This document shows positions 1 to 64,000 of a stretch of DNA of 64,000 nucleotides, piece after piece; positions within the stretch are counted from its first letter, which is position 1, and each line of letters begins with the position of its first letter. The DNA comes from an uncultured Spirochaetota bacterium (GTDB lineage: Bacteria > Spirochaetota > Brevinematia > Brevinematales > JAOACQ01). The DNA lies in NCBI GenBank assembly GCA_963835575.1, contig CAWIGG010000002.1, positions 640,001-704,000 on the forward strand. Reading direction: 5' to 3'. The notes under the pieces were generated by a model, which saw only the letters and a list, made by a program, of their open reading frames with translations, did not search any database and had not been told where the DNA came from. The translations under genes were made by a program, and so were the position numbers.

Positions 1-2
1 AC

Positions 3-890
3 CTTTATGAATACGGCAATAATACGATTGTTCAGGTGGCTTCGGGAAGGTTCGGAGTGCATGAGGAATACCTGAAAACCGGAGCGGCCATTGAAATAAA
101 AATCGGCCAGGGCGCGAAGCCCGGCATCGGCGGGCATCTGGCCGGTGAAAAGGTGCTGGAAGATGTGGCTAAAACAAGAATGATCCCGATCGGGAGCGAC
201 GCGATTTCGCCCGCCCCGCATCATGATATATACTCCATTGAAGATCTGCGTCAGCTGATCTATGCTTTAAAGGAAGCGACCCGGTATGAGAAGCCTGTGA
301 GCGTCAAAGTATCGGCCGTTCATAACATCGCGGCCATTGCTTCAGGTATTGCCCGAGCCGGAGCGGATATCATCGTTGTGGACGGCTACCGCGGAGGTAC
401 CGGCGCTACGCCTACGATCATCCGCGACCATACCGGCATTCCTATTGAACCGGCCATAGCCGTTGTTGATGAAAGGCTGAGGGAAGAAGGGATCAGGGAA
501 AATGTCGGGCTGATCGCCGCCGGAGGAATCAGGAGCGCTTCTGATGCGCTCAAAGCCATTGCGCTTGGAGCTGACGCTGTTTATATAGCGACAGCCGCTT
601 TAATGGCGGTTGGATGCACCCTCTGCCAGCAGTGCCATACAGGCCGCTGCGCCTGGGGTATTACGACTAACGATCCATATCTGGCTAAAAGGCAGAACCC
701 CAATATCGCGGCCGAACAGGTTTCAAACCTGCTCAGGGCCTGGGAAATAGAGATGAAGGAAGTCCTCGGGAGCATGGGGCTGAACGCCATAGAAAGCCTC
801 AGGGGCAATAAAGAGCGCTTGAGGGCGGTCGGTATGACGGAAAGCGAAATGCAGGTGCTGGGCTTGAAGCAAGCCGGCCTTGGAATGTAG
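3..890 (+). CDS. Glutamate synthase FMN-binding subunit (archaeal-type GltB2), 5'-truncated by window edge
   Basis: Frame open from base 3; motifs QVASGRFGV, EIKIGQGAKPGIGG, SPAPHHDIYSIEDL, DGYRGGTGA and CTLCQQCHTGRC (3Fe-4S). Confidence 0.93.
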   Translation, partial: LYEYGNNTIVQVASGRFGVHEEYLKTGAAIEIKIGQGAKPGIGGHLAGEKVLEDVAKTRMIPIGSDAISPAPHHDIYSIEDLRQLIYALKEATRYEKPVSVKVSAVHNIAAIASGIARAGADIIVVDGYRGGTGATPTIIRDHTGIPIEPAIAVVDERLREEGIRENVGLIAAGGIRSASDALKAIALGADAVYIATAALMAVGCTLCQQCHTGRCAWGITTNDPYLAKRQNPNIAAEQVSNLLRAWEIEMKEVLGSMGLNAIESLRGNKERLRAVGMTESEMQVLGLKQAGLGM

Positions 891-899
891 GAGGTGCGT

Positions 900-1430
900 G
901 TGAAAAGAGTTTATCCTGTAGAGCAATACTGCATCGCATGCCATCTCTGCGAAGTGGCCTGCGTTGTCGAGCACTCAAAGTCAAAGAATATATTTTATGC
1001 CTTTTCGGAAAAACCGAAGGTGAATTCAAAAATAGAAGTCGAGATGAGCGGACCTCTTTCCTTTTCGGCAAGCTGCAGGATCTGCGTAAATGCCGAATGC
1101 GTGGAAGCCTGCCCGGTGGCGGCCATGTGGCGGGATGATGAAACCGGACTGGTTAAAGTTATCGATGAAAGATGCATCGGATGCTGGATGTGCATTATGG
1201 CCTGTCCGCAGGGTTCGATCACGACGCGCGTGGATGAAGACGTGAAACTGCGCCTGGCGGACAAGTGCGACCTGTGCGAGGGCAGGGCATTGGGACCGGC
1301 CTGCGTCCAGGCATGTCCGAACGACGCGCTTCTTTTTGAAGACAGGGATGAAAAAACAAAGGACGAGAAGCCGATGAAAGGTTCGGCTCATACCTTAATG
1401 GAAAGTGAAGACATGGCGTTGGAAGATTAA
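900..1430 (+). CDS. 4Fe-4S dicluster ferredoxin-like protein (DmsB/CooF-like)
   Basis: Four Cys clusters (CIACHLCEVAC, CRICVNAECVEAC, CIGCWMCIMAC, CDLC..CVQAC); GGAGG before GTG at 900. Confidence 0.9.
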   Translation: MKRVYPVEQYCIACHLCEVACVVEHSKSKNIFYAFSEKPKVNSKIEVEMSGPLSFSASCRICVNAECVEACPVAAMWRDDETGLVKVIDERCIGCWMCIMACPQGSITTRVDEDVKLRLADKCDLCEGRALGPACVQACPNDALLFEDRDEKTKDEKPMKGSAHTLMESEDMALED

Positions 1431-1443
1431 CGGAGGAAGTTGA

Positions 1444-2733
1444 ATGAAAGCCAAATATGTGAGCATTGGTTATTCCGCTGGCGCGATCGGGATGGTGGAA
1501 GTGATCAGAAAGTACGATAAAAAGAGTAAAATATTAGCTATAACAAAAGAAAAGTTTACTGCTTACGGCCGCCCGGCCATTGTCGATTACGCCATGGGCA
1601 GGATTAATGATGACGGCATTGCATATAAAGGGCTCGGATATTCCAAATTCCGCAATGTCGATACGGTCCTGGGCAAGGAAGCCGTGAAAGTGGATGCCAA
1701 AGCGCATACAGTCGAGCTTTCCGACGGCCAGGTTGTCGAATATGAAAAGCTTCTTTTAAATATAGGCGGCAAACCCATCAGCCCGCCGATACCCGGCAAG
1801 GAATTAAAGGGGGTGATGTACTTCTTTAACCTGGAAGACGCTAAGGAAATGAGAAAAGCAGTCGTCGATAAAGGGGCAAAAAGGGCCGTTGTCATCGGCG
1901 GCGGGCTTATCGGTTTGAAAGCGACCGAAGCCCTGGCGCATCTCGGGGTAAAGGTGACTATAGTTGAACTGGCCCCTGCCATCCTGACCAGGGGTCTTGA
2001 TCCGGCCGGATCGGAACTGATGACGCAGAAAATGAAGGAATGCGATGTTGAGATTTTCACCGGGACCGAGGTTTCAGAGATCATCGGTGATAAATCCGTT
2101 AAAAAAGTCAGGCTCAAAACCGGGCATGAAATCGAAACCGACCTTGTTTTTATATCGATCGGCGTTACTCCGGATACGCGCCTTGCCGAGGAGAGCGGTG
2201 TCAAGGCGAACAGGGGAATAGAAGTCGACCGCCATATGCAGACAAACCTTAAGGATATCTATTCAGCCGGCGATGCGGCAAAAGGCTATAATTTCCTCAC
2301 TAAAGAAAACATGGTCATCGCGATATGGCCTGTGGCCCGGAAAATGGGTTATAATGCCGGTATGAATATGATGGGAATGGATAATGAATACGATGGTTCG
2401 ATACCGATGAACTCGCTCTTTTTTGATGATCTCTATACGATTTCCTTCGGCGAGACCAATCCGCAGAACCCGCAGGATTATGAAATTCTTGAGAAAAGAT
2501 ATGACAGTAAGACATACCGGAAAATAATCATTAAAGATTATCTCATTGTCGGCGCTGTTTTCGTAAATGATATTTCCCGTTCGGGAATCATAAAAGGAAT
2601 GATTTATGAAAAAATCCCGGTGACGGCGATCAAAGATCAATTGCTGAAAAAGGATTTTTCATTCATCGACCTGCCGAAAAAGTACAGGGATATTACTTAT
2701 ACGACGCCTTTTAAAGACCTTATTGCCAGATAA
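1444..2733 (+). CDS. FAD/NAD(P)-dependent oxidoreductase (NirB/rubredoxin reductase-like), probable electron input to glutamate synthase
   Basis: VVIGGGLIG NAD-binding motif, TNLKDIYSAGD FAD motif; operon context. Confidence 0.88.
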   Translation: MKAKYVSIGYSAGAIGMVEVIRKYDKKSKILAITKEKFTAYGRPAIVDYAMGRINDDGIAYKGLGYSKFRNVDTVLGKEAVKVDAKAHTVELSDGQVVEYEKLLLNIGGKPISPPIPGKELKGVMYFFNLEDAKEMRKAVVDKGAKRAVVIGGGLIGLKATEALAHLGVKVTIVELAPAILTRGLDPAGSELMTQKMKECDVEIFTGTEVSEIIGDKSVKKVRLKTGHEIETDLVFISIGVTPDTRLAEESGVKANRGIEVDRHMQTNLKDIYSAGDAAKGYNFLTKENMVIAIWPVARKMGYNAGMNMMGMDNEYDGSIPMNSLFFDDLYTISFGETNPQNPQDYEILEKRYDSKTYRKIIIKDYLIVGAVFVNDISRSGIIKGMIYEKIPVTAIKDQLLKKDFSFIDLPKKYRDITYTTPFKDLIAR

Positions 2734-2737
2734 AAAA

Positions 2738-2769
2738 AAGGGCAGATACCTTCAAAGATATCTGTCCTT
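2738..2769. terminator. Hairpin terminator between convergent genes
   Basis: AAGGGCAGATA / TATCTGTCCTT inverted repeat with adjacent A-tract. Confidence 0.7.
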
Positions 2770-2781
2770 ATAAGACTTATT

Positions 2782-3294
2782 CTATTGCTTCTTTTCTATA
2801 AACTTATTCAAAGCGTCAACCAGGTCCTGCAGCTCATCGCCTTTCCTCAGGCGGAAGCGGAGAGTCTTATAATCAATCTTGCCTGAGGTCGCTTCTTCAA
2901 GGGTTCTTTTTATTCTGTATACAGGTCCGGCCATCTTATGCGAAATGAAAAGACCGAAGATGGCTATCATGACTATGAAAAGAATGCTCATGGTAACCAG
3001 CGGCTTCCAATAGAGCTGGAAAATGTTTTTTGATTTATTCATGTCAAAATACTTGTAGAGAACAGACATGTCTTTTGCCGTGTCCCTGTCGGATTGTAAT
3101 TTGATTGCCTGTAATTTTACAGGATCGGTTGTATACTGAAAATAGAGGCCTTTATTGAACCTGTAATAATTAACAACACCGAGGGCCATGAGAAAGAGGC
3201 CTAAACTGATTAGAATAAGCAGGGAAAAACGTCCAATAAACCGGATCTGAAAGGGTTTATCAATAAAATAACGCCATCTGAACTTTTTATTCAC
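2782..3294 (-). CDS. Two-TM membrane protein with C-terminal HAMP-like segment
   Basis: Two hydrophobic helices, then SHKMAGPVYRI...LRKGDELQDLVDALN; GGAGG RBS. Confidence 0.75.
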   Translation of the reverse strand: MNKKFRWRYFIDKPFQIRFIGRFSLLILISLGLFLMALGVVNYYRFNKGLYFQYTTDPVKLQAIKLQSDRDTAKDMSVLYKYFDMNKSKNIFQLYWKPLVTMSILFIVMIAIFGLFISHKMAGPVYRIKRTLEEATSGKIDYKTLRFRLRKGDELQDLVDALNKFIEKKQ

Positions 3295-3546
3295 AAAAAC
3301 CTCCTTGTAACTAACAATTTTCTTCTTTTATAATGTAAAATAAAATTTAATTTTGTCAATAGAAAAAATTATTTATAAGGTTATTATCGGCCGGCGCAGT
3401 CTAAATGAAAACTGTTTTTTTATTACCGGTAAAAAATATTTTTTAACCTGAATTTTTAGTTTTTCTCCTGAATCAGGATTATTTGAATTAGAGGCGGTTC
3501 TAAAAAAAATAAAATAATAGTTTTTGGAAGTACCCTTATTATATGA

Positions 3547-3574
3547 TAAAGGCATTTCCATCATATTCCGATAA
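3547..3574 (+). promoter_or_regulatory. Candidate sigma-28-type promoter
   Basis: TAAA-N16-TCCGATAA upstream of ORF 3600. Confidence 0.4.
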
Positions 3575-3599
3575 ATAAAAGAAGAGGTATTTTATAAAA

Positions 3600-4481
3600 A
3601 TGAGAATATTTGTAATTATCCTGCTGTTTTTTTTAACTGACTGCGCCGTTCAAGTCCCTCCATCAGTAAAAAAGACACCGGTGAAATTTGATTCAAATGT
3701 TTCTATTGAATTCGGGCCGTTTTTTATACCTGCTAATAACAGCCTTAATTCGATTTCAATAAATTATTTTACAAAAGATAAGCAAAAGACATCCATTTAT
3801 TTTTCAATGGTCGGGGATCTGGACTGGCTGCGTTATGATAACGAGCTTTCAAGTTATCACAAAATGATATTCAGGGACCTGGAGGAAAACGCTGTATATC
3901 AGTTCAGAATTAACAGCCGTTCAGAAAAGCTTTTATCAAAGTCATTAATAAAGACAGTTCCTTACGGAAGCGATTATCAATTCGATTTTGCCCTGTCATC
4001 GATGGATTCGCATCTGGAAATTGAAAAAAGCCCTCATTTTATGATCCTCTTATCTGAAAAGAAGGTCATCAGCGAAAAGGATTTCATTCCTTTCTATAAT
4101 GCGAATAAAAAAATTATTTCTTCGACTATCATTGTCCCGCTTTTCGATCTCAGCATCAATAAAAATCTGATTTCCCTTTCCGAGGATGGGTTTTACTGCT
4201 TGAAATATAAAAGCGCCAATATCATTCTTGTCTATAAGGATTTTAAAGATACTGATAAAATTTCAAATTATCTTTCTCAAAATATCGATGACAGGAATTA
4301 CATTGTCGCCGGGCCGCTGGACCCGGATGTGCTCCGCCGGATAGCCGAACAATACCGGACAAAAGTAGAAGCGATTTATACCATTAAAAGGGAAGATGAA
4401 GGGCTTAAGAATATCCGCAGCATAGATAAATATGAATGGATCACAATAGCCAATAAAAATAATTTTGCCTTGAAAAATTGA
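3600..4481 (+). CDS. Exported hypothetical protein; purple-acid-phosphatase-like N-terminal domain plus degenerate phosphoesterase
   Basis: Signal/lipobox-like N-terminus; HKMIFRDLEENAVYQFRI resembles the FN3-type PAP N-domain. Confidence 0.6.
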   Translation: MRIFVIILLFFLTDCAVQVPPSVKKTPVKFDSNVSIEFGPFFIPANNSLNSISINYFTKDKQKTSIYFSMVGDLDWLRYDNELSSYHKMIFRDLEENAVYQFRINSRSEKLLSKSLIKTVPYGSDYQFDFALSSMDSHLEIEKSPHFMILLSEKKVISEKDFIPFYNANKKIISSTIIVPLFDLSINKNLISLSEDGFYCLKYKSANIILVYKDFKDTDKISNYLSQNIDDRNYIVAGPLDPDVLRRIAEQYRTKVEAIYTIKREDEGLKNIRSIDKYEWITIANKNNFALKN

Positions 4482-4497
4482 GGGAAAGAGGTTGAAT

Positions 4498-4941
4498 ATG
4501 AATAAGATCCTTTTAATAAACGGTCCGAACCTGAATATGCTCGGCTTAAGAGAGCCGGACAGGTACGGTACTGTCAGCCTGGATGAAATTGTCGCGGATG
4601 TTAAGAAAAAGGCCCTGGAAGCGGGATTTGATTTAAACAGCTTTCAATCAAACAGTGAAGGCGACATCATTGGGTTCATTCAGAAAGAAGGGCAGAAAGC
4701 CGCGGGTCTTATCCTGAACGCGGGCGCTTTTACCCATACTTCCATAGCTATCCGGGACGCCATCTTGAGCGTCAGGATACCTTTTGTGGAGGTCCACCTG
4801 TCGAATATTTTCGGCAGGGAAGAATTCCGCCACCGTTCCTATTTTTCGGACATCGCCGCCGGGATTGTGGCCGGTTTCGGCGCCTTTTCTTATATACTGG
4901 GCCTCGAGGCGCTCGTTGATATTATCCGGAAAAAAAGTTAG
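4498..4941 (+). CDS. aroQ: Type II 3-dehydroquinate dehydratase
   Basis: LINGPNLNMLGLREP.YG, QSNSEG, AFTHTSIAIRDA, EVHLSNIFGREEFRH. Confidence 0.97.
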   Translation: MNKILLINGPNLNMLGLREPDRYGTVSLDEIVADVKKKALEAGFDLNSFQSNSEGDIIGFIQKEGQKAAGLILNAGAFTHTSIAIRDAILSVRIPFVEVHLSNIFGREEFRHRSYFSDIAAGIVAGFGAFSYILGLEALVDIIRKKS

Positions 4942-4982
4942 AATACCATGCGCTTTAGTGATAACTGGCAAGAGGAGCGTAA

Positions 4983-5768
4983 ATGATTAGAAAATATGCG
5001 TTTTTGTTATTTTTCTTAATTCTGACGGTATTATCATTCGGGCAGGACCTCGCGGAAGTCAAAAAGAATTATCTCCAGGGAGTGACTTCGCTGGCGAATA
5101 ATGATCTAAAGAGCGCCGAAGAATCATTTAACCGGGTCATTTCCGCCCATGCCGCAAAAAATAAAACATTCGATCCTTATATAGCGAAGTCCTATTATTT
5201 TCTGGGAGATATTTCTTTCATCAGGCAGGATTATGATAAGGCTGTTGATAATTATAAGCTGGTCGCCCGTCTTTATTACCAGGAAGATATTTATTCAAAA
5301 AGCCTGTATAAACTGGGCAGGACGCTTGTTATGGCGGGGCGCTATAGTGAAGGCATCGCTGTTCTTGAAGATTATATCGCGCAATATCAAAATAAGGATT
5401 TCCTGGAAGACCACAGCTATTACTGGATGGGCAGGGCCTGCGCGAAAAAGAATGATTATATCAGAGCGCTTTCTATTTATCAGTTTGTACTGGATAAATA
5501 CCCTTCGAGCGCCCTTTCATTTGAGCTGAGGAATTCAATTTCAACCCTGCAGGGTATTCTAGAAGAGCAGAACTCTCAGAGGAGCATGCAGGAAGAAAAA
5601 TCAACCGGCCTTCTGGATTTAAAACAAAAAAATGAATTGCTGGTAAAAGAAAAGAATATTCTGGAACAGATGTCCAGGCTCCTCCAGATCAAGCAGAGGC
5701 TCCTGGAAATAAAAGCGATAAAAGTTGAGGCTCTCGCGCGTTTAAAAGAACAAAACGAGGTGCAGTAA
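4983..5768 (+). CDS. Exported tetratricopeptide-repeat protein with C-terminal coiled coil
   Basis: Signal peptide; TPR motifs SYYFLGD, SLYKLGR, SYYWMGR. Confidence 0.8.
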   Translation: MIRKYAFLLFFLILTVLSFGQDLAEVKKNYLQGVTSLANNDLKSAEESFNRVISAHAAKNKTFDPYIAKSYYFLGDISFIRQDYDKAVDNYKLVARLYYQEDIYSKSLYKLGRTLVMAGRYSEGIAVLEDYIAQYQNKDFLEDHSYYWMGRACAKKNDYIRALSIYQFVLDKYPSSALSFELRNSISTLQGILEEQNSQRSMQEEKSTGLLDLKQKNELLVKEKNILEQMSRLLQIKQRLLEIKAIKVEALARLKEQNEVQ

Positions 5769-7274
5769 ATGAAACTGAATATCGGGGTCCTTCTTTTTTT
5801 ATTATTGACGGCCGCCGGTTACGGCAAATGGATCGAACTTTCCAATGATTATATAAAAATAGGAGTGGATAACGACACAGGCCGTTTGACCCTGTCCACA
5901 GTTGAGGGAGACGTCAGCATTTCATTTGATAATTTTAAGGATTTACTGTATTCCAAAACCCCGCCGACTTCCTTTACGACGCTTTCAATCAACGACGAAT
6001 ATTTCATATTCGGGAGCGACAGCGGTTATTTCAAACAGAGGCCTTTTATTGAAGGTAATAAGATAATAACCGAATGGGTGGTCAGGGATATTGACGTGAT
6101 CCAGGAAGCCGGTATAACAAAAGGCGCGAGCACCGGCCTGGAAGACACCATGCTTATTTCTTATAAAATTGCGAATAAAACGGGTAGAACAATAAAAATA
6201 GGGGCCAGGATCGTTCTTGACACAGTCCTGGATGATATTGAGCCTAAAGAGTTCGGCATTCCCGGCGCCGGGAATATCAGCAAGGAAACGCTGCTTTCAC
6301 ATGACGGAATTCCCGGCTTCTGGTACGCTTTTGACGATTACAGCAATCCGATTTTACGTACGGTCGGCACTTTCAAAGGAGAGGGTGTCGTTAAACCGGA
6401 CAGGGTTATTTTCGCGGCCTGGGACCGTTTTTATGATAATAAATGGGATTTTTCAGTCGATTCCTCCAGGGATTTCAGAAGGCAGGGTACAGCCCAGATG
6501 GACAGCGCTGTTGCCCTTTTTTATGATCCGGTTGAAAAAGGGAAAGATGAAATGAGGCAGATTAACACAATGTACGGAGTTTACGGGACAAGTGTCTTCA
6601 CCGGTGATGACATGTTTGTATCCATGAGCGTCCCGATGGAACTCAAGGGGCCTCCAGTCCCTGTAGCCGTCGATTTTAATAACCATTCTAAAAACCCCCT
6701 TGACAGGCTTCAGATTGAAATTATTCCGCCGCAGGGATTTAAACTTTCACCGGATGAAACGAATATGATCAATTATGTTAAAGTGAATTCCGGCGAATCA
6801 AAAAAAATGCTCTGGAACCTGACAGGCCTGAATACGGGAGGCACATATAATGTCAGGATCAAAGCGACCGGCTGGATCAATGAAGTCAGTCAATCAATAG
6901 AAGTGGATAAGGACTTCAGCATCGTGTCGCTTAAAACGAATATAAAACAGAATATTGTTACTGAAAAACCGGTTGTCCAGGTGGAAACGCCTGTGACAAC
7001 CGTACATGAAACCCTGCCGGAAACAGTCATACAGAAGCCGAATCCGGCCCTGTCCGAACAGGAAAGAAAATTATTGATGGAAATAAATGAACTGGATGAA
7101 TTGATCAGTCAGATCAGCAAAAAATACGAGATCATGATGGGCGTATATAAAAATCTCTATACCACTAACAACAGTTATATCCTGGACGCCGACAGCGATA
7201 TCAAGAACTTCCAGTCGGCCCTTGAAGAAGAGGAAGAGAAACTTTCCGATGAAATGTCGATCCTGAGAGATTAG
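5769..7274 (+). CDS. Exported hypothetical protein (beta-sandwich domains, C-terminal coiled coil)
   Basis: 501-aa ORF with signal peptide, directly abutting the upstream gene. Confidence 0.75.
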   Translation: MKLNIGVLLFLLLTAAGYGKWIELSNDYIKIGVDNDTGRLTLSTVEGDVSISFDNFKDLLYSKTPPTSFTTLSINDEYFIFGSDSGYFKQRPFIEGNKIITEWVVRDIDVIQEAGITKGASTGLEDTMLISYKIANKTGRTIKIGARIVLDTVLDDIEPKEFGIPGAGNISKETLLSHDGIPGFWYAFDDYSNPILRTVGTFKGEGVVKPDRVIFAAWDRFYDNKWDFSVDSSRDFRRQGTAQMDSAVALFYDPVEKGKDEMRQINTMYGVYGTSVFTGDDMFVSMSVPMELKGPPVPVAVDFNNHSKNPLDRLQIEIIPPQGFKLSPDETNMINYVKVNSGESKKMLWNLTGLNTGGTYNVRIKATGWINEVSQSIEVDKDFSIVSLKTNIKQNIVTEKPVVQVETPVTTVHETLPETVIQKPNPALSEQERKLLMEINELDELISQISKKYEIMMGVYKNLYTTNNSYILDADSDIKNFQSALEEEEEKLSDEMSILRD

Positions 7275-7278
7275 GCAT

Positions 7279-8358
7279 ATGCAGAACTATACCCGGAACC
7301 GCCTGCAGAAAGTCCAGGAACAGTTAAAGGAAAAAGAAGCCCTCTTTATAAACCTCCCTGAAGAAGTTTCCTATCTGACAGGATTTACAGGAGACGATTC
7401 CTGTCTTGTTGTATTCAATCAAAAAACCTTTTTCATTACAGACGGCCGTTATGTGGAACAGTATAAACTGGAAAGCCGGATAGACGCCGGGCTTCTGGAA
7501 ATTAAACCGGATAGAAAATTGACACAAATACTGGCCGATTTAATTAAAAATAATCATATAGAAATTCTGTTTTTTTACAAAAAAGAGATCAGCTGTGATT
7601 TTATCGATAATTTAAAAACCGCGCTTGGTCCTGCCGATTTAAAAATTGAGAATTCATTGATTTTGAAAGAACTCAGGATCTGCAAGGATGAATACGAGAT
7701 TGAAATCATCCGGCAGAACCTCCTGATCACGGAGCTGGGCTTTCACATGATCATGCCATTGATTGAAAAGGGCAGGACAGAGGCCGAGATAGCCGCCGAT
7801 CTTGAGTATTACCTGAAGAAAAAGGGAGCCAAAAAAACTTCCTTCGATACGATAGTCGCCTCCGGCTTCCGGAGCGCACTGCCGCACGGCACCGCCGGCG
7901 ATAAAATGATTAATGATAATGAAATTGTCCTTTTTGACTTCGGGATAGTAAAAGACGGATACTGCTCAGACTTTACAAGGTGCTATTATTTTGGTACAAT
8001 AATCGACCCGAAAATCAGCGAGATCCATAAAGTCGTCCTGGAGGCCCTGAAAAAAGCCGAATCATTGATCGCTCCGGGTATACCGGCAAAGGAAATACAC
8101 GAAGCGGCGTCCGGCGTCATCCGGGAAGCCGGATACGGGGAGTATTTTACGCATTCCACCGGGCATGGCGTGGGACTGCAGATCCATGAGCTCCCGGGCA
8201 TCTCGCCGGGCGAGGAAAGGCTCCTCAAAGAAGGCATGGTATTTACGGTTGAACCGGGTATTTATCTGCCCGGCACCGGCGGCGTCAGGCTCGAGGACAT
8301 GGTCCTTGTGACAAAGAACGGCTGCGAGGTGCTGACGACTTCGGACTACAGTCTTTGA
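7279..8358 (+). CDS. Xaa-Pro aminopeptidase, M24B family
   Basis: YLTGFTG, TDGRY, SALPHG, DFG..YCSDFTR, HSTGHGVG, TVEPGIY, GVRLED. Confidence 0.95.
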   Translation: MQNYTRNRLQKVQEQLKEKEALFINLPEEVSYLTGFTGDDSCLVVFNQKTFFITDGRYVEQYKLESRIDAGLLEIKPDRKLTQILADLIKNNHIEILFFYKKEISCDFIDNLKTALGPADLKIENSLILKELRICKDEYEIEIIRQNLLITELGFHMIMPLIEKGRTEAEIAADLEYYLKKKGAKKTSFDTIVASGFRSALPHGTAGDKMINDNEIVLFDFGIVKDGYCSDFTRCYYFGTIIDPKISEIHKVVLEALKKAESLIAPGIPAKEIHEAASGVIREAGYGEYFTHSTGHGVGLQIHELPGISPGEERLLKEGMVFTVEPGIYLPGTGGVRLEDMVLVTKNGCEVLTTSDYSL

Positions 8359-8373
8359 CCCGGGATACGGATA

Positions 8374-8487
8374 ATCCGCTAAGCCACGCTAATGGACGCG
8401 AATCGGGATGATGGAAAAATAAGTATTAATGGAATGAAATATAATTAAGGAATTAAATATTAGCGTGTATTCGCGTGCATTCGCGGA
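8374..8487. repeat. 10-nt-periodic inverted-repeat element (left arm 8374-8403, right arm 8459-8487)
   Basis: ATCCGCTAA-GCCACGCTAA-TGGACGCGAAT versus ATTAGCGTGT-ATTCGCGTGC-ATTCGCGGA. Confidence 0.75.
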
Positions 8488-8518
8488 AGATTCCGTGTTA
8501 GTCCTTATTATTTATAAT

Positions 8519-8680
8519 GGGCAGTTCCAAAAACCTTAAGTTTTTAGGAACTGCCCCGGTTATAAAAACTTTTTGGTTAATGTAAATGACGCAACTGCTA
8601 AGTTTGCAAAGCAAACTTAGCAGTTGCATGAATCAAAACAATGTCGGCAGTTCTAAAAATATGAGTTTTTAGAACTGCCC
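8519..8680. repeat. Composite of three palindromes (A-B-A'), REP/MITE-like
   Basis: GGGCAGTTCCAAAAAC..GTTTTTAGGAACTGCCC; perfect 17-bp arms 8591-8627; GGCAGTTCTAAAAA..TTTTTAGAACTGCC. Confidence 0.85.
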
Positions 8681-8837
8681 TAATATTATTGGTAATATAA
8701 TCTCTAGTTAATCAGGTAATCCGGTTTGAAATCAGATTTAAAAAAATATCATTCAAATTTATAAAACTTGCATTGTTCAGTTACTTTATAATTTTCACAT
8801 TTCACTTTATAATTTATGCGAATTATTGGGAGGATAT

Positions 8838-9398
8838 ATGGTTTCATCAAATGATCTTAAAAAAAGCATTGTGTTAAAGATAGAGGGCGAACTCTATTCT
8901 GTACTCTGGTATCAGCATCATAAACCCGGGAAGGGAGGTGCCATTGTCAGGACAAAACTCAGAAATGTCATTAGAGACACCGTGATTGAAAAAACATTCC
9001 GCGCCGGCGAAATGCTTGAAGACGTCTTTGTCGAGAGCACCGAGGCGCAGCTCCTGTACAAGGAAGACGAACATTATATTTTTATGGATAATGAAAGTTA
9101 CGAGCAGTATTCGGTTTCCGAGAGCCTTGTCAGCGATTCGGCCAAATACTTAAAAAATGAAATGGTCTGCACGCTCTCAATTTATGAGGGAGAGGTTATC
9201 GGGGTTGAGCCGCCCATGTTTGTCGACCTGATCATAAAAGAAACTGACCCCGGTCTGCGGGGCGATACTGTCAGCGGCGGTTCCAAACCCGCAACACTGG
9301 AAACAGGCGCGGTCGTACAGGTGCCGCTTTTTGTCACCATCGGCGAAAAGGTGCGTGTGGATACAAGGGACGACCGTTATATTGAGAGGGTAAAATAG
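8838..9398 (+). CDS. efp: Translation elongation factor P
   Basis: HHKPGKGGA, PGLRGDTVSGGSKPATLETG, VDTRDDRY. Confidence 0.98.
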   Translation: MVSSNDLKKSIVLKIEGELYSVLWYQHHKPGKGGAIVRTKLRNVIRDTVIEKTFRAGEMLEDVFVESTEAQLLYKEDEHYIFMDNESYEQYSVSESLVSDSAKYLKNEMVCTLSIYEGEVIGVEPPMFVDLIIKETDPGLRGDTVSGGSKPATLETGAVVQVPLFVTIGEKVRVDTRDDRYIERVK

Positions 9399-9407
9399 GA
9401 GGGCGAT

Positions 9408-9872
9408 ATGATTGATATTAAAGATATCAAAAAGCTGCAGAATATTTTTTCAGGCGATGATATAGAGGAAATCGAGATCCGCAGCGGGAAGGACGCTGTC
9501 AGGATCATATCCGGGCAGAAAGTAAATCCGGCGGACAAGCTGGCAGCTAGGCAGGCAATGGAAGCTTCCGCATTATCTTCCGGGGCGCCGGCTCCTTCCG
9601 ATAAACCTGTTCTTCAGGAAAGCGGTCAGGTGTTTGAGCTCCGCTCTCTATGGATCGGTTTTTTTACGCGCCTGAACCCGAAAACGGGTGAAAACTACAT
9701 TAAGCTGAGGGACATCGTGAAGAAAGGCGGGCTTGTCGGGCATGTCCGTGTGCTGGGCGTCCTTCAGGATATCAGATCGGAAGTGAGCGGCAAGGTAAAG
9801 GAAGTGCTTGTCGAAGAGGGACAGCCCATAGAGTACGGCCAGCCGGTCATGCGTTTTGAAGTCCAGGGTTAA
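9408..9872 (+). CDS. Biotin carboxyl carrier-like protein lacking the biotinylated lysine (accB position)
   Basis: BCCP-like N-terminus and C-terminal IRSEVSGKVKEVLVEEGQPIEYGQP; E-A-M-K motif replaced by R-V-L-G. Confidence 0.85.
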   Translation: MIDIKDIKKLQNIFSGDDIEEIEIRSGKDAVRIISGQKVNPADKLAARQAMEASALSSGAPAPSDKPVLQESGQVFELRSLWIGFFTRLNPKTGENYIKLRDIVKKGGLVGHVRVLGVLQDIRSEVSGKVKEVLVEEGQPIEYGQPVMRFEVQG

Positions 9873-9891
9873 TGAAAAAAGGAGTAAAGCC

Positions 9892-11241
9892 ATGTTTAGA
9901 AAAATATTGATCGCGAATAGAGGCGAGATCGCCGTCAGGGTTATCAGGGCGGCCAGGGAACTCGGTATCCCGACGGTATCGGTCCATTCGGAAGCCGATG
10001 AGGAATGCCTTCATACGGAACTGTCCGACCAGGACGTCTGCATCGGGCCGGCTGTTTCGAGCGAAAGTTATCTGAATATACTTTCCATCATCAGCGCCGC
10101 TGAAATTACGGGCGCCGACGCCATCCATCCCGGCTACGGATTCCTTGCCGAAAATTCAAAATTTGCCAATATCTGCAAAGACCATAAAATCACGTTTATC
10201 GGTCCATCTGCCGAAGTGATCGACCTGCTGGGCCATAAGGCGATGGCCCGCAAGACGATGAAGGAGATCGGCGTTCCGATCACTCCGGGCACAGGCATTA
10301 TTCAAAACCCGGGCGAAGCCGTGGAGTTCGCCAAAGATTCCGGCTATCCCGTTATTGTCAAAGCCGTGGCAGGAGGAGGCGGAAAAGGGATGAGGGTGGC
10401 CTGGTCGGATGAGGAGCTTGTCAATATCATTCCGATAGCGCAGGGCGAGGCGAAATCGGCCTTCGGGAATCCGGATGTGTATATTGAAAAATATCTGAGC
10501 GACCCGCGCCATATTGAAATACAGTTTATCGCCGACCAGCATGGAAATGTGGTGCATCTCGGCGAAAGGGACTGCTCCATCCAGAGAAGGCACCAGAAGC
10601 TTGTGGAGGAATCGCCGAGTCCATGTTTGACCGCAGCGACAAGGGCTGAAATGGGCGAAGCGGCTAAAAAAGGAGTTCGAAAGGTCGGATATGTCGGAGC
10701 GGGGACCATGGAATTCCTCTACGACACGGACGGCAAGTTTTATTTTATGGAAGTGAACACAAGAATACAGGTGGAGCATCCTGTGACGGAAATGGTCACG
10801 AATATCGATATCGTCAAGGAGCAAATCCGCGTGGCGCTGGGGGAAAGACTTTCATTCAGGCAGGAAGACGTCAGGTTTACCGGTAACGCGATCGAATGCC
10901 GCGTAAACGCGGAAGACCCCTTTATGAATTTTATGCCGACCCCGGGAAAAATAGTGGATTTTCATATACCCGGAGGCCCCGGCGTGAGAGTGGACACGCA
11001 TGGTTACACAGGTTATGAGATCCCGAAATATTACGACTCCCTGCTGGCGAAGGTCATCACATGGGGAAGGGACAGGGACGAAGCCCTGGCGAGAATGAAA
11101 CGGACGCTGTTGGAATTTAAAGCGACCGGGATCAAGACGACGATACCTTTTTATGAAAAGCTCCTGGAAAACCCCGATTTCCAGAAGGGGAAATATTCCA
11201 CAAAATTCCTCGAGAATTTTAATTTTAAACCTGATAAATAG
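9892..11241 (+). CDS. accC: Acetyl-CoA carboxylase biotin carboxylase subunit
   Basis: KILIANRGEIA, AIHPGYGFLAEN, GGGGKGMR, ERDCSIQRRHQK, EVNTRIQVEHPVTE. Confidence 0.97.
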   Translation: MFRKILIANRGEIAVRVIRAARELGIPTVSVHSEADEECLHTELSDQDVCIGPAVSSESYLNILSIISAAEITGADAIHPGYGFLAENSKFANICKDHKITFIGPSAEVIDLLGHKAMARKTMKEIGVPITPGTGIIQNPGEAVEFAKDSGYPVIVKAVAGGGGKGMRVAWSDEELVNIIPIAQGEAKSAFGNPDVYIEKYLSDPRHIEIQFIADQHGNVVHLGERDCSIQRRHQKLVEESPSPCLTAATRAEMGEAAKKGVRKVGYVGAGTMEFLYDTDGKFYFMEVNTRIQVEHPVTEMVTNIDIVKEQIRVALGERLSFRQEDVRFTGNAIECRVNAEDPFMNFMPTPGKIVDFHIPGGPGVRVDTHGYTGYEIPKYYDSLLAKVITWGRDRDEALARMKRTLLEFKATGIKTTIPFYEKLLENPDFQKGKYSTKFLENFNFKPDK

Positions 11242-11249
11242 GACGGACT

Positions 11250-11579
11250 ATGGACCAATTTATTATAGACAGGGAAAGCATCCGGAGTATTGTCCGCTTT
11301 ACAATAGAAAAGAATAAGGACGCGAGGACCGCGGAAATAGCGCCGGGAATAGGGAAAAAGCCGCCCATCGATATCACCTATACCTCAAAAACATCGCTCA
11401 ATGTCAAAGTCAAAGTGTTAGTGCGCTTCGGGGTTGATATTTTAAAAGCGACTGAAAAACTGGTAAAGGATATAAAAACCAATATTGAAAGCCAGGTCAA
11501 GGTGCAGGTTAAGGATGTGGATATAATAGTCAAGGACGTATTTAATGAGAAAGAGAACCCTCCGGCTGGTAAAAAATAG
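11250..11579 (+). CDS. Asp23/Gls24 family envelope stress protein
   Basis: VKVLVRFGVDI...IESQVKVQVKDVDIIVKDV; canonical position after accC. Confidence 0.75.
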   Translation: MDQFIIDRESIRSIVRFTIEKNKDARTAEIAPGIGKKPPIDITYTSKTSLNVKVKVLVRFGVDILKATEKLVKDIKTNIESQVKVQVKDVDIIVKDVFNEKENPPAGKK

Positions 11580-12120
11580 CGTCTCTGCCTTTTATTTGAT
11601 CATTTCCGCCGCCATCGGCATTTTATTTTATTCGATATTCCTGGGATTCCAGCCGGGAATAGACGTTTCCGGCCTGATCCAGGCCAGGGCCGGTTTAAAG
11701 CCCTTTGCCCTTTTCGGGATATGCGCCTGCGTACTCATCAGTTTTCCCGTCATACTATCAGCGCTCTTTATTTACGATCATTTTTCAGGCTCTTATATCA
11801 CGGCTTCCGGGAACGGGAGCGTTCATCTGAGCGATAAAGCAATTGAAGGTTTTATCCAGGGGACCGCCGCGGATATCGTTGGGGTGGAATCCCCGGAAGC
11901 GGTTGTCGATGTTCTTAAGGACAACAGGATAGGCGTTCATCTCCGGCTCGATACCTTTGTAAAAAGCGATTTTACCGGTTTCGCCGAACGCGTAAAGAAA
12001 AAGATCATCAAGGAGCTTGAATTGAATCTTGGAATAAATAAGTTCAAATATTTTCATGTCACAATCGAATCGATCGATATTCATACCGGTCCCGGCAATT
12101 ACAGGGTGAGTTATAAATGA
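11545..12120 (+). CDS. AmaP-like alkaline shock response membrane anchor
   Basis: Two N-terminal TM helices plus Asp23-like domain (GSVHLSDKAIEGF); adjacent to asp23. Confidence 0.6.
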   Translation: MRKRTLRLVKNSVSAFYLIISAAIGILFYSIFLGFQPGIDVSGLIQARAGLKPFALFGICACVLISFPVILSALFIYDHFSGSYITASGNGSVHLSDKAIEGFIQGTAADIVGVESPEAVVDVLKDNRIGVHLRLDTFVKSDFTGFAERVKKKIIKELELNLGINKFKYFHVTIESIDIHTGPGNYRVSYK

Positions 12121-13295
12121 AATCGATTATTATTAAACAGGGCAGGGAAAAATCCATCCACCACCGCCATCCATGGATCTTCTCCGGCGCTATACAGAAA
12201 ACTGAAGGCAATCCCGAAGCCGGCGAAATTGTTGAGATCAGGGACTCCAAAGGCGCCATTCTGGCTAAGGGCTATTATAACGCCCGATCACAAATCCAGG
12301 CGCGTATCCTTGAGTGGAATGAGGGCGTCGAGATCAACAGGGACTGGCGGGAGAAAAAAATCCGCGCATCCATTCTAAAAAGGAAGAACATCGCGGGTAC
12401 TGACGCCATGCGCCTGATCTACGGTGAGGCCGATTTTCTGCCGGGGCTGATCGCCGACAGGTACGGGGATTATATCGTCCTGCAGTTTTTGACGGCCGGC
12501 ATCGACCGGGTCAAAAAAGAAATAGTTGAAATCATCGATTCAATATTAAAACCGAAGGCCATTTATGAAAAAAGCGACGCCGACGTGCGCTCGCTAGAAG
12601 GCTTACCGCCTTCAAGCGGATTGATGCTGGGGAAAGAGGTCCCGGAATTGTTGGAAATTACCGAGAACGGTTTGAAATATTTTGTAAACCTCAAGGAAGG
12701 GCAGAAGACCGGCTTTTTCCTGGACCAGAGGGAAAACAGGAAGATCATTATGCCGTACGCGGAAGGGAAGGAAGTCCTGGACGGTTTCTGCTATACCGGC
12801 GGCTTTACCCTGAGCGCGCTGAAGGGCGGGGCGAAGTCTGTCGTTTCTGTCGATTCCTCGGCCGAAGCATTGGGCCTCCTTGAAAAAAACCTGAAAAATA
12901 ACGCAATGACTCAATCTCAATCAAATATCATTCAGGCGGATGTTTTTACATTGTTAAGGCAGTACAGGGATGAGGAAAGGCTTTTTGATATGGTGATCCT
13001 CGATCCGCCGAAACTGGCGCCGACGAAGTACCACCGCGATAAAGCCCTCAGGGCTTATAAGGACGTCAACCTGCTCGCCATGAGAATTTTAAGGGAAAAC
13101 GGCCTGCTGGTCACTTTCTCATGCTCCGGCGGCGTCAGCCTCGCCGATTTCAAGATGATGATAGGCTGGGCGAGCATCGACGCAAAGAGAGAGGTACAGA
13201 TCATCCGCACGCTGTCGCAGGCGGAGGACCATCCGATCAGGGTATCATATCCTGAATCTGAGTACCTGAAGGGACTCGTCTGCAGGGTGATATAA
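12117..13295 (+). CDS. rlmI: Class I SAM-dependent rRNA methyltransferase, RlmI family
   Basis: HPWIFSG PUA domain, GQKTGFFLDQR, FCYTGGF, ILDPP, FSCS, YLKG. Confidence 0.9.
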   Translation: MKSIIIKQGREKSIHHRHPWIFSGAIQKTEGNPEAGEIVEIRDSKGAILAKGYYNARSQIQARILEWNEGVEINRDWREKKIRASILKRKNIAGTDAMRLIYGEADFLPGLIADRYGDYIVLQFLTAGIDRVKKEIVEIIDSILKPKAIYEKSDADVRSLEGLPPSSGLMLGKEVPELLEITENGLKYFVNLKEGQKTGFFLDQRENRKIIMPYAEGKEVLDGFCYTGGFTLSALKGGAKSVVSVDSSAEALGLLEKNLKNNAMTQSQSNIIQADVFTLLRQYRDEERLFDMVILDPPKLAPTKYHRDKALRAYKDVNLLAMRILRENGLLVTFSCSGGVSLADFKMMIGWASIDAKREVQIIRTLSQAEDHPIRVSYPESEYLKGLVCRVI

Positions 13296-13397
13296 AAAAT
13301 ATTTCTCTTTGCAGTACAGCCTGCTGTAAGATGGCCGGCAACGTCGGCCGGAAACAACATTTATTTTCTTTAGAAATCTAATTGGGAATTTTTATTC

Positions 13398-14523
13398 CGA
13401 CAGGCTGTCGGGGGTTGCGTCTTTTCTGCGTGTCTACATTATCGGGTAAGGGTCACCGCCGGACAAAAGAAAAGCGAACAACCCCCGACTGTCAGTCGCA
13501 AACCCCCTCCATTGTATTAATAATGAAAATAATATACAATTAATCCTACACATCCGCCTCATCCGTGCCAATCCATGCGCAGAATCGGATTGTATAATAA
13601 AGCCGATAATTAATAATAGATCCCAAGGAGCACACCATGCCCGACCAAGAAGTAAAAACCCTCCGCGACATGATCTTCTTCCAGTACGCCAAGCTGATCG
13701 TCCGCAGCAGTAAAGGTTACTTGAACGGAAAGGAAGCCAAGGAAAAGGACTACGGCCTGATCAAGACCAAATTCCGCCGGCTCCGGGACGAGGCCATCTC
13801 CTGGTCTGATATCCTCCGGGAGGACAAACAGTTCGCCGAGGCCGAAAAAGTCTGCGCCTACTGCGGAGCGGAGAAAAACCTGCAGTGGGAGCATATCGTC
13901 CCGAAGTCGCTCAAGATCAAGCCCGAATGCGGCGCCTGCGACGCGATACAGAGTATTCATAATCAGGTATTGGCCTGCCGGAAATGCAACGCGTCGAAGG
14001 GAACAATGGGGCTTTATTCATTTTATAAGAAGAAAGACCCCGACAACCCGAAGTATTTTGACTACCTGCCCGCGATTCTGGAAAAGAAGTACCTTAAAAC
14101 GATTTATCAGTGCCACGAATGTGCCGGGACACTGGATAATACCGATCTCGACGGCGACGGTGTGATGGCTGTACTGGATGTGGACTGGATTGTGAAATAG
14201 AACCCCGTTCCCGAGGCCATTTTCCATTAGCCATAATCTGCACATAAAATATCTTGATTTATAGATGTGTCATCCGCTAACATAATAATAGAAGAGAGGC
14301 ACAAGTTTTTGACAGGATGTCAAAACCGACGCATAAAGCCATCGGATGGCGACATAAGGAGGCTATATTAATGAGGAGTCGTTTTTTAAAAGCCGGATAA
14401 CACACATCCATACTTTCAGACAGCTTCGACTGAAAATGACCTCGACCTGTTTTCTTTCTTTAGCGCGATATTTCTTTCTTTTCGAAAAGAAAGAAATATC
14501 GTAATTCCCCCGACAGCCTGTCG
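13398..14523. mobile_element. Putative non-autonomous element or cassette bounded by perfect 17-bp inverted repeats, carrying an HNH gene
   Basis: CGACAGGCTGTCGGGGG (13398-13414) and its exact reverse complement (14507-14523); no transposase inside. Confidence 0.45.
13637..14200 (+). CDS. Zinc-finger HNH endonuclease
   Basis: CAYCG..LQWEHIVP...NQVLACRKCNASKG; extra CGAC and CHEC; AGGAG RBS. Confidence 0.88.
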   Translation: MPDQEVKTLRDMIFFQYAKLIVRSSKGYLNGKEAKEKDYGLIKTKFRRLRDEAISWSDILREDKQFAEAEKVCAYCGAEKNLQWEHIVPKSLKIKPECGACDAIQSIHNQVLACRKCNASKGTMGLYSFYKKKDPDNPKYFDYLPAILEKKYLKTIYQCHECAGTLDNTDLDGDGVMAVLDVDWIVK

Positions 14524-14582
14524 TGACAAAAACCCCAAATGCAATTTAAAAGAAATGAAATTTAAATAATCATTTCATTAAA

Positions 14583-16424
14583 TCAGTTTGAAGAATTGAC
14601 CATATTCTTCAACTGCCGATAAAGCATCTCCACCTGTGGGTCGGGAAAAAGCTCCCTTGTTATTTCAAGCTCTTTCACTGCCCCCTGAATGTCGCCAAGC
14701 CTGAACCGTACATACGCCAGGCAGAAGTGCGAATAAATACACTGAGGGCTGGCGGCGATGGAGCGCTCCAGCTCAGCTATTACTTTACCGCGGGTGTTGT
14801 CATTAGTGATAAATTGATCCAGAAGGGGCGGCGCCATAACCGCCGGCTGAAGCATGGCGTACTCGTCTCTTTTGATGACCGCGTCGTTTTTCGGGCTGAA
14901 GCCGCGCTTGATGTAGACAAGCGAATTGTTATCGAAATAGACCAGCGCCCAGACGCTTCTGTCGAAGAGATATTCCATATAGTTATTTACTACTAAATTT
15001 CCGATGTTCGACGCGTAAGGCACCACGGCGAAAGAAATACCGTATAGTCTGCATTGCTCATAAAAATAAGCCGGCGGCTTCTGCAGGATTTTCGTCCTGA
15101 AATCATTGATGAACTCATCGGGATAGACCTGGACGCGCCCGTCGATATAAACCGGGTATTTCCTGAGCTCCCAGATCAGATAGCCGCCCCATTCAAAGGG
15201 GTTGAACATATTCCCGTCCAGGTCGCTCTGATTCAGATAAAGCGCTGAATGAACGGGATAATCCTTTTCACTCAGGCCGATACCGATAGGTTTATGAAAT
15301 TGATAAATCAGGAATGATTGCGTAACCAGCAGGACAATAAAAGCGCCGGTAAATAGCGCTTTGAATTTAGATCTATTTTCACCGTATTTTGTGAGATTGA
15401 AGGCCGCCGGCGCAGCCGTCACCGCCGCGATAATTCCCAGGTCGCCCAGGAACCTGACGGAATAGACCCCGAGAAGTGTAAAAAAGAACAGTAGAAAAGA
15501 GCGGAAAAAATCCTTTTTAATCAAATAATAAACGGTGATGCCGGTGAAAACCGCGAGGTAGCTCAATATAATGACGATGTATAAAATTCCCGATTTCGGC
15601 AGGACCTCAAAGAGCGAGAAAAATTCTTCCGTCGCTTTTGTCGCCGGGACAAATGTGCTGTAAACCTTAATGAAGTTCGGATTGGCCAGGCTCAGGCATA
15701 AAAGAAAAGCCGTCAGTATGAGCGCGTTTTTTATATCCGGATTTTTGTCTTTTAAAAAGAATCTGCGGACAAGCGCCGCGGCGATCCAGATAAAAAGCAC
15801 GGCAAAGGCTTCAGCGAAGGATGAATGGCTGTTGACCCATAATATAAACAGGAAAGCAGTCAGCCATAAATAAGGGTTTTTAAAAAACGCGGCGGGGCCT
15901 GATTCTTCATTCCGGCCGGACAAAGCTTTCGGAAGAATTAGAATAAATAAAACAAGATAAATATTGCCGAGGAGGTGCGGGCGGATCATGATCCTCGGCA
16001 TATAGAGGAACGCGAAAGCCAGGAAAAGATTGATGATGATCAAGAGGGAAAGAAAGAGGCTCTGCCTGGAAAAAGAGGCTTTAAATAAATAAAGCCATAC
16101 GCAGGTAAATAATATCAGGACTAAAACGCATTGAAACAGGACAAGTCCGTTGATATTCCCGATGGTGTTAAATAAATAACTTGCCGCGTCGAAAAGCCAT
16201 GAGTAGGCGGGATTGAAATTTCCCTTTGCCGTAAAGGAGTAGCTTTCGGTCAGCGGGAAAAAATGGTTTTTAACGATATCCTCGCCTGTCCGCAGATGAA
16301 AGCCGTAATCGGGATTGTCCACAGGGTTGATAGAGAGAAACAGGGCGAGTAAAACAGGAAATAAGAGTTGAATGAATTTAAATATATTCCCGGATTTTTT
16401 AAAATCAATGGATTCCATTTTCAT
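14583..16424 (-). CDS. Polytopic membrane protein, probable GT-C fold glycosyltransferase with C-terminal TPR
   Basis: DYGFHLRTG loop, many TM helices, RPHL, LWVNSH, soluble domain FNPFEWGGYLIW..VYIDGR; start codon uncertain. Confidence 0.65.
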   Translation of the reverse strand: MKMESIDFKKSGNIFKFIQLLFPVLLALFLSINPVDNPDYGFHLRTGEDIVKNHFFPLTESYSFTAKGNFNPAYSWLFDAASYLFNTIGNINGLVLFQCVLVLILFTCVWLYLFKASFSRQSLFLSLLIIINLFLAFAFLYMPRIMIRPHLLGNIYLVLFILILPKALSGRNEESGPAAFFKNPYLWLTAFLFILWVNSHSSFAEAFAVLFIWIAAALVRRFFLKDKNPDIKNALILTAFLLCLSLANPNFIKVYSTFVPATKATEEFFSLFEVLPKSGILYIVIILSYLAVFTGITVYYLIKKDFFRSFLLFFFTLLGVYSVRFLGDLGIIAAVTAAPAAFNLTKYGENRSKFKALFTGAFIVLLVTQSFLIYQFHKPIGIGLSEKDYPVHSALYLNQSDLDGNMFNPFEWGGYLIWELRKYPVYIDGRVQVYPDEFINDFRTKILQKPPAYFYEQCRLYGISFAVVPYASNIGNLVVNNYMEYLFDRSVWALVYFDNNSLVYIKRGFSPKNDAVIKRDEYAMLQPAVMAPPLLDQFITNDNTRGKVIAELERSIAASPQCIYSHFCLAYVRFRLGDIQGAVKELEITRELFPDPQVEMLYRQLKNMVNSSN

Positions 16425-16536
16425 GTTTAATATCCGCAAAAAAAAGACTTGCTGATATTGTATATTTTACTCTAAAATAAGACAAGAATTATAAATTGAG
16501 GGTTGTAGTTCATACTCTTCCATTTATTTCCGGTCA

Positions 16537-16812
16537 TTGTCCGTGATAAATTATTTAACCAATTCTAGCGAATGGTATCATATCGTATTGATAAACGACA
16601 GTATCAAAAAGAAAATGTATTTTTATATTAACGGCAAAAAAACCAATAAAGAAAATAGATATTACAAAATCAAAGCGGATTCCGATTTGTTCATTGGATA
16701 CGGTCCTTCCGGGGAAAATGAATACGCGCTCGGAAGAATTGATGATCTGGGAATATTTAATTATGCCTTGACGGAAGATCAAGTTGAAAAACTATACACA
16801 GAAAGGGGATAG
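16537..16812 (+). pseudogene. LamG-like jellyroll C-terminal fragment
   Basis: WYHIVL..FYING..LFIG..GRIDDLGIFNYALTEDQVEKLY; in-frame stop at 16492, no N-terminal half or signal peptide. Confidence 0.65.
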
Positions 16813-17125
16813 ACTGGCAAAAAATAAAAAAGCTTCTATCAAAAAATATTTTTAAAAAAACGTAAAATTCTTCCTCCTGATGCGATAATAATATGAATAT
16901 TTTTGAATTGAGTGGATTTTGTATATTTTAAAACAATATTATGGGACCATTTTTTAAGATAGCCCTTTAATTCATTTCAATAGAAAAATTATTCATATAT
17001 TTTTAAATTTTATCAAAATTGAATGCCTCAAAACGTATTATATTTAAGAGGAAAAACCTCGACAACTCAGCATTTATGTATATCAAAATTGCTAAGTATC
17101 TTAAAGAAAGTATTCCGGAGGAATT

Positions 17126-19040
17126 ATGAAGAAATATTTGTGCTTTAGTATTTTCATTTTTACAGCATTTATGTTCTTTTCCTGTACTGTGAATCCGACC
17201 GGAGGAAGCAATGCGCCGGGAGGTTCACAATCATCATCTTCAACTTCATCGTCTGACGGCAATTTGCTTAAGAACGGAACATTTTCGGAAGGGACCAACA
17301 ACTGGGAATTGTGGGCGAACGATACCGCTCAGGTTTCCTGGACTGTTGAAAACGGGGAAGCGAAGATCACATTTACTGACCCGGGACAGCATGCGTGGTC
17401 TGTCGGATTCCGTCAAAACAGGTTCCCGATTGAAAGCGGCGAAACCTACGTTTTAACATTCCAGGTCAGCTCGGACTCATCGCGGGAAATACAATCCTTT
17501 GTTCAGCTTGACGGCAGTCCCTGGACCATGTATTCGACCGACAATCTTTATATTATCACAAACAATATGACTGAATATACCTATACTTTTACCATGTACA
17601 ATCCGACCGATAATGCGTCGGATTTAGAGTTTTTCATCGGCGGGCCGGGCGCGGGGACAACTTATATCGATAATGTGGTATTGAAAAAAATCAGTCCCGA
17701 GCCCGCCCAGCAGAACTATCCTTCGGTCAAACCGGTTATGGACAGGTCCAATATCATTATTTATGAATTGGTTCCCGGGTCTTACAACGGCGGGTCCTGG
17801 GACGGGGGATACTGCCTTAAAGGGATCACGGGCAAGCTGGACAAAATCAAGGAGCTCGGCGTGAACTGCATCTGGCTGACCCCCATATTCCAGGGCGAAG
17901 GGATGGGCTACTGGACGTACGATTTTTATAAGATCAGTACTAAATTAGGCACTCTCAATGATATAAAGGAGTTTGTCTACGAAGCCCACAAACGGAATAT
18001 CATGGTCATTCTGGACCTGGCGTTCAATCACACCTGGACCCAGCACCCGTTTTTCCAGGATGTTTTAAAGAATAAAGGCCTGTCCCCTTACAGGGATTAT
18101 TATATCTGGAGCGGCGAGCCCGGGAACTCTAACTTTCAGTTATTGCTACGACTGGACCAATCTGCCGAGTCTCAATCTGACAAACCAGACGGTAAGGGAA
18201 TACGTATACGGCGTGGCGGAATACTGGCTGACCAATCTGGACATTGACGGCTATAGAATGGATTGCGCGTTCCTGCTCGAAGACAGATATCCCGGTTTCA
18301 GTTTAATTTTAAAGAACTGTCTTGCCGCCATAAAACCGGATATTTTCCTTCTCGCTGAGGGAAATGTTAACGAGGGCCGGTTTTTTAATAACGGTTACAA
18401 CAGCGCTTACGACTGGGATTTGAGGGGTTCCGATACATCTGGAATTCCCGCTTTGTTTTCCGGACTGAAGACAGCATTTGATGTCCATAATGTTCTGACA
18501 AGAAGTTTGCCGGCAAACGGTCAGCCGTTCCGGTTCGCCGAGAACCATGATTATCCCCGCGCCGCTTCCCTCTGGGGCGTAAACGGATCCATAGTCGCGC
18601 ATACGATAGTTTTAACATCAAGGGGATACCCGGATGTGTTCGGCGGGGCCGAAGTAGGTTTTGCCCCGGCAATGACCCATCCGTATTCTGAGAATGATCC
18701 GATTGTCTGGGATTTTAATGCGCCTATATACAGTTACTTTAAAAAGCTGATTGCCGTCAGGAACCAATATCTCAAGAGTGATCTGCAACAGTACTGGATC
18801 AATAATGATTCGAGCGTCATTTACTCATCCCTCTCTGTCAGCGGGACAAATAGACTGATCGTACTGGCGAATTGCACAAATGAGAGCAGGACAGCGGTTC
18901 TTTCGCTGACAAATGCCGAACTCGGGACAATAAGCTCTCTGACTGAATTGATCAGCGGCACAAATGTAATATATAGCGGAGGAGGCACCCTGACCGTGAC
19001 TTTAGGAGGGTATGAAACAGCCATATACCTGGTCAGGTAA
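17126..19040 (+). pseudogene. Lipoprotein CBM4/9 + GH13 alpha-amylase-family enzyme split by a +1 frameshift near 18134-18141
   Basis: Lipobox FMFFSC; NLLKNGTFSEG CBM; DLAFNH, DGYRMD, LLAEG, ENHD; removing one T gives ..NFQ-YCYDWTNLPSLNLTNQTVREY.. Confidence 0.85.
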
Positions 19041-19064
19041 TTATCTATTTCCTTTTATGCAATA

Positions 19065-19118
19065 ATCCCTCGCCAGTTCTATATCTGAGCCTCATAGACT
19101 GGCGGGGGATATTTTTTT
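19065..19118 (+). terminator. Rho-independent terminator
   Basis: ATCCCTCGCCAGT / ACTGGCGGGGGAT followed by T-tract. Confidence 0.8.
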
Positions 19119-19131
19119 ATTTTTGAAAAAA

Positions 19132-19160
19132 TTGACTTATTATATTGGAATTAATAAATT
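19132..19160 (+). promoter_or_regulatory. Candidate sigma-70 promoter of icd
   Basis: TTGACT-N17-TAAATT. Confidence 0.5.
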
Positions 19161-19254
19161 TATTGCTATTGAATTAATTCAAACCGATTTATAAATATTG
19201 CTATTTCTTTTGATTTTTCTTAAAATAATCCAGATTTTTTTACAAGAGGTGTAT

Positions 19255-20496
19255 ATGAGCGGCAAGCTGATAAAGGTCCCTTCGAAAGGCGAAGTAATTA
19301 AAATAAAAAACAGGGCGCTGTCTGTCCCGGACTATCCCATCATTCCTTATATTGAAGGAGACGGCACGGGCCCGGATATCTGGAAAGCGTCGCAGGTTGT
19401 CTTTAATGAAGCGGTAAAGAAGGCCTATAAAGGAAAGCGGGAAATCGCCTGGATGGAGATATACGCCGGCGAAAAAGCGCAGGCCCTCTACGGCACTTTT
19501 CTTCCCGAAGAGACCCTGGCTGCTGTCAAGGATTATATGATCTCCATCAAAGGGCCGCTGACGACGCCTGTCGGCGGGGGTATCCGAAGTCTGAATGTGT
19601 CGCTCCGCCAGCTTCTGGACCTGTACGCGTGCATACGGCCAGTCAGGTATTATACAGGCACCCCATCGCCGGTTAAAAGGCCGGAAAATGTAGATATGAT
19701 CATCTTCAGGGAAAACACCGAGGACGTTTACAGCGGCGTTGAATGGCCCAAAGGCTCGGTTGAGGCGAGGCAGGTGATAGATTTTCTCAGGAACACAATG
19801 AAGAAAAATATCCGGGAGGATTCCGGGATCGGCATCAAGCCCATCAGCGAGTTCGGGTCCAAGCGCATAGCCAGGAAAGCGCTTCAGTACGCCGTTGATA
19901 ATAATAGAAGGAGCGTGACGATAGTCCACAAGGGCAATATTATGAAATATACTGAGGGCGCGTTCAAAAACTGGGCTTATGAAACGGCCGTGAGCGAATT
20001 CCGCGACAGGATCATCCTGGAATCGGAGATCACCGACAGTAAAATGGCTGAAGGGAAAGTCATCGTTAAGGACAGGATCGCGGACAGCATGTTCCAGCAG
20101 GTGTTGATCAAGCCTGAAGAATATGATGTGATCGTGACGACGAATTTGAACGGCGACTACCTTTCCGACGCCATCGCGGCGCAGGTCGGCGGCCTGGGCA
20201 TAGCGCCCGGCTCCAACATCGGCGACTATTACGCCGTTTTCGAGGCGACGCATGGGACGGCGCCGAAATACGCCAATCAGGACAAGGTCAATCCCGGCTC
20301 TCTCATCCTTTCAGGCGTGATGATGCTGGAGTATATGGGCTGGAAGGAAGCCGGCGAGCTCATTAAAAATGCCCTTGAAAAGACTATCAAGAGCAAGGTC
20401 GTGACATATGATCTGGCCCGTCAGATCGAAGGGGCGAGAGAAGTGAAATCCAGCGAATTTGCCCGCGAGATCTGCAATAATATGGAAAGCAAATAA
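19255..20496 (+). CDS. icd: Isocitrate dehydrogenase (homodimeric, NADP-type)
   Basis: [51 protein letters not shown]. Confidence 0.97.
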
Positions 20497-20568
20497 CCTC
20501 CATAAAAAAGATATAATTTAGGTAAGGCATGTCTTGAAATAATATCAAAGCGGTATTAGAATTTTAGA

Positions 20569-21975
20569 ATGATTGGAAGTTTATTCCTTAATCAGGAATT
20601 CAGGATATTACCCTATCAATACTGGCAAAAGGATTCTTATCCTCAGAAGGCTTATCATCTGCGTATTTTCTGCAAACAGGAATCCATCGATGATAATGCA
20701 GTATTAGTATTACAGGATACCGGCGGGTTGAAAGAAACCGTATTGACGCGGATTATATCTTCAAAAATAGAAAATTATAAAATACTTTCCCTGATCAGCG
20801 GCAAAAAAGTCTTTTTACAGTTAAAGCAAACGGCCGCGCCTGAACCTGTTTCTCCACAGCGGAAGTTCCTTGCCGTTCCGTTTGAATATAAGATAAGCGA
20901 TGGGATAATAAACGGCAGTATCATTCTTTCGGAATCCAATATTAAAAATCTCTACCGGATTCTGGACCATCCGATCGATGATCTGGAAGATTTTATTGAG
21001 GAAAGATATGTCGGGATCCTGGAAAAGGTATTGTACCAGAAGCTATCAAAGCCGCCGGAGAATTTTTCGCAGTCCGTTCTCCTGCTTCCCGACAGGGACC
21101 TTCAGCTTCTGCTAAACCATATCCTTCATAAAAACATCGCTTCGGTTGACATGCTCGCTTCCTATATATACGGGCTGGGGGATGACGGCAAAAAGATCGC
21201 CGATAACCTTTCAAGATCCGTAAAAAATGAGGTAATGGAAAAGGTAAAGCTGGCGCGCCTTAAATCCACTTACCGGTGGGCGGAAGAAGTTAAATATATC
21301 ATTCACCGAAATCTTTTTGTCGCCGCGAGGGAGCTGGATATTTCCATCAGGGGAATGGAAACGCTGGATTTTATGTGGAGGAGTTTCGAGATAAGCGCGG
21401 TAAAGAATCTGCTTCAGAAAAAAAAGGTGGAAGATTGGATTTTTGAATTTGATAAAAACAATCAGATAAAAGAAATCATGGCCGGTATCAAGAGAAAGAT
21501 ATTGACGGAAGCGCTCACTTTTGCGGACATGAATAAAATCGAAAGCGTATTTAAAAAACACATCTCGCAGAACGGCGTCGATCTGCTTAAGGAAGACATT
21601 CAATATTCAAGGAAACTGCCCCTTGATAAGCGTTATCTCTCCCTTTCGCTTTTTTATAAAGGGGTTAAGGAAATCACCTATGCTCCGGTTGTTAAACAAA
21701 TGGATTTCGAAGAGGAAGTCAAAAAAAGGATCTCTGACGGGGGGGCGATCGATCTGATAGTGGATGAAATCGGCTTCGCGAAGCTGGTCTACGCCTTAAA
21801 AAACATGCCGCATGACTGGGTCAGTTCCGTCCTTCAGGGCGTTCTTTTGAATATTTATGAGGATGTCCTCTTAAATAAAATAAAAATAAAGCGGTATGAT
21901 GATTACCGGATCGAGGAAAGCCGCCGGGAATTCCTAAAAGCCCTGCTGATCCTCTGCGATGAAGAGAAGATATGA
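20569..21975 (+). CDS. Hypothetical protein with repeated FliG C-terminal-like segments
   Basis: LPDRDLQLLL..NLSRSV; EALTFA..VFKKHISQNGVDLLKEDIQY; LVYALKNM..IEESRREFL. Confidence 0.55.
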   Translation: MIGSLFLNQEFRILPYQYWQKDSYPQKAYHLRIFCKQESIDDNAVLVLQDTGGLKETVLTRIISSKIENYKILSLISGKKVFLQLKQTAAPEPVSPQRKFLAVPFEYKISDGIINGSIILSESNIKNLYRILDHPIDDLEDFIEERYVGILEKVLYQKLSKPPENFSQSVLLLPDRDLQLLLNHILHKNIASVDMLASYIYGLGDDGKKIADNLSRSVKNEVMEKVKLARLKSTYRWAEEVKYIIHRNLFVAARELDISIRGMETLDFMWRSFEISAVKNLLQKKKVEDWIFEFDKNNQIKEIMAGIKRKILTEALTFADMNKIESVFKKHISQNGVDLLKEDIQYSRKLPLDKRYLSLSLFYKGVKEITYAPVVKQMDFEEEVKKRISDGGAIDLIVDEIGFAKLVYALKNMPHDWVSSVLQGVLLNIYEDVLLNKIKIKRYDDYRIEESRREFLKALLILCDEEKI

Positions 21976-22045
21976 AAAATACTTGACGTTATTGGTTTTT
22001 TTAGTTAAATTATTACTTAATATAAAATAATAATCGGAGGACATA

Positions 22046-22333
22046 ATGAAAGTTAAACCTTTAGGTAACAGAGTTTTGATCAAAGTGAAGGAAACAGAAG
22101 AGAAAACAAAGGGAGGAATTTTTATTCCCCAGACAGCCCAGGAAAAAACGCAGACCGGCGTCATCGAAGCTGTAGGCCCGGGTAAAAAGAACAACAAGGG
22201 CGAGTTGATCCCTCTTGAAGTTAAACCGAAAGACGAAATTATTTTTGATAAGTACGCCGGCACTCAGATTAAGATCGACACTGCCGATTTTCTGATTTTA
22301 TCAGCGGATGATATCCTGGCGATAATTTCTTAA
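22046..22333 (+). CDS. groES: Co-chaperonin GroES
   Basis: VKPLGNRVLIK, TKGGIFIP, AVGPG, KYAGT; upstream TTGACG-N17-TAAATT (21983-22011). Confidence 0.97.
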   Translation: MKVKPLGNRVLIKVKETEEKTKGGIFIPQTAQEKTQTGVIEAVGPGKKNNKGELIPLEVKPKDEIIFDKYAGTQIKIDTADFLILSADDILAIIS

Positions 22334-22354
22334 GTTAAGAATAATTTTAATATT

Positions 22355-22422
22355 CCCGTCCCTCACCATTTTGTCAGGTTACACCGGAGAAGCCGACAAA
22401 ATGGTGAGGGACGGGTTTTTTT
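22355..22422 (+). terminator. Long hairpin terminator
   Basis: Perfect 21-bp stem (22355-22375 / 22395-22415) followed by T-tract. Confidence 0.85.
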
Positions 22423-24157
22423 ATTTACTGAACAGACCGGTTATAAAATAAATCCCGTATGTGATCTGAAGGATAACCAGATAAGCGAAGCTTATGACGC
22501 CTTTCTTAAAACCGGAAAAAAGGATCCTGGTAAAAAGCATTAATAAATAACAGGACAATACAGGAACGGCGAAAAGAATGTTTTTTAATAAGACCGCGCT
22601 GATGACGGACGCCGGGATCAAAAGCAGAATAAAAAGGGAAAGGATATAAAATCCATCCTTCAGGCTGAGTCTGTTGGATTGACTGTGCTCCCTGTACTGG
22701 CGCGCCCTCAAGAGGGCGTTTTTTATGATCAGGCCGAATAATTCCTTATTATTCTGGGGAAATTTTCTGTACAGCATAATATCCGGGCTGTATGATATCT
22801 TTTTTGAGCGCTTTTTTATCTGTCTGCAGAGCAGGTATTCCAGCTTTAAATGATTTTTGATTGACAGGTCTTTTATATCAACATATTCCTTTTTTATAAA
22901 AAGGCCGTTCAGCTGGAGTTCATTGACTTCCTTGTAATTGAGGGGTTTATAACGGTAGTTCAGATTGAGGTTCAGAAAATAGCTGGATAATACCGAGTAT
23001 GAAAGTAATTCAAACGAAGAAGGCCTGTTCCGCAGGACAACATATCCTCCCGTCGCGCCGATATGGGGCAGGGACAGGATCCTTCCGGAGGAAAATAAAA
23101 AACGCTCGTCCGGATAACAGTCCAGCGCGGATAAAACAATGATATCACCTTTAATCATCCGCTCTTTCAGGATTTTTATCATCCTGAGGCTGAAGCTCTC
23201 CTCACCGGTACGGCAGAATTTAATCCTCGGGTCTCTTATGCCGGGGGCTTTTTTACCCGCGTAAATAATTTCATAATCATTATACTGGATCTTCAGAAAA
23301 TGCCTGAGAGATTCTTTTTCATATCTGTCATAATTCTGGGGGAAAAGAATGATCGAATAAAAGAATTGTTTATTCTGCCCCATCGGCCTGTTATAAAACC
23401 GCAGGATTTTATCGCGGAAAAAAACGGCAAGAGTATCTATAAAAGTTTTAATGATCATATTGAGTTTTATGTTGCCGAAGCTGCCGCGGGTGTATTTCAG
23501 TTCTATCGGCGCCGGCGCGATCTTTTTATGATTCTTATGCAGAACAATGAGAAGCTCAATATCAAAGGCGAAATGCTTGACTAAAACTTTCGGCAGCGAC
23601 ATTTCGAGGGCTTCCCGTTTGAAAAGCTTGATGCCAGTTTGAGAGTCCATGACCGGCAGGCCGAAAAGAAGTTTGATAACCGAATAATAGACCAGGCTCA
23701 TGATCCTTCTTTTGAGCGGGTATGTCAGTATCGAATCATGGTGAAGCTTGCTTCCGATGACGGCGTCGGCTTTTTCCGCGATCATAACGCGGAAGAAATT
23801 GGGGATATGATAGGGAGATAATTCCAGGTCGGAATCGAGAAACATGATATAATCGCCGGTGGAAAACTCATAGCCGGTTTTCAATGCCCAGCCTTTTCCG
23901 AAATTATGATAATTCCGGACTATTTTAACCCGGGGATGTCCGGAAAATTCTTTTTTAAGGATTTTATAAGAATTGTCCCTGGATCCGTCGTCAATGAGGA
24001 TTATTTCATAATTGAAATTGAGCTCTTTTAAAACACGGATGACTTCATGGGTGTTCCGGACAATGATCTTTTCTTCATTCAGGAAGGGCATCAGAATTGA
24101 AAGCTTTTTATTTTTTCTTATTTTTTCAGATACCGGTAATTTTTCCAAAGGGTGCAT
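22421..24157 (-). CDS. GT2 glycosyltransferase (DPM1-like domain, degenerate second GT2 domain, C-terminal TM helices)
   Basis: SILMPFLNE, IDDGSRD, NFGKGWA, FLDSD, DSQTGIK, FAFDIELL. Confidence 0.9.
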   Translation of the reverse strand: MHPLEKLPVSEKIRKNKKLSILMPFLNEEKIIVRNTHEVIRVLKELNFNYEIILIDDGSRDNSYKILKKEFSGHPRVKIVRNYHNFGKGWALKTGYEFSTGDYIMFLDSDLELSPYHIPNFFRVMIAEKADAVIGSKLHHDSILTYPLKRRIMSLVYYSVIKLLFGLPVMDSQTGIKLFKREALEMSLPKVLVKHFAFDIELLIVLHKNHKKIAPAPIELKYTRGSFGNIKLNMIIKTFIDTLAVFFRDKILRFYNRPMGQNKQFFYSIILFPQNYDRYEKESLRHFLKIQYNDYEIIYAGKKAPGIRDPRIKFCRTGEESFSLRMIKILKERMIKGDIIVLSALDCYPDERFLFSSGRILSLPHIGATGGYVVLRNRPSSFELLSYSVLSSYFLNLNLNYRYKPLNYKEVNELQLNGLFIKKEYVDIKDLSIKNHLKLEYLLCRQIKKRSKKISYSPDIMLYRKFPQNNKELFGLIIKNALLRARQYREHSQSNRLSLKDGFYILSLFILLLIPASVISAVLLKNILFAVPVLSCYLLMLFTRILFSGFKKGVISFAYLVILQITYGIYFITGLFSK

Positions 24158-24174
24158 GAGTTTTTCCCCTGTGA

Positions 24175-24204
24175 TAAAGGCGGCGAATCAAATCGCCGCC
24201 TTTA
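24175..24204 (-). terminator. Hairpin downstream of leuB
   Basis: TAAAGGCGGCGA / TCGCCGCCTTTA perfect 12-bp stem. Confidence 0.65.
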
Positions 24205-24223
24205 TATTTTAATAACTATTTTT

Positions 24224-25294
24224 TTATATCGCTCCGGCCACCAGGTCCCCGACCTCTTCCGTTGTGTAGCCCATTTTGCCGGCCGACTGGCTTTTCATTT
24301 TGGTGCACGCGTAAGCGACGCCTTTTGCGATGGCTTTGGCCGCATTGTCTTCTCCGAGTTCGTCCAGCATCATCCGTCCCGCCTCAATGGCCGCGAGAGG
24401 GTTGATTTTATGGAGGCCTGTGTACTTGGGCGCTGAGCCGCCGATGGGCTCGAACATGGAAACGCCTTCGGGATTGATGTTCCCGCCGGCCGCTATTCCC
24501 ATCCCGCCCTGGATCATGGCGCCGAGGTCGGTGATGATGTCGCCGAAGAGGTTTTCAGTGACCGCGACATCGAACCACTCGGGGTTTTTGACAAACCACA
24601 TTGTTGTCGCGTCGACATGGGCGTAATCGCGCTTGAGGGACGGGTATTGCGAGGCGCCCATCTCCTCAAAAGCCCTGAACCAGAGGTCGCCGCAGTATGT
24701 CAGGACGTTCCTTTTATGGACAAGATGGATCGGCTTTTCCGCGTAGACTTTATTTTCCTGGTTTCTTTTTTTCTTCAGTTCAAAGGCGAATTTCAGACAG
24801 CGGTCGACGGTCCTTCTGTCGTAAACCATCAATTGAGAGGCGATCTCGTCCTGCGTGCCTTCGCGCGTCACGCCGCCGTGGCCGGTGTATATGCCGCCTG
24901 AGTTTTCCCTGACGACGATAAAGTCGATATCCGCAGGGCCTTTATCCTTGATCGGAGTTTCGACATTGGGGTAAAGCTTGACCGGCCTGAGGTTGATGTA
25001 CTGGTCCAGGTCAAACCGGATGCGGAGGAGAAGACCCTTCTCTAAAATTCCGGGCTTGACGTCTGGATGCCCGATGGCGCCGAGGTAGATGGCGTCGTAT
25101 TTTTTTAATTCCTCTATTTCCTGTTTATCGATGATCTTCCCTGTTTTGAGATAGCGTTCGCCGCCGAAATCATAAAAATGATAATCCAGCTTAAGCTTGA
25201 ATTTATCCGCGGCGCTTTTTAAAACCTTGATGCCTTCGGCGATGACTTCAGGGCCTGTCCCGTCCCCGCCGATCACGGCGATATTGTAAGCCAT
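24224..25294 (-). CDS. leuB: 3-isopropylmalate dehydrogenase
   Basis: GDGTGPEV, EKGLLLRIR, NLRP, VVRENSGG, NLFGDIITD, FEPIGGSAP. Confidence 0.9.
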   Translation of the reverse strand: MAYNIAVIGGDGTGPEVIAEGIKVLKSAADKFKLKLDYHFYDFGGERYLKTGKIIDKQEIEELKKYDAIYLGAIGHPDVKPGILEKGLLLRIRFDLDQYINLRPVKLYPNVETPIKDKGPADIDFIVVRENSGGIYTGHGGVTREGTQDEIASQLMVYDRRTVDRCLKFAFELKKKRNQENKVYAEKPIHLVHKRNVLTYCGDLWFRAFEEMGASQYPSLKRDYAHVDATTMWFVKNPEWFDVAVTENLFGDIITDLGAMIQGGMGIAAGGNINPEGVSMFEPIGGSAPKYTGLHKINPLAAIEAGRMMLDELGEDNAAKAIAKGVAYACTKMKSQSAGKMGYTTEEVGDLVAGAI

Positions 25295-25427
25295 ATTTCC
25301 TCCTTATTATAGACGCGGCTTTATTAATCGTTATATTATTATAACAGGCATAAATTCTAAAGGACGATTGAAAAAAAATAAAATTTTCTTTTGGAAGGAA
25401 TTTGATCGGGTAACGGTTGGAGTCTAA

Positions 25428-25664
25428 TCAGCCACAGAATTTCACGGAAATTCACTGAAAGGGGATGATGGACTATTTTTATTCTGTGTTAATCTGTGTA
25501 ATTCAGTGGCTGAAATTTTTAAGGCGCTTTCCTTTTTTTTAACCCAAAAATAATTCTCAGCATCTTTTATTTTTCCTATAGCTTGTCCCTCGGCGGGTAC
25601 TTCGTGTCTTCCCTACTTTCTGTTAAACCTCACCCTTATTCGCGTGAATTCGCGGATTACCCGT
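25428..25664. repeat. Cluster of periodic inverted-repeat arms, including an uninterrupted homolog of the IS110 target (25600-25628)
   Basis: TCAGCCACAGAAT-TTCACGGAAA-TTCACTGAAA ... TTCTGTGTT-AATCTGTGTA-ATTCAGTGGCTGA; ATTCGCGTGAATTCGCGGATTACCC. Confidence 0.75.
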
Positions 25665-25756
25665 TCTTTTATCTCCAATTGACTTTTTCATCGTTTCCGT
25701 TTAATATTTATACCTCATTTTTCTTTGAAAAATAATTCGTCTAAAGGAGTTTTCCA

Positions 25757-26134
25757 TTGAAAATTGATTTTGAAAAAGGGGATGGTCTTGTCCCCGTCAT
25801 CACGCAGGACGTTAAAACGGGCGAAGTTCTGATGCTGGCTTATGCCAACAGGGAAGCCTTCGAATATACAATAAAAACCGGCAAGGCAACATACTGGTCG
25901 CGCTCGCGGAACAAGCTCTGGTGCAAGGGCGAGGAATCGGGGAATTACCAGGAGATCGTCGAAATTCTGATCGACTGCGATGAGGACACGCTCCTGTATA
26001 AAGTGAACCAGAAAGGCGGCGCCGCGTGCCACGAGGGTTATGAAAGCTGTTTTTTCAGGACCCTCCAAAAGGGCGAGTGGGTGAATAACGGCAAAGTCAG
26101 GGTATTTGACCCGAAAACGGTTTATAAAAAATAA
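25757..26134 (+). CDS. hisI: Phosphoribosyl-AMP cyclohydrolase
   Basis: [27 protein letters not shown]. Confidence 0.96.
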
Positions 26135-26146
26135 TAAGGATTGTTT

Positions 26147-27025
26147 ATGAGTAATAAAGTATTGAAGCTTGGTATCCCGAAGGGAAGTCTGGAGGAAGCG
26201 ACGCTCGCGATGTTCAAGAAGGCGGGCTACAACATCAACCTCAGTTCGCGCTCGTACTACCCATGGGTGGACGACGAGGAGCTTTCTCTACTGATGATCC
26301 GGGCGCAGGAAATGGCCCGCTATGTCGAGGAAGGCGTCCTTGACGCCGGCATCACCGGCAGGGACTGGGTCGAGGAAAACCATGCCGATGTCACGGCCGT
26401 TTCGACATTGAATTACTCCAAGTCGAGCAGGAAGCCCGTGCGCTGGGTGCTGGCCGTGCCGCAGGATTCCGGCTTAAAGTCCGTCAAGGACCTTGAAGGA
26501 AAGCGCATCGCTACGGAAGCCGTCGAGATGACGAAAAAGTACCTCGCTAAGAACGGCGTCAAGGCGCTGGTGGAATTCAGCTGGGGCGCGACGGAAGTGA
26601 AATGCCCGACGCTGGCGGACGCCATCGTGGAGATCACGGAAACGGGCTCGAGCCTCCGCGCGAATAACCTCGTCATCATCGACGAAGTGATGGTTTCGAC
26701 CACACAGCTCATTGTCAATAAGAATTCATGGAAAGACGCCTGGAAAAAGGATAAAATAGAAAAGATCAACCTGCTCCTGCAGGCCGTCCTTTCGGCGGAA
26801 AGCAAAGTCGGGCTGATGCTGAACGTGTCGAAGAAAAACCTTGACGCCGTTCTGAAGATCCTGCCGGCGCTCCAGAAGCCGACGGTAAGCCCCCTCACGG
26901 ACAACGAATGGGTGGCGCTCAACACGATCATCGACGAGAAGATCGTACGGGACATCGTGCCTGAGCTGAAGAGGCTCGGCGCATCGGGGATTGTCGAGTA
27001 TCCTTTGAATAAAATTATAGACTAA
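26147..27025 (+). CDS. hisG: ATP phosphoribosyltransferase, long form
   Basis: [38 protein letters not shown]-terminal regulatory domain. Confidence 0.96.
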
Positions 27026-27033
27026 TATAAACC

Positions 27034-27583
27034 ATTCTTTATTGTAATATCCGATTGTTCACGCGGATTACACTGATGACACGGATTTTCGCAGATACAC
27101 GGATTAAATTCACGCAAAGGCGCAAAGATCGCAAAGAATCAGATTATATACGTCTCCCCAAATATTTTAACCGCCCAAGACACCAAGGACACTAAGATTC
27201 ACCAACTTTGGGTTTTATTGTTAATGTCTTTTATTTCTTCTTTAGCCTTTGTGTTCTTCAATTCTTTTATTTAAATCCCGGGTAATTCCAGTATAATAAC
27301 TGCCGTCACAGCATTCAAGAATATACATATATGACATAAAATCCCCCTTCCCCCCGTTCTCCGCGTCCTCAGCGTCTCAGCGGCAAATAAACACTTCTAC
27401 TAACCAACTATCTTTTATAATAAATAAATCCTCATAAATCTGTCTTAATCTGTGAAAATCAGTGTGAACAATCGGATATTATGAAAAAGAATCCTTTTAT
27501 AAAATCCTTAATCGTATAAAAGCTTCAGTATTAAATTACCGTTATCCCCATTCTTTGTGTTTTTGCCCCTGCGCCTCCGTGAT
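27034..27583. repeat. Nested periodic inverted-repeat cluster
   Basis: 18-bp perfect IR TAATATCCGATTGTTCAC (27045-27062) / 27464-27481, enclosing CACGCAAAG-, CACCAAG- and CTCAGCGT-type tandem units. Confidence 0.8.
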
Positions 27584-27586
27584 GAT

Positions 27587-28489
27587 TCATTTCCTTAACC
27601 TCACAAACCCCGCCCTCACACGGCCGCGGTATCTTCCACTCCTCACGATCCCCGGAATAAAATACACTTCTTCCGATTTTAGTTTTTTAGAGTCTTCTTT
27701 AATAAACAATTTATTCAGCAGCCAGTAGAAGAGGAAGAAATAGACAAACGGCATGATCACAAATAATAGAATAACGGTGATGAAATAATTGATCGCCAGT
27801 TCCAGCAGCTTCAGGATGGACTCGCCGACAAACGTCTGGGCTTTGGTGAAGGCCTCAACGATAAAATTCTTTACTTTATTGAAAGTCTTGATCAGGAACT
27901 CGGCGATGATTGTCAGGAAACTTTTCTGCTTGATATCCTGGTCGGTTTTGACAGGCGCCGGATTCTGCGCGTTTTTATCGCTGGATTTTTGATTGACAGG
28001 TTCCTTCTGAATATTTTCGATATGCGCCTTGATGAGGGTCCCATTTTCAAGCTGGGCGGCCTGTGTAAAATAATTCGTGATATGGACGGACAGGGACAAT
28101 CCCGGATTGATGAAGAGGAGGAGGATCAAAAGCTTGACCGCCCATTTTTTTGTCTTTTCAAAAAGGGTCAAAGCCCATGTGCCGACAAGAAGAAGCTTTA
28201 TTAATAAAAGCTGACTGATCTTCAGAAGGATAAGCTGAAATAGGAGAACGCCGTTGATGATCACGAAAAAGTTGAATATTTTATCGACGATCTCGGCGGA
28301 ACCTTTGAGCAGGGGCACACCGCCTATCAGGATTTTAAGTCCTGTTACAAGCGAGAGGTTTGTTAAAGCGAGCGTTGATGAATTGCTGAGAAAGAGAAGC
28401 GCGCCCTGGTAAAAGACATCAAAGAGAGCAAAAAGGACTAAAATAAGACAGACCACGGACTGCCAGTTTTTTAAAAGAAACTTCTTCAT
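27587..28489 (-). CDS. Hypothetical multi-pass membrane protein
   Basis: 300-aa ORF with GGAG RBS and several hydrophobic helices. Confidence 0.7.
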   Translation of the reverse strand: MKKFLLKNWQSVVCLILVLFALFDVFYQGALLFLSNSSTLALTNLSLVTGLKILIGGVPLLKGSAEIVDKIFNFFVIINGVLLFQLILLKISQLLLIKLLLVGTWALTLFEKTKKWAVKLLILLLFINPGLSLSVHITNYFTQAAQLENGTLIKAHIENIQKEPVNQKSSDKNAQNPAPVKTDQDIKQKSFLTIIAEFLIKTFNKVKNFIVEAFTKAQTFVGESILKLLELAINYFITVILLFVIMPFVYFFLFYWLLNKLFIKEDSKKLKSEEVYFIPGIVRSGRYRGRVRAGFVRLRK

Positions 28490-28544
28490 AATTATACTCC
28501 ATCATAATTAATCATTCCTATTTATCGGAAAAACTCCTATATTT

Positions 28545-28849
28545 AAACACCAAGACTCCAAAATCACCAAGAATCACCAAGGAAATTTAATCCATTTCAT
28601 TGCTCATCTTGACAGTCACTTGCTTAATCCTGTTTGTGTATCTTTGTGTTCTTGACATCTTGATGCTTCAATACATTATTATAAAATGTCGAAAGCCTAA
28701 TAATAGGGAAGTGTAAATTAATCAGACACCTTAAATACATCCTGTTCTCTGTGCTCTCCTTTTTCTCAGTAATCTCTGTGTTTTTCAATAAAAGGATAAG
28801 TATTATTATCATTATGATGACCATTTCCCGGTTCTTCGTGCCTTCCCGT
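28545..28849. repeat. Periodic repeat arms left of the IS110 element
   Basis: AAACACCAAGACTCCAAAATCACCAAGAATCACCAAGG; CTTTGTGTTCTTGACATCTTGATG; TTCTCTGTG..CTCTGTG; CTTCGTGCCTTCCCGT. Confidence 0.7.
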
Positions 28850-28864
28850 CTTGTAAGCTATATT

Positions 28865-29077
28865 TTGGAGAAAAAGTTTACAAAAAATAATTCTTCAGTA
28901 GAATACCTCCTTGTGGAAGTTGTTGCTCACTACCCGCCTGCCTTCTGGTTTGAAACCAAGGCACACAGGAAGATTGCCAACTCCACAAGGACCGTTTTGG
29001 TCTCTTAAAACAATTGCCAGGATATTCCCTTGAATAATCCTGTCGCTCATTACAAGGGTGCCGAAATGGAACGGTCT
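28865..29077 (+). ncRNA. Putative IS110 bridge RNA (5' stem-loop, target-binding loop, donor-binding loop)
   Basis: Stems TCCTTGTGG/CCACAAGGA and GACCGTT/AACGGTC; loop segments match or complement the element ends and flanks; RNA ends approximate. Confidence 0.8.
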
Positions 29078-29103
29078 GATATTTTAATCTGCTGGAGGAA
29101 AAA

Positions 29104-30378
29104 ATGCTAATCCGGGATGCTATCGGGATTGATCCCGATTCACAACAGTATGTGTGTATGTATGTCAAAGCGGAAGACTGGAAAACGGAACGGAAAGCCT
29201 TTCCGGTTACCACAAGCGGCCTTGATAATCTGATCGAATGGACTCGGTCGAAAAATGACCCGATTATCGCCATCGAGGGAAGCAACGGGCAGAGTAAGCC
29301 CTTAGAGAAAGTGCTTCGTAAGGAATCGATGACCTATTACTCGTTTAAAGCAAGGGATGTTGAACAAAAGAGGAAAAGCCAGCTCCCGGCGGGAAAGAAC
29401 AACGAAAAGGATGCTCATGCCGCCGCTCTTTTGGCTTTAGAGCGTGAAATGAACGGTTCTCTGGAAAAATGGAGAAGGGTCTATCCTGTTGACAGCGAAT
29501 TACAGACGATAACCCGGAAATATGAAAGTGTAAGCGGCAGGATCACAGAGGAAATATCCGGGCTGTGGAAGCTTTTATGCGAGGCTTCCCCGGATGTTTA
29601 CCTGTTCTTAAGCGGCAAGAATATGGAGACGGATAACAGACGTAATGTTTTGAATAGCGCAGGAGTACTGAATTTGCTGTGTAATTGTCCCGATTTAAGC
29701 CAATGGAGGAGATTAAGCGCGGAGAAAATGAAAGAGCTGATGGGTGGAGGCTCTTATAGAGGCCGGGATAAGACCATCGCCGGCTTACAGGTAATAGCCC
29801 AAAGAATCTTGGGTGTAGCGGGCCCCATTTCCATGATGATCCGGCAATCTGCTGAAAATATTATTCTTTTGAAAGGCCATAAGGAAGAAATGAAGAAGAT
29901 TTTGGATAATCTGGCTGAATCCAGGGAAGCTGTCCGGGTTTTAGCCTATGACGAATCCAATGGCAATGGGTTGAAAGGAATCGGCGTGATCACTGCCTCT
30001 ACGATGATAGCCGAGATTATTCATATCAATCGTTTTGTTAAAGAGGACAGCCTGGCGTTATATGCGGGATTCGGTATGGTGGAAGATGAAACCGGAAAGA
30101 AAAATAGGGGTGAAAGAAAGAAGATGAAACATACTCACGATTATAACCGCCGTTTGAAAAACGCCTTTATGAACGCGGCCAAGAACTTTGTTCACTGGAA
30201 TCCGGACCACCATATTTCCGGCATGCACAGGAATTTGATAAAAAATGGAATGAGCAGGCTCGAAGCGAATAAAAGGGTTGCCAGAGCATTAGTCCGTAAG
30301 ATATTTCGGATATTAAAGGACTATGAGTCTGAAAATATAAGGAAAATGGAAGAAAACGGGGTGGCAAAAGTGGGTTAG
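29104..30378 (+). CDS. IS110-family recombinase/transposase
   Basis: IGID, AIEG, KNNEKDA (RuvC DEDD domain); KGIGVITASTMIAEI..RF..LALYAGF..ETG (Tnp20 domain). Confidence 0.92.
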   Translation: MLIRDAIGIDPDSQQYVCMYVKAEDWKTERKAFPVTTSGLDNLIEWTRSKNDPIIAIEGSNGQSKPLEKVLRKESMTYYSFKARDVEQKRKSQLPAGKNNEKDAHAAALLALEREMNGSLEKWRRVYPVDSELQTITRKYESVSGRITEEISGLWKLLCEASPDVYLFLSGKNMETDNRRNVLNSAGVLNLLCNCPDLSQWRRLSAEKMKELMGGGSYRGRDKTIAGLQVIAQRILGVAGPISMMIRQSAENIILLKGHKEEMKKILDNLAESREAVRVLAYDESNGNGLKGIGVITASTMIAEIIHINRFVKEDSLALYAGFGMVEDETGKKNRGERKKMKHTHDYNRRLKNAFMNAAKNFVHWNPDHHISGMHRNLIKNGMSRLEANKRVARALVRKIFRILKDYESENIRKMEENGVAKVG

Positions 30379-30498
30379 AAACCCTGCGGAAATATTCCGC
30401 GAGCAACACCTCCATTTTCTTCCGCCTTTATTATATCGAACTACTGAGGTTTTTTAAATATTTTGATTGTTTTTTTCTTGACTTAACTAAAACAATCT

Positions 30499-30591
30499 TC
30501 CTGTTGAACTAAACCCCGTTTCTCTATTCGCGTCCATTCGCGGGTAACCTCGTTTGCGCCCCTTGGTGCTCTTAGTGTTTTTGTGGTTAAA
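30499..30591. repeat. Periodic repeat right arms flanking the IS110 element
   Basis: ATTCGCGTCCATTCGCGGGTAACC; CCTTGGTGCTCTTAGTGTTTTTGTGGTTAAA. Confidence 0.7.
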
Positions 30592-30601
30592 TTAAAGTAC
30601 C

Positions 30602-32473
30602 TCAATCTTTATTCATTTCATAGATCTCATTAAAAAGGTAGGAATTGGCGAGGAAGATTTTCAAAAGCTCCGGGTCAAAATGGGCGGGATTGACCCTGTC
30701 ATCGCCATGGGAGATGATATCGACGGCTTTTTCATGAGAGAGCTCGTATTTGTAAGGTCTGGCGCTGCGGAGCGCGTCATAGATATCGGCGAAAGCCATG
30801 ATCCGCCCGGGGAGCGGTATAAGCTTGCCCTTCAGGCGCTCCGGGTAGCCGCTTCCGTCCCATTTTTCATGGTGATAAAGCGCGATCTGCCGGGCCGTCA
30901 TCAGCACGAGCGAACCGGCGCCGTCAAATATTTTTCCGCCGATAACAGTGTGTTTTTCCATGATTTTCCATTCTTTTTGAGAAAGCCGCCCTTTTTTAAA
31001 GAGGATCCTGTCGGGAATTCCGACCTTGCCGACGTCATGCATGGGGGCCGCGAAATAGAGGTTTTCAACTTCTTCACCTGAAAGTCCCATTTTTTCGGCT
31101 AAAAGCTTGACGTAAAGGCTCACTCTCTTGATATGGGCTCCAGTTTCCGGGTCCCTCAGCTCGGCGATAATGGCCATACGGTTGATCGCTTCGAGATAGG
31201 CGAAATCGACCTTACGGAAGGCATTGTCTCTTTCCCACAAAGTCTTTTCCAGATCTGCTTTTTTTATTTCTATTTCCCTGTAAAGGCGGGTGAATTTATT
31301 TGACAGAACAAAAGAAGTGCTCAATATGAAGATCAGAAAGCCGTATGGGGAAAACGGCGCCAGCGCGTTCAGCAGCGGGGATGTGATGACATTCTTTGAA
31401 ATAATAATGTCCATGATAACAGTCAGGATCATGAAAATCATGGGATAGAGCATGACCAGAGCGTCTTTATTTTTTCTGCGTTCTCTAAGCAGAATGATAA
31501 ATATTGAAATAATAGGAATAGTCCAGCTGTATTGGTAAATATTGATATTCAGGAAATCCCATAAAGCCGGTTCGCTACTGATCAGCGCCGTAATAATACA
31601 GCCCGCCGAAACGGCGTAAAAAATGTAATGAAGAATGTTCCTTTTTTGATTAAAATGCCGCAGGATGAACTCGAAAAATAAAGGGACAACGGTAAATAAA
31701 CAGATGTATTCAATTCTTTTCAGGAGCATAAAATCCTGTATTATGAAATACTTCACTTCCGAATGCATGAAAAAATAGATTGAGAAGAACAGGCAGAAGA
31801 GGCCGAAAAATAAATTATCGGAGCCTTTTTCAATCCTGACATAGAACAGTAAAAAATAAAGGCCGAAAACTATGATGACAATAGTGAGAAAAGTTTTAAT
31901 ATATTCGGTTAAAAAATAATGATGCGTAATTTTTTGATATGGGGCGATCATGATAAGCCCGTTTATCAATCCGGCTTCATAGGAAAAATATCCTTTCACC
32001 CGTATTGAAAAAACATTGTCCTTTCCGGGCTTGATTAATTGTGAGGGGATTTCGTAGATACGGATTTTGTCATAGGCATGGCTTTTATTGTTCTCAAATG
32101 ATCCTTCTTTGCCGATAAGGATGCCGTTGAAGTAGGTTTCATCAATATCAGAGATCATGCCCAGGTTTATTCCCAAAGATCTTTCCGGAATCTCATTCGG
32201 GAACTGAACATGAATTCTGTACCAGCAGGTCCCGTTCCAGCCTGGAAAAGCCGTCTCCTGCCATTTAGACGGCACATACACTCTTTTCCACAGACTGTCG
32301 TTATAAGCGGGTTTTTTGTATTCGGGAGAATCCCCTTTCTCTATCAAAACTATATTGCTGTTATTCATTATTACCGTATTCTGGTAGTTAGAGAGGACAA
32401 AATAAGACGTATTTCCAGACAGAAAAGTCCTGCAAAAAAATAAAAAAAGAAATAAAGATATAAAACGCTTCAA
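30602..32473 (-). CDS. HD-GYP cyclic-dinucleotide phosphodiesterase with sugar-binding extracellular domain and 7TM region
   Basis: GH2-N-like WKRVYVPSKW..GTCWYR..DETYFNG; about 7 TM; ETGAHIKRV, MHDVGK, HHEKWDGSGYP, DIYDALRSARPYK. Confidence 0.92.
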   Translation of the reverse strand: MKRFISLFLFLFFCRTFLSGNTSYFVLSNYQNTVIMNNSNIVLIEKGDSPEYKKPAYNDSLWKRVYVPSKWQETAFPGWNGTCWYRIHVQFPNEIPERSLGINLGMISDIDETYFNGILIGKEGSFENNKSHAYDKIRIYEIPSQLIKPGKDNVFSIRVKGYFSYEAGLINGLIMIAPYQKITHHYFLTEYIKTFLTIVIIVFGLYFLLFYVRIEKGSDNLFFGLFCLFFSIYFFMHSEVKYFIIQDFMLLKRIEYICLFTVVPLFFEFILRHFNQKRNILHYIFYAVSAGCIITALISSEPALWDFLNINIYQYSWTIPIISIFIILLRERRKNKDALVMLYPMIFMILTVIMDIIISKNVITSPLLNALAPFSPYGFLIFILSTSFVLSNKFTRLYREIEIKKADLEKTLWERDNAFRKVDFAYLEAINRMAIIAELRDPETGAHIKRVSLYVKLLAEKMGLSGEEVENLYFAAPMHDVGKVGIPDRILFKKGRLSQKEWKIMEKHTVIGGKIFDGAGSLVLMTARQIALYHHEKWDGSGYPERLKGKLIPLPGRIMAFADIYDALRSARPYKYELSHEKAVDIISHGDDRVNPAHFDPELLKIFLANSYLFNEIYEMNKD

Positions 32474-32690
32474 AAGGCCCCCTTAAAAGAAATAGTTTTA
32501 TATTGTAAAATCACATTGCCGAAATGACAATAAATATTCTTTAGTATATAATATGAGATAATTGTTTTACTTTAAGAGCTTAATTTACAGCCGGATTGAA
32601 AAATTATATTGGACAGAATGAAAAACGGCCTTAGAGCGAATTAATTATATCACTTAATTATGAATTTTCAAAATATGTAAAGGCTTGATT

Positions 32691-33659
32691 ATGATTAAAA
32701 TTATATTGATGACTTTACTTTTCTGCTTATCATCTTTTACAATGGGCATTGCTGAAATCCAGTATTATCTCTATCCGTTGAAGATAAGCGATATCGACGA
32801 GGATTCCGAAACAATAAAATATATAACTAATTTTCATGCCTGGTTTTCTTCGGAATTGTCCAATTATTCTTTTACGCCTGCCGGCACAACGAATGATGCC
32901 CGGGTTATTATTAAGGGATTTTCTTTTTATTTTGAAGAGCGGGTCATATTTCATATCAATGTATATGACCGTATTTCCAACAGGATGTTATTCGAGGATG
33001 AAACATACACTTCGCAATATGACAGCGAGTCCGGGATAAAAAAAGCGGTCAGCGGCCTGGCGGAACGGTTCCCCAAAAAGTGGAATGGAGAGAAACTGGA
33101 TGTCTATTCGGAGTACGTTTTTACGGAAAGTCAGGATTCAAACACAGTTCAGACAAACGAAGCCCTGCCCGGCCTGCAGAGCATACAATTTGTATCCCTG
33201 GCCGATTTGAACTATTTCTATCCTCAAGGGCTGGAAATCGGGGTCCTGGATGTTTTTATGGTATGGCTGAGGCAGGATAATAAATTCGGCATCGGATTGG
33301 GCAGCAAGCTGATTGATCTTTATGTCAATATGCCTGGCTATACAAACAATGCGGGCACTTTTTTACCGCTCATGATCATAGTTCCTCTATATTATGAAAA
33401 TGAGGCGGATAAAATAAATGATTTTTATGCTGTTTTCCAGTGGGCATGGTATAAACCGCTTCAGATCTCAGATAGCGCGACCAATACCAATATGAACAAT
33501 TTTGTCCAGAATCCTTTGAATTATATTGATTTAAGGTTGACCTATTATTTTCTCTCATTCGCCTCCGTTTCCTGCGGCGCGTCTTATTTCTATGACACGG
33601 GAAAGTATTATTTTTATATCGGGGCTTCAATTTATCTGGGCTATTACAAGAAAGAATAA
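32691..33659 (+). CDS. Exported hypothetical protein, possible C-terminal outer-membrane beta-barrel
   Basis: Signal peptide; alternating aromatic strands at C-terminus (YFYIGASIYLGY). Confidence 0.65.
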   Translation: MIKIILMTLLFCLSSFTMGIAEIQYYLYPLKISDIDEDSETIKYITNFHAWFSSELSNYSFTPAGTTNDARVIIKGFSFYFEERVIFHINVYDRISNRMLFEDETYTSQYDSESGIKKAVSGLAERFPKKWNGEKLDVYSEYVFTESQDSNTVQTNEALPGLQSIQFVSLADLNYFYPQGLEIGVLDVFMVWLRQDNKFGIGLGSKLIDLYVNMPGYTNNAGTFLPLMIIVPLYYENEADKINDFYAVFQWAWYKPLQISDSATNTNMNNFVQNPLNYIDLRLTYYFLSFASVSCGASYFYDTGKYYFYIGASIYLGYYKKE

Positions 33660-33677
33660 AGAATCGGGAGATTTGTA

Positions 33678-35846
33678 ATGAATATATATTCCCTGCTTTC
33701 ATTTCTGGCCTTTATTATAAATATTCAAATGGCATATTATGTTTATAAGCTGAATCCCAGATCAAAATTAAACACTTCTTTTTTATTTTCTTCTTTTACC
33801 AACGCGCTGATTGATCTGGCCTTTGTTTTTTACTATTCGGCGGAAAGTAAAGAATTGGCCCGGTTATGGTATTTGATCTCTTCCGTCTGCTGGTTCCCTC
33901 TTTCTTCCATAGCGCTCCATTTTATAATCAGATTGACCCTGCGTCAGAAAAATATTTCACGCTGGCTGTTTGCCCTTATATACCTGCCTGGAGTCGTATT
34001 TGTTATCAAAGCTTTATTCAAGATGTTTTTTGCAGAGGATTTTATTTTTAATTACGGGTCATGGCATACGGTCCTTTATACAAGTTCGCCATGGTTCTGG
34101 ATCTATATCATTTATATTACTGTGGTTATTACAACAGGCCTGATTTTATTGATATACTGGAAAAACACGACAGGAGTGGAGCTTGAAAAAAAACAGGCGG
34201 ACACTATTATTAAAACCTCAAGTGTTGTTTTCCCGGCGATACTATTGACAAATGTGATACTCCCTTATTTGAAAATTTATATCATACCTGAAACAGGGCA
34301 TATTTTATACCTGTTTTTTCTTATAGGGATAGTATATGCTATTGTACATTACAAGTTTATGGTGCCGTCTTTTGCGGAGGAAAATGTACTTGATATGCTG
34401 AGCGATTTGCTGATCATGGTGGACTTTAACGCGAAAATATTAAAAATAAATCAGGCCGTGGAAAGATTGCTGGAATATAAGGAAAGTGAAATAATAGGGA
34501 AACCGATAGAAACAGTTATTGTTGAGTCGGATAAGATACATGAGGATATTAATAAAATAAAAGATGAAGTTCATTTTTCAAAACCTTATGAGCTTAATTA
34601 CCGCTCAAAAAAAGGCAGTATTATTCCGGTGACAATCTCCGGGTCTTTAATCAAGGATACGGAAGGGCACAACTTCGGCTGTGTTTTCATCGGGCATGAT
34701 TTAAGGCAGAATAAAGAGCTTCATCTGGAAACAGCCCGCCGTCTGCAGGCGGAAGAAAACGAAAAACGCTATACTCAGAAGATATTATTTTTATCAAAAG
34801 CGGCCTTTTCAATGATTGAGTTATCGCCGGAGGAAGATCTGTACAATTATATCGCCCAGAAGATTTATGAACTGGCGGGCGATTGTTTTGTTTTTGTCAG
34901 CAAGTTTCATCATGTTTACCAGGGCGCTCAGATAAGGGCTTTTACGGGAAGCCCTGAAAACATCTTAAAATTCAATAAAATTCTGGGAAGCACCCCCATA
35001 GGTCTTTTTTTTAAGCTTGATCAGGATCAAAAATCGCTTCTGGACAGCGGCAGGATCATCGAAATGCCGGCAGGCCTCTATAACATGTCGTCAGGAATGA
35101 TCCCCATAGATCTCTGTGAACAGCTGGAACACACTTTTCAATTAGGGAACAGGTACAGCATAGGTTTTGTAAAAAAAGGGGATTTTTTTGGGACCGCGGA
35201 AATCCTCATGTGCCAGAAATCGGCGCTGGAAAACCAGCTGGTAATTGAGACGTTTGTCCGTCAGGGAATTTTGGCCATTGCCAATAAAGAATCTGAAAGA
35301 AAAGAAATTCTTTCTTCAAAAAGTTTCCAATTTCTTCTGAATAGTTTGAAAGAATTGACTGAATCAGTAAAAATAGAAGAACTTTATGGAATTATTTCAG
35401 ACAGATTGCTTAATTTTGTTTTTGATTCTATGATATTAATTATACTTTATGATAAGAAAAAAGAAGTTATGCGGATTGATTCTATTAATGGAAATGAAAA
35501 ATACATACAGGCTTTGCATAAAATCCTAAAAAAAGATATTAACGGCTTAAAGATTAAAATGGATCAAAACAGCGTCCGGGAAATAATGGATGATGGTCTT
35601 GTCCATTTAAAGGGCGGGTTATTCGAACTGACAAATGCTATGATAACCCAGCATGAATCGGGTTTGGTGGAAAAAATGCTGGACCTCAGGAATGTTTATA
35701 GGATGGCTTTAAAAAAAAGCGGAAATTTAATCGGGCTGGTGGCGATTATGACAAGGAATTCCATCAATATCAATACCCGCCATGTGGTTGAGATATTTAT
35801 TCATCAGGCTTCTCTGTCTTTTTGTCTGCCAAAGAAAAAGCTGTAA
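33678..35846 (+). CDS. HisKA_7TM-type membrane sensor with PAS and two GAF-like domains, no output domain
   Basis: Seven TM helices; PAS (DLLIMVD..INQAVERLLEYKESEIIGKP..HDL); internal duplication. Confidence 0.75.
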   Translation: MNIYSLLSFLAFIINIQMAYYVYKLNPRSKLNTSFLFSSFTNALIDLAFVFYYSAESKELARLWYLISSVCWFPLSSIALHFIIRLTLRQKNISRWLFALIYLPGVVFVIKALFKMFFAEDFIFNYGSWHTVLYTSSPWFWIYIIYITVVITTGLILLIYWKNTTGVELEKKQADTIIKTSSVVFPAILLTNVILPYLKIYIIPETGHILYLFFLIGIVYAIVHYKFMVPSFAEENVLDMLSDLLIMVDFNAKILKINQAVERLLEYKESEIIGKPIETVIVESDKIHEDINKIKDEVHFSKPYELNYRSKKGSIIPVTISGSLIKDTEGHNFGCVFIGHDLRQNKELHLETARRLQAEENEKRYTQKILFLSKAAFSMIELSPEEDLYNYIAQKIYELAGDCFVFVSKFHHVYQGAQIRAFTGSPENILKFNKILGSTPIGLFFKLDQDQKSLLDSGRIIEMPAGLYNMSSGMIPIDLCEQLEHTFQLGNRYSIGFVKKGDFFGTAEILMCQKSALENQLVIETFVRQGILAIANKESERKEILSSKSFQFLLNSLKELTESVKIEELYGIISDRLLNFVFDSMILIILYDKKKEVMRIDSINGNEKYIQALHKILKKDINGLKIKMDQNSVREIMDDGLVHLKGGLFELTNAMITQHESGLVEKMLDLRNVYRMALKKSGNLIGLVAIMTRNSININTRHVVEIFIHQASLSFCLPKKKL

Positions 35847-35872
35847 GAAAGATTTATTAATTTGGAGGGTTT

Positions 35873-36415
35873 ATGAAAAAGATCCGGCTGTATTTGTTAA
35901 TACTTTTATTGGCGTCGGTAACAGCAACATGCTTTAGTGCGCAGAAAAATAAAATGAATGCTTCAAAAGAAATTAAGTACACCAGTTCCTTAACTGCCGG
36001 GGATATGTCGATTTCCTGGTCGGTAAAAGGGAAAAATCTTTTTGTTCAATTAACAGCCCCGACAACGGGCTGGGTTTCCGTCGGTTTTGATCCGGAGAAA
36101 ATAATGAAGGGGGCCAATTTTATTATTGGCTATGTATCTAATAATACTGCGGTTATTGAAGACCAATACGGTGTTGATTTATTTATACACAAAAAAGATA
36201 CAGAGTTAGGCGGAAAAGATAATGTGGAAAATAAAAAAGGTAAAGTTGAAAACGGCAGGACAGAAATCAGCTTTTCCATTCCGCTTGACTCAAAAGATCC
36301 TTATGACAAAAAACTTGAGAAAGGAAAGGAATATAAGGTTATTCTGGCTTACGGACCTGATTATGATATGACCAAACATCATGTGAAAAGATATACTGTA
36401 AAAATAAAAATATAA
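35873..36415 (+). CDS. Exported DOMON-domain protein
   Basis: APTTGWVSVGF..MKGANFIIGY, ISFSIPLDSKD, C-terminal HH. Confidence 0.85.
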   Translation: MKKIRLYLLILLLASVTATCFSAQKNKMNASKEIKYTSSLTAGDMSISWSVKGKNLFVQLTAPTTGWVSVGFDPEKIMKGANFIIGYVSNNTAVIEDQYGVDLFIHKKDTELGGKDNVENKKGKVENGRTEISFSIPLDSKDPYDKKLEKGKEYKVILAYGPDYDMTKHHVKRYTVKIKI

Positions 36416-36490
36416 ATGGAAGAGCCGGGCAGATGACAGTCAACAGTTATACATGCCCGATTTATCTGTTGACTTTATGAGAGCGCGCTG

Positions 36491-38188
36491 ATGATTGAAA
36501 AGGAATTTAAATGGAACCTGGATAAGCTTTTTGATATTAATTTTTTGATAAATAACCTCTCTGACAGGCTTAATAACAAAATAGAATTTAATGAGGCTGC
36601 AGAAAAAGAATATCAAGACCGGTATTATGACACAAAACAGCTTGTGCTATATCTTTCCGGCTTCAGCTGCCGCGTCAGAACAACAGATAAGATATGTCTT
36701 GAAATAAAATTTCAGCCGAAAAAAACAAAAAATTCATTCTGGCAGAGGAATGAATGGTTAATTGATAAGAAGGCTATAAAAGAAAAATTTGTATACCGGT
36801 TTGAAGAAAAAAAGGTCAGGGATTTCTTTTTAGAAGAGTTTAATTATCTTATTCCCGGGAAACTGGCTCCGGTTTTAATCATAAAAAGCGATAGAAAAAA
36901 ATATGAGATAAAATACAAAAGCATTCTTGCCGAACTGTCATTCGACAAGTCCGCGGCTTCTTTATTAATTCCTTTCAATTCTAGCAAAAAAAAAGGAAAT
37001 TATCATTTTAATGAACTGGAACTTGAACTTTTAAGAGGAAAAGATGCCTCGGATAAAGATTTTATCGAACTGGGAGAAATTATTTCTGAAATTACAGGAT
37101 TGGAAAACTCTTTAAAGAATAAACTGGAAAAAGCGCTGACATATTTTAATCTGAATTTAAAAAAATTTCCGCGGTTTGAATTAAATAATAATGAAATGAC
37201 CTCTCAAGCGGTAAAAAAAATCATTTCTTATTATTTAAAAACAGCGGAACAGAATAAATACGGCGTGGAAATAGGTCTGGACAGCGAGTATGTGCATGAT
37301 ATGCGCGTCGCTATACGGAAAATCAGGACAGCCCTCCCCATTTTCCGCTATACAATGACGCTGGATGGTTTTATGTATTTAAGGAACAATTTCAAGTGGA
37401 TCGCGGATTCCCTGGGCAAAGTCAGGGATATTGATGTGTTTTCCGACAAAATAATAGATATGATACCTTCCGTCATCCGTGAAAGAAACGCCGATTTGCT
37501 GGAAATTATTGAAAAGGAGATTTTAAAATTACATGAAGAGAACCATATAAAAATGCTGAATTGCCTTAATTCATACCGTTATAAGCATTTTATTTATAAA
37601 CTGAAAGATATGCTCGCTCATAACTTTCTGCGGTCCGATTTTCAAAGTATTGCCCGCCTTCCCATAAAAACCGTCATGAATGAAAATTTAATGAAATTCT
37701 ATAGAGATGTTTTTAAATACTCCAAACGTTTTTTTCAGAATTCCGGCAGTATGAAAGATACGGCGATTCATAAATTGCGGATCCGTTTTAAAAGATTGCG
37801 GTATTCATTGGAATTTTTTTCATCTTTATTAACTGATAAAACAAAAAAAATAGCGCAATTTCTTCCATTGATACAGGATGCGCTGGGAAATTATGTGGAT
37901 ACTTTTTTTATAGCTGAGCTGATAGCAGAGCTGGCGGACCGCATCGGAAAAATAGATCCGGCAAGAAACAGCCTGTTTATTCTCAATGGAATATCAGCAG
38001 CTATTACCGGCTTAAAAAATAATCTTAAACGGCAAATATTCAGTGAGCTGAAAAAGATAATGGAATCCCGGGAACTGATGGATTTTCAAGAAGAAATTAG
38101 TATTAATGTCAGTTCTAAAAATAAGGTATTTGGAACGGCCGATAAAAATCCTTTACCATATAATTTTGATATTGAAAAGAATAAATAA
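36491..38188 (+). CDS. CYTH + CHAD domain protein (triphosphate/polyphosphate metabolism)
   Basis: EKEFK, DRYYDT, ELELE (CYTH); VHDMRVAIRKIR, LGKVRDIDV, HKLRIRFKRLRY, QDALG (CHAD). Confidence 0.9.
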   Translation: MIEKEFKWNLDKLFDINFLINNLSDRLNNKIEFNEAAEKEYQDRYYDTKQLVLYLSGFSCRVRTTDKICLEIKFQPKKTKNSFWQRNEWLIDKKAIKEKFVYRFEEKKVRDFFLEEFNYLIPGKLAPVLIIKSDRKKYEIKYKSILAELSFDKSAASLLIPFNSSKKKGNYHFNELELELLRGKDASDKDFIELGEIISEITGLENSLKNKLEKALTYFNLNLKKFPRFELNNNEMTSQAVKKIISYYLKTAEQNKYGVEIGLDSEYVHDMRVAIRKIRTALPIFRYTMTLDGFMYLRNNFKWIADSLGKVRDIDVFSDKIIDMIPSVIRERNADLLEIIEKEILKLHEENHIKMLNCLNSYRYKHFIYKLKDMLAHNFLRSDFQSIARLPIKTVMNENLMKFYRDVFKYSKRFFQNSGSMKDTAIHKLRIRFKRLRYSLEFFSSLLTDKTKKIAQFLPLIQDALGNYVDTFFIAELIAELADRIGKIDPARNSLFILNGISAAITGLKNNLKRQIFSELKKIMESRELMDFQEEISINVSSKNKVFGTADKNPLPYNFDIEKNK

Positions 38189-38215
38189 GGGGCTTCATTT
38201 ACTGAAGCCCCCTTT
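38187..38215 (+). terminator. Rho-independent terminator
   Basis: GGGGCTTCA / TGAAGCCCC followed by CTTT. Confidence 0.7.
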
Positions 38216-38432
38216 GTATAAAAGAGATCTGGAGGAAACCAGATCCAACGGCTGTATTTATTTAAGCAATTAAAATGCCAGTTTAACATAAAAGATGTAA
38301 AATTCATTCATTTTAATGTATTTTACAGTATGGTTTGGAAATAGAAATATTGATGAGTGTAAAATAATAATCAGTTGTTTTAATAGAATTGATTATTAAT
38401 TCATCACTTGGAAAAAATTTGGTTATCAAATA

Positions 38433-38464
38433 GGCAGTTCTAAAAACTTGGTTTTTGAATTGGC
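38433..38464. repeat. Degenerate copy of the GGCAGTTCTAAAAA palindrome
   Basis: GGCAGTTCTAAAAACTTGGTTTTTGAATTGGC; first 14 nt identical to 8646-8659. Confidence 0.7.
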
Positions 38465-38550
38465 AGATAATATAAAATATAATGAATTTGCTGGCTTTAT
38501 TTTTAGTTTTATTTATAATTATAGAGAAAGTTTATTAATAAGGAACCAGA

Positions 38551-41052
38551 ATGGCTCAAAAGAAAAATGATATTGATGGTATACGCCGGCTTTTTACTAT
38601 AGGAGTTTTAGTTGATTGGATTAACACGTCATATCATATGGAAATAATGTCCGGAATTTATGATTTTATAAAGGAGAATGACCTTAATTTAATCAGTTTT
38701 GTCAGCGGCCGCTTTGAATCGCCTCATGGATGGGAAAAAAATCAAAATATCATAGCCAGTTTTATCGACAACGATAAAATAGACGGGCTCATTCTGTTCA
38801 GTACAGCCGGAAATATTGTTGGCAAAGATTACATGATAAATCTGACAAAGAAGTTCAAAGACATACCTATAATAACTATCAGCGATCAGCTGCCCGGCCA
38901 TTCAGCTGTACTGCTTGATAATAAAAAAGGCATGACTGAAATTGTGGAACATATGGTTTCTTTTCATGGATATAAAAGACTCGTATTCATAAGAGGGCCT
39001 CAGGATAATGAAGAGGCCCAGGTCAGGTATAAAGTTTATCAGGATGTTCTTAAAAAAAATGGGCTGCCGCTTGATCCCAATTTAATTTTTAATGGAGACT
39101 ATAATTATTCTTCAGGCAAGGAAGCAATGAAAACTCTTCTGGATAAGCCTCATGCGCAGTTTGACGCTATTGTGGCATCAAATGATAATATGGCTCTGGG
39201 AGCTCTGGAAGAATTGAGAGTCCGCGGATATTTCGCTTCAGACAGCATTCCGATCATCGGGTTTGATGATTCGGATGCCAGCGCCGAAGCTAATTTGACA
39301 ACAAGCAAACAGCCTCTTTATGAAGAGGGGTATCAGGCGGCCCAGATTTTATTACAGGAAATATCGGATAAAAAAGCCCCGCAGATTGTCAAGCTGCCTT
39401 CTTCGCTTGTTATCAGGGAATCATGCGGCTGTTATTCAAGCACGATAACATCGGCTATAACGGCGACATATTCTATTGAAGAAGCCGCATATAAAGGCGC
39501 TATAGAAGAGAATCAGGATAAAATAATATCAAAAATCCTCAGCTTTGATATAGGATTGAATAGACTAAAAGGAAATTATATTCGAAACTGGATTAAAATT
39601 GCGCTCGCTGCTTTTATTGATGAACTGAAGCAGAAAAAATCCAACTATTTTCTGTCAGAATGGAAAAAAGTGATTACCTGGGCAATGAATGAAAGAATTA
39701 ATTTGACGCTGTTCCAGAATCTATTATCGGTCTTTAGAAGGTCAATAATTCCATATATCTCTGAAAAAGCGGTTCTTTATTATGTCGAGGATTTATTTCA
39801 TGAAGCGAGGATTATGGTCAGCGAGGCAATGCAGAAAAGCGAACTGATGCATAAAATCTTAAATCAAAACCAGATGATGAATCTGAATAACGTCGGTGCC
39901 GAATTATCCACAGAGCTTAATCTGGAAAAACAAATGGATATACTGGCCCATGAAATATTTGAAATCGGTATCAGCACATTTTATCTTTCTCTTTATAAGG
40001 ACCCGTTAAATCCTCTTAATCATTCTAAATTAATCCTCTGCTTTGTAAACGGCAATAGAATAAACCTTGATAAAGAAGGGCTTGTATTCCGGACACTGGA
40101 TATTATTCCATCACTATATTGGCCAAAAGAGGATTATTATCACCTCTGTATTATGGATTTATATCATGGGAATCAGCAGATCGGCTTTTTTATTCTTGAT
40201 TATAAACCTGAAAACGGCGAAATGTATAATATTCTAATGACAAAAATCGGCATAGCCCTGGACGCGGCTATTCTGGTTGAAAAAATACAGAACCAGGCCC
40301 AGTATCTGGAAGAAGAAGTAAAACAGCGGACTAAAGACCTTGTCCGTATCAACTCCCAGCTTCAGATTGAGATAGCCGAGAGAAGAAGAGCTGAGGAAAA
40401 GTTAAGGAGGAGCGAGGAAAAATACAGGGAAATGGCTTTATTTCTTCCGACTATCATTTTTGAAACGGATATTCATATGCAGTTTAATTATATCAATAAA
40501 TCCGGTCTGGAGCTTTTCGGATTAACTGAAGAGGATATAAAAAAGGGGGTTTCATATCTGGATTATATTCCCGCTGAAGACAGGAAGCGTTTTGACGAAT
40601 ACTGCGCCAGGGTTGTGGAAGGCAACCAGATGAGCTTTAATGAGTTCCGCTTATTGAAAAAAGACAGTTCAAAAATAAATTTGCTCGGTAAAGGGACTCC
40701 TATTATAAATGAAAAGGTAATAGACGGGATCCGGTGGAACGCGATAGATATTAAACCTCTGATGGCAAACGCTTTTATGCCGGATGAATCGTTCTTTGAA
40801 AAATTTCCTTTGAGCGCCAGAGAAAAAGAAGTTATGCGCCTGCTGCTTGAAGGGCATAAAAACAGGGAAATAGCCGAAGCGCTTTTTATAACGGAAGCGA
40901 CTGTAAAGGACCACGCGGGCGCTGTGTATGCCAAGCTGAAAATAAAGAACAGGGAAGGATTATTTAATAAAGTAAAAGAATATCAGATCAGCCGGTTCGG
41001 CTACCACTCGTATATCTTTTCATTATTCACCCGCCTTTTAAAAGAGAGTTAA
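38551..41052 (+). CDS. One-component regulator: LacI-type sugar-binding fold + PAS + LuxR HTH
   Basis: DNKKGM..HGYKRL, ASNDNMALG, IIGFDD; PAS; LSAREKEVMRLLLEGHKNREIAEALFITEATVKDH. Confidence 0.88.
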   Translation: MAQKKNDIDGIRRLFTIGVLVDWINTSYHMEIMSGIYDFIKENDLNLISFVSGRFESPHGWEKNQNIIASFIDNDKIDGLILFSTAGNIVGKDYMINLTKKFKDIPIITISDQLPGHSAVLLDNKKGMTEIVEHMVSFHGYKRLVFIRGPQDNEEAQVRYKVYQDVLKKNGLPLDPNLIFNGDYNYSSGKEAMKTLLDKPHAQFDAIVASNDNMALGALEELRVRGYFASDSIPIIGFDDSDASAEANLTTSKQPLYEEGYQAAQILLQEISDKKAPQIVKLPSSLVIRESCGCYSSTITSAITATYSIEEAAYKGAIEENQDKIISKILSFDIGLNRLKGNYIRNWIKIALAAFIDELKQKKSNYFLSEWKKVITWAMNERINLTLFQNLLSVFRRSIIPYISEKAVLYYVEDLFHEARIMVSEAMQKSELMHKILNQNQMMNLNNVGAELSTELNLEKQMDILAHEIFEIGISTFYLSLYKDPLNPLNHSKLILCFVNGNRINLDKEGLVFRTLDIIPSLYWPKEDYYHLCIMDLYHGNQQIGFFILDYKPENGEMYNILMTKIGIALDAAILVEKIQNQAQYLEEEVKQRTKDLVRINSQLQIEIAERRRAEEKLRRSEEKYREMALFLPTIIFETDIHMQFNYINKSGLELFGLTEEDIKKGVSYLDYIPAEDRKRFDEYCARVVEGNQMSFNEFRLLKKDSSKINLLGKGTPIINEKVIDGIRWNAIDIKPLMANAFMPDESFFEKFPLSAREKEVMRLLLEGHKNREIAEALFITEATVKDHAGAVYAKLKIKNREGLFNKVKEYQISRFGYHSYIFSLFTRLLKES

Positions 41053-41121
41053 AAATAACGTTATAGTTTGAAATAAAAAGATCTTCCAATTAAAATGTCA
41101 GGCTCTTAAAAGGAGGATCAT

Positions 41122-42750
41122 ATGGATTTTTCTCTAAAAAAATTACAGAATTTTTCCGGCAGGAAAGGCCCGCTGCTTCTTATTATCATGGACGGCATCG
41201 GGATCGGAAAAGAGTATCCCGGTAATGCCGTTTACCTGGCTAAAAAGCCGGTTCTCGATAAGCTTTTTAAAAGTTCTCTTTATACAACGCTTCGGGCCCA
41301 TGGAAAAGCTGTCGGTCTGCCGACGGATGAGGATATGGGCAACAGTGAAGTAGGTCATAACGCTCTTGGGGCAGGCAGGGTCTTTGCCCAGGGAGCTTTA
41401 AGAGTGAATCTGGCAATTAAGGACGGCAGTATATTTAAGAGTGAAACCTGGAAAAGCCTGATCTCGCGCTGCAGGAGTAAAAAAAGCTCATTGCATTTTA
41501 TCGGTTTATTATCGGACGGCAATGTCCATTCGCATATTGACCAGTTGTTTGCGATGATCTCTGAAGCTGCCAAAGAAGGGATAGTATCTTTGTGCGTTCA
41601 TCCTCTTCTGGATGGGAGAGACGTCCCTGAAAAATCATCGTTGACCTATGTGGACAAATTGGAAGAATTTCTGCGGAAGATCCGGAATGATACCGGTTTT
41701 GATTACAGGATAGCCTCAGGCGGCGGAAGAATGGTCACGACAATGGACCGCTATTTTGCCGATTGGAGCGTTGTGAAAAGGGGGTGGGAAGCGCATGTCC
41801 TGGGTATTGGCAGGCAGTTTTCCTCCGCCCGGCAGGCTATTGAAACTTATTATCAGGAGGACCCGAAAATAACCGATCAGTACCTGCCGTCTTTTGTCAT
41901 TGCTGAGAACGGCAGGCCTGTGGGTACAATAAATGACGGCGACAGCGTTGTGTTTTTTAATTTCCGCGGGGACAGGGCCATAGAAATTACAATGGCCTTT
42001 GAGAATGATGATTTTAAGGGTTTTGACCGGCAGAAGAGACCCGATGTATTCTACGCCGGTATGATGGAATATGACGGCGACCTGCATCTGCCTAAAAACT
42101 TTCTCGTTTTCCCGCCTGAAATTGACAGAACGGTCGGCGAATATCTCTGCGCTCAAAATATCACATCCTTCGCGATTTCAGAAACGCAGAAATTCGGGCA
42201 TGTCACCTATTTCTGGAATGGTAATAAATCCGGCTATATTAATGATAAGCTGGAAAAATACCTTGAAATTCCCTCCGACAGGGTCCAGTTTGATAAAACT
42301 CCCAGAATGAAGGCGCCGGAAATAACTCAAAAAACAATTGAACTGCTTCAATCTGGAAAATATAAATTCGGCAGGCTGAATTTCGCTAACGGCGATATGG
42401 TGGGGCATACGGGAATATTGGAAGCCGCTATTGTCGCCGTGGAAACTGTGGATGAATGCGTCGGCAAACTCATAGAAACTGTGAATAGACTCGGAGGAAT
42501 TACCCTTGTGACTGCGGATCATGGCAATTCCGACGAGATGTTTGTTGAGAAAAATGGGGTCAGGGAAGTCAAAACGGCGCATACATTGAACCCTGTACCT
42601 TTTATTATCGTCGATTCGGGATTTAATAATGAATACAGAATGGCGGATCTTCCTCAAAAAGGATTGGCCAATGTGGCGGCGACAATCTGCAACCTTCTGG
42701 GATATGAGAAACCGGAAGGATACGAGCCTTCTTTGATAGAGTTTAATTGA
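41122..42750 (+). CDS. gpmI: 2,3-bisphosphoglycerate-independent phosphoglycerate mutase
   Basis: IIMDG, MGNSEVGH, DGNVHSH, NFRGDR, ETQKFGHVT, DMVGH, TADHGN; upstream TTGAAA-N17-TAAAAT. Confidence 0.97.
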   Translation: MDFSLKKLQNFSGRKGPLLLIIMDGIGIGKEYPGNAVYLAKKPVLDKLFKSSLYTTLRAHGKAVGLPTDEDMGNSEVGHNALGAGRVFAQGALRVNLAIKDGSIFKSETWKSLISRCRSKKSSLHFIGLLSDGNVHSHIDQLFAMISEAAKEGIVSLCVHPLLDGRDVPEKSSLTYVDKLEEFLRKIRNDTGFDYRIASGGGRMVTTMDRYFADWSVVKRGWEAHVLGIGRQFSSARQAIETYYQEDPKITDQYLPSFVIAENGRPVGTINDGDSVVFFNFRGDRAIEITMAFENDDFKGFDRQKRPDVFYAGMMEYDGDLHLPKNFLVFPPEIDRTVGEYLCAQNITSFAISETQKFGHVTYFWNGNKSGYINDKLEKYLEIPSDRVQFDKTPRMKAPEITQKTIELLQSGKYKFGRLNFANGDMVGHTGILEAAIVAVETVDECVGKLIETVNRLGGITLVTADHGNSDEMFVEKNGVREVKTAHTLNPVPFIIVDSGFNNEYRMADLPQKGLANVAATICNLLGYEKPEGYEPSLIEFN

Positions 42751-42765
42751 TAGAAAAAGCCGATA

Positions 42766-43089
42766 TTAATTACCGACCAGCTTTTTTAATGTGTCTTTTT
42801 GTTCCTGCGTGGCGTTAATAAAGTAGACGCCGACCCGGCATGTTTCTTCATAAATGACTTTACAGTCTAATTTCATGTCCCCTATGATAACCTGTATGAT
42901 CATCCCTTTTTTAATTCCGCCTTTGGGTCTTCCTCTCATTTCTTTATCCGCTTCCGCCAGAAAGCCGAAACCCTTTTCACTGACATCCTCAATGGTGCAG
43001 GGATATTCTTCATCAGAGCCTGGTTCGACAATATATTTTCCGACAATATCGGAATTGATCCTCTGCGCTTCTCTATTCTCCTGCGGCAT
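42766..43089 (-). CDS. Stand-alone PilZ domain protein
   Basis: RxxxR (REAQR) and DxSxxG (DVSEKG) motifs. Confidence 0.85.
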   Translation of the reverse strand: MPQENREAQRINSDIVGKYIVEPGSDEEYPCTIEDVSEKGFGFLAEADKEMRGRPKGGIKKGMIIQVIIGDMKLDCKVIYEETCRVGVYFINATQEQKDTLKKLVGN

Positions 43090-43360
43090 AAAGAACCCCC
43101 TTTTGTCTGGTCAGGTAATAATGTAATTAACTGTAAGAGATCAAAAATAATCAATGATTACATTAATAACTATTCGATAATAATCATATCATGCTTTCAT
43201 ATTCATGTCTAAAAATTATTAATTTTTTCCGATCTGATTATTAGTATCGAATTCTTTCTGCTGAGCATCGGGACAATCGGCAGTCAGCAGCAGATGACTT
43301 TTGATTATTCCTTAAAGTCAGGTTATAATATTGTCCGGTTATATTTATGGATGATTATTT

Positions 43361-45580
43361 ATGGATAAGATTTTAGATTCTTTAAATGAGAAGCAGAAAG
43401 AAGCGGTCCTGAATACCGAAGGCGCGCAGCTTGTCCTGGCCGGCGCCGGCAGCGGAAAAACCCGTGTGATTACACACCGCTTTGCTTATATATTAAGGGA
43501 AAAAAAACTTTCTCTGCATAATATCCTGGCGGTCACTTTTACCAATAAAGCCGCCGGAGAAATGAAAGAAAGGATTTCCGCATTAGCCGGTTTTGACGCT
43601 TCAAGCGCATGGGTCAGGACGTTCCATTCAACAGGCGTTCTAATCCTCAGAAGAAATCCGGAAGCTTTCGGCTATCCCCGGGATTTTGTGATTTATGATG
43701 ATACTGACAGCAAGAACCTTGTCAGAAGCGTTATGAAGGAAACCGGCGTCAATACGCAGACTTATAATCCGGCCGGTGTTGCTGAAAAGATATCAAGTTT
43801 AAAAGATTCTATTATATCACCCGGCGAGTTTAAAAAATCCGCATTATCTGATTTTGATAAAGAGGCGGCTCTTGTTTATGAGGGTTATGAAAAAGTACTC
43901 AGAAGAAATAAAGCCGTGGATTTTCCCGATCTTATTGCGTTACCAATCCGTGTCTTTTCCGAAAATGAGAATATTTTATCCTATTATCAATCTCTCTGGC
44001 ATTATTTGATGGTGGATGAATTTCAGGATACAAATTCGGCCCAGTATAAGCTGATCAGGCTCATCTGCGGAAAATCGCCTAATATCTGCGTGGTTGGGGA
44101 TGATGATCAGTCCATATACGGATGGCGGGGCGCGAATGTTGATAATATTTATGATTTTAAAGAGCGTTATCATGCGAAGGTCATCCTGCTGGAGCAGAAT
44201 TACCGCTCAACAGAAACAATACTTTCGGCCGCTCACTGTGTGGTGGAGAAAATTGAAGGCCGTATGGAAAAAAAGCTCTGGACGGAACGCAAATCAGACG
44301 ATAAAATAACTGTCATTGAAACATTGACGGATAAAGAAGAAGCAAAGCGCATCGTGGATAAAATTGACTCTCTTCTTGCCCATTATGATTACAAGGATTT
44401 TGCGCTCTTTTACCGCACGAATGCCCAGTCGCGCCTTCTGGAAGAAGAGTTGTTATTTCATAATATTCCCTACAAAGTGTTCGGGGGCCAGAAATTCTAT
44501 GCCCGGAAAGAAGTGAAGGATGTTCTCGCCTATATCAAACTGATTATTAATCCTTTTGACGGAACTTCCTTCGAAAGGATCATAAATGTACCGAGGAGAA
44601 AAATAGGCGAGACGACTGTCGAGAAAATTTTAAAAATAACCAATTCTCAAGGGATTTCTTTTATAGATTTGCTTCTTAAAGCCGGGGAATATCCGGATCT
44701 GAACCGGGGCCCGGTACAATTAATGAATGAATTAGGACAGGTCCTTTCAGAACTGAACCAGTCCAGGGATAAGATGACCCCGATGAATTTTGTCAAAGTC
44801 CTTCTTGACGCCGTTGAATATAAAAGCTATATCTTGAATTTTGATGAGGACGGGCTTGACCGGTGGTCAAACGTGGAAGAACTGATTAATTCAATTAAAG
44901 AATATGAAAACGCCAATCCGGATGCCGTAATAATCGATTTTATAAACGATATTACGCTTCAGGCCGGTACCGATGAGCTGGACAGCGATAACGGAAGGAA
45001 TTATGTTTCGCTCATGACGATGCATAACGCAAAGGGGCTGGAATTTCCCGTTGTGTTTATCAGCGGCGTCATTGCCGGCCTTTTACCGCATGCCTCTTCA
45101 TATTATTCGCCGGCGGAATTAAACGAGGAGAGAAGGCTTTTTTATGTCGGCATCACCAGGGCAAAAGACAGGCTTTTTTTATCTTATCCGGAGAACCGGT
45201 TAAAATACGGCGAAGTTGAAAACTGCACTCCTTCTCCTTTTTTGAAGGACATTCCGGAAGAATTTCTCTCAATTGAGCCGATGAAGTCTTATGATAAAAA
45301 AGATTTTTCCATGGGAAAGCCCGGAACGGGGAAATCCATTAAATCAATAAAAGAGACAGATGATGATAATTATACTGAAGATAAAGATATTTGTTCAAAT
45401 GGCGCGGCTGTTTCTTCAATATCGGAGATTGTCGTCGGCGACAGGGTCTGTCATAAAAGATTCGGTATGGGGAAAGTAACATTCGCTTCGGATAAATTTA
45501 TCAAAGTGAATTTTGAAAAATTCGGAGTGCAGACAATCGGCGGTAATTTTTTATCAAGCATAGGGGTAATCAGGTCATGA
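43361..45580 (+). CDS. pcrA: UvrD/PcrA ATP-dependent DNA helicase
   Basis: AGAGSGKT, VTFTNKAA, VDEFQD, GDDDQSIYGWRG, QNYRST, TMHNAKGLEF, EERRLFYVGITRA. Confidence 0.95.
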   Translation: MDKILDSLNEKQKEAVLNTEGAQLVLAGAGSGKTRVITHRFAYILREKKLSLHNILAVTFTNKAAGEMKERISALAGFDASSAWVRTFHSTGVLILRRNPEAFGYPRDFVIYDDTDSKNLVRSVMKETGVNTQTYNPAGVAEKISSLKDSIISPGEFKKSALSDFDKEAALVYEGYEKVLRRNKAVDFPDLIALPIRVFSENENILSYYQSLWHYLMVDEFQDTNSAQYKLIRLICGKSPNICVVGDDDQSIYGWRGANVDNIYDFKERYHAKVILLEQNYRSTETILSAAHCVVEKIEGRMEKKLWTERKSDDKITVIETLTDKEEAKRIVDKIDSLLAHYDYKDFALFYRTNAQSRLLEEELLFHNIPYKVFGGQKFYARKEVKDVLAYIKLIINPFDGTSFERIINVPRRKIGETTVEKILKITNSQGISFIDLLLKAGEYPDLNRGPVQLMNELGQVLSELNQSRDKMTPMNFVKVLLDAVEYKSYILNFDEDGLDRWSNVEELINSIKEYENANPDAVIIDFINDITLQAGTDELDSDNGRNYVSLMTMHNAKGLEFPVVFISGVIAGLLPHASSYYSPAELNEERRLFYVGITRAKDRLFLSYPENRLKYGEVENCTPSPFLKDIPEEFLSIEPMKSYDKKDFSMGKPGTGKSIKSIKETDDDNYTEDKDICSNGAAVSSISEIVVGDRVCHKRFGMGKVTFASDKFIKVNFEKFGVQTIGGNFLSSIGVIRS

Positions 45581-46896
45581 GGAAAGCTATTGCGGAACAA
45601 TTTAAAAAACTGATGAGTAATAAAATATTTTTGAGCTCGTCGATGATTTCCATTATTTCAGTCTGCGCGGGAGTGGTCAATTTTTTTGTGACATTTATTG
45701 TCGGTATGATACTGGGCAAGGAGCAATACGGGGTCATCAAACCGCTTATATCGCTTTTATTGGTAGTTAGTATACCGGGGATGGCTTTACAGATGGTTTT
45801 CAGCAAGGATATCTCTTATATGGTACATCACAAGGATATGAATACTCTCCGTCATTATCTCAAAAAAATATCAGGTCTTATTGCTTTTTTTATTATTATT
45901 CTTGTCGGCTTTCTTTTTATCATGCTGCCCTTTCTTAAAGGTTATTTTCATGTTCAGGATAATAATGTTTTTTATCTGTTAATCATTCTGGCCGCGCTCA
46001 TGCTCATTATCATACCTTTCAACAGCATGATCCAATCGAGGGAAGATTATAAAACATATATAATTTATAGTTTAATAACAACATTCAGTAAAGCGGTTTT
46101 CTGGATCAGCCTGGTTTATTTGCTGGCAAATTACTTCGGTGTGCTTTTCGGGATGATATTGACTATTATAGCAAGTCTTGTGTTTTTATTCACTGATTAT
46201 AAATCTTATAAAAAGAAAAACATGATAGAACCCGGAGAAGTTCTGAATAAAGATATCATTAAAACAGCAAATATTTTAAAGTCTTTTCTGAATTCCTTAC
46301 TGTCAATATTTTTCTTTAACCTGATCATATATCTGGATACTATGCTGGTCCTGCATTATCTTCCGGAAGTTTCCGGCATTTATTCCATGGTAAATCAATT
46401 CGGCCAGGCCTCTTTTTTTATTGCTTCTTCCATTTCCTTTGTTATGCTTCCCATTATGGCAAAGGATAAAGCAAACATTGTCCGGTCCAATCAAAAGGCA
46501 TTTTTATTTCTGTTTATGGTCTTGGTGGCCTACTGTTCATTTCTTGCTTTAACAAGTAATTTTATTTCGGTAACTTTATTCGGCAATAAATTCGCTGGTA
46601 TGGAAAAAATTCTGCCTCTGTACGGCTTCATGTTCCTTCCGTTTGCGCTAATCAGCTTTCTGGTCAATTATTATGTTATTTCAGAAAAGCTGTTTTATTC
46701 AATCACGCTTTTTGCCGGCTCGCTTCTTCTTTACTTCGGAGTCATGGTTTTCCATAAAGACCTGATCCAGGTCAGTCTGGTAGTCGGCGCTGTCGGATAT
46801 TTAACTTTGATTATTTTGGTCATTGAATCATTCTTTTGGCATAAAGGGAAGAAGATGCTCGACAAGGTTCAACCCGATCATGAAAAGCTTGAGTAA
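45577..46896 (+). CDS. Oligosaccharide flippase (Wzx/MOP superfamily)
   Basis: About 12 TM helices; LGKEQYG, LDTMLVLHY..SGIYS pattern. Confidence 0.75.
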   Translation: MRKAIAEQFKKLMSNKIFLSSSMISIISVCAGVVNFFVTFIVGMILGKEQYGVIKPLISLLLVVSIPGMALQMVFSKDISYMVHHKDMNTLRHYLKKISGLIAFFIIILVGFLFIMLPFLKGYFHVQDNNVFYLLIILAALMLIIIPFNSMIQSREDYKTYIIYSLITTFSKAVFWISLVYLLANYFGVLFGMILTIIASLVFLFTDYKSYKKKNMIEPGEVLNKDIIKTANILKSFLNSLLSIFFFNLIIYLDTMLVLHYLPEVSGIYSMVNQFGQASFFIASSISFVMLPIMAKDKANIVRSNQKAFLFLFMVLVAYCSFLALTSNFISVTLFGNKFAGMEKILPLYGFMFLPFALISFLVNYYVISEKLFYSITLFAGSLLLYFGVMVFHKDLIQVSLVVGAVGYLTLIILVIESFFWHKGKKMLDKVQPDHEKLE

Positions 46897-47403
46897 AATC
46901 CCGAAAATCAGGCCGGATACAATAGCGGCAATCAAATCGGTCCGCAGTTCAATTTCCTTTTCCTCCCGCATGGAGAGGGTTATAATTTCTATCAGAATTA
47001 AAGTTATGATAATGACTATGAAAAGAGCTATCAAAAAATAAAAACGCCCGATTGTTTCCGCGTATCTGTAAAAAAGCTGTGAGATATAAAACACAAAAGA
47101 AGTGATCAGGCCTTTCTGTATGGATGACCAATAACGCTTCCGGTTAACTCCTTTATGCATAAGAGGGAAAAAAAACATCAGCAGGACAAAAATGACTGTC
47201 CCGATTGAAATTCCGGCTATCAGTTCCGATGACAGGGTTTTATTTGCATTGATGATCCATTCACTGATTTGACTCAATATGACGCTGAAGGGATGAAAAA
47301 CAAGCTGTATGATAATAAGTATAAACAGGATTGATATGATGAATATTAAAGTGAAAAATAGTTTTGACAAGAATTTTTTTACTCTCTGCATAATTACATC
47401 CAT
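46828..47403 (-). CDS. Hypothetical membrane protein
   Basis: About 5 TM helices; start codon uncertain; 69-bp convergent overlap with the flippase gene. Confidence 0.65.
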   Translation of the reverse strand: MDVIMQRVKKFLSKLFFTLIFIISILFILIIIQLVFHPFSVILSQISEWIINANKTLSSELIAGISIGTVIFVLLMFFFPLMHKGVNRKRYWSSIQKGLITSFVFYISQLFYRYAETIGRFYFLIALFIVIIITLILIEIITLSMREEKEIELRTDLIAAIVSGLIFGILLKLFMIGLNLVEHLLPFMPKE

Positions 47404-47667
47404 TTTTAATTCCAAGTATGATAATAATAAATTCAGGGTTATGTCAATTTTGTAAGGATTTTCTAAAAATACAATCATGTAGTGTGAATTTTAATCAATG
47501 CTGATAAATAAAGTTTAATTATATTTAATTCAGATAAATAAAAAGGAATTGCCCGATTCATGGAAACAGCACTTGAATTTTTATTCATTTCTCATTAAAA
47601 TAAATGTCTATTTTTTGCTTCTACATTGATAAGGCATATAAATCAATAAATTAAAAAGGAAGGACCT

Positions 47668-48906
47668 TTGCACAAGGATAATTATACAAAAAATACACTC
47701 TACAGCTTATTCGGTTTCGGGCTTCTCATGATTTCAAATTTTGTTTTCACATCACTTTCTGGAAGATTATTGGGCCCGGTTTATTATGGGATTTTCTATT
47801 CATTTTTCTATTTTCTGATGAGCTTTTCCCAGCCGAACGCGTCCCTTCAGCTAGCGGCGGCAAAATATATGTCTGAGAAGAAGCTTCCGTCAATCAATGC
47901 CGCAGTACAGGAATTTTCAATGGATTTCTGGCTGATCGGCATTGTGATCTTTGTTATCCTGTTTGCATTATCCCCTTTTCTAAAGATTTTATATGGGCTT
48001 GAGAGTATCTGGGATGTGGCATTTGGAGCGGCCATAGTGAGTCTCTGGCTTGTAACGGCAGGATACAGGGGAATCTATCAGGGCAGGATGGATTTTTTTA
48101 CTCTGGGTTTAAACACAGGCATAGAAGGGATCATCAGGACTGTTTTTGGAATATTATTCATTATGATCGGCTGGAAGGTGATTGGAGCTCTCGGCGCGTC
48201 AGTTATAGCGAGTTTCATTGTTATTTTTCTGCTTATTAATAATAAAGGCAAAATATTTCCCGATAAATTCAGGTTTAAAATAAACAAAAACCTGATGGGC
48301 GGTTTTTTTAAAACTTTCCTGGTCCTTGTCCCTTTCGGATTGATCAACAGCCTTGATTTGACCCTGGTTAAATACTGCGTTGGAGGTCAGGAAAGCGGCT
48401 ATCTTTCCGCGTGCGCCTTGTTCGGGAAAAATCTTGTCATACTATCCCTCGTTTTTTCCAATGTGGTTTATTCATATGCATTAAAAACTAAAGAAGGCCA
48501 TTTTTGGGCCGGGCTTATTTTAACACTGCTCTCTTTTTCATCGGCGGCTTTATTTACAGTCTTTTTTGGAAACTGGATGGTCGGTTTCATTTTTGGAAAA
48601 GATTATGACCCTGTGGTTAGTATGCTTCCTCTTTATATTATTGCCAGCCTTCCATTGGGGATCATGCAGAACATCATTAATTTCGCTATTGCTAAAAATG
48701 TCAAAAAGATGAATATCATTATGTGGCTTTTATTGATTATTCTATGCGGTATTTATTACTTTACTTTAAAAACGGCCGCGATCAATATGTTTTTAATCAT
48801 TATGGCTGTAACGCTCTTCATAGCGGACGGCCTGTTGATAGCAATAGTATTTATATCTAATTGGTATAGTTCAAAAAAAGCTTTAATTCATATAAACAAT
48901 CAATAG
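47668..48906 (+). CDS. Oligosaccharide flippase (Wzx/MOP superfamily)
   Basis: GRLLGPVYYG, RGIYQG, LDLTLVKY..SGYLS; about 12 TM helices. Confidence 0.78.
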   Translation: MHKDNYTKNTLYSLFGFGLLMISNFVFTSLSGRLLGPVYYGIFYSFFYFLMSFSQPNASLQLAAAKYMSEKKLPSINAAVQEFSMDFWLIGIVIFVILFALSPFLKILYGLESIWDVAFGAAIVSLWLVTAGYRGIYQGRMDFFTLGLNTGIEGIIRTVFGILFIMIGWKVIGALGASVIASFIVIFLLINNKGKIFPDKFRFKINKNLMGGFFKTFLVLVPFGLINSLDLTLVKYCVGGQESGYLSACALFGKNLVILSLVFSNVVYSYALKTKEGHFWAGLILTLLSFSSAALFTVFFGNWMVGFIFGKDYDPVVSMLPLYIIASLPLGIMQNIINFAIAKNVKKMNIIMWLLLIILCGIYYFTLKTAAINMFLIIMAVTLFIADGLLIAIVFISNWYSSKKALIHINNQ

Positions 48907-48924
48907 TATTATAAAAAATAACTA

Positions 48925-48952
48925 TTGACAGAATAAATAGATAAGTTAAAAT
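48925..48952 (+). promoter_or_regulatory. Candidate sigma-70 promoter of hisBHA-ispG
   Basis: TTGACA-N16-TAAAAT; CAATAGT/ACTATTG inverted repeat (48901-48927) overlaps the -35. Confidence 0.55.
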
Positions 48953-48984
48953 GAAACAAGGGTTTTTATAAAAGGAGGGCATGC

Positions 48985-49581
48985 GTGAAGAGGGAAGGAG
49001 AGTTTTCCAGAAAAACAAGGGAAACTCATATAGATTTAAAAATGAATATTGACGGCGGCGGCATATATGAGGTCAATACAGGGGTCGGTTTCTTCAATCA
49101 CATGCTGGAAACGATTTCAAGACATAGTCTCATTGATATGAGAATAAATGCGAGCGGCGATACTCATGTTGATTTTCATCATCTGGTTGAGGATACGGCG
49201 ATCCTTATTGGAAAGGGAATGAATGAGCTGCTCAAGGAAAAGAAAGGCATCAGGCGTTTCGGTTATGCTACGGTTCCTCTGGATGAGGCCCTGGTAGAGG
49301 CGGCCATAGATATCAGCGGAAGGCCTTTCTGTCAGACTAATTTCTCAAAATATTCCGGGGAAATCGGCAGCTTTAGTTTTGAGCTGGGGGATGTCTTTTT
49401 TAACGGCTTTGCCTCAATGGGGTACACTATTCATATTGTTGTAATATCGGGAGAAAACCTGCATCATATTATGGAAGCTTCATGCAAGGCTTTTGCCAGG
49501 GCTCTCAGAATGGCCCTGGAAATTGATGACAGGGCAAAAAACTCGATTCCTTCAACAAAAGATTATATAGAAAAGGTTTAA
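48985..49581 (+). CDS. hisB: Imidazoleglycerol-phosphate dehydratase
   Basis: RKTRET, FFNHML, DFHHLVED, PLDEAL, NLHHIMEA. Confidence 0.96.
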   Translation: MKREGEFSRKTRETHIDLKMNIDGGGIYEVNTGVGFFNHMLETISRHSLIDMRINASGDTHVDFHHLVEDTAILIGKGMNELLKEKKGIRRFGYATVPLDEALVEAAIDISGRPFCQTNFSKYSGEIGSFSFELGDVFFNGFASMGYTIHIVVISGENLHHIMEASCKAFARALRMALEIDDRAKNSIPSTKDYIEKV

Positions 49582-49588
49582 TTGAATT

Positions 49589-50191
49589 ATGATTGCAATA
49601 ATCGATTACGGGATGGGCAATCTGGCGAGTGTCTATAATGCTTTTAAAAAGGTGGGTATAGAGGATGTCGCGGTCACATGCAGACCTGAGGATATTATAA
49701 ATGCCGATAAAATTGTTCTTCCGGGAGTGGGAGCATTCGAGGACGCGATAAAAAACCTTGAAAGCTGCAGGCTGGTTTATCCAATTATTGATTTTATCCG
49801 CTCAAACCGGCCTTTTCTCGGGATCTGCCTCGGGATGCATCTTCTTTTTGAGAGGAGTTATGAAAACGGGGTTTTTGAAGGACTGGGTGTTCTTAAAGGG
49901 GAGATTGTCAAGTTCAATGTTTCTTTGCCGGTCCCTCATATCGGATGGAATCAGGTCTCTTTATTGAAGAAAGAGGGGATTTTTGACAATTTGGCAAATA
50001 ATGCTTATTTTTACTTTGACCATTCCTATTATCCGGTTCCGGCCAATACTGATATGATTGCGGCGACTACTAATTATGAAATTGATTATGCGTCATCAGT
50101 AGTGAAAGGCAACATTTTCGCAGTTCAGTATCACCCTGAAAAAAGCCATAAAAATGGCTTGAAATTAATTGAAAGGTTTGGCAAATTATAA
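49589..50191 (+). CDS. hisH: Imidazole glycerol phosphate synthase glutaminase subunit
   Basis: IIDYGMGNL, LPGVGAF, GICLG, VPHIGWN, HPEKS. Confidence 0.96.
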   Translation: MIAIIDYGMGNLASVYNAFKKVGIEDVAVTCRPEDIINADKIVLPGVGAFEDAIKNLESCRLVYPIIDFIRSNRPFLGICLGMHLLFERSYENGVFEGLGVLKGEIVKFNVSLPVPHIGWNQVSLLKKEGIFDNLANNAYFYFDHSYYPVPANTDMIAATTNYEIDYASSVVKGNIFAVQYHPEKSHKNGLKLIERFGKL

Positions 50192-50226
50192 TTATTTTTG
50201 TATATTTAATTAAAAAGGAGAAATAA

Positions 50227-50946
50227 ATGTTAATAATACCGGCAATAGATATAAAAGATAGAAAATGTGTCAGGCTTGTCCGCGGAAATCCGGAATTTGA
50301 AACTGTCTATTCAAATGAACCGGTTTTTCAGGCCAAGTTCTGGGAAAGGGAAGGCGCCAGGAGGCTGCATATTGTCGATCTGGACGGCGCTTTTGAGGGA
50401 AAAACGAAAAATCTCGATATCATCCAGAGGATCGTGGAAGAAGTGAATATTGAGATTGAAGTCGGCGGGGGCATCAGGGATAACCGCATTATCAGGGCGC
50501 TCAAAAACAGGGGCGTTCATAAAATCATCATCGGGACAGCGGCTATTGAGAACAAAAAATTCATCAAAAATCTCTGCAAGAACGATCCCCATGGCGTTAT
50601 CATAGCGATAGACGCCGCGGACGGCTTTGTCGTCAAGAACGGATGGAAAGAAACTACCAATAAAAGAGCTGTGGATATAATCAAGGAACTTGAAGAATTC
50701 GGTGTTGAAGAAGTTATTTATACTGATATTATGCGCGACGGTACTCTGGAAGGCCCGAATTATGACGCCATTGAAACAATGCTGACTGTGACGGATATTC
50801 CCATCATTATTTCCGGAGGGGTTTCCAATCTTGATGATATTAAGAAATTAAAAGAATATGAGCCGATGGGTCTTAAAGGCATAATTATCGGCAAAGCTCT
50901 TTATGAAGGGCGCTTCAAGCTGTCAGAAGCTATGAAATATGAATAA
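50227..50946 (+). CDS. hisA: ProFAR isomerase
   Basis: IIPAIDI..CVRL, HIVDLDGA, VGGGIR, TDIMRDGTL. Confidence 0.96.
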   Translation: MLIIPAIDIKDRKCVRLVRGNPEFETVYSNEPVFQAKFWEREGARRLHIVDLDGAFEGKTKNLDIIQRIVEEVNIEIEVGGGIRDNRIIRALKNRGVHKIIIGTAAIENKKFIKNLCKNDPHGVIIAIDAADGFVVKNGWKETTNKRAVDIIKELEEFGVEEVIYTDIMRDGTLEGPNYDAIETMLTVTDIPIIISGGVSNLDDIKKLKEYEPMGLKGIIIGKALYEGRFKLSEAMKYE

Positions 50947-50964
50947 AACCTGTCAGGAAAAGGT

Positions 50965-52020
50965 ATGTCCATAACCCGAAGGATTTCAAGGCAGATCCGC
51001 ATAGGCAATGTCCGGATAGGCGGAGATGCGCCTGTTCCCATTCAATCGATGACCTCAACTCAAACAAGTAATATTAAAGCGACTGTCAAAGAAATAAAGC
51101 GGCTTGAGAATGCCGGCTGTGATATTGTCCGACTTGGTATTCCGGATGAAAAATCGGCAAATGCGATAAAAGAGATAAAAAAAGAAGTCAAAATGCCTTT
51201 AGTAGCGGATATCCATTTCGATTACCGCCTTGCTATTGCTTCCATTAATTCCGGTGTTGACGCTCTCCGTATTAATCCGGGTAATTTAAGAAATAAAGAA
51301 GAGATAAAAATAGTCGCTCATGCATGCAAAGAAAAGAATATACCTATCCGTATTGGCGTCAACAGCGGGTCAATCGACAGGAAAAAATATTCACAACCTG
51401 ACGCGGAAGCTCTTGTAGATTCAGCGCTCAATCATATACGTCTTCTTGAAGATTCTGGATTTTCGGATATAAAAGTTTCATTGAAGTCTTCAGATGTTGC
51501 TACAATGGTTGAAGCTTACCGTCTTTTTGCCCCGAAGAATGATTATCCCCTTCACCTCGGAGTGACTGAGGCCGGCGGGTATGAGCAGGCGGTAATAAAA
51601 AGCTCTGCCGGCATTGGGGCGCTTCTTCTTGACGGCATCGGCGACACAATCCGTTTCTCTATTACCGGAGATGTTGTAAAAGAAGTTCAGGCCGCTAAAA
51701 CACTCCTTCGAGCTTTGGGGATCCGGCGCGAAGGCATTGAGATCATATCCTGTCCCACCTGCGCAAGAAAGGAATTTAATGTTGAGAAAGTTGTTGAAGA
51801 ACTGACTTTCAGAACAAAAGACTATAAAAAATACATGAAAGTTGCCGTTATGGGTTGTGTTGTAAACGGACCGGGTGAAGCGGTTGAGGCTGATATAGGG
51901 GTTGCAGTAGGTAAAAAAGAAGCGGTTCTTTTTGAAAATGGAAGAATTATTAAGAACATATCTAAAAGCAAAATATTATCTGCTTTAATAAATAAGATTG
52001 AGAATTATCAAAGGCAGTGA
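50965..52020 (+). CDS. ispG: (E)-4-hydroxy-3-methylbut-2-enyl-diphosphate synthase
   Basis: IQSMT, VADIHFDY, RINPGN, HLGVTEAG, SCPTCAR, MGCVVNGPGE. Confidence 0.97.
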   Translation: MSITRRISRQIRIGNVRIGGDAPVPIQSMTSTQTSNIKATVKEIKRLENAGCDIVRLGIPDEKSANAIKEIKKEVKMPLVADIHFDYRLAIASINSGVDALRINPGNLRNKEEIKIVAHACKEKNIPIRIGVNSGSIDRKKYSQPDAEALVDSALNHIRLLEDSGFSDIKVSLKSSDVATMVEAYRLFAPKNDYPLHLGVTEAGGYEQAVIKSSAGIGALLLDGIGDTIRFSITGDVVKEVQAAKTLLRALGIRREGIEIISCPTCARKEFNVEKVVEELTFRTKDYKKYMKVAVMGCVVNGPGEAVEADIGVAVGKKEAVLFENGRIIKNISKSKILSALINKIENYQRQ

Positions 52021-52613
52021 ATTTTATTCCAAAACCTTTAATTTAATTGTCTTGATTTTTGATCGTATAGTTGAAAGCTTAATTATTAGGACTTTTTTTC
52101 CGATAAAATAGCAATGAAAAATGAAATAATATTTTTCTTAAACCCCTTTACATTTAAAATAAATAGATATATAGTATTTATGGGTAAAAGGGGTTTTATT
52201 CGGCTTTTCAATAAATAAATCCTTTCCGGAGTCAATAACAAAATAATTGACACATCATTAGTTAATTAGAATTTTCTTTCTAAAAAGAATCAGTAATATC
52301 AAGATTTTTGTTGAAATCATATGTATGAAAATTTTACATTTTTTTTGTTTGAGGTGTATAATTTATAGAATGCGAGGAATGCCTCAATACAAAAACAAAT
52401 CAAAAAAGATGTGGATAGTGAGGGATGTTTGAAAAAAAATTAATTAAATATTTATTATTTAATGATTATATAATTTATTTATATATATAGGGAATCTCTA
52501 TCCTCTGGGGGGAGGGTTTGGAGCGTTTCTTTATGAAAATATTTTAGAAAAAGCCTTTAAGAAAATGTTTCTTGAATAATTAATAAGATGTGAATTTTGG
52601 GTGGGAGGAGTTT

Positions 52614-55600
52614 ATGGTGTTTCTGAGAGGGCTTATCTTATTTATTATTTCATGTCTTTTTATTTTTATAAAAGGCTGGTCTTATTATTATTCCCAGAAT
52701 TTTACAGCTACGCCTGCGGGAGCGGGATGGACAACCAATCTCAGATACGGCATTGATACCGGTATAACCAATGAAGCAACATCGGAAACGATTACTTACG
52801 GCGCTGCTGGAGCATCATTCGCCGGATTAATAACCACTGCTATGACAACTATAGATTTGTTAAAAGGCTGTATGCTCAGATATGATACGAGTTATAATGC
52901 CAGCCCAAATCAGCCTTTCGGATATGAAGTGACCAGGAGTTCGGTCCGTTTAGACAGTCATGATGATGCGACAAACCCGGAATCCGGAAGAATGTGGGCG
53001 GCTTTCAGTTTGTGGCTGGTGCAGTATAAAGCCGGAGTGGATAACGGTAACTGGACTGGAATTAAATATGATAATTTTCTTAATTTTATGGAATTTTACC
53101 GGCCGAAACTGGGCAGTGAAGCGGATACAAGGCCGCAAAGTTACTGGGGAAAAAATGATGATATTCTCAGCGGTTATGATCTGTCAGCAATTTCCAATGC
53201 GTCTGAAACCGGGGTCGTTAATTTAACGAACTATCTGCAGTGGTGTTATGATGATTACTGGGGCCGGAATACATATCATACCGGAGGGCATGATAATGCT
53301 TATTCCAATAATGTTAATGTCATCAAGATCCGTGTATCGACTGACGGGGCATATGCCTATCTCTACATCAATCCGAATCCCAATGGCTTAGGCAGTCTTA
53401 ATAACAGCGATGGTACGACAGGATCTTATCCGAACGAGTTTCTTCTTGTCGCAAAAGAAAGCATCAGCTATTCTAATAATTTAATTGCCATGTTCGGTGT
53501 TGAAGCCAATAGAAGCGATCAGCAATTTAACAACGCAGCTGTATCAAATTTTACAATCCGTTCTGTATGCTCTTCCGTAACCTCGGAGATCGCTCCATAT
53601 CAGGTCAAAGCTAATTCAACTACGAGGCTTTATACAGTTATAACACCTGTCTTTTCAAGCGCGAATGAAGCAGGAGTTGGGGAGTTTTATGTTGATATGC
53701 CGGCAGGCTATGCATGGACAAATGAATTTACAAACAGCATCAGCATACAGTGGATTGATACAAACGGTACGGCGGTAAAAACTTTTGGTAAATCATATGG
53801 CGGCGATGCGAATCCGGCAGCCGGTAATGTAAGAATTATTGTCAAAGATCTTTCATCCGGTGATAAAAGACGGCTCAAAGTACGTTTTAATTCATCCGAG
53901 GTGTTTCATCCGGATAACGGCTGCGGAACGGCAGCCACCAACGCGATCCTTTTAATTGTTTCAAATTTTACTTCCGCTGCGATTGCTGATTCGAGCGGCA
54001 AAAGTTTTACAATTTATGTGAATAATGAAAAATATAATGATACCGCATGGACTAAGGTTGCGACGACAGGTAAAATGCAATCCTATGCAGGCGACGCTTA
54101 TAATATGGTATTGTTAGGGCAGGCCGATAATAATACACTGGCATTCCGGACATATAATGATCCTTACGGCGTGGCCGGTCTTTCCGCGGGAATTACGCCG
54201 ACTTCTCCCTATCCCTTCATGTATGAAGGGGATATAAATCAAACACTTTCCTATACTATTTCGGCTAAGGATGCGACGAATAATAATGCCGATATCGGCC
54301 GTGTTGTAATAATAGTTCCTGATGGTTTTACAATAAATTCGAATACCATGGCAAGTCTGCGTATTGACCCGAGTAATATTTCTTTAAGCAACAATTCGGG
54401 GAAGCAATATATTGTTGTGGATTATTCCAAAGCGGGTACGGCTCTTGTGGCTGGGAGCGGGATTGATACCATCAGTTTTCAAAACAATACAACAACCAAT
54501 TTTTTAACAAATGAAGTGATGGTTTTCTGGAAATCTTTATCTTATTCAGCTTTGGCGGGGACTTCCTTTGTCACGAATTCAACCAATTCGGAAATTATTT
54601 ATCAACAGCTTTTAGTCAGAAAAAAGCCGCCGAACGGAGATGGTTATATTGCGGTAAGCCCCAATGTCATTCCAGCTTTAACAAAAAACACTGCCGTCAG
54701 TAATAATTACAGCTATGTTATTCAAAATTTAGGCGATAATGGGAATAATATCAGAAAAGCCCTGATAAATCTTGGAAATTATTTTACAAATGCGGTAAAT
54801 GTTACAAATTCAATTCCAGCGGTGAGTTCCATTTATAGTTCAAATTCATCGGTCTGGATAGAAGTGAATTATGCCGCTTCCGGAAAAGTATTGTCCAATA
54901 ATAATATCGATACTATCAGTTTTACAGCTTATGATAATGTGCAGCCTTTAACAAATGTTATTTTAGTTGGATCGAATACGTCTTATGCGGATAACGGGAA
55001 TGGGGACGGATGGGTTCCGCTTAACCGGGATTCACTGGGGTGGGAAGTTTCATTCTATACGCCTCCTGCAGAGCTCAGAGCGCGGATAATATTCCCTGAA
55101 GATGAATACGGCGGTCCCAATCCATTTAACAGGCATGAGGAATATACTGATATTGATTTCGGCACAAATATTCAAATTGAAGTAAAAAACTGGGGAGAAG
55201 CCGGGAATGACATCTCGCTTGTAAAGATCATCTGTCCTTTTGAGATCACAAATATTTTATCGCTTAATTCTTTAAACGGCGCTTTTTTATCTACAAATAA
55301 AGAAAACGGCTCGAATGTTATTATAGCTTCCTATGCCGGGATGGGTAATTTGAAAGCATCTCTTACCGATCCTTCATTCGGCAGTAATGATATCATTAAT
55401 TTGAATGTTCTGGATTCTATTACTCAGGCAATGGATGTGAGCTTTACGGTTCAAGGTAAAAATACAACAAATTATGCCGACAGTTCCCCTCTTGAGGGCG
55501 GAAATCTCATAATGAATTATATATATCCGCCTGTTATGGCAGACAGCTTTGTATCCGTGTCGAATGGTTTTATTGATGCGGCGACAAATACGGCGACAAT

Positions 55601-58600
55601 AACATATACTATAAATAACCTCGGGAGATATGGAAACAGGATCATTCAGGCATTTGTTTATTTTCCAACCAATTATATCACAAATATTCAATTTAACGGA
55701 AGCCTTCTCGGTGCGGCCGCGAATTATAGCAGCGGCGTTTTAACATTGTCATACGGGAACAAATTTCCAGGCGGAACAAATGATGTAATAAATGTAACTA
55801 TGTGGGACAATGTGGAAAGCGCGAAAACCACATTCGATCTCACCTGCGGTATTACCAATGACCGAGAGCTGTCAAATTCAATTGGAGTTACTTCTAATCA
55901 AACACAAACAGTATATATTACCCCGCCGCCCACTCTCTATTCCTACCGTCTCTTGCCAACAATATTTTATAATGCTAAAATCGGCGCTACTAATACAAAC
56001 CAGCTTGTGATAAGTGTTTCTAACAGAGGATGGGGAAGTAATAAGCTGAACAGGATTAAAATCGATATTCCTCAGGATTTTATAAATGAAGTCACTCTGG
56101 TCAGCAACGCTTTGACTGGACTTATAAATACTTCAAGCGGTCCTTTGCAGATATCCAATAATAATAATATATGGTTGATGTATGACCAGGCTGGTACAAA
56201 TTTGACGGCAGGCGGCAGAGATGACATCTATCTATGGATTGAAGTGAGTTCGACAAATGTCACCAATACAACCTGGACGGTATGGGCGGCTAATAATTCG
56301 ACAAATGATTACAGTCAGAGCCTGACAAATAACGGGTTTATGCTGGACGGCGGAATGAATATGCTGTCGCTTGTCGATAGGCCGCATGGTTATACGGCTA
56401 CCACGGAAGTTCTGACTCCTTCAGTCGTCAATGCTTATACAAACCGGATTAAAAACGGGGATACCATTAATTCAGGGCGTTCGATTTCAAGGGTCAGAAT
56501 AGGAATGCTTTCCATGTTTACTCTGGTCAGTAATATAATGAGCAGTTCTCTCGGAGCATGTACAACGAATGGTAATTATATTATAGTGAATTACGGCGTT
56601 CCGTTAAGTCCCGGATCGCTGGACACAATAGTATATTATGCTTATGATAACTGGACATTCGGTGAAACGAGAGAATCCTTTACATGGGATGTTGATTACG
56701 GCGACGGTTCCGGATGGCATCCGGCGGGCACAACACCCGGACAGACTAATGAAGTTTATTTCAGGAATCCAACAGTAAGCGCCCGTACCTATGTTACACC
56801 CAATCAGGTTTCGCAGGATTTCCCTACGAATAATTATTCATTTTATCTTGAAAATATAGGGGAAAGCGGAAATAATATTGCTGTTGCCAGAATTACAGCC
56901 CCGAATTTTATAACCAATATTTCAAACGCTGTTTCATTGATAAAATCCGGTATAATCACGATAACAAGCAATATTGTCACAATTTATTATACGAATAGTC
57001 TGCTTGCCAGCACAGAAACAGATCTTATCAGTTTAATCGGTTATGATAGTATCAGTAACTCGACAACAAATGATAACTGGCAGTTATATGTTTATAATAC
57101 GACGAATTTTACCGGCGGCGAGAATGCTATAATAGTTGTTGGAAAAAGTCTTGGATTGAATATTGTGGCACCGGATGTCAGGCCGAGGATTTATATCGAA
57201 GCGACAAATTCAGTCTCGGATCAGGAAAAGAATGTTATCTATTCGAGTTTGACTACAAATTATCTGAAATTTTATATTTACAACTTAAGTCCAACAGAAG
57301 ATAGTCTGGATGACAGCATTACAAAGCTGAAAATTACCCTGCCGATGGGCGGAATACTGGATACTAACACGCTGTCCGCGACAAATTTAATCATATCAAA
57401 CGCCGTTACAATTCTATCCAATGGGGCTCTCTGGGTTGATTATTCCTCCTCCAGAATACTTTCGGGACAGCATGATGAAATCCTTATCCGGGTAAATGAT
57501 ACAATTACTCATTCAGAAACGAATTTAACATGGAGCGCTGATGCCGCATTTGTTTCAACTTATAATAATTATAAAAACGCGGCTTTATACTCTTCTGATA
57601 AATCGCTAAGTATTACATACAGAATGCCGCAGCCTGCCGGTTATATTACAATGAATCCGTCTCAGCTTTATCAGAACCAGACTAATTTTGTGATGCATTT
57701 GTCTCTCAGTAATTCAGGCATGGGTACTGCCGATCTGGATTATCTCTGGGTTACTTTGCCTAATGAATTAAAGACCGGTTTTGACTTAACAAAAATATCC
57801 AATACAAAGGCCATAGCGACAAATTATAACAGCGGCACCGGGCAAATCGAGTTTTACTATTCATCGCCGTTATTGACAGGCCAGCAGGATGATATTTATT
57901 TGTCTCTGAATAATGCTTCTGCCGTTTCGACTAATTTATATATTGATTCAAAAGTCAGGGATTTTATATACACCAATACAACATCAATTGAAACAAATAA
58001 AAATCTATTCATTTCGACTTATCCGGCAGTGTCTGTTACACCGAATGTTATTGATACAACGACGTCAACCAATCTTTTGACAATAACTCTGGATAACATT
58101 ATAAACGGCACACTGAATGTGAAAAAAGCCATACTGGTACTTCCTGAAGAATTTACGAATATTATATCCATACAGAGCAGGATTATAACTAATGCGGCCC
58201 ATATTACGGGGACAGCGACAAACCTGGTATTAAATTATGATGATGAGGGAAAAGAAATCGAAGTCGGGGATTATGACGTCATCACTGTTAATTTAGCAGA
58301 TAATTTTAATGTCGGCACTATAACAAACGGGCTGCTGGCTTATGTCAGCGACGGGCAGGGATTCGGCTTTGTGCAGACAAAGGTCAGGGTCTCCGGTTCG
58401 ACTAATATCATATTTCAGATGCCTCAGCCTGTATCACAAAGCAGGCTGTACCCGGACACAATCAGTTTGACGACAACGACAAACAGCATGTCGATATGGA
58501 TAACAAATGAAGGAAGCGGAAGCAGCGCCATACGTTTTGCGAGAATATGGCTGCCGTCCGGGCTCAGCAATGTCTCGCCGGCTATCACAAGCAGCAATAT

Positions 58601-60314
58601 CGGCTTGACTGCATATATACCGGAAAGCAATCTGATTTTTGTTCAATATACTAATGAAAACCTTTTATCGAGCGGTAAAGAGGATTGCCTGAGCTTTATT
58701 TTTACGAATAGAATAAATTCTGTCAGCAATCTTTCGGTCCTGGTTAAGGTCGCGAATTTAACCAATAATCCGCAATACGTTAATTCCCCGGGCGTAATTG
58801 GGCCAAATTTGATGATACGTGTAGATTATCCGCCTGTTGCGGCTGAAGGATATTTTAATAATAGTAATACTTTATATATTATACAAACGAATTCAAGCCT
58901 GACTTACAGGATAATGAACAGGACCTTTGATACGGTGTTAACGCAGGCGGTTATTACTCTGGACACAAATTTATTTACAGGTATAAGCGTTGCAAGTTTA
59001 AAAGCCCTGAGCAGTTCTTTTAACAGCGCCAGCAATCAGATTACATTCAGCTACGATCCATTACAGACAAATTTCGGTTTCAGCGGTTATGATGATATTA
59101 CATTTAATTTTAAGTATTCACTCAGTAATTCATATTTGATACCGGTTCATACAAGGGTTTGGCTGACAGGAAATACAATAACTAATATAGATACGCTTGC
59201 ATCGGCGGGTAATGTTTCATATATTCTGATAACAAATTCTTCATGGGGCGCAGTGAGGGGAACTATATTCCCTTCAATAAAACCAGTTAATGTAAAGCTT
59301 TATTACCCCGGCACAAGTACCGCGGCGACGAATGTAGACGGCGCTGTTATAACGGCCGTATCATCAGGCACGGGAATATATGATATTGATAAAGTTCCCG
59401 CCGGAACTTACAATTTTGAATATACAGCAGCAACTTATAGAACTTATAGAATAAACAATTTTAAGGTAAATGCCAACACACTGAATATAATATCAATAAT
59501 CACAATGGATAATGCGCCTCTGATCGCAGGGCTGACAAATTCCAACCAGGAAGTCGATTGCTATGATGATAATAGAAGCAAGGTGATCTTTTTAACAAAC
59601 GGCATTGAGAAGCAGTTTGCAGTCAATATAAAAAGAATGCCCTTTACTGAGATACAGAAAGAGAAGGTCAATTCTGAAAATCTTATTAAAGAACCGTCAA
59701 CAAAAGATTATTTGAGCAATTATATGTTCGACTTGAGTGATATTAATGATAATCAATTGAAGGGGGCCATTATCACCAATGACGCTATCATGTACCTGGC
59801 TTATGATGTCACTAATATTACATCAAGAGGGTGGAATGAAAATGATCTAGCCATTTATTACTGGGATGAAACAAAACTCAATTCGCGATGGATCAGGTTG
59901 GGCGGAGAAGTTGATAAAGTCAATCAATTTGTAATAGCCAAAGTTAATTACATACATCAATTCTATGCTGTTATGGCTAAAAGCGGAGATGGAAAAAGCA
60001 ACGGCGCCATTAGAAACGTGAGCGTCAGGCCCAAGATATTCACGCCGACCAAGGACCAGAACGGCTATTTTGGAAGCGTCCGTATCAGCTTTGAACTGGA
60101 TCCTGCTCAAAAATATGATAGTTATGAGGTTAAAATATATGATCTACGGGGTGATCTGGTCAAGAGTTTTAAGAGAAGCGGCTCCTACACTCAGGGCGAG
60201 GTCGCATGGGATTCCCGTGACGATGGCGGCTATCCGGTTAAAGGCGGAGTGTATATTTACCGTGTGAAAGCCGGGACGAGTGTTTTTGCCGGCACTATAA
60301 TCATTGTGCGGTGA
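52614..60314 (+). CDS. Giant exported Asn/Thr-rich protein with about 12 degenerate Ig-like repeats and C-terminal FlgD-Ig/CHU_C-like domain
   Basis: GGAGGAG RBS, signal peptide, repeating N.G....I....I.P ... D.I units; C-terminal IFTP..VKIYDLRG..WDSRD..GVYIY. Confidence 0.85.
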   Translation: MVFLRGLILFIISCLFIFIKGWSYYYSQNFTATPAGAGWTTNLRYGIDTGITNEATSETITYGAAGASFAGLITTAMTTIDLLKGCMLRYDTSYNASPNQPFGYEVTRSSVRLDSHDDATNPESGRMWAAFSLWLVQYKAGVDNGNWTGIKYDNFLNFMEFYRPKLGSEADTRPQSYWGKNDDILSGYDLSAISNASETGVVNLTNYLQWCYDDYWGRNTYHTGGHDNAYSNNVNVIKIRVSTDGAYAYLYINPNPNGLGSLNNSDGTTGSYPNEFLLVAKESISYSNNLIAMFGVEANRSDQQFNNAAVSNFTIRSVCSSVTSEIAPYQVKANSTTRLYTVITPVFSSANEAGVGEFYVDMPAGYAWTNEFTNSISIQWIDTNGTAVKTFGKSYGGDANPAAGNVRIIVKDLSSGDKRRLKVRFNSSEVFHPDNGCGTAATNAILLIVSNFTSAAIADSSGKSFTIYVNNEKYNDTAWTKVATTGKMQSYAGDAYNMVLLGQADNNTLAFRTYNDPYGVAGLSAGITPTSPYPFMYEGDINQTLSYTISAKDATNNNADIGRVVIIVPDGFTINSNTMASLRIDPSNISLSNNSGKQYIVVDYSKAGTALVAGSGIDTISFQNNTTTNFLTNEVMVFWKSLSYSALAGTSFVTNSTNSEIIYQQLLVRKKPPNGDGYIAVSPNVIPALTKNTAVSNNYSYVIQNLGDNGNNIRKALINLGNYFTNAVNVTNSIPAVSSIYSSNSSVWIEVNYAASGKVLSNNNIDTISFTAYDNVQPLTNVILVGSNTSYADNGNGDGWVPLNRDSLGWEVSFYTPPAELRARIIFPEDEYGGPNPFNRHEEYTDIDFGTNIQIEVKNWGEAGNDISLVKIICPFEITNILSLNSLNGAFLSTNKENGSNVIIASYAGMGNLKASLTDPSFGSNDIINLNVLDSITQAMDVSFTVQGKNTTNYADSSPLEGGNLIMNYIYPPVMADSFVSVSNGFIDAATNTATITYTINNLGRYGNRIIQAFVYFPTNYITNIQFNGSLLGAAANYSSGVLTLSYGNKFPGGTNDVINVTMWDNVESAKTTFDLTCGITNDRELSNSIGVTSNQTQTVYITPPPTLYSYRLLPTIFYNAKIGATNTNQLVISVSNRGWGSNKLNRIKIDIPQDFINEVTLVSNALTGLINTSSGPLQISNNNNIWLMYDQAGTNLTAGGRDDIYLWIEVSSTNVTNTTWTVWAANNSTNDYSQSLTNNGFMLDGGMNMLSLVDRPHGYTATTEVLTPSVVNAYTNRIKNGDTINSGRSISRVRIGMLSMFTLVSNIMSSSLGACTTNGNYIIVNYGVPLSPGSLDTIVYYAYDNWTFGETRESFTWDVDYGDGSGWHPAGTTPGQTNEVYFRNPTVSARTYVTPNQVSQDFPTNNYSFYLENIGESGNNIAVARITAPNFITNISNAVSLIKSGIITITSNIVTIYYTNSLLASTETDLISLIGYDSISNSTTNDNWQLYVYNTTNFTGGENAIIVVGKSLGLNIVAPDVRPRIYIEATNSVSDQEKNVIYSSLTTNYLKFYIYNLSPTEDSLDDSITKLKITLPMGGILDTNTLSATNLIISNAVTILSNGALWVDYSSSRILSGQHDEILIRVNDTITHSETNLTWSADAAFVSTYNNYKNAALYSSDKSLSITYRMPQPAGYITMNPSQLYQNQTNFVMHLSLSNSGMGTADLDYLWVTLPNELKTGFDLTKISNTKAIATNYNSGTGQIEFYYSSPLLTGQQDDIYLSLNNASAVSTNLYIDSKVRDFIYTNTTSIETNKNLFISTYPAVSVTPNVIDTTTSTNLLTITLDNIINGTLNVKKAILVLPEEFTNIISIQSRIITNAAHITGTATNLVLNYDDEGKEIEVGDYDVITVNLADNFNVGTITNGLLAYVSDGQGFGFVQTKVRVSGSTNIIFQMPQPVSQSRLYPDTISLTTTTNSMSIWITNEGSGSSAIRFARIWLPSGLSNVSPAITSSNIGLTAYIPESNLIFVQYTNENLLSSGKEDCLSFIFTNRINSVSNLSVLVKVANLTNNPQYVNSPGVIGPNLMIRVDYPPVAAEGYFNNSNTLYIIQTNSSLTYRIMNRTFDTVLTQAVITLDTNLFTGISVASLKALSSSFNSASNQITFSYDPLQTNFGFSGYDDITFNFKYSLSNSYLIPVHTRVWLTGNTITNIDTLASAGNVSYILITNSSWGAVRGTIFPSIKPVNVKLYYPGTSTAATNVDGAVITAVSSGTGIYDIDKVPAGTYNFEYTAATYRTYRINNFKVNANTLNIISIITMDNAPLIAGLTNSNQEVDCYDDNRSKVIFLTNGIEKQFAVNIKRMPFTEIQKEKVNSENLIKEPSTKDYLSNYMFDLSDINDNQLKGAIITNDAIMYLAYDVTNITSRGWNENDLAIYYWDETKLNSRWIRLGGEVDKVNQFVIAKVNYIHQFYAVMAKSGDGKSNGAIRNVSVRPKIFTPTKDQNGYFGSVRISFELDPAQKYDSYEVKIYDLRGDLVKSFKRSGSYTQGEVAWDSRDDGGYPVKGGVYIYRVKAGTSVFAGTIIIVR

Positions 60315-60324
60315 GGGGGCGGAT

Positions 60325-63300
60325 ATGAATAAAATATTATATTTATCTATAAACTATCTTTTACAGGCAGGGAAAAAAATGCATCTATTTTACCGCTTTA
60401 TACTGGTATTTCTTGCTTTGATTATCTGCAGTTCAGGCTTTTCCCTCTCTTATTATTATTATGAAGATTTTGAAGCAATGCCTACGGCCGCTAATGGGGC
60501 AAGTTATTCTAATAATGGTATTTATTCGACCAACGGATGGAGCTGGAACTATAGATTAGGAAGAGATGTTATAGCTTATGATGTCTGGCATAGCAGTACA
60601 GCAGTAACACCAACTCCTTGGTATGGAGGAGTGGAAATTACAAACAATGGAGGAAATAAACGTCTCTTTATATACGGAAGGCCGAATAATGAAGACCTCT
60701 TCTGGAACAACTGGTGCATCGGGGACGGGATCAAATTCGATCCGAAAAGTAACCAGCAATTAGGTAATAGTTCGATAATAGCCACGCCTGAAAATCCTTT
60801 CGGCTATACGATAGTCAGATATACAACCAGCATTGATGCTTCCTGCGAGTCTCAGGCGCAGGCGGATTATCATAAAGGATTCGTAGGTGCATGGCTCGGC
60901 GAAGATATGCCGGGAAAAACCAATCAGAATGATTCTTTGAATAATTTCATTATATTTGAAGATAAAAGCGGGGACAAAGTACAGAACAGTTACGGATATT
61001 ATTACAATGCGGATTACAGTGTAGATATTACAACATTAACTTCCGATTTTGATGGAAAATCGGTTGGTAATACAGCTCTATTGGGTACTGATTTTAGAAA
61101 AATAATGGATGATAATAACGCAGGATTTAATAATTCAATAAAATACAGCACGGCATATTCAAATCCAGTAACCCGCCCGTTGGGTATCAAAATGACTACA
61201 GACGGTTCAAAAGTGAGAATTTATGTCAATTTCAATCCGACCAATGAAACGGCTTACGGATTGTCCAACAGCTGGGTCCTGATAGTTGAAAAAGACGCGG
61301 CTATTGCACAGGACCTGATTGCGTACTTCGGGGATGAAACAACATATTATCTGCCTGAAGGCATAGAAGCCCAGTACGATAATTTCCTTATAAGGACTGT
61401 TACCAGTAATATTCAAGCTTCCATTTCTCCCCAGAAAGTTGTGACCAATGGTTTTGTCCGCTTTAATATGATCATAACTAATTTTATGGGTACAACCAAT
61501 GACAGCGGTATAGGGGAATTTGTGGTTAAAAAACCTGCCAGTTATACATCAAACTGGATTTTATCCAATGTGAGCATCTCCAATGAATATGGAATGCTGA
61601 CGGTCACAAATACAAATATGAATCCGCCTTCAGGCTACGCATCAGTATCAACAAACTCAAGCGGTGATCTCTATATACGGTTTAACATGTCATCAGGTTC
61701 ATCGCATCAAATACTCACAAACAGCGTAGGGGTAGTTAATCTTCAATTCAGCATCTGGACTTCTCCAAATGCAAACAGCTCTGGCGAGAATTTTGAGGTG
61801 TATGCCGACTGCGTCAAGCATGCCGATACCGGCCCGGATTGGGTTTTTAATCAATCTACCGGTATTAAATACGCTACGACAGGAAAAAAGAAGGCATATC
61901 CTGTTTCATCGGATTCCCTATCGGTGCAAGTCTATACATCACCGGCTGCTTATGCGATGCTGTCTTCGCCGAACAGCCTGGTTGTCGGTCAGGACCAATC
62001 CGCCCTCAGTTTTATTTTATCCACTGAAGGGATATCAGGGGCGCCTAACATATCCTATGCAAGGATTTATATACCGGCCGGATTTACTGTCAGTAATAAC
62101 AATCCGTCGACCAACATCAGTTCAATGGTACTGGGAAGCCAGAGTTTTCAAAATTGCTATCTGACTAATATCAATGGAAGCAATTTTATTTTTATCAATT
62201 ATATGGGCGTGGGAGGCTTCCCGGGAATAAACGGCTGGGACACGATATCTTTCAATAATTACGGAACGCCTGCAATGCCCGGCGGAATCAATTATACGAA
62301 TTTCCTCTGGCAGGTTTCTGTCGACAGTTCGGGAATTATCGGAGGTACAGTCTGGCAGAACACAATAACAAACAGTACTTACAGCCATCAGACATTAAGA
62401 ATGACTATGTCCAATGCTCAGGTTTCAGCTTATATTACGCCTCAGAAAGCCGCTATAAATACCACGGTTCAAAGCAATCAGCTTCGCTACAGCTATTTTA
62501 TTGAAAACACAGGTCAGATAAATAATAATGTTTATGGAATAAGGATTGATATACCCGGGGATTTTTTAACCAACAGTGTAACGAATATCGTGAGTACAAA
62601 CGGCGGTATAACGAAATTATCAAATAGCTCGATCTGGGTAAATTACGCTTCTCCGCTGACGAGCGGTCAGAAGGATACCATCCTGTTTTACGCGACCCAC
62701 ACAAATACGGATGTCAATGCATCCAGTAAATCAGTCCCATTTTATTGTTATGCCGATAACAATAACAGCATAGGATATACAATTCAAAGGGAAGCGGCAG
62801 GACAGACCTGGAGTGTAACAATTGTACCTCCTTTACCGGCGGCGGAAAACCAGCTTTTTATTCCTGTCACGAATATTATCGGGACCAATACCAATGTTAC
62901 AATGAATCCTGTTATTTATACTTCTGATGTGACTAATACATTTATACATAAGATATATAATACCGGTGCTATCGGTGTGAATATTAAACTGGCTGTAATA
63001 TCAGTGGCAACAAACTATATTTCATCAATTTTCAATGTTTCAAGCTCACTGGCTGGCAGCCATTATCAAATCAGCAATATTAACGGAAGCAATTATATTT
63101 ATTTAAAGTATTATGAAAATAACACGAATTTGTTATCAATGGATCAGGACCCGGCGGCGCTTGACACAGTCCAATTTACCGCTGTGGACAGTATAGCGGT
63201 CAATACATTCAGCATTATGCCCACAAATATTGGCATGCCGGTCACCGTTTATAAAACGACTAATGTTTCCATGGATCCGAATGATTACAGCACCTCTGCG

Positions 63301-64000
63301 ATCGGCATCAAATATTCTGGAACCAATAAAATTTATGTCGAATATCCTCATGTCGCATTGGCGTATTATATAGTTCCGAACAAACTGGATACGACAACAA
63401 TCACAAATTCAATTACCTATTTTATCACAAATCTGGGAATGCCGGGTAACAGTGTACATAATATAAAAATCAGTATTCCCACTAATATTTCCACCAATAT
63501 TCAGAATGTTAACGGGGGAGTATTTGACCCGGTTACAAATAACATAGTAATCAATTTTCCGACGCCTTTAGATGGAGGGCAGTCAAGAACAGTTACTTTC
63601 AATATGATTGATATTGTTGACGGAAAAGATATAAAAGATATTTATTTATATCCCTGGGTTTCGAATGACAGGGAGAGCGTACAGGTCTCAAATGTGGTTT
63701 TAGGCATGAGCGGAAAGCTGGATTTTTTGCTTCCTAAACCGAAAGGCGGCGGCGGCGTCAGCCCGAATGTGTTCTTTGTCGATCTGAATGAACCATTAAA
63801 CAGCGTTTTGACGCAGCAGTTCACAATAACGGTGACAAATGCGGGTGTGGGAACAGACCGCTTTAATAGCTTAAAAGTTGATATACCGGATGCATTGAAT
63901 GGATTAATAAATACGGTTTATTCCACAAAGTTAGGAGTTTCCAACCAGGGTAACCCGTTATTGATAAAATTAAATGCGACCAATTTTGAAATAATATATT
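60325..64000 (+). CDS. Second giant exported protein, paralog of the preceding gene, 3'-truncated by window edge
   Basis: Not in the ORF track (no stop in window); sampled lines translate openly in frame; ATPENPFGY, DSGIGEFVV, YATTGK match NASPNQPFGY, EAGVGEFYV, VATTGK. Confidence 0.85.
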   Translation, partial: MNKILYLSINYLLQAGKKMHLFYRFILVFLALIICSSGFSLSYYYYEDFEAMPTAANGASYSNNGIYSTNGWSWNYRLGRDVIAYDVWHSSTAVTPTPWYGGVEITNNGGNKRLFIYGRPNNEDLFWNNWCIGDGIKFDPKSNQQLGNSSIIATPENPFGYTIVRYTTSIDASCESQAQADYHKGFVGAWLGEDMPGKTNQNDSLNNFIIFEDKSGDKVQNSYGYYYNADYSVDITTLTSDFDGKSVGNTALLGTDFRKIMDDNNAGFNNSIKYSTAYSNPVTRPLGIKMTTDGSKVRIYVNFNPTNETAYGLSNSWVLIVEKDAAIAQDLIAYFGDETTYYLPEGIEAQYDNFLIRTVTSNIQASISPQKVVTNGFVRFNMIITNFMGTTNDSGIGEFVVKKPASYTSNWILSNVSISNEYGMLTVTNTNMNPPSGYASVSTNSSGDLYIRFNMSSGSSHQILTNSVGVVNLQFSIWTSPNANSSGENFEVYADCVKHADTGPDWVFNQSTGIKYATTGKKKAYPVSSDSLSVQVYTSPAAYAMLSSPNSLVVGQDQSALSFILSTEGISGAPNISYARIYIPAGFTVSNNNPSTNISSMVLGSQSFQNCYLTNINGSNFIFINYMGVGGFPGINGWDTISFNNYGTPAMPGGINYTNFLWQVSVDSSGIIGGTVWQNTITNSTYSHQTLRMTMSNAQVSAYITPQKAAINTTVQSNQLRYSYFIENTGQINNNVYGIRIDIPGDFLTNSVTNIVSTNGGITKLSNSSIWVNYASPLTSGQKDTILFYATHTNTDVNASSKSVPFYCYADNNNSIGYTIQREAAGQTWSVTIVPPLPAAENQLFIPVTNIIGTNTNVTMNPVIYTSDVTNTFIHKIYNTGAIGVNIKLAVISVATNYISSIFNVSSSLAGSHYQISNINGSNYIYLKYYENNTNLLSMDQDPAALDTVQFTAVDSIAVNTFSIMPTNIGMPVTVYKTTNVSMDPNDYSTSAIGIKYSGTNKIYVEYPHVALAYYIVPNKLDTTTITNSITYFITNLGMPGNSVHNIKISIPTNISTNIQNVNGGVFDPVTNNIVINFPTPLDGGQSRTVTFNMIDIVDGKDIKDIYLYPWVSNDRESVQVSNVVLGMSGKLDFLLPKPKGGGGVSPNVFFVDLNEPLNSVLTQQFTITVTNAGVGTDRFNSLKVDIPDALNGLINTVYSTKLGVSNQGNPLLIKLNATNFEIIY

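Follow-up and report, generated by a model that had tools for sequence, protein, structure and literature searches.

Arms of tandemly repeated words lie between hisG and the HD-GYP gene in the window (the whole stretch of DNA analysed, 64,000 nucleotides long), and on balance they are probably the gene-less, stacked ends of a small element. Its full form would bracket a gene of the GxxExxY family, and the spread of the element is likely due to the product of that gene, a predicted nuclease, which would also keep the loop open to incoming genes; the IS110 element of the interval is separate. Taken as a whole, the arm system is likely selfish DNA of a little-described sort that gathers new genes. 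At the locus itself there are two stacks, both decayed and gene-less, and a single guided insertion sequence (IS; Table 1). Each arm is a polar array of two to five 7-nt words of the type C(A/G)CN(A/G)A(G/T/A), set at a pitch of 8-10 nt.

Every word quoted in the initial annotation was present at its coordinate, the 18-bp inverted repeat reported there (27045-27062 / 27464-27481) is perfect, and the arm at 30561-92 does mirror those at 28541 (24/32 positions) and 27166 (20/32). The 1,024 nt of the interval that are neither coding nor IS held 10 two-word arrays, whereas 2,000 shuffles gave 0.13 on average and never more than 2. The list of right arms stood in part: those at 27238, 27551, 28633 and 28745 are degenerate (position-weight matrix scores of 0-14, with a threshold of 22), and the remaining ones were recovered, including a low-scoring arm at 27437-81 (2.3) and one placed at 28825, which is the left half of an IS-interrupted arm. 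Alignment to eight homologous composites backs the 27437-81 and 27551 arms, and the H-D-E composite to which these layers belong recurs, linkers included, at at least eight other loci (68-84% identity over 155-260 nt). The arm order of the second stack (J, C1, G) also matches that of other stacks. The fold predicted for 27025-27600 has a z of -3.8, equalled by 0/100 shuffles; 28536-30600, after in-silico removal of the IS, folds at chance level (10/60 shuffles equally good), and 25300-30700 has no Rfam match at E <= 1. None of the contigs from four public runs spans the interval. A read joint skipping 27197-30562 was considered as an empty site and dismissed, one side being 21 nt long, with foreign letters between. 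The membrane gene had been placed among the arms as accessory DNA. It is not cargo: outward-facing arms flank it, and its GC3 of 0.57 is host-like. The protein gave no Pfam, NCBIfam or convincing Atlas match, and the gene was not found among 30 relatives; pieces 86-92% alike occur in run X2.

Table 1. Features of the interval and of a neighbouring stack, in coordinates of the window.
Feature	Position	Strand	Remarks
Neighbouring stack of this system, upstream of hisI, with a B pair followed by right arms J and C1	25425..25662	.	
Left arm, subfamily D (CACGCGGAT words)	27045..27105	+	Score 49; begins 20 nt past hisG stop
Left arm, subfamily E (CGCAAAG words)	27105..27140	+	Score 50
Left arm, subfamily G (CACCAAG words)	27164..27205	+	Score 24
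Degenerate right arm, possible G-arm partner	27238..27262	-	Score 1.7 (below threshold); paired in predicted fold
Right arm, subfamily H, inner layer of H-D-E composite	27355..27390	-	
Right arm, subfamily D	27437..27497	-	Matched by homologous composites
Degenerate right arm, subfamily E, outer composite layer	27551..27580	-	Homologous-composite alignment
Gene for 300-aa membrane protein	27587..28489	-	Between the two stacks, outside both
Left arm, subfamily G, outer bracket of second stack	28540..28583	+	Score 32
Two degenerate right arms	28633-28672, 28745-28786	-	Scores 14 and 0
Right arm, subfamily J, left half up to CT core (IS110 target)	28834..28851	-	
IS110 element	28850..30498	+	CT core at both ends (28850-51, 30497-98)
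Predicted bridge RNA	28905..29075	+	Fold z = -4.8; alignment with 4 relatives
IS110 recombinase, PF01548 + PF02371 (DEDD_Tnp_IS110 + Transposase_20)	29104..30378	+	
Split J arm, right half	30497..30504	-	
Right arm, subfamily C1/I (CGCGAAT words)	30515..30550	-	Score 21
Right arm, subfamily G, outer bracket	30558..30593	-	Score 30; HD-GYP gene stop 9 nt away

Genome-wide, the search for tandem-word arms returned 185 left and 190 right three-word arms, against 1-6 in three shuffles, and the position-weight matrices found 603 arms against 2 in shuffled DNA, dispersed across about 300 intergenic regions. The architecture is constant and the word variable, as had been proposed; about 12 subfamilies each pair with their own kind, facing inward. 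Left-right neighbours within 700 nt were cognate in 150 of 202 cases, with 21 neighbours in outward order. More arms sit closely behind stop codons (278, median 40 nt) than before starts (183, median 112 nt); they occur in 92/290 convergent gaps against 39/465 divergent ones, and about 130 of the 165 arm pairs enclose less than 300 nt. Where several subfamilies are stacked, a fixed order recurs with homologous linkers and tight spacings, 48 to 7 in one direction for the seven most frequent pairs, which were picked after the table was seen. Outer and inner arms showed no age gradient (p = 0.9), so that neither outer-younger nor inner-younger nesting is supported, and the copies, whose boundaries are approximate and not to the base, are diverged, with no recent burst. 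The stacks also contain 40 copies of GGCTACGCC, a REP-like word with GTAG. The D arm gave one match in 300 other genomes. Fourteen of 15 viral contigs with A/D words were examined, with no GxxExxY motif and no clear cargo pattern.

The suggestion that the sites are defined by structure is not supported by comparison of the arms. Within a copy, the two arms resemble each other less than arms do across copies of the same family, and the ends are therefore polar, with fixed mismatches and without copy-specific complementarity. Copy-specific hairpin covariation was rejected on the same grounds, arm identity being lower than in permuted pairs in families A, B, C and F (496 against 536 in A); it was neutral in J and E and slightly higher in G (p = 0.085, n = 6). 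No target-site duplication of 4-8 nt was detected in the flanks of 147 pairs, whose exact element ends are uncertain: shared 4- to 8-mers stood at the permuted level (89 vs 88, 39 vs 33, 13 vs 10, 2 vs 2.6 and 1 vs 0.7).

The initial annotation mentioned similar arms beside GxxExxY-type genes, and this association was borne out. All nine PF13366 genes of the genome have an arm within 330 nt, eight of them an inward pair, and the 13 GxxExxY genes of relatives all have at least one arm, 11 having both. Arms of such words thus accompany 22/22 of the genes examined (TIGR04256/PF13366), each with its own arm type, and the G, J, H and C words of this locus are represented. The deepest split in a tree of the 22 proteins, and this split only, divides the words by their last letter, T/A on one side and G on the other, and traces of the A-type gene, or of its leader, persist in at least seven gene-less A loops. 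The structural model has a pLDDT of 91, and its top matches are Cas4 SSO0001 (E 1e-4), lambda exonuclease and Hjc; D71, E81 and K83 are invariant across 118 homologues; GxxExxY is thus predicted to be a Cas4/RecB-like nuclease of the PD-(D/E)XK fold. In this genome, which is 94% complete, a cognate gene is missing for at least six subfamilies (D, E, G, I, K and degenerate types), and D is the subfamily with the most cargo between its arms. Three of the eight relatives with at least four pattern matches lack a GxxExxY gene (G001, G008, G025), and five relatives with the gene have at most three matches. PF13366, with 1,205 matches in one search, is a large family whose function is listed as unknown (PMC3424549), and no link to repeats was found in the open-licence literature searched. 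The arms are concrete candidate substrates for GxxExxY, with six gene-arm types together in one genome.

Under the preferred reading, each GxxExxY variant would bind the word array cognate to it, with one word every 8-10 bp, and would nick or cut in or next to the array. Repair or recombination by the host might then copy the bracketed stretch into other AT-rich positions, with no target duplication, or might allow foreign DNA and other arm elements to settle within the loop. Nested composites may then spread whole and decay as parts are deleted, and this would leave half-stacks such as those at 27045-27580 and 28540-30593. Against this reading stands that a 134-aa nuclease alone cannot join DNA. 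MITEs and mobile insertion cassettes come in autonomous, empty and passenger-carrying forms with common ends, as the arm elements do; unlike them, the arm elements have no target duplication, DDE transposase or exact terminal inverted repeat.

Arms had been proposed to bracket accessory genes, and they do so elsewhere in the genome, the membrane gene at this locus being outside. Among non-nuclease genes, GC3 was below 0.38 in 9/10 between inward arms and 0/24 between outward arms (p = 2e-7). Foreign-looking genes made up 51/154 on the inner side against 9/434, and 14/15 between inverted arms against 2/18 between same-direction arms. In G002, of the same genus as the genome studied (G000), median GC3 was 0.24 on the inner side (n = 24) and 0.51 on the outer side (n = 28); the bias was weak in G017 (p = 0.018, 6 vs 6) and absent in the more distant G022 (p = 0.32). 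Gene turnover at these sites was confirmed between species, some slots differing in both arm family and cargo: 6/11 syntenic sites filled in G002 are empty in G000 (gaps of 15-115 nt), and 7/18 G002 sites have arms in G000 too, five of these carrying another family (p = 0.02 against 17%). For the C4:996164 slot, a neighbour search across relatives matched paralogues only. Defence-type cargo comprises kinases matching MADS6/PD-T4-6 models, DUF2971 (PDC-S31), Ymh with DUF5343, AAA/AbiEii and a methylase fragment.

In integrons, attC cassettes carry AT-rich, often defence-type accessory genes between structured, sequence-variable sites. The arms likewise bound AT-rich, often defence-type genes with sequence-variable sites, which are here dispersed, inverted brackets around a gene instead of direct repeats between cassettes. 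Integron-type cassette sites are not supported, the genes lying between inverted, not direct, repeats and no integron integrase being found at cargo: the two tyrosine recombinases adjoining it (XerD and XerC) scored 164 and 143 against a cut-off of 265, in a typing that covered these two of 23 PF00589 matches. If the loops actively take up genes, they would offer accessory and defence genes a route without integrase or transposase. A bolder form of the preferred reading is less likely than not: recombinase-free gene capture, in which a family of tiny Cas4-like nucleases, each recognising its own words, keeps hundreds of chromosomal slots open for the installation and exchange of foreign defence-type genes, nesting creates the long composite ends, and at least two IS110 lineages act as parasites with guides re-aimed between arm types.

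It seems unlikely that the arms are gene-exchange slots kept by the host, in which incoming DNA with similar arms swaps the cargo and GxxExxY is a domesticated gatekeeper, as Ssn is for NTS in Neisseria; such slots would be integron-like in effect without an integrase. The defence-type cargo, the differing contents of one slot in two species and the presence of one cargo family in three different A elements of G002 would suit this reading, as would a -10-like box inside 24/64 A and 27/72 B arms against 5/75 C2 arms, counted without a shuffle control. However, most pairs enclose very little DNA, shared slots usually differ in arm family, which arm-to-arm homology would not give, cargo homologues are also found without arms (for one arm-enclosed G002 gene, arms at 0/2, in G001 and G004), and the cargo bias is absent in G022. 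As far as the relevant passages on Ssn and NTS/SRM go (Chenal 2025, PMC11893778), the two systems have in common that the gene of a small, single-domain nuclease lies between oriented repeats of its own, that gene-less copies number in the hundreds and that clusters adjoin accessory genes. They differ in that Ssn has a GIY-YIG fold with hairpins of 20-50 nt, whereas a PD-(D/E)XK Cas4/RecB-like protein and tandem word arrays are found here, with about 12 subfamilies per genome and inward pairs that hold foreign genes.

A passive sink, in which the elements move by themselves and their AT-rich loops behind stops are harmless spots where foreign DNA that arrived by other routes survives, is still less probable. 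Such a sink could explain why arms lie behind stops, more commonly in convergent gaps, and why several loops contain ordinary IS256, IS481 or IS1380-like copies; against it, foreign-looking genes lie nearly all on the inner side, and ordinary IS families show no enrichment in the vicinity of arms. The latter result also contradicts the idea of arms as general insertion hot spots, most IS families lying close to arms (7/33, 1/24, 1/22, 4/18 and 1/12) no more frequently than ordinary genes (565/3290). One IS family seemed to lie near D arms in 10/10 cases, a false positive in which the element's own end scores 20, and counts therefore use a threshold of 22 where stated.

The IS110 is an element apart from the arms, and its predicted guide RNA corresponds to one arm type; it is no passive hot-spot visitor, and the hot-spot reading was dropped for it because its own guide accounts for its position. 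Its six copies in the genome (99-100% identity) argue for recent activity. All six lie at the CT of a J arm, the rebuilt targets scoring 31-47 as J arms, and 17 empty target sites were counted. Target guides are predicted at 28930-39 and 28965-72, and donor guides at 29007-14 and 29050-56. Among homologues with a readable left end, 5/5 have guides that match their flanks, which are arms in three of them, and in four relatives target guides vary with the flanks and donor guides are constant. The recombinase has D10, E58 and D103, T330 aligns to S241 of IS621, and N100 likely occupies the D102 position in a weak alignment of ambiguous register. According to the parts of the IS621 and ISPpu10 accounts that bear on this (PMC11208160, PMC11208158, bioRxiv 10.64898/2026.03.19.712850), the element shares with them the DEDD and Tnp domains, the CT core, a left-end two-loop non-coding RNA with four guides, and insertion into a host repeat; it differs in targeting a word-array arm instead of a REP, in an 8-nt right target guide, in Thr for the nucleophile Ser and in the likely Asn for D102. 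This IS110 is thus a natural case in which a predicted bridge RNA has been re-aimed from one variant of a repeat system to another, and its active site is probably non-canonical.

Movement of the arms in trans by IS110, a RAYT or an IS91-type relaxase, with GxxExxY as the commonest cargo, is very improbable. IS110 guides address the arms, the stacks contain REP-like GTAG words, and PF01797 has two matches in the genome; however, IS110 inserts within arms instead of flanking them, the relative closest to it (80% identity) has a non-arm target, both PF01797 matches are partial and no full-length RAYT match was seen in the genome, and word type tracks the GxxExxY tree. The arms, which are direct-repeat arrays in a genome with only those two partial PF01797 matches, do not belong to the REPIN/RAYT class. 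REP/REPIN/BIME sequences with RAYTs, which include TIR-flanked RAYTs (PMC3733652), resemble the arms in being intergenic, mostly downstream of genes, in opposite-orientation pairs and mosaics, with an associated cognate enzyme gene and IS110 targeting. The arms differ from them in lacking an HUH enzyme, in being direct-repeat arrays instead of palindromes, in their fixed end mismatches, and in loops that range from 20 nt to several kb and contain cargo.

The least probable reading, to which we give hardly any weight, takes the arms for host regulatory or RNA elements (global-regulator sites or REP-like 3' RNA stems) and the nuclease gene for a bystander; it is consistent with arms behind stop codons, the good fold of the first stack and paired three-word sites annotated elsewhere as putative IHF/HU sites, but is opposed by the absence of copy-specific complementarity, by sites filled, empty or family-switched between species of one genus, by arms at every GxxExxY gene examined and by functionally unrelated flanking host genes. 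The annotated sites are those of class 2 among the 'predicted global regulator binding sites' of Geobacter metallireducens, read as IHF/HU sites (Aklujkar 2009, PMC2700814), where the passage on them describes three tandem TCTCCGTS[Y] in opposite-strand pairs at variable distance, some overlapping another class. This repeat is the H-type word found here; unlike the arms, the sites are linked in that passage neither to GxxExxY nor to cargo or mobility. The palindrome GRCGTAGC..GCTACGCC likewise appears in the Geobacter paper.

The observed arms are real: the locus is a gene-less composite belonging to a little-described nuclease-arm system whose arms enclose foreign-looking genes. The insertion sequence (IS) within it is of a familiar guided type and targets these arms. 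Arms are polar arrays of 7-nt words, and a three-word pattern recovered 375 of them in the uncultured Spirochaetota genome G000 (4.39 Mb; the window is C2:640001-704000) against 1-6 in shuffles, while 12 subfamily matrices trained on the same genome (A-K by our labels, C split into C1 and C2) found 603 against 2 in shuffled DNA. Most arms (565/603) are intergenic; they occupy 306 of the 1,813 gaps of at least 100 nt (92/290 convergent, 175/1,058 tandem, 39/465 divergent), the outermost being separated by a median of 40 nt from a preceding stop (n=278) or 112 nt from a following start (n=183). When a left arm was followed by a right arm within 700 nt, the two were cognate in 150 of 202 cases (C1 with C2), and just 21 neighbours stood in outward order. 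The two arms of one copy resemble each other no more than arms across copies do, and less so in A, B, C, and F, which indicates two end types per element with fixed mismatches, mostly in the linkers that separate the words. Paired arms gave no sign of target duplication. An additional word type, CAGGAT (G000:C2:1245900-1245990), lies outside the matrices, so the catalogue is a lower bound. A sequence of ~215 nt, 95-99% identical, sits in A, B, J, and F loops (G000:C5:148070, C5:431966, C2:1549781, and C6:334841) and is possibly a recent MITE preferring loops. A 126-kb viral contig (L140, L151, L154) carries back-to-back arm pairs every ~950 nt, as well as same-direction arms recurring between short genes.

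The initial annotation had suggested similar arms beside GxxExxY-type genes elsewhere, and such a link exists: all nine PF13366/TIGR04256 genes of G000 have an arm within 330 nt, eight of them an inward pair, with subfamilies F, C (three), B, A (two), J, and H represented. In relatives, each of the 13 genes examined has at least one arm, and 11 are flanked by both. At least seven gene-less A loops hold leftover pieces of an A-type gene or leader, and the deepest split of the GxxExxY tree (98/97) separates T/A-ending from G-ending words, a single split being no test of arm-gene co-evolution. For subfamilies D, E, G, I, and K, G000 (94% complete) contains no cognate GxxExxY gene. The link across genomes is loose: the gene occurs in 11 of 31 genomes, five of eight relatives with at least four arm-pattern matches carry it, and 17 of the 20 genomes lacking it have at most one match. 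The protein's structure model (pLDDT 91) resembles Cas4 SSO0001, lambda exonuclease, and Hjc, and D71, E81, and K83 are invariant in homologues. The arm system is most likely a selfish element, whose nuclease would recognise and cut its own word array; host repair would then spread the bracketed unit and admit further DNA to the loop. In design, the closest counterparts are Ssn/NTS and REPIN/RAYT, both of which differ in the enzyme. PF13366 is listed as of unknown function in PMC3424549, and no publication that connects GxxExxY with repeats or cargo was found in the open literature, 12 of 19 Geobacter supplements, and bioRxiv articles exclusive of supplements.

Arms might instead be exchange slots kept by the host, or their loops a passive sink. 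With multicopy genes taken out, genes of GC3 below 0.38 in G000 made up 14 of the 15 that lie between inward arms (9/10 without GxxExxY), none of the 24 flanked by outward arms, 2 of the 18 flanked by same-direction arms, and ~20% of the whole gene set; when only spans shorter than 2.5 kb were considered, with IS and GxxExxY genes counted, 17 of 23 inward versus 0 of 45 outward were low. A scan of 17 proteins encoded within or next to arm pairs gave PADLOC matches for five (two kinases, DUF2971, Ymh, DUF5343); cupin, PIN, and HEPN proteins and an SDH protease are among the rest, and one DUF2971 gene lies within four concentric arm layers (C4:995665-997619). At 17 loci of the congeneric G002, chosen around arm or GxxExxY hits, median GC3 was 0.24 for inner versus 0.51 for outer genes, doubly flanked genes being counted twice and two unflagged GxxExxY genes kept in the inner set; the inner/outer bias is weak in G017 (5 loci) and absent in G022 (15 loci). 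Turnover at these sites between species, as the initial proposal would predict, was observed: among 18 G002 sites mapped to G000, seven have arms there too, five of these of another family with other or no cargo, but the membrane gene at the locus is not cargo, as its arms face outward (GC3 0.57). Where both flanks are syntenic, five of 11 G002 sites are filled in G000 and six empty. In G002, three A elements contain members of one cargo family, but its homologues in the relatives G001 and G004 have no arms. An arm-enclosed foreign gene lies directly 3' of xerD and xerC at L092 (G000:C2:1244954-1250848) and L093 (C4:112495-115075), the xerD stop falling inside a C1 arm.

Arm families nest. Gaps with at least two families number 69, against 34 under random placement (max 50) and 45 when length-weighted (max 64), and those with at least three number 23, against 1.9 and 4.7. 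From outside in, stacks follow the order G, C1, J, B, D. Taken over the seven most frequent family pairs, picked after the table was seen, one direction prevails 48 to 7, with tight spacings. Stacks align with dozens of loci over 200-450 nt at 61-80%, linkers included; together with an H-D-E block recurring at eight loci and a J-C1-G run in the common order, this shows that composites were copied as units. Outer and inner arms showed no age gradient (p = 0.9). At G000:C4:995870-996100 and in other stacks, one layer of the composite consists of REP-like words containing GTAG (GGCTACGCC, 40 copies), and a Geobacter study (PMC2700814) describes a similar palindrome. The study also presents arms of this type as putative regulator sites, a regulatory role being a further rival reading, and PMC2996986 notes non-random co-location of multicopy sequences.

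Features of the locus and related sites (window positions unless a contig is named)
Feature	Position	Strand	Remark
groES-like gene, named from motifs	22046-22333		no groEL adjoining in ORF list
hisG	26141-27025		one border of arm interval
H-D-E block	27355-27580
IS110 element	28850-30498		CT at both junctions
IS110 recombinase gene	29104-30378		in interval, with gene for 300-aa membrane protein
J-C1-G run	30497-30593
7TM-DISM/HD-domain gene	30602-32473	minus	other border
28-nt gap	42747-42775		empty; complete GxxExxY element there in G002 (L110)
Insertion point of 1,676-bp element	29091		same base
1,676-bp element, copies	G000:C2:1643158-1644833; C5:162932-164607

At the locus, the arms described at first inspection are present in the sequence and the 18-bp inverted repeat is perfect; the right arms likewise exist, but four of those named are degenerate. 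Two-word arrays in the interval's non-coding DNA number 10 against a maximum of 2 in 2,000 shuffles. A fold z-score of -3.8 was obtained for the first stack; the second, once the IS is taken out, does no better than chance (10/60 shuffles as good). The membrane gene had no match in 30 relatives searched; since the public run X2 contains pieces of it that are 86-92% identical, as it does for hisG and the HD gene, a sister species appears to share it. The hisG interval is unlike that of G001-G004: the next gene after hisG is a homologue of the one at 33678 in G001, G002, and G004 and of that at 36491 in G003, each time with no arms, and these relatives, with HisG at 80%, are too remote for dating the change.

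Another mobiliser moving the arms is the remaining rival to a selfish nuclease-arm element. Arms were also proposed as IS hot spots, a claim that failed for IS families besides IS110, which occur near arms at background rate only. All six IS110 copies in G000 (99-100% identity) sit at the same CT; once rebuilt, their targets have J-arm scores of 31-47, and there are 17 empty 16-nt sites. The left end has a two-loop fold (z = -4.8) with predicted target guides CTACCCGCCT and ACAGGAAG and donor guides AAAACAAT and TTACAAG, matching the arrangement known from IS621. Among four relatives, target guides vary with the flanks while donor guides are constant: L031 and L056, both located in arms, aim at H-type words, and L060 (80% identical) and L054 at other sequences. 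The closest relative, L060, is aimed at an unrelated repeat-like sequence (L060:690-720), which shows that re-aiming is quick. One incomplete, diverged copy has an H-type word at its end, and both copies of a second lineage lie inside such words (G000:C2:474500-475895, C5:6900-8292). Recombinase T330 aligns with nucleophile S241 of IS621; the enzyme has Thr at the catalytic Ser position and probably Asn at D102, yet six near-identical copies exist. In two IS110 copies, a 1,676-bp element (24 copies) is inserted between the bridge RNA and the recombinase gene.

Follow-up and report, generated by a model that had tools for sequence, protein, structure and literature searches.

A probable bridge-RNA-guided IS110 element in a Spirochaetota genome, with guide words matching its own ends and target

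Does the DNA at positions 28850-30498 of this window (the whole 64,000-nucleotide stretch that was analysed) hold, as the original prediction claimed, a complete IS110 element with an RNA whose guide words can be read against the element's own ends and target? Bridge RNAs were described in 2024 and have been predicted in most IS110s; the kind is a known one, with thousands of predicted orthologues, and the element as such is expected. Our answer is that the locus is very probably an intact IS110-group insertion sequence moving by bridge-RNA-guided recombination, like IS621. It is also an unusually complete natural case: the guides, both ends, six filled target sites and 11 exact empty ones are found in one genome.

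A complete IS110-group insertion sequence of 1649 bp occupies 28850-30498, and all of the features described below lie on the plus strand. The CT core is counted twice within these boundaries, once at each end (1647+2 bp for the element with a single core): the left copy, taken as the crossover dinucleotide, is at 28850..28851 and the right copy at 30497..30498. Six copies are present in the genome with identical boundaries, and CT is found at both junctions in 6/6; the CT at the inferred ends of every relative examined is there by construction, as our end-finding search required it. In the six copies, donor and target have the core CT in common, terminal inverted repeats are absent and nothing of the target is duplicated except the core, and the same layout of a short core without inverted repeats is found in the relatives (49 right ends, 18 left ends). 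Among the 1649-bp copies at most 4 sites differ, likeness is 99.7% or higher, and all keep their 424-aa frames open.

The empty site reconstructed from the copies has as its left half CTTCCCGT (28842..28849), which is one "word" of a word array, and as its right half TCCTGT (30499..30504), which is the same in 6/6 copies; the whole target of the element is CTTCCCGTCTTCCTGT. Across the six copies the insertion site reads CTTCC[C/T]G[T/C]-CT-TCCTGT, and the insertions sit in the last two words of CTTCCYGY word arrays, the repeats that fill this genome's spacers and that are linked here to IS110 targeting. Unoccupied targets in the genome number 11 exact and 34 near-exact (at most one mismatch). 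A further copy, 98.8% alike, is found on an unrelated metagenome contig from a different sample, at a different site of the same word type; its likeness to the window stops at 28842 and 30504. The check for deviating boundaries that came with the original prediction thus turned up the same exact ends and target word pair in all six copies, with the metagenome copy in agreement. Together, the copies suggest an element that is intact and was recently active.

The gene at 29104..30378 encodes a 424-aa recombinase with a RuvC-like domain, a long coiled coil carrying an inserted helical subdomain, and a Tnp domain. Both IS110 Pfam domains exceed their curated cut-offs: the N-terminal PF01548 (DEDD_Tnp_IS110) with E 4.1e-13 and 49.8 bits against a cut-off of 29, and the C-terminal PF02371 (Transposase_20) with E 6.7e-13 and 49.3 bits against 21.3. 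The predicted structure (pLDDT 87.3, pTM 0.76) has IS621 or ISCro4 chains as all ten of its best Foldseek matches (E 7e-11 to 1e-9), led by 8wt9, 8wt6 and 9t56. The domains and the nearest folds bear out the assignment to IS110. Global TM-scores against these chains stay at 0.33 to 0.48, lowered by the inserted subdomain and by the way the domains are arranged. Against IS621, the profile E-value is 1.1e-12, the single-sequence E-value is 0.0038 and the identity in structural alignments is 14-16%; ISCro4 (PDB 9t56) has the same fold class (Foldseek 9t56_A E 2.6e-10, profile E 2.4e-8) and is as distant from this recombinase as IS621 is. The clade to which the recombinase belongs is far from the characterised enzymes, at about 15% identity to IS621.

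The active site appears to depart from that of IS621 at two of five catalytic positions, Asn100 and Thr330. Profile alignment sets D10, E58, Asn100 and D103 against D11/E60/D102/D105 of IS621 (this being a sequence alignment only), while a pairwise alignment instead places D103 on D102 and Ala106 on D105; under either sequence alignment, three of the four DEDD positions are acidic. By profile alignment, the (Asn, Asp) pattern is found in 70/71 distinct relatives. At the position of IS621 S241, which is followed there by Gly, the pairwise and profile sequence alignments both give Thr330, followed by an invariant Gly331, and this residue is Thr in 29/30 aligned relatives and in 70/71 distinct ORFs (69 by pattern, one by eye). 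By alignment, the highly conserved catalytic Ser of the IS110 family is absent here, though a hydroxyl side chain is kept, and the enzyme appears to have threonine where its known relatives have an essential serine. In three further IS110-family genes of this genome, the residue at that distance from the Y-x-G motif is Ser.

Such substitutions invite the reading that the recombinase is inactive (Thr for Ser, Asn for the third acidic residue) and that the copies are relics which spread by another route or with a helper. IS621 was inactive after mutation at S241 or D102, the purified mutants named being alanine substitutions (PMC11208158), and two of the six copies here are split by another IS just ahead of the ribosome-binding site. 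We nevertheless consider this very improbable, given six near-identical copies with open frames and the 98.8% copy from a different sample, which is inserted at a different site of this word type. Moreover, Thr and Asn are kept in 70/71 distinct relatives from many metagenomes, each with its own matching guides, which implies selection rather than decay.

Going beyond an intact, mobile element, the alignments raise a bolder idea that we hold only tentatively, at slightly less than even chances: the relatives may form a widespread clade of bridge recombinases, mostly from Spirochaetota and sediment metagenomes, that would use IS621 chemistry with Thr330 as the nucleophile, a 5′-phosphothreonine intermediate, Asn as the third DEDD residue, a helical subdomain of ~80 aa in the coiled coil and an orthogonal bridge system. 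We know of no DNA recombinase described as having a Thr nucleophile. Our literature search found no report of an IS110 bridge recombinase with one, and "threonine" occurs 0 times in the main texts of PMC11208160 and PMC11213020, the supplements of which may list the clade. If the enzyme is active as it is, it would bear on the chemistry of the family and could provide an orthogonal editor scaffold.

The left non-coding end (28852..29103, 252 nt) contains a structured RNA on the gene's strand. Our covariance model, R1, finds 87 plus-strand sites upstream of homologous genes (100 sources); among the genomes of the same family, only 1/11 others has a homolog (60% identity), and the relatives were taken from wider collections. 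R1 finds the bridge RNA at 28903..29087 (155.9 bits, E 6.7e-45) as its sole match in the window, and in the whole genome it finds exactly six matches, one per copy and on the plus strand only. No Rfam family matches 28000-31000 at E up to 1, which shows only that no curated model fits, and the RNA call thus rests on the covariance model built in this analysis. In the covariance alignment, 95.9% of cells are paired, double changes occur in 18/31 pairs as against 4.8 in shuffles (0/500 shuffles reach that number), and the loop positions are kept in the 87 relatives. The fold of 28865-29100 consists of two stem/internal-loop modules (-75.7 kcal/mol, z -4.5, equalled by 0/200 shuffles). The fold and homolog model that had been suggested as a check thus yield two modules with stems that stay paired through double changes. 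The guide words sit on the loop sides of the predicted fold. The first loop corresponds to the target and the second to the donor, and in each the 5′ side reads like the top strand, to which the 3′ side is complementary. In the MFE fold, an inner hairpin (28940..28962) closes the target-binding loop; the relatives have a hairpin at the same place, variable in sequence and length.

In the donor loop, the words proposed originally to match both ends do so. The left donor guide TAAAACAAT (29006..29014) reappears unchanged as the final 9 bases of the right end (30488..30496), which constitute the left donor as judged from the sequence, the copies and the right ends of relatives. The right donor guide TTACAAG (29050-29056; 29050..29057 with the handshake base G that follows) is the reverse complement of CTTGTAA (28850-28856), that is, of the core plus TGTAA of the left end. 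The left donor guide is without core pairing, having TG opposite CT. Within the clade, TAAAACA is invariant both in the left donor guide and in the end, and one relative (L039) has AAAACTAT in both. The sole variable position of the right donor guide and left end gives 33 T:A and 6 C:G pairs with 0 discordant among 39 distinct pairs. The donor guides thus track the element ends.

The target loop can be read in the same way. On its 5′ side, the left target guide TACCCGCCT (28931..28939) has the sense of the left target plus core and corresponds to the last 7 bases of the left target half plus the core: it matches TTCCCGTCT (28843-28851) at 7/9, as had been noted, and the six insertion sites at 7 to 8 of 9, with its second base mismatched at 6/6 sites and the base before the core at 4/6. 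On the 3′ side, the right target guide ACAGGAAG (28965..28972) is the reverse complement of the core plus right target, CTTCCTGT (30497-30504), and the predicted extension by ATTG (28973-28976) holds as well, bringing the complementarity to 12 nt, with CAATCTTCCTGT at 30493-30504. Mononucleotide shuffling of 28865-29077 (200,000 rounds) gave the 9-mer 431 times, the 7-mer 3,827, the 8-mer 560, and the 12-mer and all three words together 0 times; in 2,470 other 213-nt segments of the window, on both strands, the same three words (9-, 7- and 8-mer) occurred 12, 41 and 8 times.

Comparison among relatives speaks to whether the guides follow the DNA around each element, the failure of which had been named as grounds for dropping the idea. 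Right guides match their own right flank at 5.05/7 positions and the flanks of others at 1.96 (43 unique pairs, 0/10,000 permutations), and with one representative per distinct right guide, 20 of 28 specificities are perfect at 5/5 (0/10,000 permutations), the informative length being the core plus 5 nt; the relatives share ancestry, and these and the following permutation figures overstate independence. For left guides, a register-free comparison gives 5.28 vs 3.94 of 7 (46 unique pairs, 0/5,000 permutations), with 31 loci left out for an absent or ambiguous end. Individual loci fit less well: the left guide of L030 matches at 4/7 scored non-core positions (5/9 with the core), and L036, L106 and L138 show a weak guide-flank fit. 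In L059, a relative of 80% identity, the backbone hardly differs and the target loop differs throughout, and the left guide equals the flank of L059 itself at 10/10. Target guides thus follow flanks just as the right donor guide follows the left end (39/39): relatives keep the RNA backbone, and their target loops vary in step with the DNA at the flanks. The relatives amount to about 28 natural re-targetings on one conserved scaffold, a table of which shows the positions that matter in this clade, namely, besides the core, 5 nt on the right side and about 7 nt on the left. This natural variation suggests that the system may be programmable, as the original prediction had put it, and the new specificity that it proposed stands as a bridge-RNA system with a new target.

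Handshake bases, a concept from the work on IS621 (PMC11208158), can be assigned in both loops. The target-loop handshake ATTG (28973..28976) finds its complement in CAAT (30493-96), the final four bases of the donor, and has none in the left half of the target itself; it is nearly invariant in the clade (ATT/AAT in 48/57 loci, AAT/ATT in 3). For the donor loop, the handshake base and the last left-target base form 20 Watson-Crick and 3 wobble pairs of 45, a number reached by 102/10,000 shuffles. Handshake covariation is weak.

Could the shared words of a true IS110 element act instead as DNA, whether as micro-homology or as subterminal repeats bound by protein, no guide RNA being involved? 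Sequence alone does not separate an RNA guide from a DNA repeat, and the near-invariance of the donor words in the clade is what one would expect of protein sites. We find this highly improbable, however, since the words lie exactly on both sides of internal loops whose stems stay paired through double changes, the target words vary freely among close relatives and follow the flanks while the backbone stays, and the RNA mechanism has been demonstrated for IS621, the nearest solved fold. An IS1111-group element of the seekRNA type shares the two Pfam domains and the RNA-guided logic (PMC11208160), and both groups use CT-type cores, but elements of that group have long subterminal inverted repeats and their RNA lies in the right end, a placement that is scarcely credible here: the gene is preceded by the structured, covarying RNA, the covariance model has no match downstream of the gene in the window, and the left end is longer than the right (252 vs 118 nt, the latter at 30379..30496), as the group criterion for IS110 elements has it (PMC11208160).

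Bridge-RNA guidance would require a transcript, and the original prediction had placed a promoter across the joined ends. Among the sequencing runs listed as containing this stretch none is an RNA run, which says nothing about expression; the four runs compared with it consist of contigs, in which circles do not show, and gave no joints. Its -35 half TTGACT lies at 30478..30483 and its -10 half TAAGCT at 28854..28859, the promoter being complete only when the ends are joined; the 15 bases from there to the core end (30484-30498) plus TG (28852-28853) give the 17-nt spacer, so the coordinates agree with TTGACT-N17-TAAGCT. TTGAC is found at a fixed distance from the core in 44/49 distinct right ends, and T5, A6 and T10 (TAAGNT) are invariant in 18 distinct left ends, T5 and A6 being fixed by the CTTGTA search word used for end finding and T10 being an independent observation. 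At the sequence level, then, there is a putative sigma-70 promoter, conserved and split, across the right-end/left-end junction. An internal sigma-70-like site, TTTACA-N16-TAGAAT (28877..28904; 10/12 consensus matches), is kept in L059 and could allow basal transcription from integrated copies. The promoter scan gave 6 sites in the region vs 3.3 +/- 1.6 in shuffles, which is weak by itself; in the promoter and terminator scan the region's counts were not above those of shuffles, and the T-run after the RNA (29080-29088) was not scored as a terminator.

Based on these observations, we propose the following path. The element would excise as a circle, joining its right and left ends across one CT core to form the promoter TTGACT, 17 nt, TAAGCT, which would drive a bridge RNA some 200 nt long with its start near 28866; read-through past the T-run would transcribe the recombinase gene. 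The donor loop would hold the circle junction, with TAAAACAAT in the sense of the right end and TTACAAG complementary to CT plus the left end, and the target loop would hold the chromosomal site, with TACCCGCCT in the sense of TTCCCG[T/C]CT and ACAGGAAG complementary to CTTCCTGT. A recombinase tetramer would cut and exchange strands at the CT core, assisted by the handshake bases (ATTG, which follows the right target guide, and G, which follows the right donor guide), and the element would thereby insert into the final two words of CTTCCYGY arrays, leaving the target unduplicated. The scheme predicts transcription, the circle and catalysis; Thr330 would be the candidate nucleophile.

The layout agrees with the one originally invoked, that described for IS621 (left-end RNA, a target loop followed by a donor loop, guides that include a CT core, a junction promoter and handshake bases; PMC11208160, PMC11208158; see also PMC13626964 for the mechanism). 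As in IS621 of Escherichia coli (PDB 8wt6 to 8wt9), the left-end RNA carries its target loop ahead of its donor loop, the CT core is within three of the four guides, handshake bases come after the 3′ guides, the right end supplies the -35 and the left end the -10, a short intergenic repeat serves as target, and the protein has RuvC, coiled-coil and Tnp domains. Unlike IS621, the protein has 424 rather than 326 aa, with ~80 extra residues inside the coiled coil, and by profile alignment Asn100 stands for D102 and Thr330 for S241; the right target guide covers the core plus 5 nt as against the 4-bp wild-type pairing given for IS621 (PMC11208160), the handshake spans 4 nt, the core is left unpaired by the left donor guide, and the target is CTTCCCGT-CT-TCCTGT. 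IS622 is another characterised bridge recombinase. ISPpu10 of Pseudomonas putida has all of its insertions in copies of one conserved intergenic repeat, and the preprint describing it proposes a structural target requirement beyond base pairing (10.64898/2026.03.19.712850). Our element resembles ISPpu10 and other IS110s of REP-like repeats in targeting one repeat, here the last two words of word arrays, and differs from ISPpu10 in host phylum and repeat family.

Lastly, the second IS that interrupts two of the copies has its site there at GCTG (29091-94 in the window's coordinates), which overlaps the ribosome-binding site GGAGG (29094-98; the two together span 29091..29098). Composite transposition, in which the IS110 element would have carried the second IS along, was judged the less likely reading, because the interrupted copies differ in SNP haplotypes (29642, 29718) and the second IS prefers GCTG sites.

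The element at 28850-30498 agrees point by point with the IS621 bridge-RNA scheme, as set out in parts of PMC11208160, PMC11208158 and PMC13626964. This was the layout that the original prediction had assigned to it, and both the finding and its interpretation proved to be real and correctly read. The left donor guide, TAAAACAAT at 29006-29014, is identical to 30488-30496 at the right end, and the right donor guide, TTACAAG at 29050-29056, reads as the reverse complement of the left-end CTTGTAA (28850-28856). In the target loop, ACAGGAAG (28965-28972) plus the ATTG extension is the reverse complement of CAATCTTCCTGT (30493-30504), and the left target guide, TACCCGCCT (28931-28939), matches TTCCCGTCT (28843-28851) at 7 of 9 positions. 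Taken singly, the three exact guide words occurred 431, 3,827 and 560 times in 200,000 shuffles of 28865-29077; all three together occurred in none of them, and nor did the 12-mer. Folding, which had been proposed as a check, gave two stem/internal-loop modules (z -4.5; an equally good fold in 0 of 200 shuffles) with the guide words on the loop sides. We consider it very probable that this is a working bridge-RNA-guided recombinase with the target CTTCCCG[T/C]-CT-TCCTG, and we infer that the element is transcribed, forms a circle and is catalytically active. As the bridge-RNA mechanism was published in 2024, the element is unsurprising as an instance of it; what is noteworthy is the divergence of its enzyme (a Thr in the nucleophile position, Asn100 and an inserted subdomain) together with a clean natural re-targeting series.

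Relatives of the protein are found mainly in Spirochaetota MAGs and in sediment or peat metagenomes: hundreds at 41-48% identity, two at about 59% and one at 80%. The covariance model that the original prediction had called for (R1) was built by aligning the upstream regions of 12 loci and deriving an RNAalifold consensus, and it found 88 matches at E ≤0.001 in 100 sources (304,943 bases). All except one weak minus-strand match (87/88) lie on the gene strand, directly upstream of the gene, and across the whole source genome (4.39 Mb, 7 contigs) there are exactly six matches, one per element copy. Over 79 distinct alignment rows, in an alignment that was fitted to R1 and so favours the structure somewhat, standard pairs fill 95.9% of cells, both sides change at 18 of 31 pairs versus 4.8 ± 1.7 in shuffles (reached by 0 of 500), and pairing falls to 26-53% once the partners are slid. 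Most relatives (loci L026, L031, L034, L025, L027 and most metagenome loci) have an extra leader of ~75 nt that separates the left end from the RNA, 50-130 nt upstream of the latter; this leader contains a G-rich run (GGGGGAGGGGGAGACTAA) as well as TTGTGGATA repeats. It is missing in this element and in loci L059 and L030, where the distance from left end to RNA is 53 nt versus about 130 nt.

For comparison of guides with targets, loop sequences were taken from the model alignment and the ends were located without the target guides, the right end as TAAAAC-NNN-CT past the stop codon and the left end as CTTGTA 45-165 nt upstream. The right guide was read in a fixed register (the 9 nt preceding the last three loop bases). 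A right end plus 7 or more bases of flank were available at 53 loci, which yielded 43 unique guide/flank pairs. As predicted, it covaries with the target: guides match their own flank at 5.05 of 7 non-core positions versus 1.96 for the flanks of others, a sum reached by 0 of 10,000 permutations, although such permutation figures are not probabilities because all of the sequences share descent. Three of the pairs score 2 and two score 3. When each different guide 5-mer is represented only once, 20 of 28 specificities are perfect (5/5), and the mean is 4.54 versus 1.37 (0 of 10,000 permutations as high). By position, the five bases past the core agree at 0.86-0.93 and the next two at 0.35 and 0.23.

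The left guide was scanned register-free at 51 usable loci (46 unique pairs), after 31 loci were dropped because their left end was missing or ambiguous or their loop was unusual. It too covaries with its flank, at 5.28 of 7 versus 3.94 (0 of 5,000 permutations); the weak cases are L106 at 3/7 and L030, L028, L074 and some others at 4, and for L028 the left end was ambiguous and the choice was resolved against the guide. The relative with 80% protein identity, L059, has a nearly identical RNA backbone and a different target loop, and its left guide and left flank are identical at 10 of 10 positions. At L030:1330-1342 and L041:1341-1351 the left target guide has GT where the core is CT, so that the first core base is mismatched in the left guide only. 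On the donor side, the expected covariation of the right guide with the left end is seen at the sole variable position, where guide and end agree in all 39 of the distinct pairs (33 T:A, 6 C:G). TAAAACA is invariant in both the left donor guide and the right end; L039 alters guide and end, and L121 alters the guide alone. The handshake of the target loop is ATT against AAT at 48 loci and the converse, AAT against ATT, at 3. Between the donor-loop base and the final base of the left target, 20 of 45 pairs are complementary and 3 more are wobble pairs, a level reached by 102 of 10,000 shuffles.

The six 1649-bp copies in the genome differ at 4 positions at most and all have the same ends, in line with the boundaries first proposed; their flanks read CTTCC[C/T]G[T/C] on the left and TCCTGT[T/G/A] on the right, with CT on either side. 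Exact matches to the reconstructed empty site number 11, and those at ≤1 mismatch 34; the site is the last word pair of CTTCSYGY-like word arrays in intergenic spacers. Around the element (28800-28849 and 30499-30600) and at the 11 empty sites the target is the terminal word pair of short arrays, for example CTTCGTG-CCTTCCCGT-CTTCCTGT; (T/G)AAA often comes next, and some copies then have ATTCGCGTCCATTCGCG-type words. The spacer here separates the genes for a 7TMR-DISM/HD-GYP-type signalling protein (30602-32473, minus strand; PF07695, PF13487) and a 300-aa membrane protein without a Pfam match (27587-28489, minus strand). A 1666-nt contig from one unrelated metagenome carries a copy with 19 differences, whose likeness to the window ends at 28842 on the left, past which there are more CTTCCCGT words, and at about 30504 on the right. 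The source genome also holds a relic of a related element (C2:1329628-1330118), with 86% likeness across the final 490 nt, right end included, and a frame broken by two TAA codons.

The 424-aa ORF (29104-30378) matches PF01548 (E 4.1e-13) and PF02371 (E 6.7e-13). Its single-sequence likeness to IS621 is marginal (E 0.0038), and a clade profile finds IS621 (8wt6) at E 1.1e-12, ISCro4 (9t56) at 2.4e-8 and TasR at 4.3e-5. The ten best Foldseek matches of the AlphaFold model (pLDDT 87.3) are IS621 and ISCro4 chains, followed by TasR, Nop5/Nop56/58 and RuvC. The profile alignment places D10, E58 and D103 on IS621 D11, E60 and D105, and Asn100 on D102; the DEDD assignment (D10, E58, Asn100, D103) is uncertain. 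Of 71 distinct ORFs taken from the relatives' loci, 70 keep the Asn/Asp pattern. Likewise, the catalytic S241-G242 of IS621 aligns with Thr330-Gly331. Thr is present there in 29 of 30 aligned relatives and in 70 of the 71 ORFs, and the equally spaced residue is Ser in three other IS110-family genes of the genome (C2:475443, C2:1620128, C2:1856108). In 50 of the 71 ORFs the context is S-T-G, with a Ser directly before the Thr; this element has E-T-G, and Thr330 is therefore the only hydroxyl candidate there. Passages of PMC11208160 and PMC11213020 describe a "highly conserved serine"; "threonine" is absent from their main texts, and a literature search for a threonine nucleophile in IS110 bridge recombinases returned nothing relevant. 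The Pfam domains, fold, RNA, core, covariation and promoter of the IS110 group are all present. Because the strictly conserved serine is absent and the DEDD tetrad is uncertain, we regard the element as belonging to a variant clade of a known kind rather than as a plain new member. An insertion of ~80 residues (162-239; 29587-29820), modeled as five short helices between two long coiled-coil helices, has no Pfam match; it is clade-specific, with invariant Y166, L167, G171, W201, G214 and R221.

The predicted junction promoter is also borne out in the sequence: joining the ends over one CT places TTGACT (30478-30483) 17 nt, as calculated from coordinates, from TAAGCT (28854-28859). Of 49 distinct right ends, 44 have TTGAC at a fixed distance, -20 to -16 counted from the last core base, and the 18 distinct left ends have TAAGNT at positions 5-10 with T5, A6 and T10 invariant, of which only T10 is independent evidence because the search word CTTGTA fixed T5 and A6. 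On this evidence both halves of this putative junction-spanning promoter, of the type described for IS621 in part of PMC11208160, are conserved at the sequence level. An internal promoter-like TTTACA-N16-TAGAAT (28877-28904), just ahead of the first RNA stem and retained in L059, might by analogy give weak expression from integrated copies, as reported for IS621; the promoter scan as a whole was not above shuffles. In long-form relatives (about 465 aa; L031, L028, L025 and many metagenome loci) the stop TGA lies within the -35 TTGAC, and the gene of this element ends ~100 nt earlier.

Two of the six copies are interrupted by a second IS (C5:162932-164606 and C2:1643158-1644832), at the same GCTG (equivalent to 29091-29094) and in the same orientation, downstream of the bridge RNA and upstream of the ribosome-binding site. 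Composite transposition of the two elements is disfavoured, and repeated insertion at a GCTG hot spot is likelier, because the two host copies have unlike SNP haplotypes and many other copies of the second IS also lie at GCTG. The second IS, of which the genome has 24 full copies, is 1675 bp long, with terminal inverted repeats and a 4-bp duplication, and encodes a 488-aa DDE transposase (PF13751, PF05598, PF01609).

Follow-up and report, generated by a model that had tools for sequence, protein, structure and literature searches.

Asparagine and threonine at two active-site positions of a predicted bridge recombinase from an uncultured Spirochaetota bacterium

Introduction

Bridge recombinases of the IS110 group are intensely studied as programmable tools for genome rearrangement, and the mechanistic models for them all rest on IS621-type enzymes with a DEDD tetrad and a serine nucleophile. 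In the accessible part of the IS621 structure paper (PMC11208158), D11 and E60 bind Mg2+, waters are bonded to E60, D105 and T12, and S241 makes the 5'-phosphoserine link to DNA. The remaining member of the tetrad, D102, binds no Mg2+ and hydrogen-bonds the G242 backbone of the partner subunit, fixing the loop that carries S241. Activity is lost when D102 is mutated, the mutants named in that part of the paper being the quadruple D11A/E60A/D102A/D105A and S241A.

Here we compare these systems with an element found in a 64,000-nucleotide window, which is the whole stretch of contig CAWIGG010000002.1 that was analyzed; positions below are those of the window, and all features lie on its plus strand. 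An earlier note on this DNA had proposed that its recombinase has a non-canonical catalytic center, with K98-N-N100-E-K-D103 in the place of the usual aspartate motif and E-T330-G (ACC, 30091-93) in the place of the serine motif. The ORF, the residues and the codons are as that note described them. We found no description of Asn or Thr variants of IS110 recombinases in the text of the literature searched, nor any literature on a phosphothreonine nucleophile in serine recombinases; the logos belonging to Extended Data Fig. 1 of PMC11208160 may include a minority of Thr or Asn. The accessible parts of the seekRNA paper and of a 2026 review mention only DEDD and the “SG motif.”

A complete and recently expanded insertion sequence

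The recombinase gene belongs to a complete IS110-group insertion sequence at 28850-30498, 1,647 bp in length counting one CT core. Comparison of six copies with empty sites places the left CT core at 28850..28851, where the left target flank meets the left end of the element, and the right CT core at 30497..30498, with target DNA resuming at 30499. On the left, ...CTTCC[C/T]G[T/C] closes the flank and CT comes next; on the right, the end reads ...AACAAT-CT and TCCTGT follows. The target is the repeat motif CTTCCCGT-CT-TCCTGT. Insertion is sequence-specific, with CT at either junction but without a classical target duplication, and the element has no terminal inverted repeats; IS621 and ISCro4 likewise have a CT core, lack terminal inverted repeats and use a repeated genomic target motif. 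CT also stands at both element junctions of L019, a related locus considered further below. A scan for the left-flank motif returned 23 matches, including 4 occupied and 7 empty sites, the latter reading ...CCCG[T/C/A]-CT-TCCTGT.... The right-end non-coding region (30379..30496) carries a -35 hexamer, TTGACT, at 30478-30483 as well as the donor left arm, and it is the same in all six copies except for one SNP.

The source genome (4.39 Mb in 7 contigs) holds six full copies of the element at 99.7-100% nucleotide identity, along with one degraded relative. The copies occupy six different sites with distinct flanks and the same repeat motif, each flanked by CT. Only four positions vary among them, one of them non-synonymous (R180H), and all six recombinase ORFs are intact, with R180H as the single amino-acid polymorphism. 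The element was not found in any of the four same-genus genomes searched, and the recombinase was found in only 2 of 40 other relatives searched, a patchy occurrence that fits a mobile element recently expanded in the source lineage. In four other genomes with members of the same clade there were 1-2 matches each, so that the clear multi-copy evidence comes from the source genome alone. Taken as a mobile element, this one looks recently active.

The recombinase had no tblastn match at E <= 1e-10 in a plasmid collection, and neither a circle junction nor an empty-site contig was present among the assembled contigs of four DNA runs, contigs being a form of data that cannot show rare forms. In one sequencing run there was a 1,666-nt contig that shows 19 differences and has another left flank, made of CTTCCCGT repeats. 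Two copies that contain a nested DDE insertion sequence were considered as proof that a 3.3-kb composite had transposed, but this was dropped: their SNP haplotypes differ, the nested insertion sequence is present in 24 copies, and separate insertions or gene conversion would explain the two copies equally well. The source genome also contains a second IS110-type gene, encoding 398 aa and found at two loci, with the canonical Asp/Ser motifs K-K-T-D-x-x-D-A and Q-S-G.

A structured left end with guides for target and donor

The non-coding left end (28852..29103) is predicted to form a bridge RNA of two stem-loops that carry guide loops. The 254-nt left end folds with a minimum free energy of -83.2 kcal/mol (z = -5.48), and none of 200 shuffled sequences folded as well. 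Rfam offered no family for it even at E values up to 10, the only matches being three at chance level to snoRNAs and RsmY.

In the target-binding loop, the left target guide occupies the 5' arm (28930..28939) in the same sense as the left flank plus core, and its sequence, CTACCCGCCT, agrees by direct reading with the target CTTCCCG[T/C]CT at 8-9 of 10 positions. On the other arm, at 28965..28976, the first 8 nt (28965-28972), ACAGGAAG, make up the right target guide with the core and read as the reverse complement of CT and the right target flank. Directly after them comes a handshake guide (28973-28976), ATTG, which is reverse-complementary to the 4 nt that close the donor left arm. In the donor-binding loop, the left donor guide (29006..29014, 5' arm) is identical, in the same sense, to the 9 nt that close the right end of the element, and the right donor guide plus core (29050..29056, 3' arm), TTACAAG, gives on reverse complementation the core and the first left-end bases. 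The left end thus has what is expected of a bridge system, a predicted structured RNA with one loop matching the target and another matching the donor, and we read it as coding for a bridge RNA with four guides to the element's own target and donor.

This arrangement resembles that of IS621 and ISCro4, in which a non-coding RNA with two guide loops likewise lies in the left end upstream of the gene. The left guides of IS621 pair with the bottom strand and its right guides with the top strand (PMC11208158, in its accessible part), and the guides here follow the same strand rule, with the handshake guide also placed right after the right target guide.

The related locus L019 provides a comparison at greater distance, its recombinase being 59% and its left end 84% identical to those of the element. 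The scaffold and both donor guides are conserved there. The stretch with the target guide is different there, and in reverse complement it fits the right junction of L019 itself at 11 of 11 nt. A two-stem consensus common to the element and L019 contains 48 pairs, 3 of them compensatory, a covariation signal that with two sequences is weak alone.

A promoter for this RNA would be assembled only where the two ends of the element are joined. A candidate -10, TAAGCT (28854..28859), lies 17 bp after the -35 TTGACT once the right end is joined to the left end, and L019 has TTGACA-17-TAAACT in the same places as the element's TTGACT-17-TAAGCT. The candidate -10 is weak, matching at 3 of 6 positions. 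IS621 and ISCro4 also have their -35 in the right end and their -10 in the left end, the counterparts here being candidate hexamers, and a junction promoter of this kind on the excised circle is probably used for the bridge RNA.

Domains and fold of the recombinase

The recombinase gene (29104..30378) is preceded by a ribosome-binding site, GGAGG, at 29094-29098 and encodes 424 aa, comprising a RuvC-like domain, a coiled coil that contains an insertion specific to the clade, and a Tnp domain. Both Pfam domains of the group are recognized above their gathering cut-offs, PF01548 (DEDD_Tnp_IS110) at residues 7-161 (E = 4.1e-13, 49.8 bits vs 29) and PF02371 (Transposase_20) at residues 290-368 (E = 6.7e-13, 49.3 bits vs 21.3). 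The NCBIfam equivalog for IS110 family RNA-guided transposases, NF033542, scores 102.2 bits against a cut-off of 140 and so does not claim the protein, and NF051857 scores 46 against a cut-off of 180.

The AlphaFold2 (AF2) model of the recombinase (pLDDT 89.6, pTM 0.78) has the RuvC/coiled-coil/Tnp architecture, with 8wt9_C as the best Foldseek match (E = 1.5e-10, target-normalized TM 0.72). The comparison with IS621 that the earlier note had proposed is favorable, since the ten best PDB matches of the model are all chains of IS621 or ISCro4; the RuvC proteins of T. thermophilus and E. coli are also among the fold matches. Compared with IS621 and ISCro4 (PDB 8wt6-8wt9 and 9t56), the recombinase shares the same two Pfam domains and the overall fold. 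It differs in being about 100 aa longer, with extra helices that the AF2 model places at about residues 163-232 in the coiled-coil region, and identity in the structural alignment is 14-16%.

TIGR-TasR (PDB 9mty) is a more distant relative by fold, matching at E 2.1e-6 through its Tnp/Nop-like and RuvC-like domains. A weak likeness appears in sequence as well, NCBIfam NF052498 scoring 32.5 bits against a cut-off of 100 at residues 288-364. The aligned loop of TIGR-TasR, however, lacks the [S/T]-G finger motif, and that system is guided by a TIGR array rather than by a bridge RNA.

By domain content, fold, RNA and target behavior, the product of 29104..30378 belongs to an IS110-group bridge system. 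It departs from two textbook signatures of the group, the DEDD tetrad and the serine nucleophile, and from one curated equivalog threshold.

Active-site residues and their equivalents in IS621

The equivalence of active-site residues, which had been proposed by eye, was assessed with a 68-sequence profile aligned to the solved proteins IS621 (8wt6) and ISCro4 (9t56). In high-posterior columns, the profile places K-n-N-e-k-D-A on IS621 K-T-D102-T-V-D105-A and e-s-T-G on E-S241-G, and ISCro4 gives the same result. The by-eye assignment of N100 to D102 and of T330 to S241 thus stands. A single-sequence phmmer comparison with the PDB had shifted the K-x-N-x-x-D motif by three residues and is superseded by the profile alignment. 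With the profile alignment and a confident AF2 model whose top fold matches are IS621 and ISCro4, the equivalence of N100 with D102, D103 with D105 and T330 with S241 holds.

Residues 98-103 of the recombinase read K-N-N-E-K-D. The tetrad accordingly runs D10-E58-N100-D103 in place of D-E-D-D, with the first catalytic Asp in D10-P11-D12 (29131..29139), where it is followed by a clade-specific Pro-Asp, the second catalytic residue E58 (29275..29277) aligned to IS621 E60, N100 (AAC, 29401..29403) at the third place and D103 (29410..29412) at the fourth. The nucleophile motif reads E-T-G, and T330-G331 (ACC GGA, 30091..30096) aligns to S241-G242 where a Ser would be expected. By direct reading, residues 318-350 contain no Ser, and T330 is the sole hydroxyl residue at the conserved finger tip; position 329 is Glu here, often Ser in relatives, and variable. 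Positions 99 and 101, the acidic neighbors of N100, show no conservation in the clade. In comparison with IS621 and ISCro4, then, the differences of sequence at the active site are Asn for the third carboxylate, Thr for the Ser nucleophile and P11-D12 after the first Asp.

A clade with asparagine and threonine

The closest proteins were drawn from a search of a 5.8-billion-protein collection, as the best 120 of 215 matches, reaching down to about 41% identity. Among these best 120 of 215, D10, E58, N100 and G331 are each present in 120/120, D103 in 119/120 and D12 in 118/120, and position 330 is Thr in 116/120 and Ser in 4/120. Had the close homologs carried Asp and Ser, the two residues would have looked like private mutations; this is not so, with Asn at position 100 throughout and Ser in only the four.

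A broader sample came from an exhaustive search of representatives at 50% identity, which gave 264 proteins at E <= 1e-3, with 49 of these reaching E <= 1e-30. From 150 listed of the 264, we aligned the 59 of at least 300 aa and left out 91 shorter ones. The two residues occur jointly in 31 of the 59 representatives, as the earlier note had suggested they might, in a clade that is multi-copy in the source genome; 2 are Asn+Ser, 17 Asp+Ser and 6 Asp+Thr, and 3 are gapped at one site. One gapped row, P0154, a 320-aa truncated sequence near the clade, reads K-D-D-x-x-D-A. Because P0154 has Asp and a few clade members have Ser, Asp at position 100 is not wholly excluded, and neither Asn nor Thr is entirely fixed.

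In a quick maximum-likelihood tree of 56 rows, with a midpoint root used for drawing only, the 33 Asn rows form a single clade (SH-aLRT 99) with the two Asn+Ser rows nested inside it, and five Asp+Thr rows form a separate branch (SH-aLRT 99). The separate Asp+Thr branch and the Asn+Ser rows within the Asn clade indicate that on at least two occasions Thr arose or was retained, with no mechanical tie to Asn. The small Asp+Thr subclade of IS110 (P0206, P0222, P0235, P0254, P0255, P0268 and P0269) resembles the recombinase in having a Thr-Gly nucleophile position, Q-T-G-K. It differs from it in its canonical K-T-D-x-x-D-A, its lack of P11-D12 and its place on a separate branch, and it is 22-29% identical to the recombinase. 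A profile search started from this subclade, narrowed by a word prefilter, gave at least 21 proteins.

Mainstream IS110 genes of the phylum look different. The PF02371 domain occurs in 69 of 301 Spirochaetota genomes, and at the best 30 PF02371 loci from these genomes every recovered Tnp-domain ORF that spans the first motif reads K-x-D-x-x-D-A, and the ORFs that span the nucleophile position all carry Ser there or within one column. Mainstream Spirochaetota IS110 genes thus read as Asp/Ser.

Codon usage at the two sites points to selection. All 17 distinct loci of the Asn clade read K-x-N, and of the 16 that span the nucleophile site 15 have Thr and 1 has Ser. Thr is encoded by all four ACN codons (ACC 8, ACT 4, ACG 3, ACA 1), and Asn by AAC in 14 and AAT in 4 of 18 locus rows, which represent the 17 distinct loci since L008 and L019 are the same locus. 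Such synonymous turnover at both sites reflects selection on the amino acid. The earlier argument against simple decay is borne out by this turnover over 17 loci and by the conservation among the closest proteins. A degraded relic at G000:C2:1329623-1329982 still reads E-T-G. The combined evidence from alignments, tree and codons shows Asn/Thr to be a trait of a deep, mostly Spirochaetota-borne clade and not chance, private mutation or decay.

A comparison of alignment columns between 51 Asn-group rows and 45 Asp-group rows, groups that are set by position 100 and consist of kin, brings out two residues beside the first catalytic Asp. P11 is present in 94% of the Asn group vs 2% of the Asp group and D12 in 91% vs 0%, and the next clade-specific columns are E68, W155, W201 and R391. 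In both groups position 330 is only Ser or Thr and G331 is conserved at 97%, [S/T]-G being the best-conserved feature of the Tnp domain. We regard P11/D12 as a lead, candidate co-varying residues that could compensate for the change at position 100.

A proposed mechanism

If the IS621 scheme carries over, the left end would be transcribed into a bridge RNA with two loops, probably from the circle-junction promoter, and one loop would pair with the genomic target while the other paired with the joined ends of the element. D10, E58 and D103 would hold Mg2+ and waters as the corresponding IS621 residues do. The side-chain carbonyl of N100 would take a hydrogen bond with the backbone of the partner subunit's nucleophile loop, and T330, placed at the Tnp finger's tip, would use its hydroxyl to attack the phosphate beside the CT core. 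The product of this attack would be a 5'-phosphothreonyl-DNA intermediate instead of a phosphoserine one.

The substitutions behind the earlier description of a non-canonical center are real, but N100 is less radical than it had looked, since D102 of IS621 binds no metal (PMC11208158, accessible part). D102 only hydrogen-bonds, and Asn can accept that bond, which makes N100 plausible as an equivalent in function rather than a loss. By analogy with IS621, N100 would then fill the D102 role. That position 100 matters is indicated by the inactivity of IS621 when D102 is mutated (PMC11208158, accessible part). The two changes together amount to a conservative substitution within a known system and not to a new kind of system. 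The third residue of the D-E-x-D motif also varies among RuvC-fold nucleases, the third active-site position of both Cas9 and Thermus RuvC being His. D12, for its part, may restore a carboxylate near the metal, and its distribution suggests that it could compensate for the charge lost at position 100.

Threonine is a secondary alcohol and generally a bulkier nucleophile than serine, and we know of no recombinase in which a Thr hydroxyl has been shown to be the DNA-attacking group. The conservation of the finger tip nevertheless points to T330 as the probable nucleophile, and a Thr hydroxyl can very probably serve in this way. We consider it likely, with good though not complete confidence, that the protein is a functional bridge recombinase with N100 in the D102 role and T330 in the S241 role. 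The wider proposition, that the whole clade recombines via 5'-phosphothreonyl-DNA with a RuvC site re-wired around an Asn hydrogen-bond partner and the new D12, is held with less assurance, as somewhat favored over its negation. The idea of a threonine-chemistry clade with compensating changes, as the earlier note put it, gains from the existence of the clade, from the signs of activity, from the guides and from the P11/D12 candidates, and it loses its suggested coupling, in that Thr is not tied to Asn.

Alternative explanations

The best surviving alternative, which we nonetheless judge unlikely, is that the element is active with water or some other residue as the attacking group, T330 and N100 being structural only. 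RuvC-fold nucleases ordinarily use water (PMC11208158, accessible part), and Cas9 and Thermus RuvC hydrolyze DNA in this way. Those enzymes differ from the recombinase in lacking a Tnp finger, however, and it is the tip of this finger that is best conserved in the Tnp domain of the Asn and Asp groups alike. No other residue presents itself as a candidate, with no Ser in the surrounding stretch and a variable Glu at 329, and the conservative cut-and-rejoin chemistry implied by precise junctions fits a covalent intermediate.

It is very unlikely that the element is non-autonomous, with an inactive recombinase and copies mobilized in trans by a canonical Asp/Ser IS110-type enzyme. The 398-aa gene would provide such an enzyme in the same genome, but its protein sits in a distant Asp/Ser group outside the Asn clade, and the IS621 structure (PMC11208158, accessible part) implies that bridge RNAs are bound by their cognate recombinases. 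If the gene were dispensable, six intact ORFs differing by R180H alone would not be expected, although these copies are young, and conservation across the clade argues for selection on the recombinase's own function.

Highly improbable, too, is the other possibility raised in the earlier note, a catalytically dead RNA-guided DNA binder, taken here as a domesticated protein that has kept its fold and guide RNA but has stopped cutting DNA. It would account for the alteration of both the DEDD tetrad and the Ser nucleophile and for an NCBIfam equivalog score under the cut-off. Recent copy expansion and the retained residues speak against it: the six near-identical copies lie at six target sites with precise CT-flanked junctions while empty sites remain, the guides still fit the element's own ends, which is relevant only for transposition, and D10, E58, D103 and T330-G331 are retained across a deep clade. 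That the element was not found in the four same-genus genomes searched, moreover, is as expected of something mobile rather than of a host gene.

The view of N100 and T330 as private mutations that inactivated a copy now in decay, with only the departure from the textbook motif in its favor, is refuted by their near-invariance among the best 120 of 215 matches, by the split among the aligned representatives and by the monophyly of the Asn clade; even a degraded relic has kept E-T-G.

Implications for bridge recombinases

We return to the preferred reading, of a functional bridge recombinase in which Asn and Thr would stand in for D102 and S241. In agreement with the IS621 structure, the clade implies that the third “catalytic” Asp need not be present as a charged ligand of the metal, and it offers a natural test of the job done by D102. 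It also adds further orthologues for which the bridge RNA and the donor and target that go with it are defined. If the proposed chemistry is true, these would be the first natural threonine-nucleophile recombinases, and the kinetics of cleavage and religation or the stability of the intermediate could differ from those of IS621-type enzymes.

Relatives of the recombinase and its clade-specific insertion

The source genome (4.39 Mb) also encodes a second, canonical IS110-type recombinase of 398 aa, which is present at two loci and carries K-K-T-D-x-x-D-A and Q-S-G motifs, and a third PF02371 match falls within a 276-aa open frame. These canonical recombinase and PF02371 loci are located at G000:C2:475443-475676 (L052), G000:C5:7117-7350, and G000:C2:1620128-1620373. 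At G000:C2:1329623-1330118 (L007:1501-1996) a related element survives as a degraded relic, with the last 490 bp at 86% nucleotide identity; it contains two TAA stops, and its nucleophile motif still reads D-E-T-G. Compared with IS621, recombinases of this clade are longer by about 100 aa. In the predicted structure, five short helices separate the two helices of the coiled coil at roughly residues 163-232 (about 29590-29800 in the window), and clade-specific Trp residues occupy positions 155 and 201.

Nested insertions and genomic neighborhood

Two of the six IS110 copies contain a 1,675-bp DDE insertion sequence, at G000:C5:162932-164606 (L037:433-2107) and G000:C2:1643158-1644832, and 24 full copies of this sequence are present in the genome. 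It encodes a 488-aa transposase with PF13751/PF05598/PF01609, ends in 16-nt terminal inverted repeats, and is flanked by a 4-bp GCTG duplication. In both IS110 copies it occupies the identical point, equivalent to the junction between window positions 29094 and 29095, with the bridge RNA on one side and the recombinase ribosome-binding site on the other. Since the SNP haplotypes of these composite copies differ (R180 versus H180), either the DDE element inserted here on two occasions or sequence was exchanged between copies. Downstream of the window element, about 100 bp separate it from the stop codon of an opposite-strand gene (30602-32473, minus strand). It encodes a multi-pass membrane protein of 623 aa that, judged by eye, resembles an HD-GYP-type domain in its C-terminal part.

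Target repeat and natural retargeting

The target is a genomic repeat of CTTC[C/G][C/T]G[T/C]-like octamers, which flanks the window copy at 28832-28849 and 30499-30600; the left-flank motif has 23 matches genome-wide. A REP-like stretch, ATTCGCGTCCATTCG[C/T]GTGCATTCGCGG, often follows the octamer repeat. Target sites at C2:501310 and C4:963336 read ...CCCG[T/C]CTTGTTAAT; the CCT present in the usual empty site is missing from both. The window element and the element at L019, whose recombinase is 59% identical, are a natural retargeting pair: the L019 element (L019:930-1207 and 2600-2660) has kept the donor guides and IS ends, and both its target guide and its target, with junctions …CGTGT-CT-… / …CAAT-CT-CCGTGCC, are unlike those of the window element.
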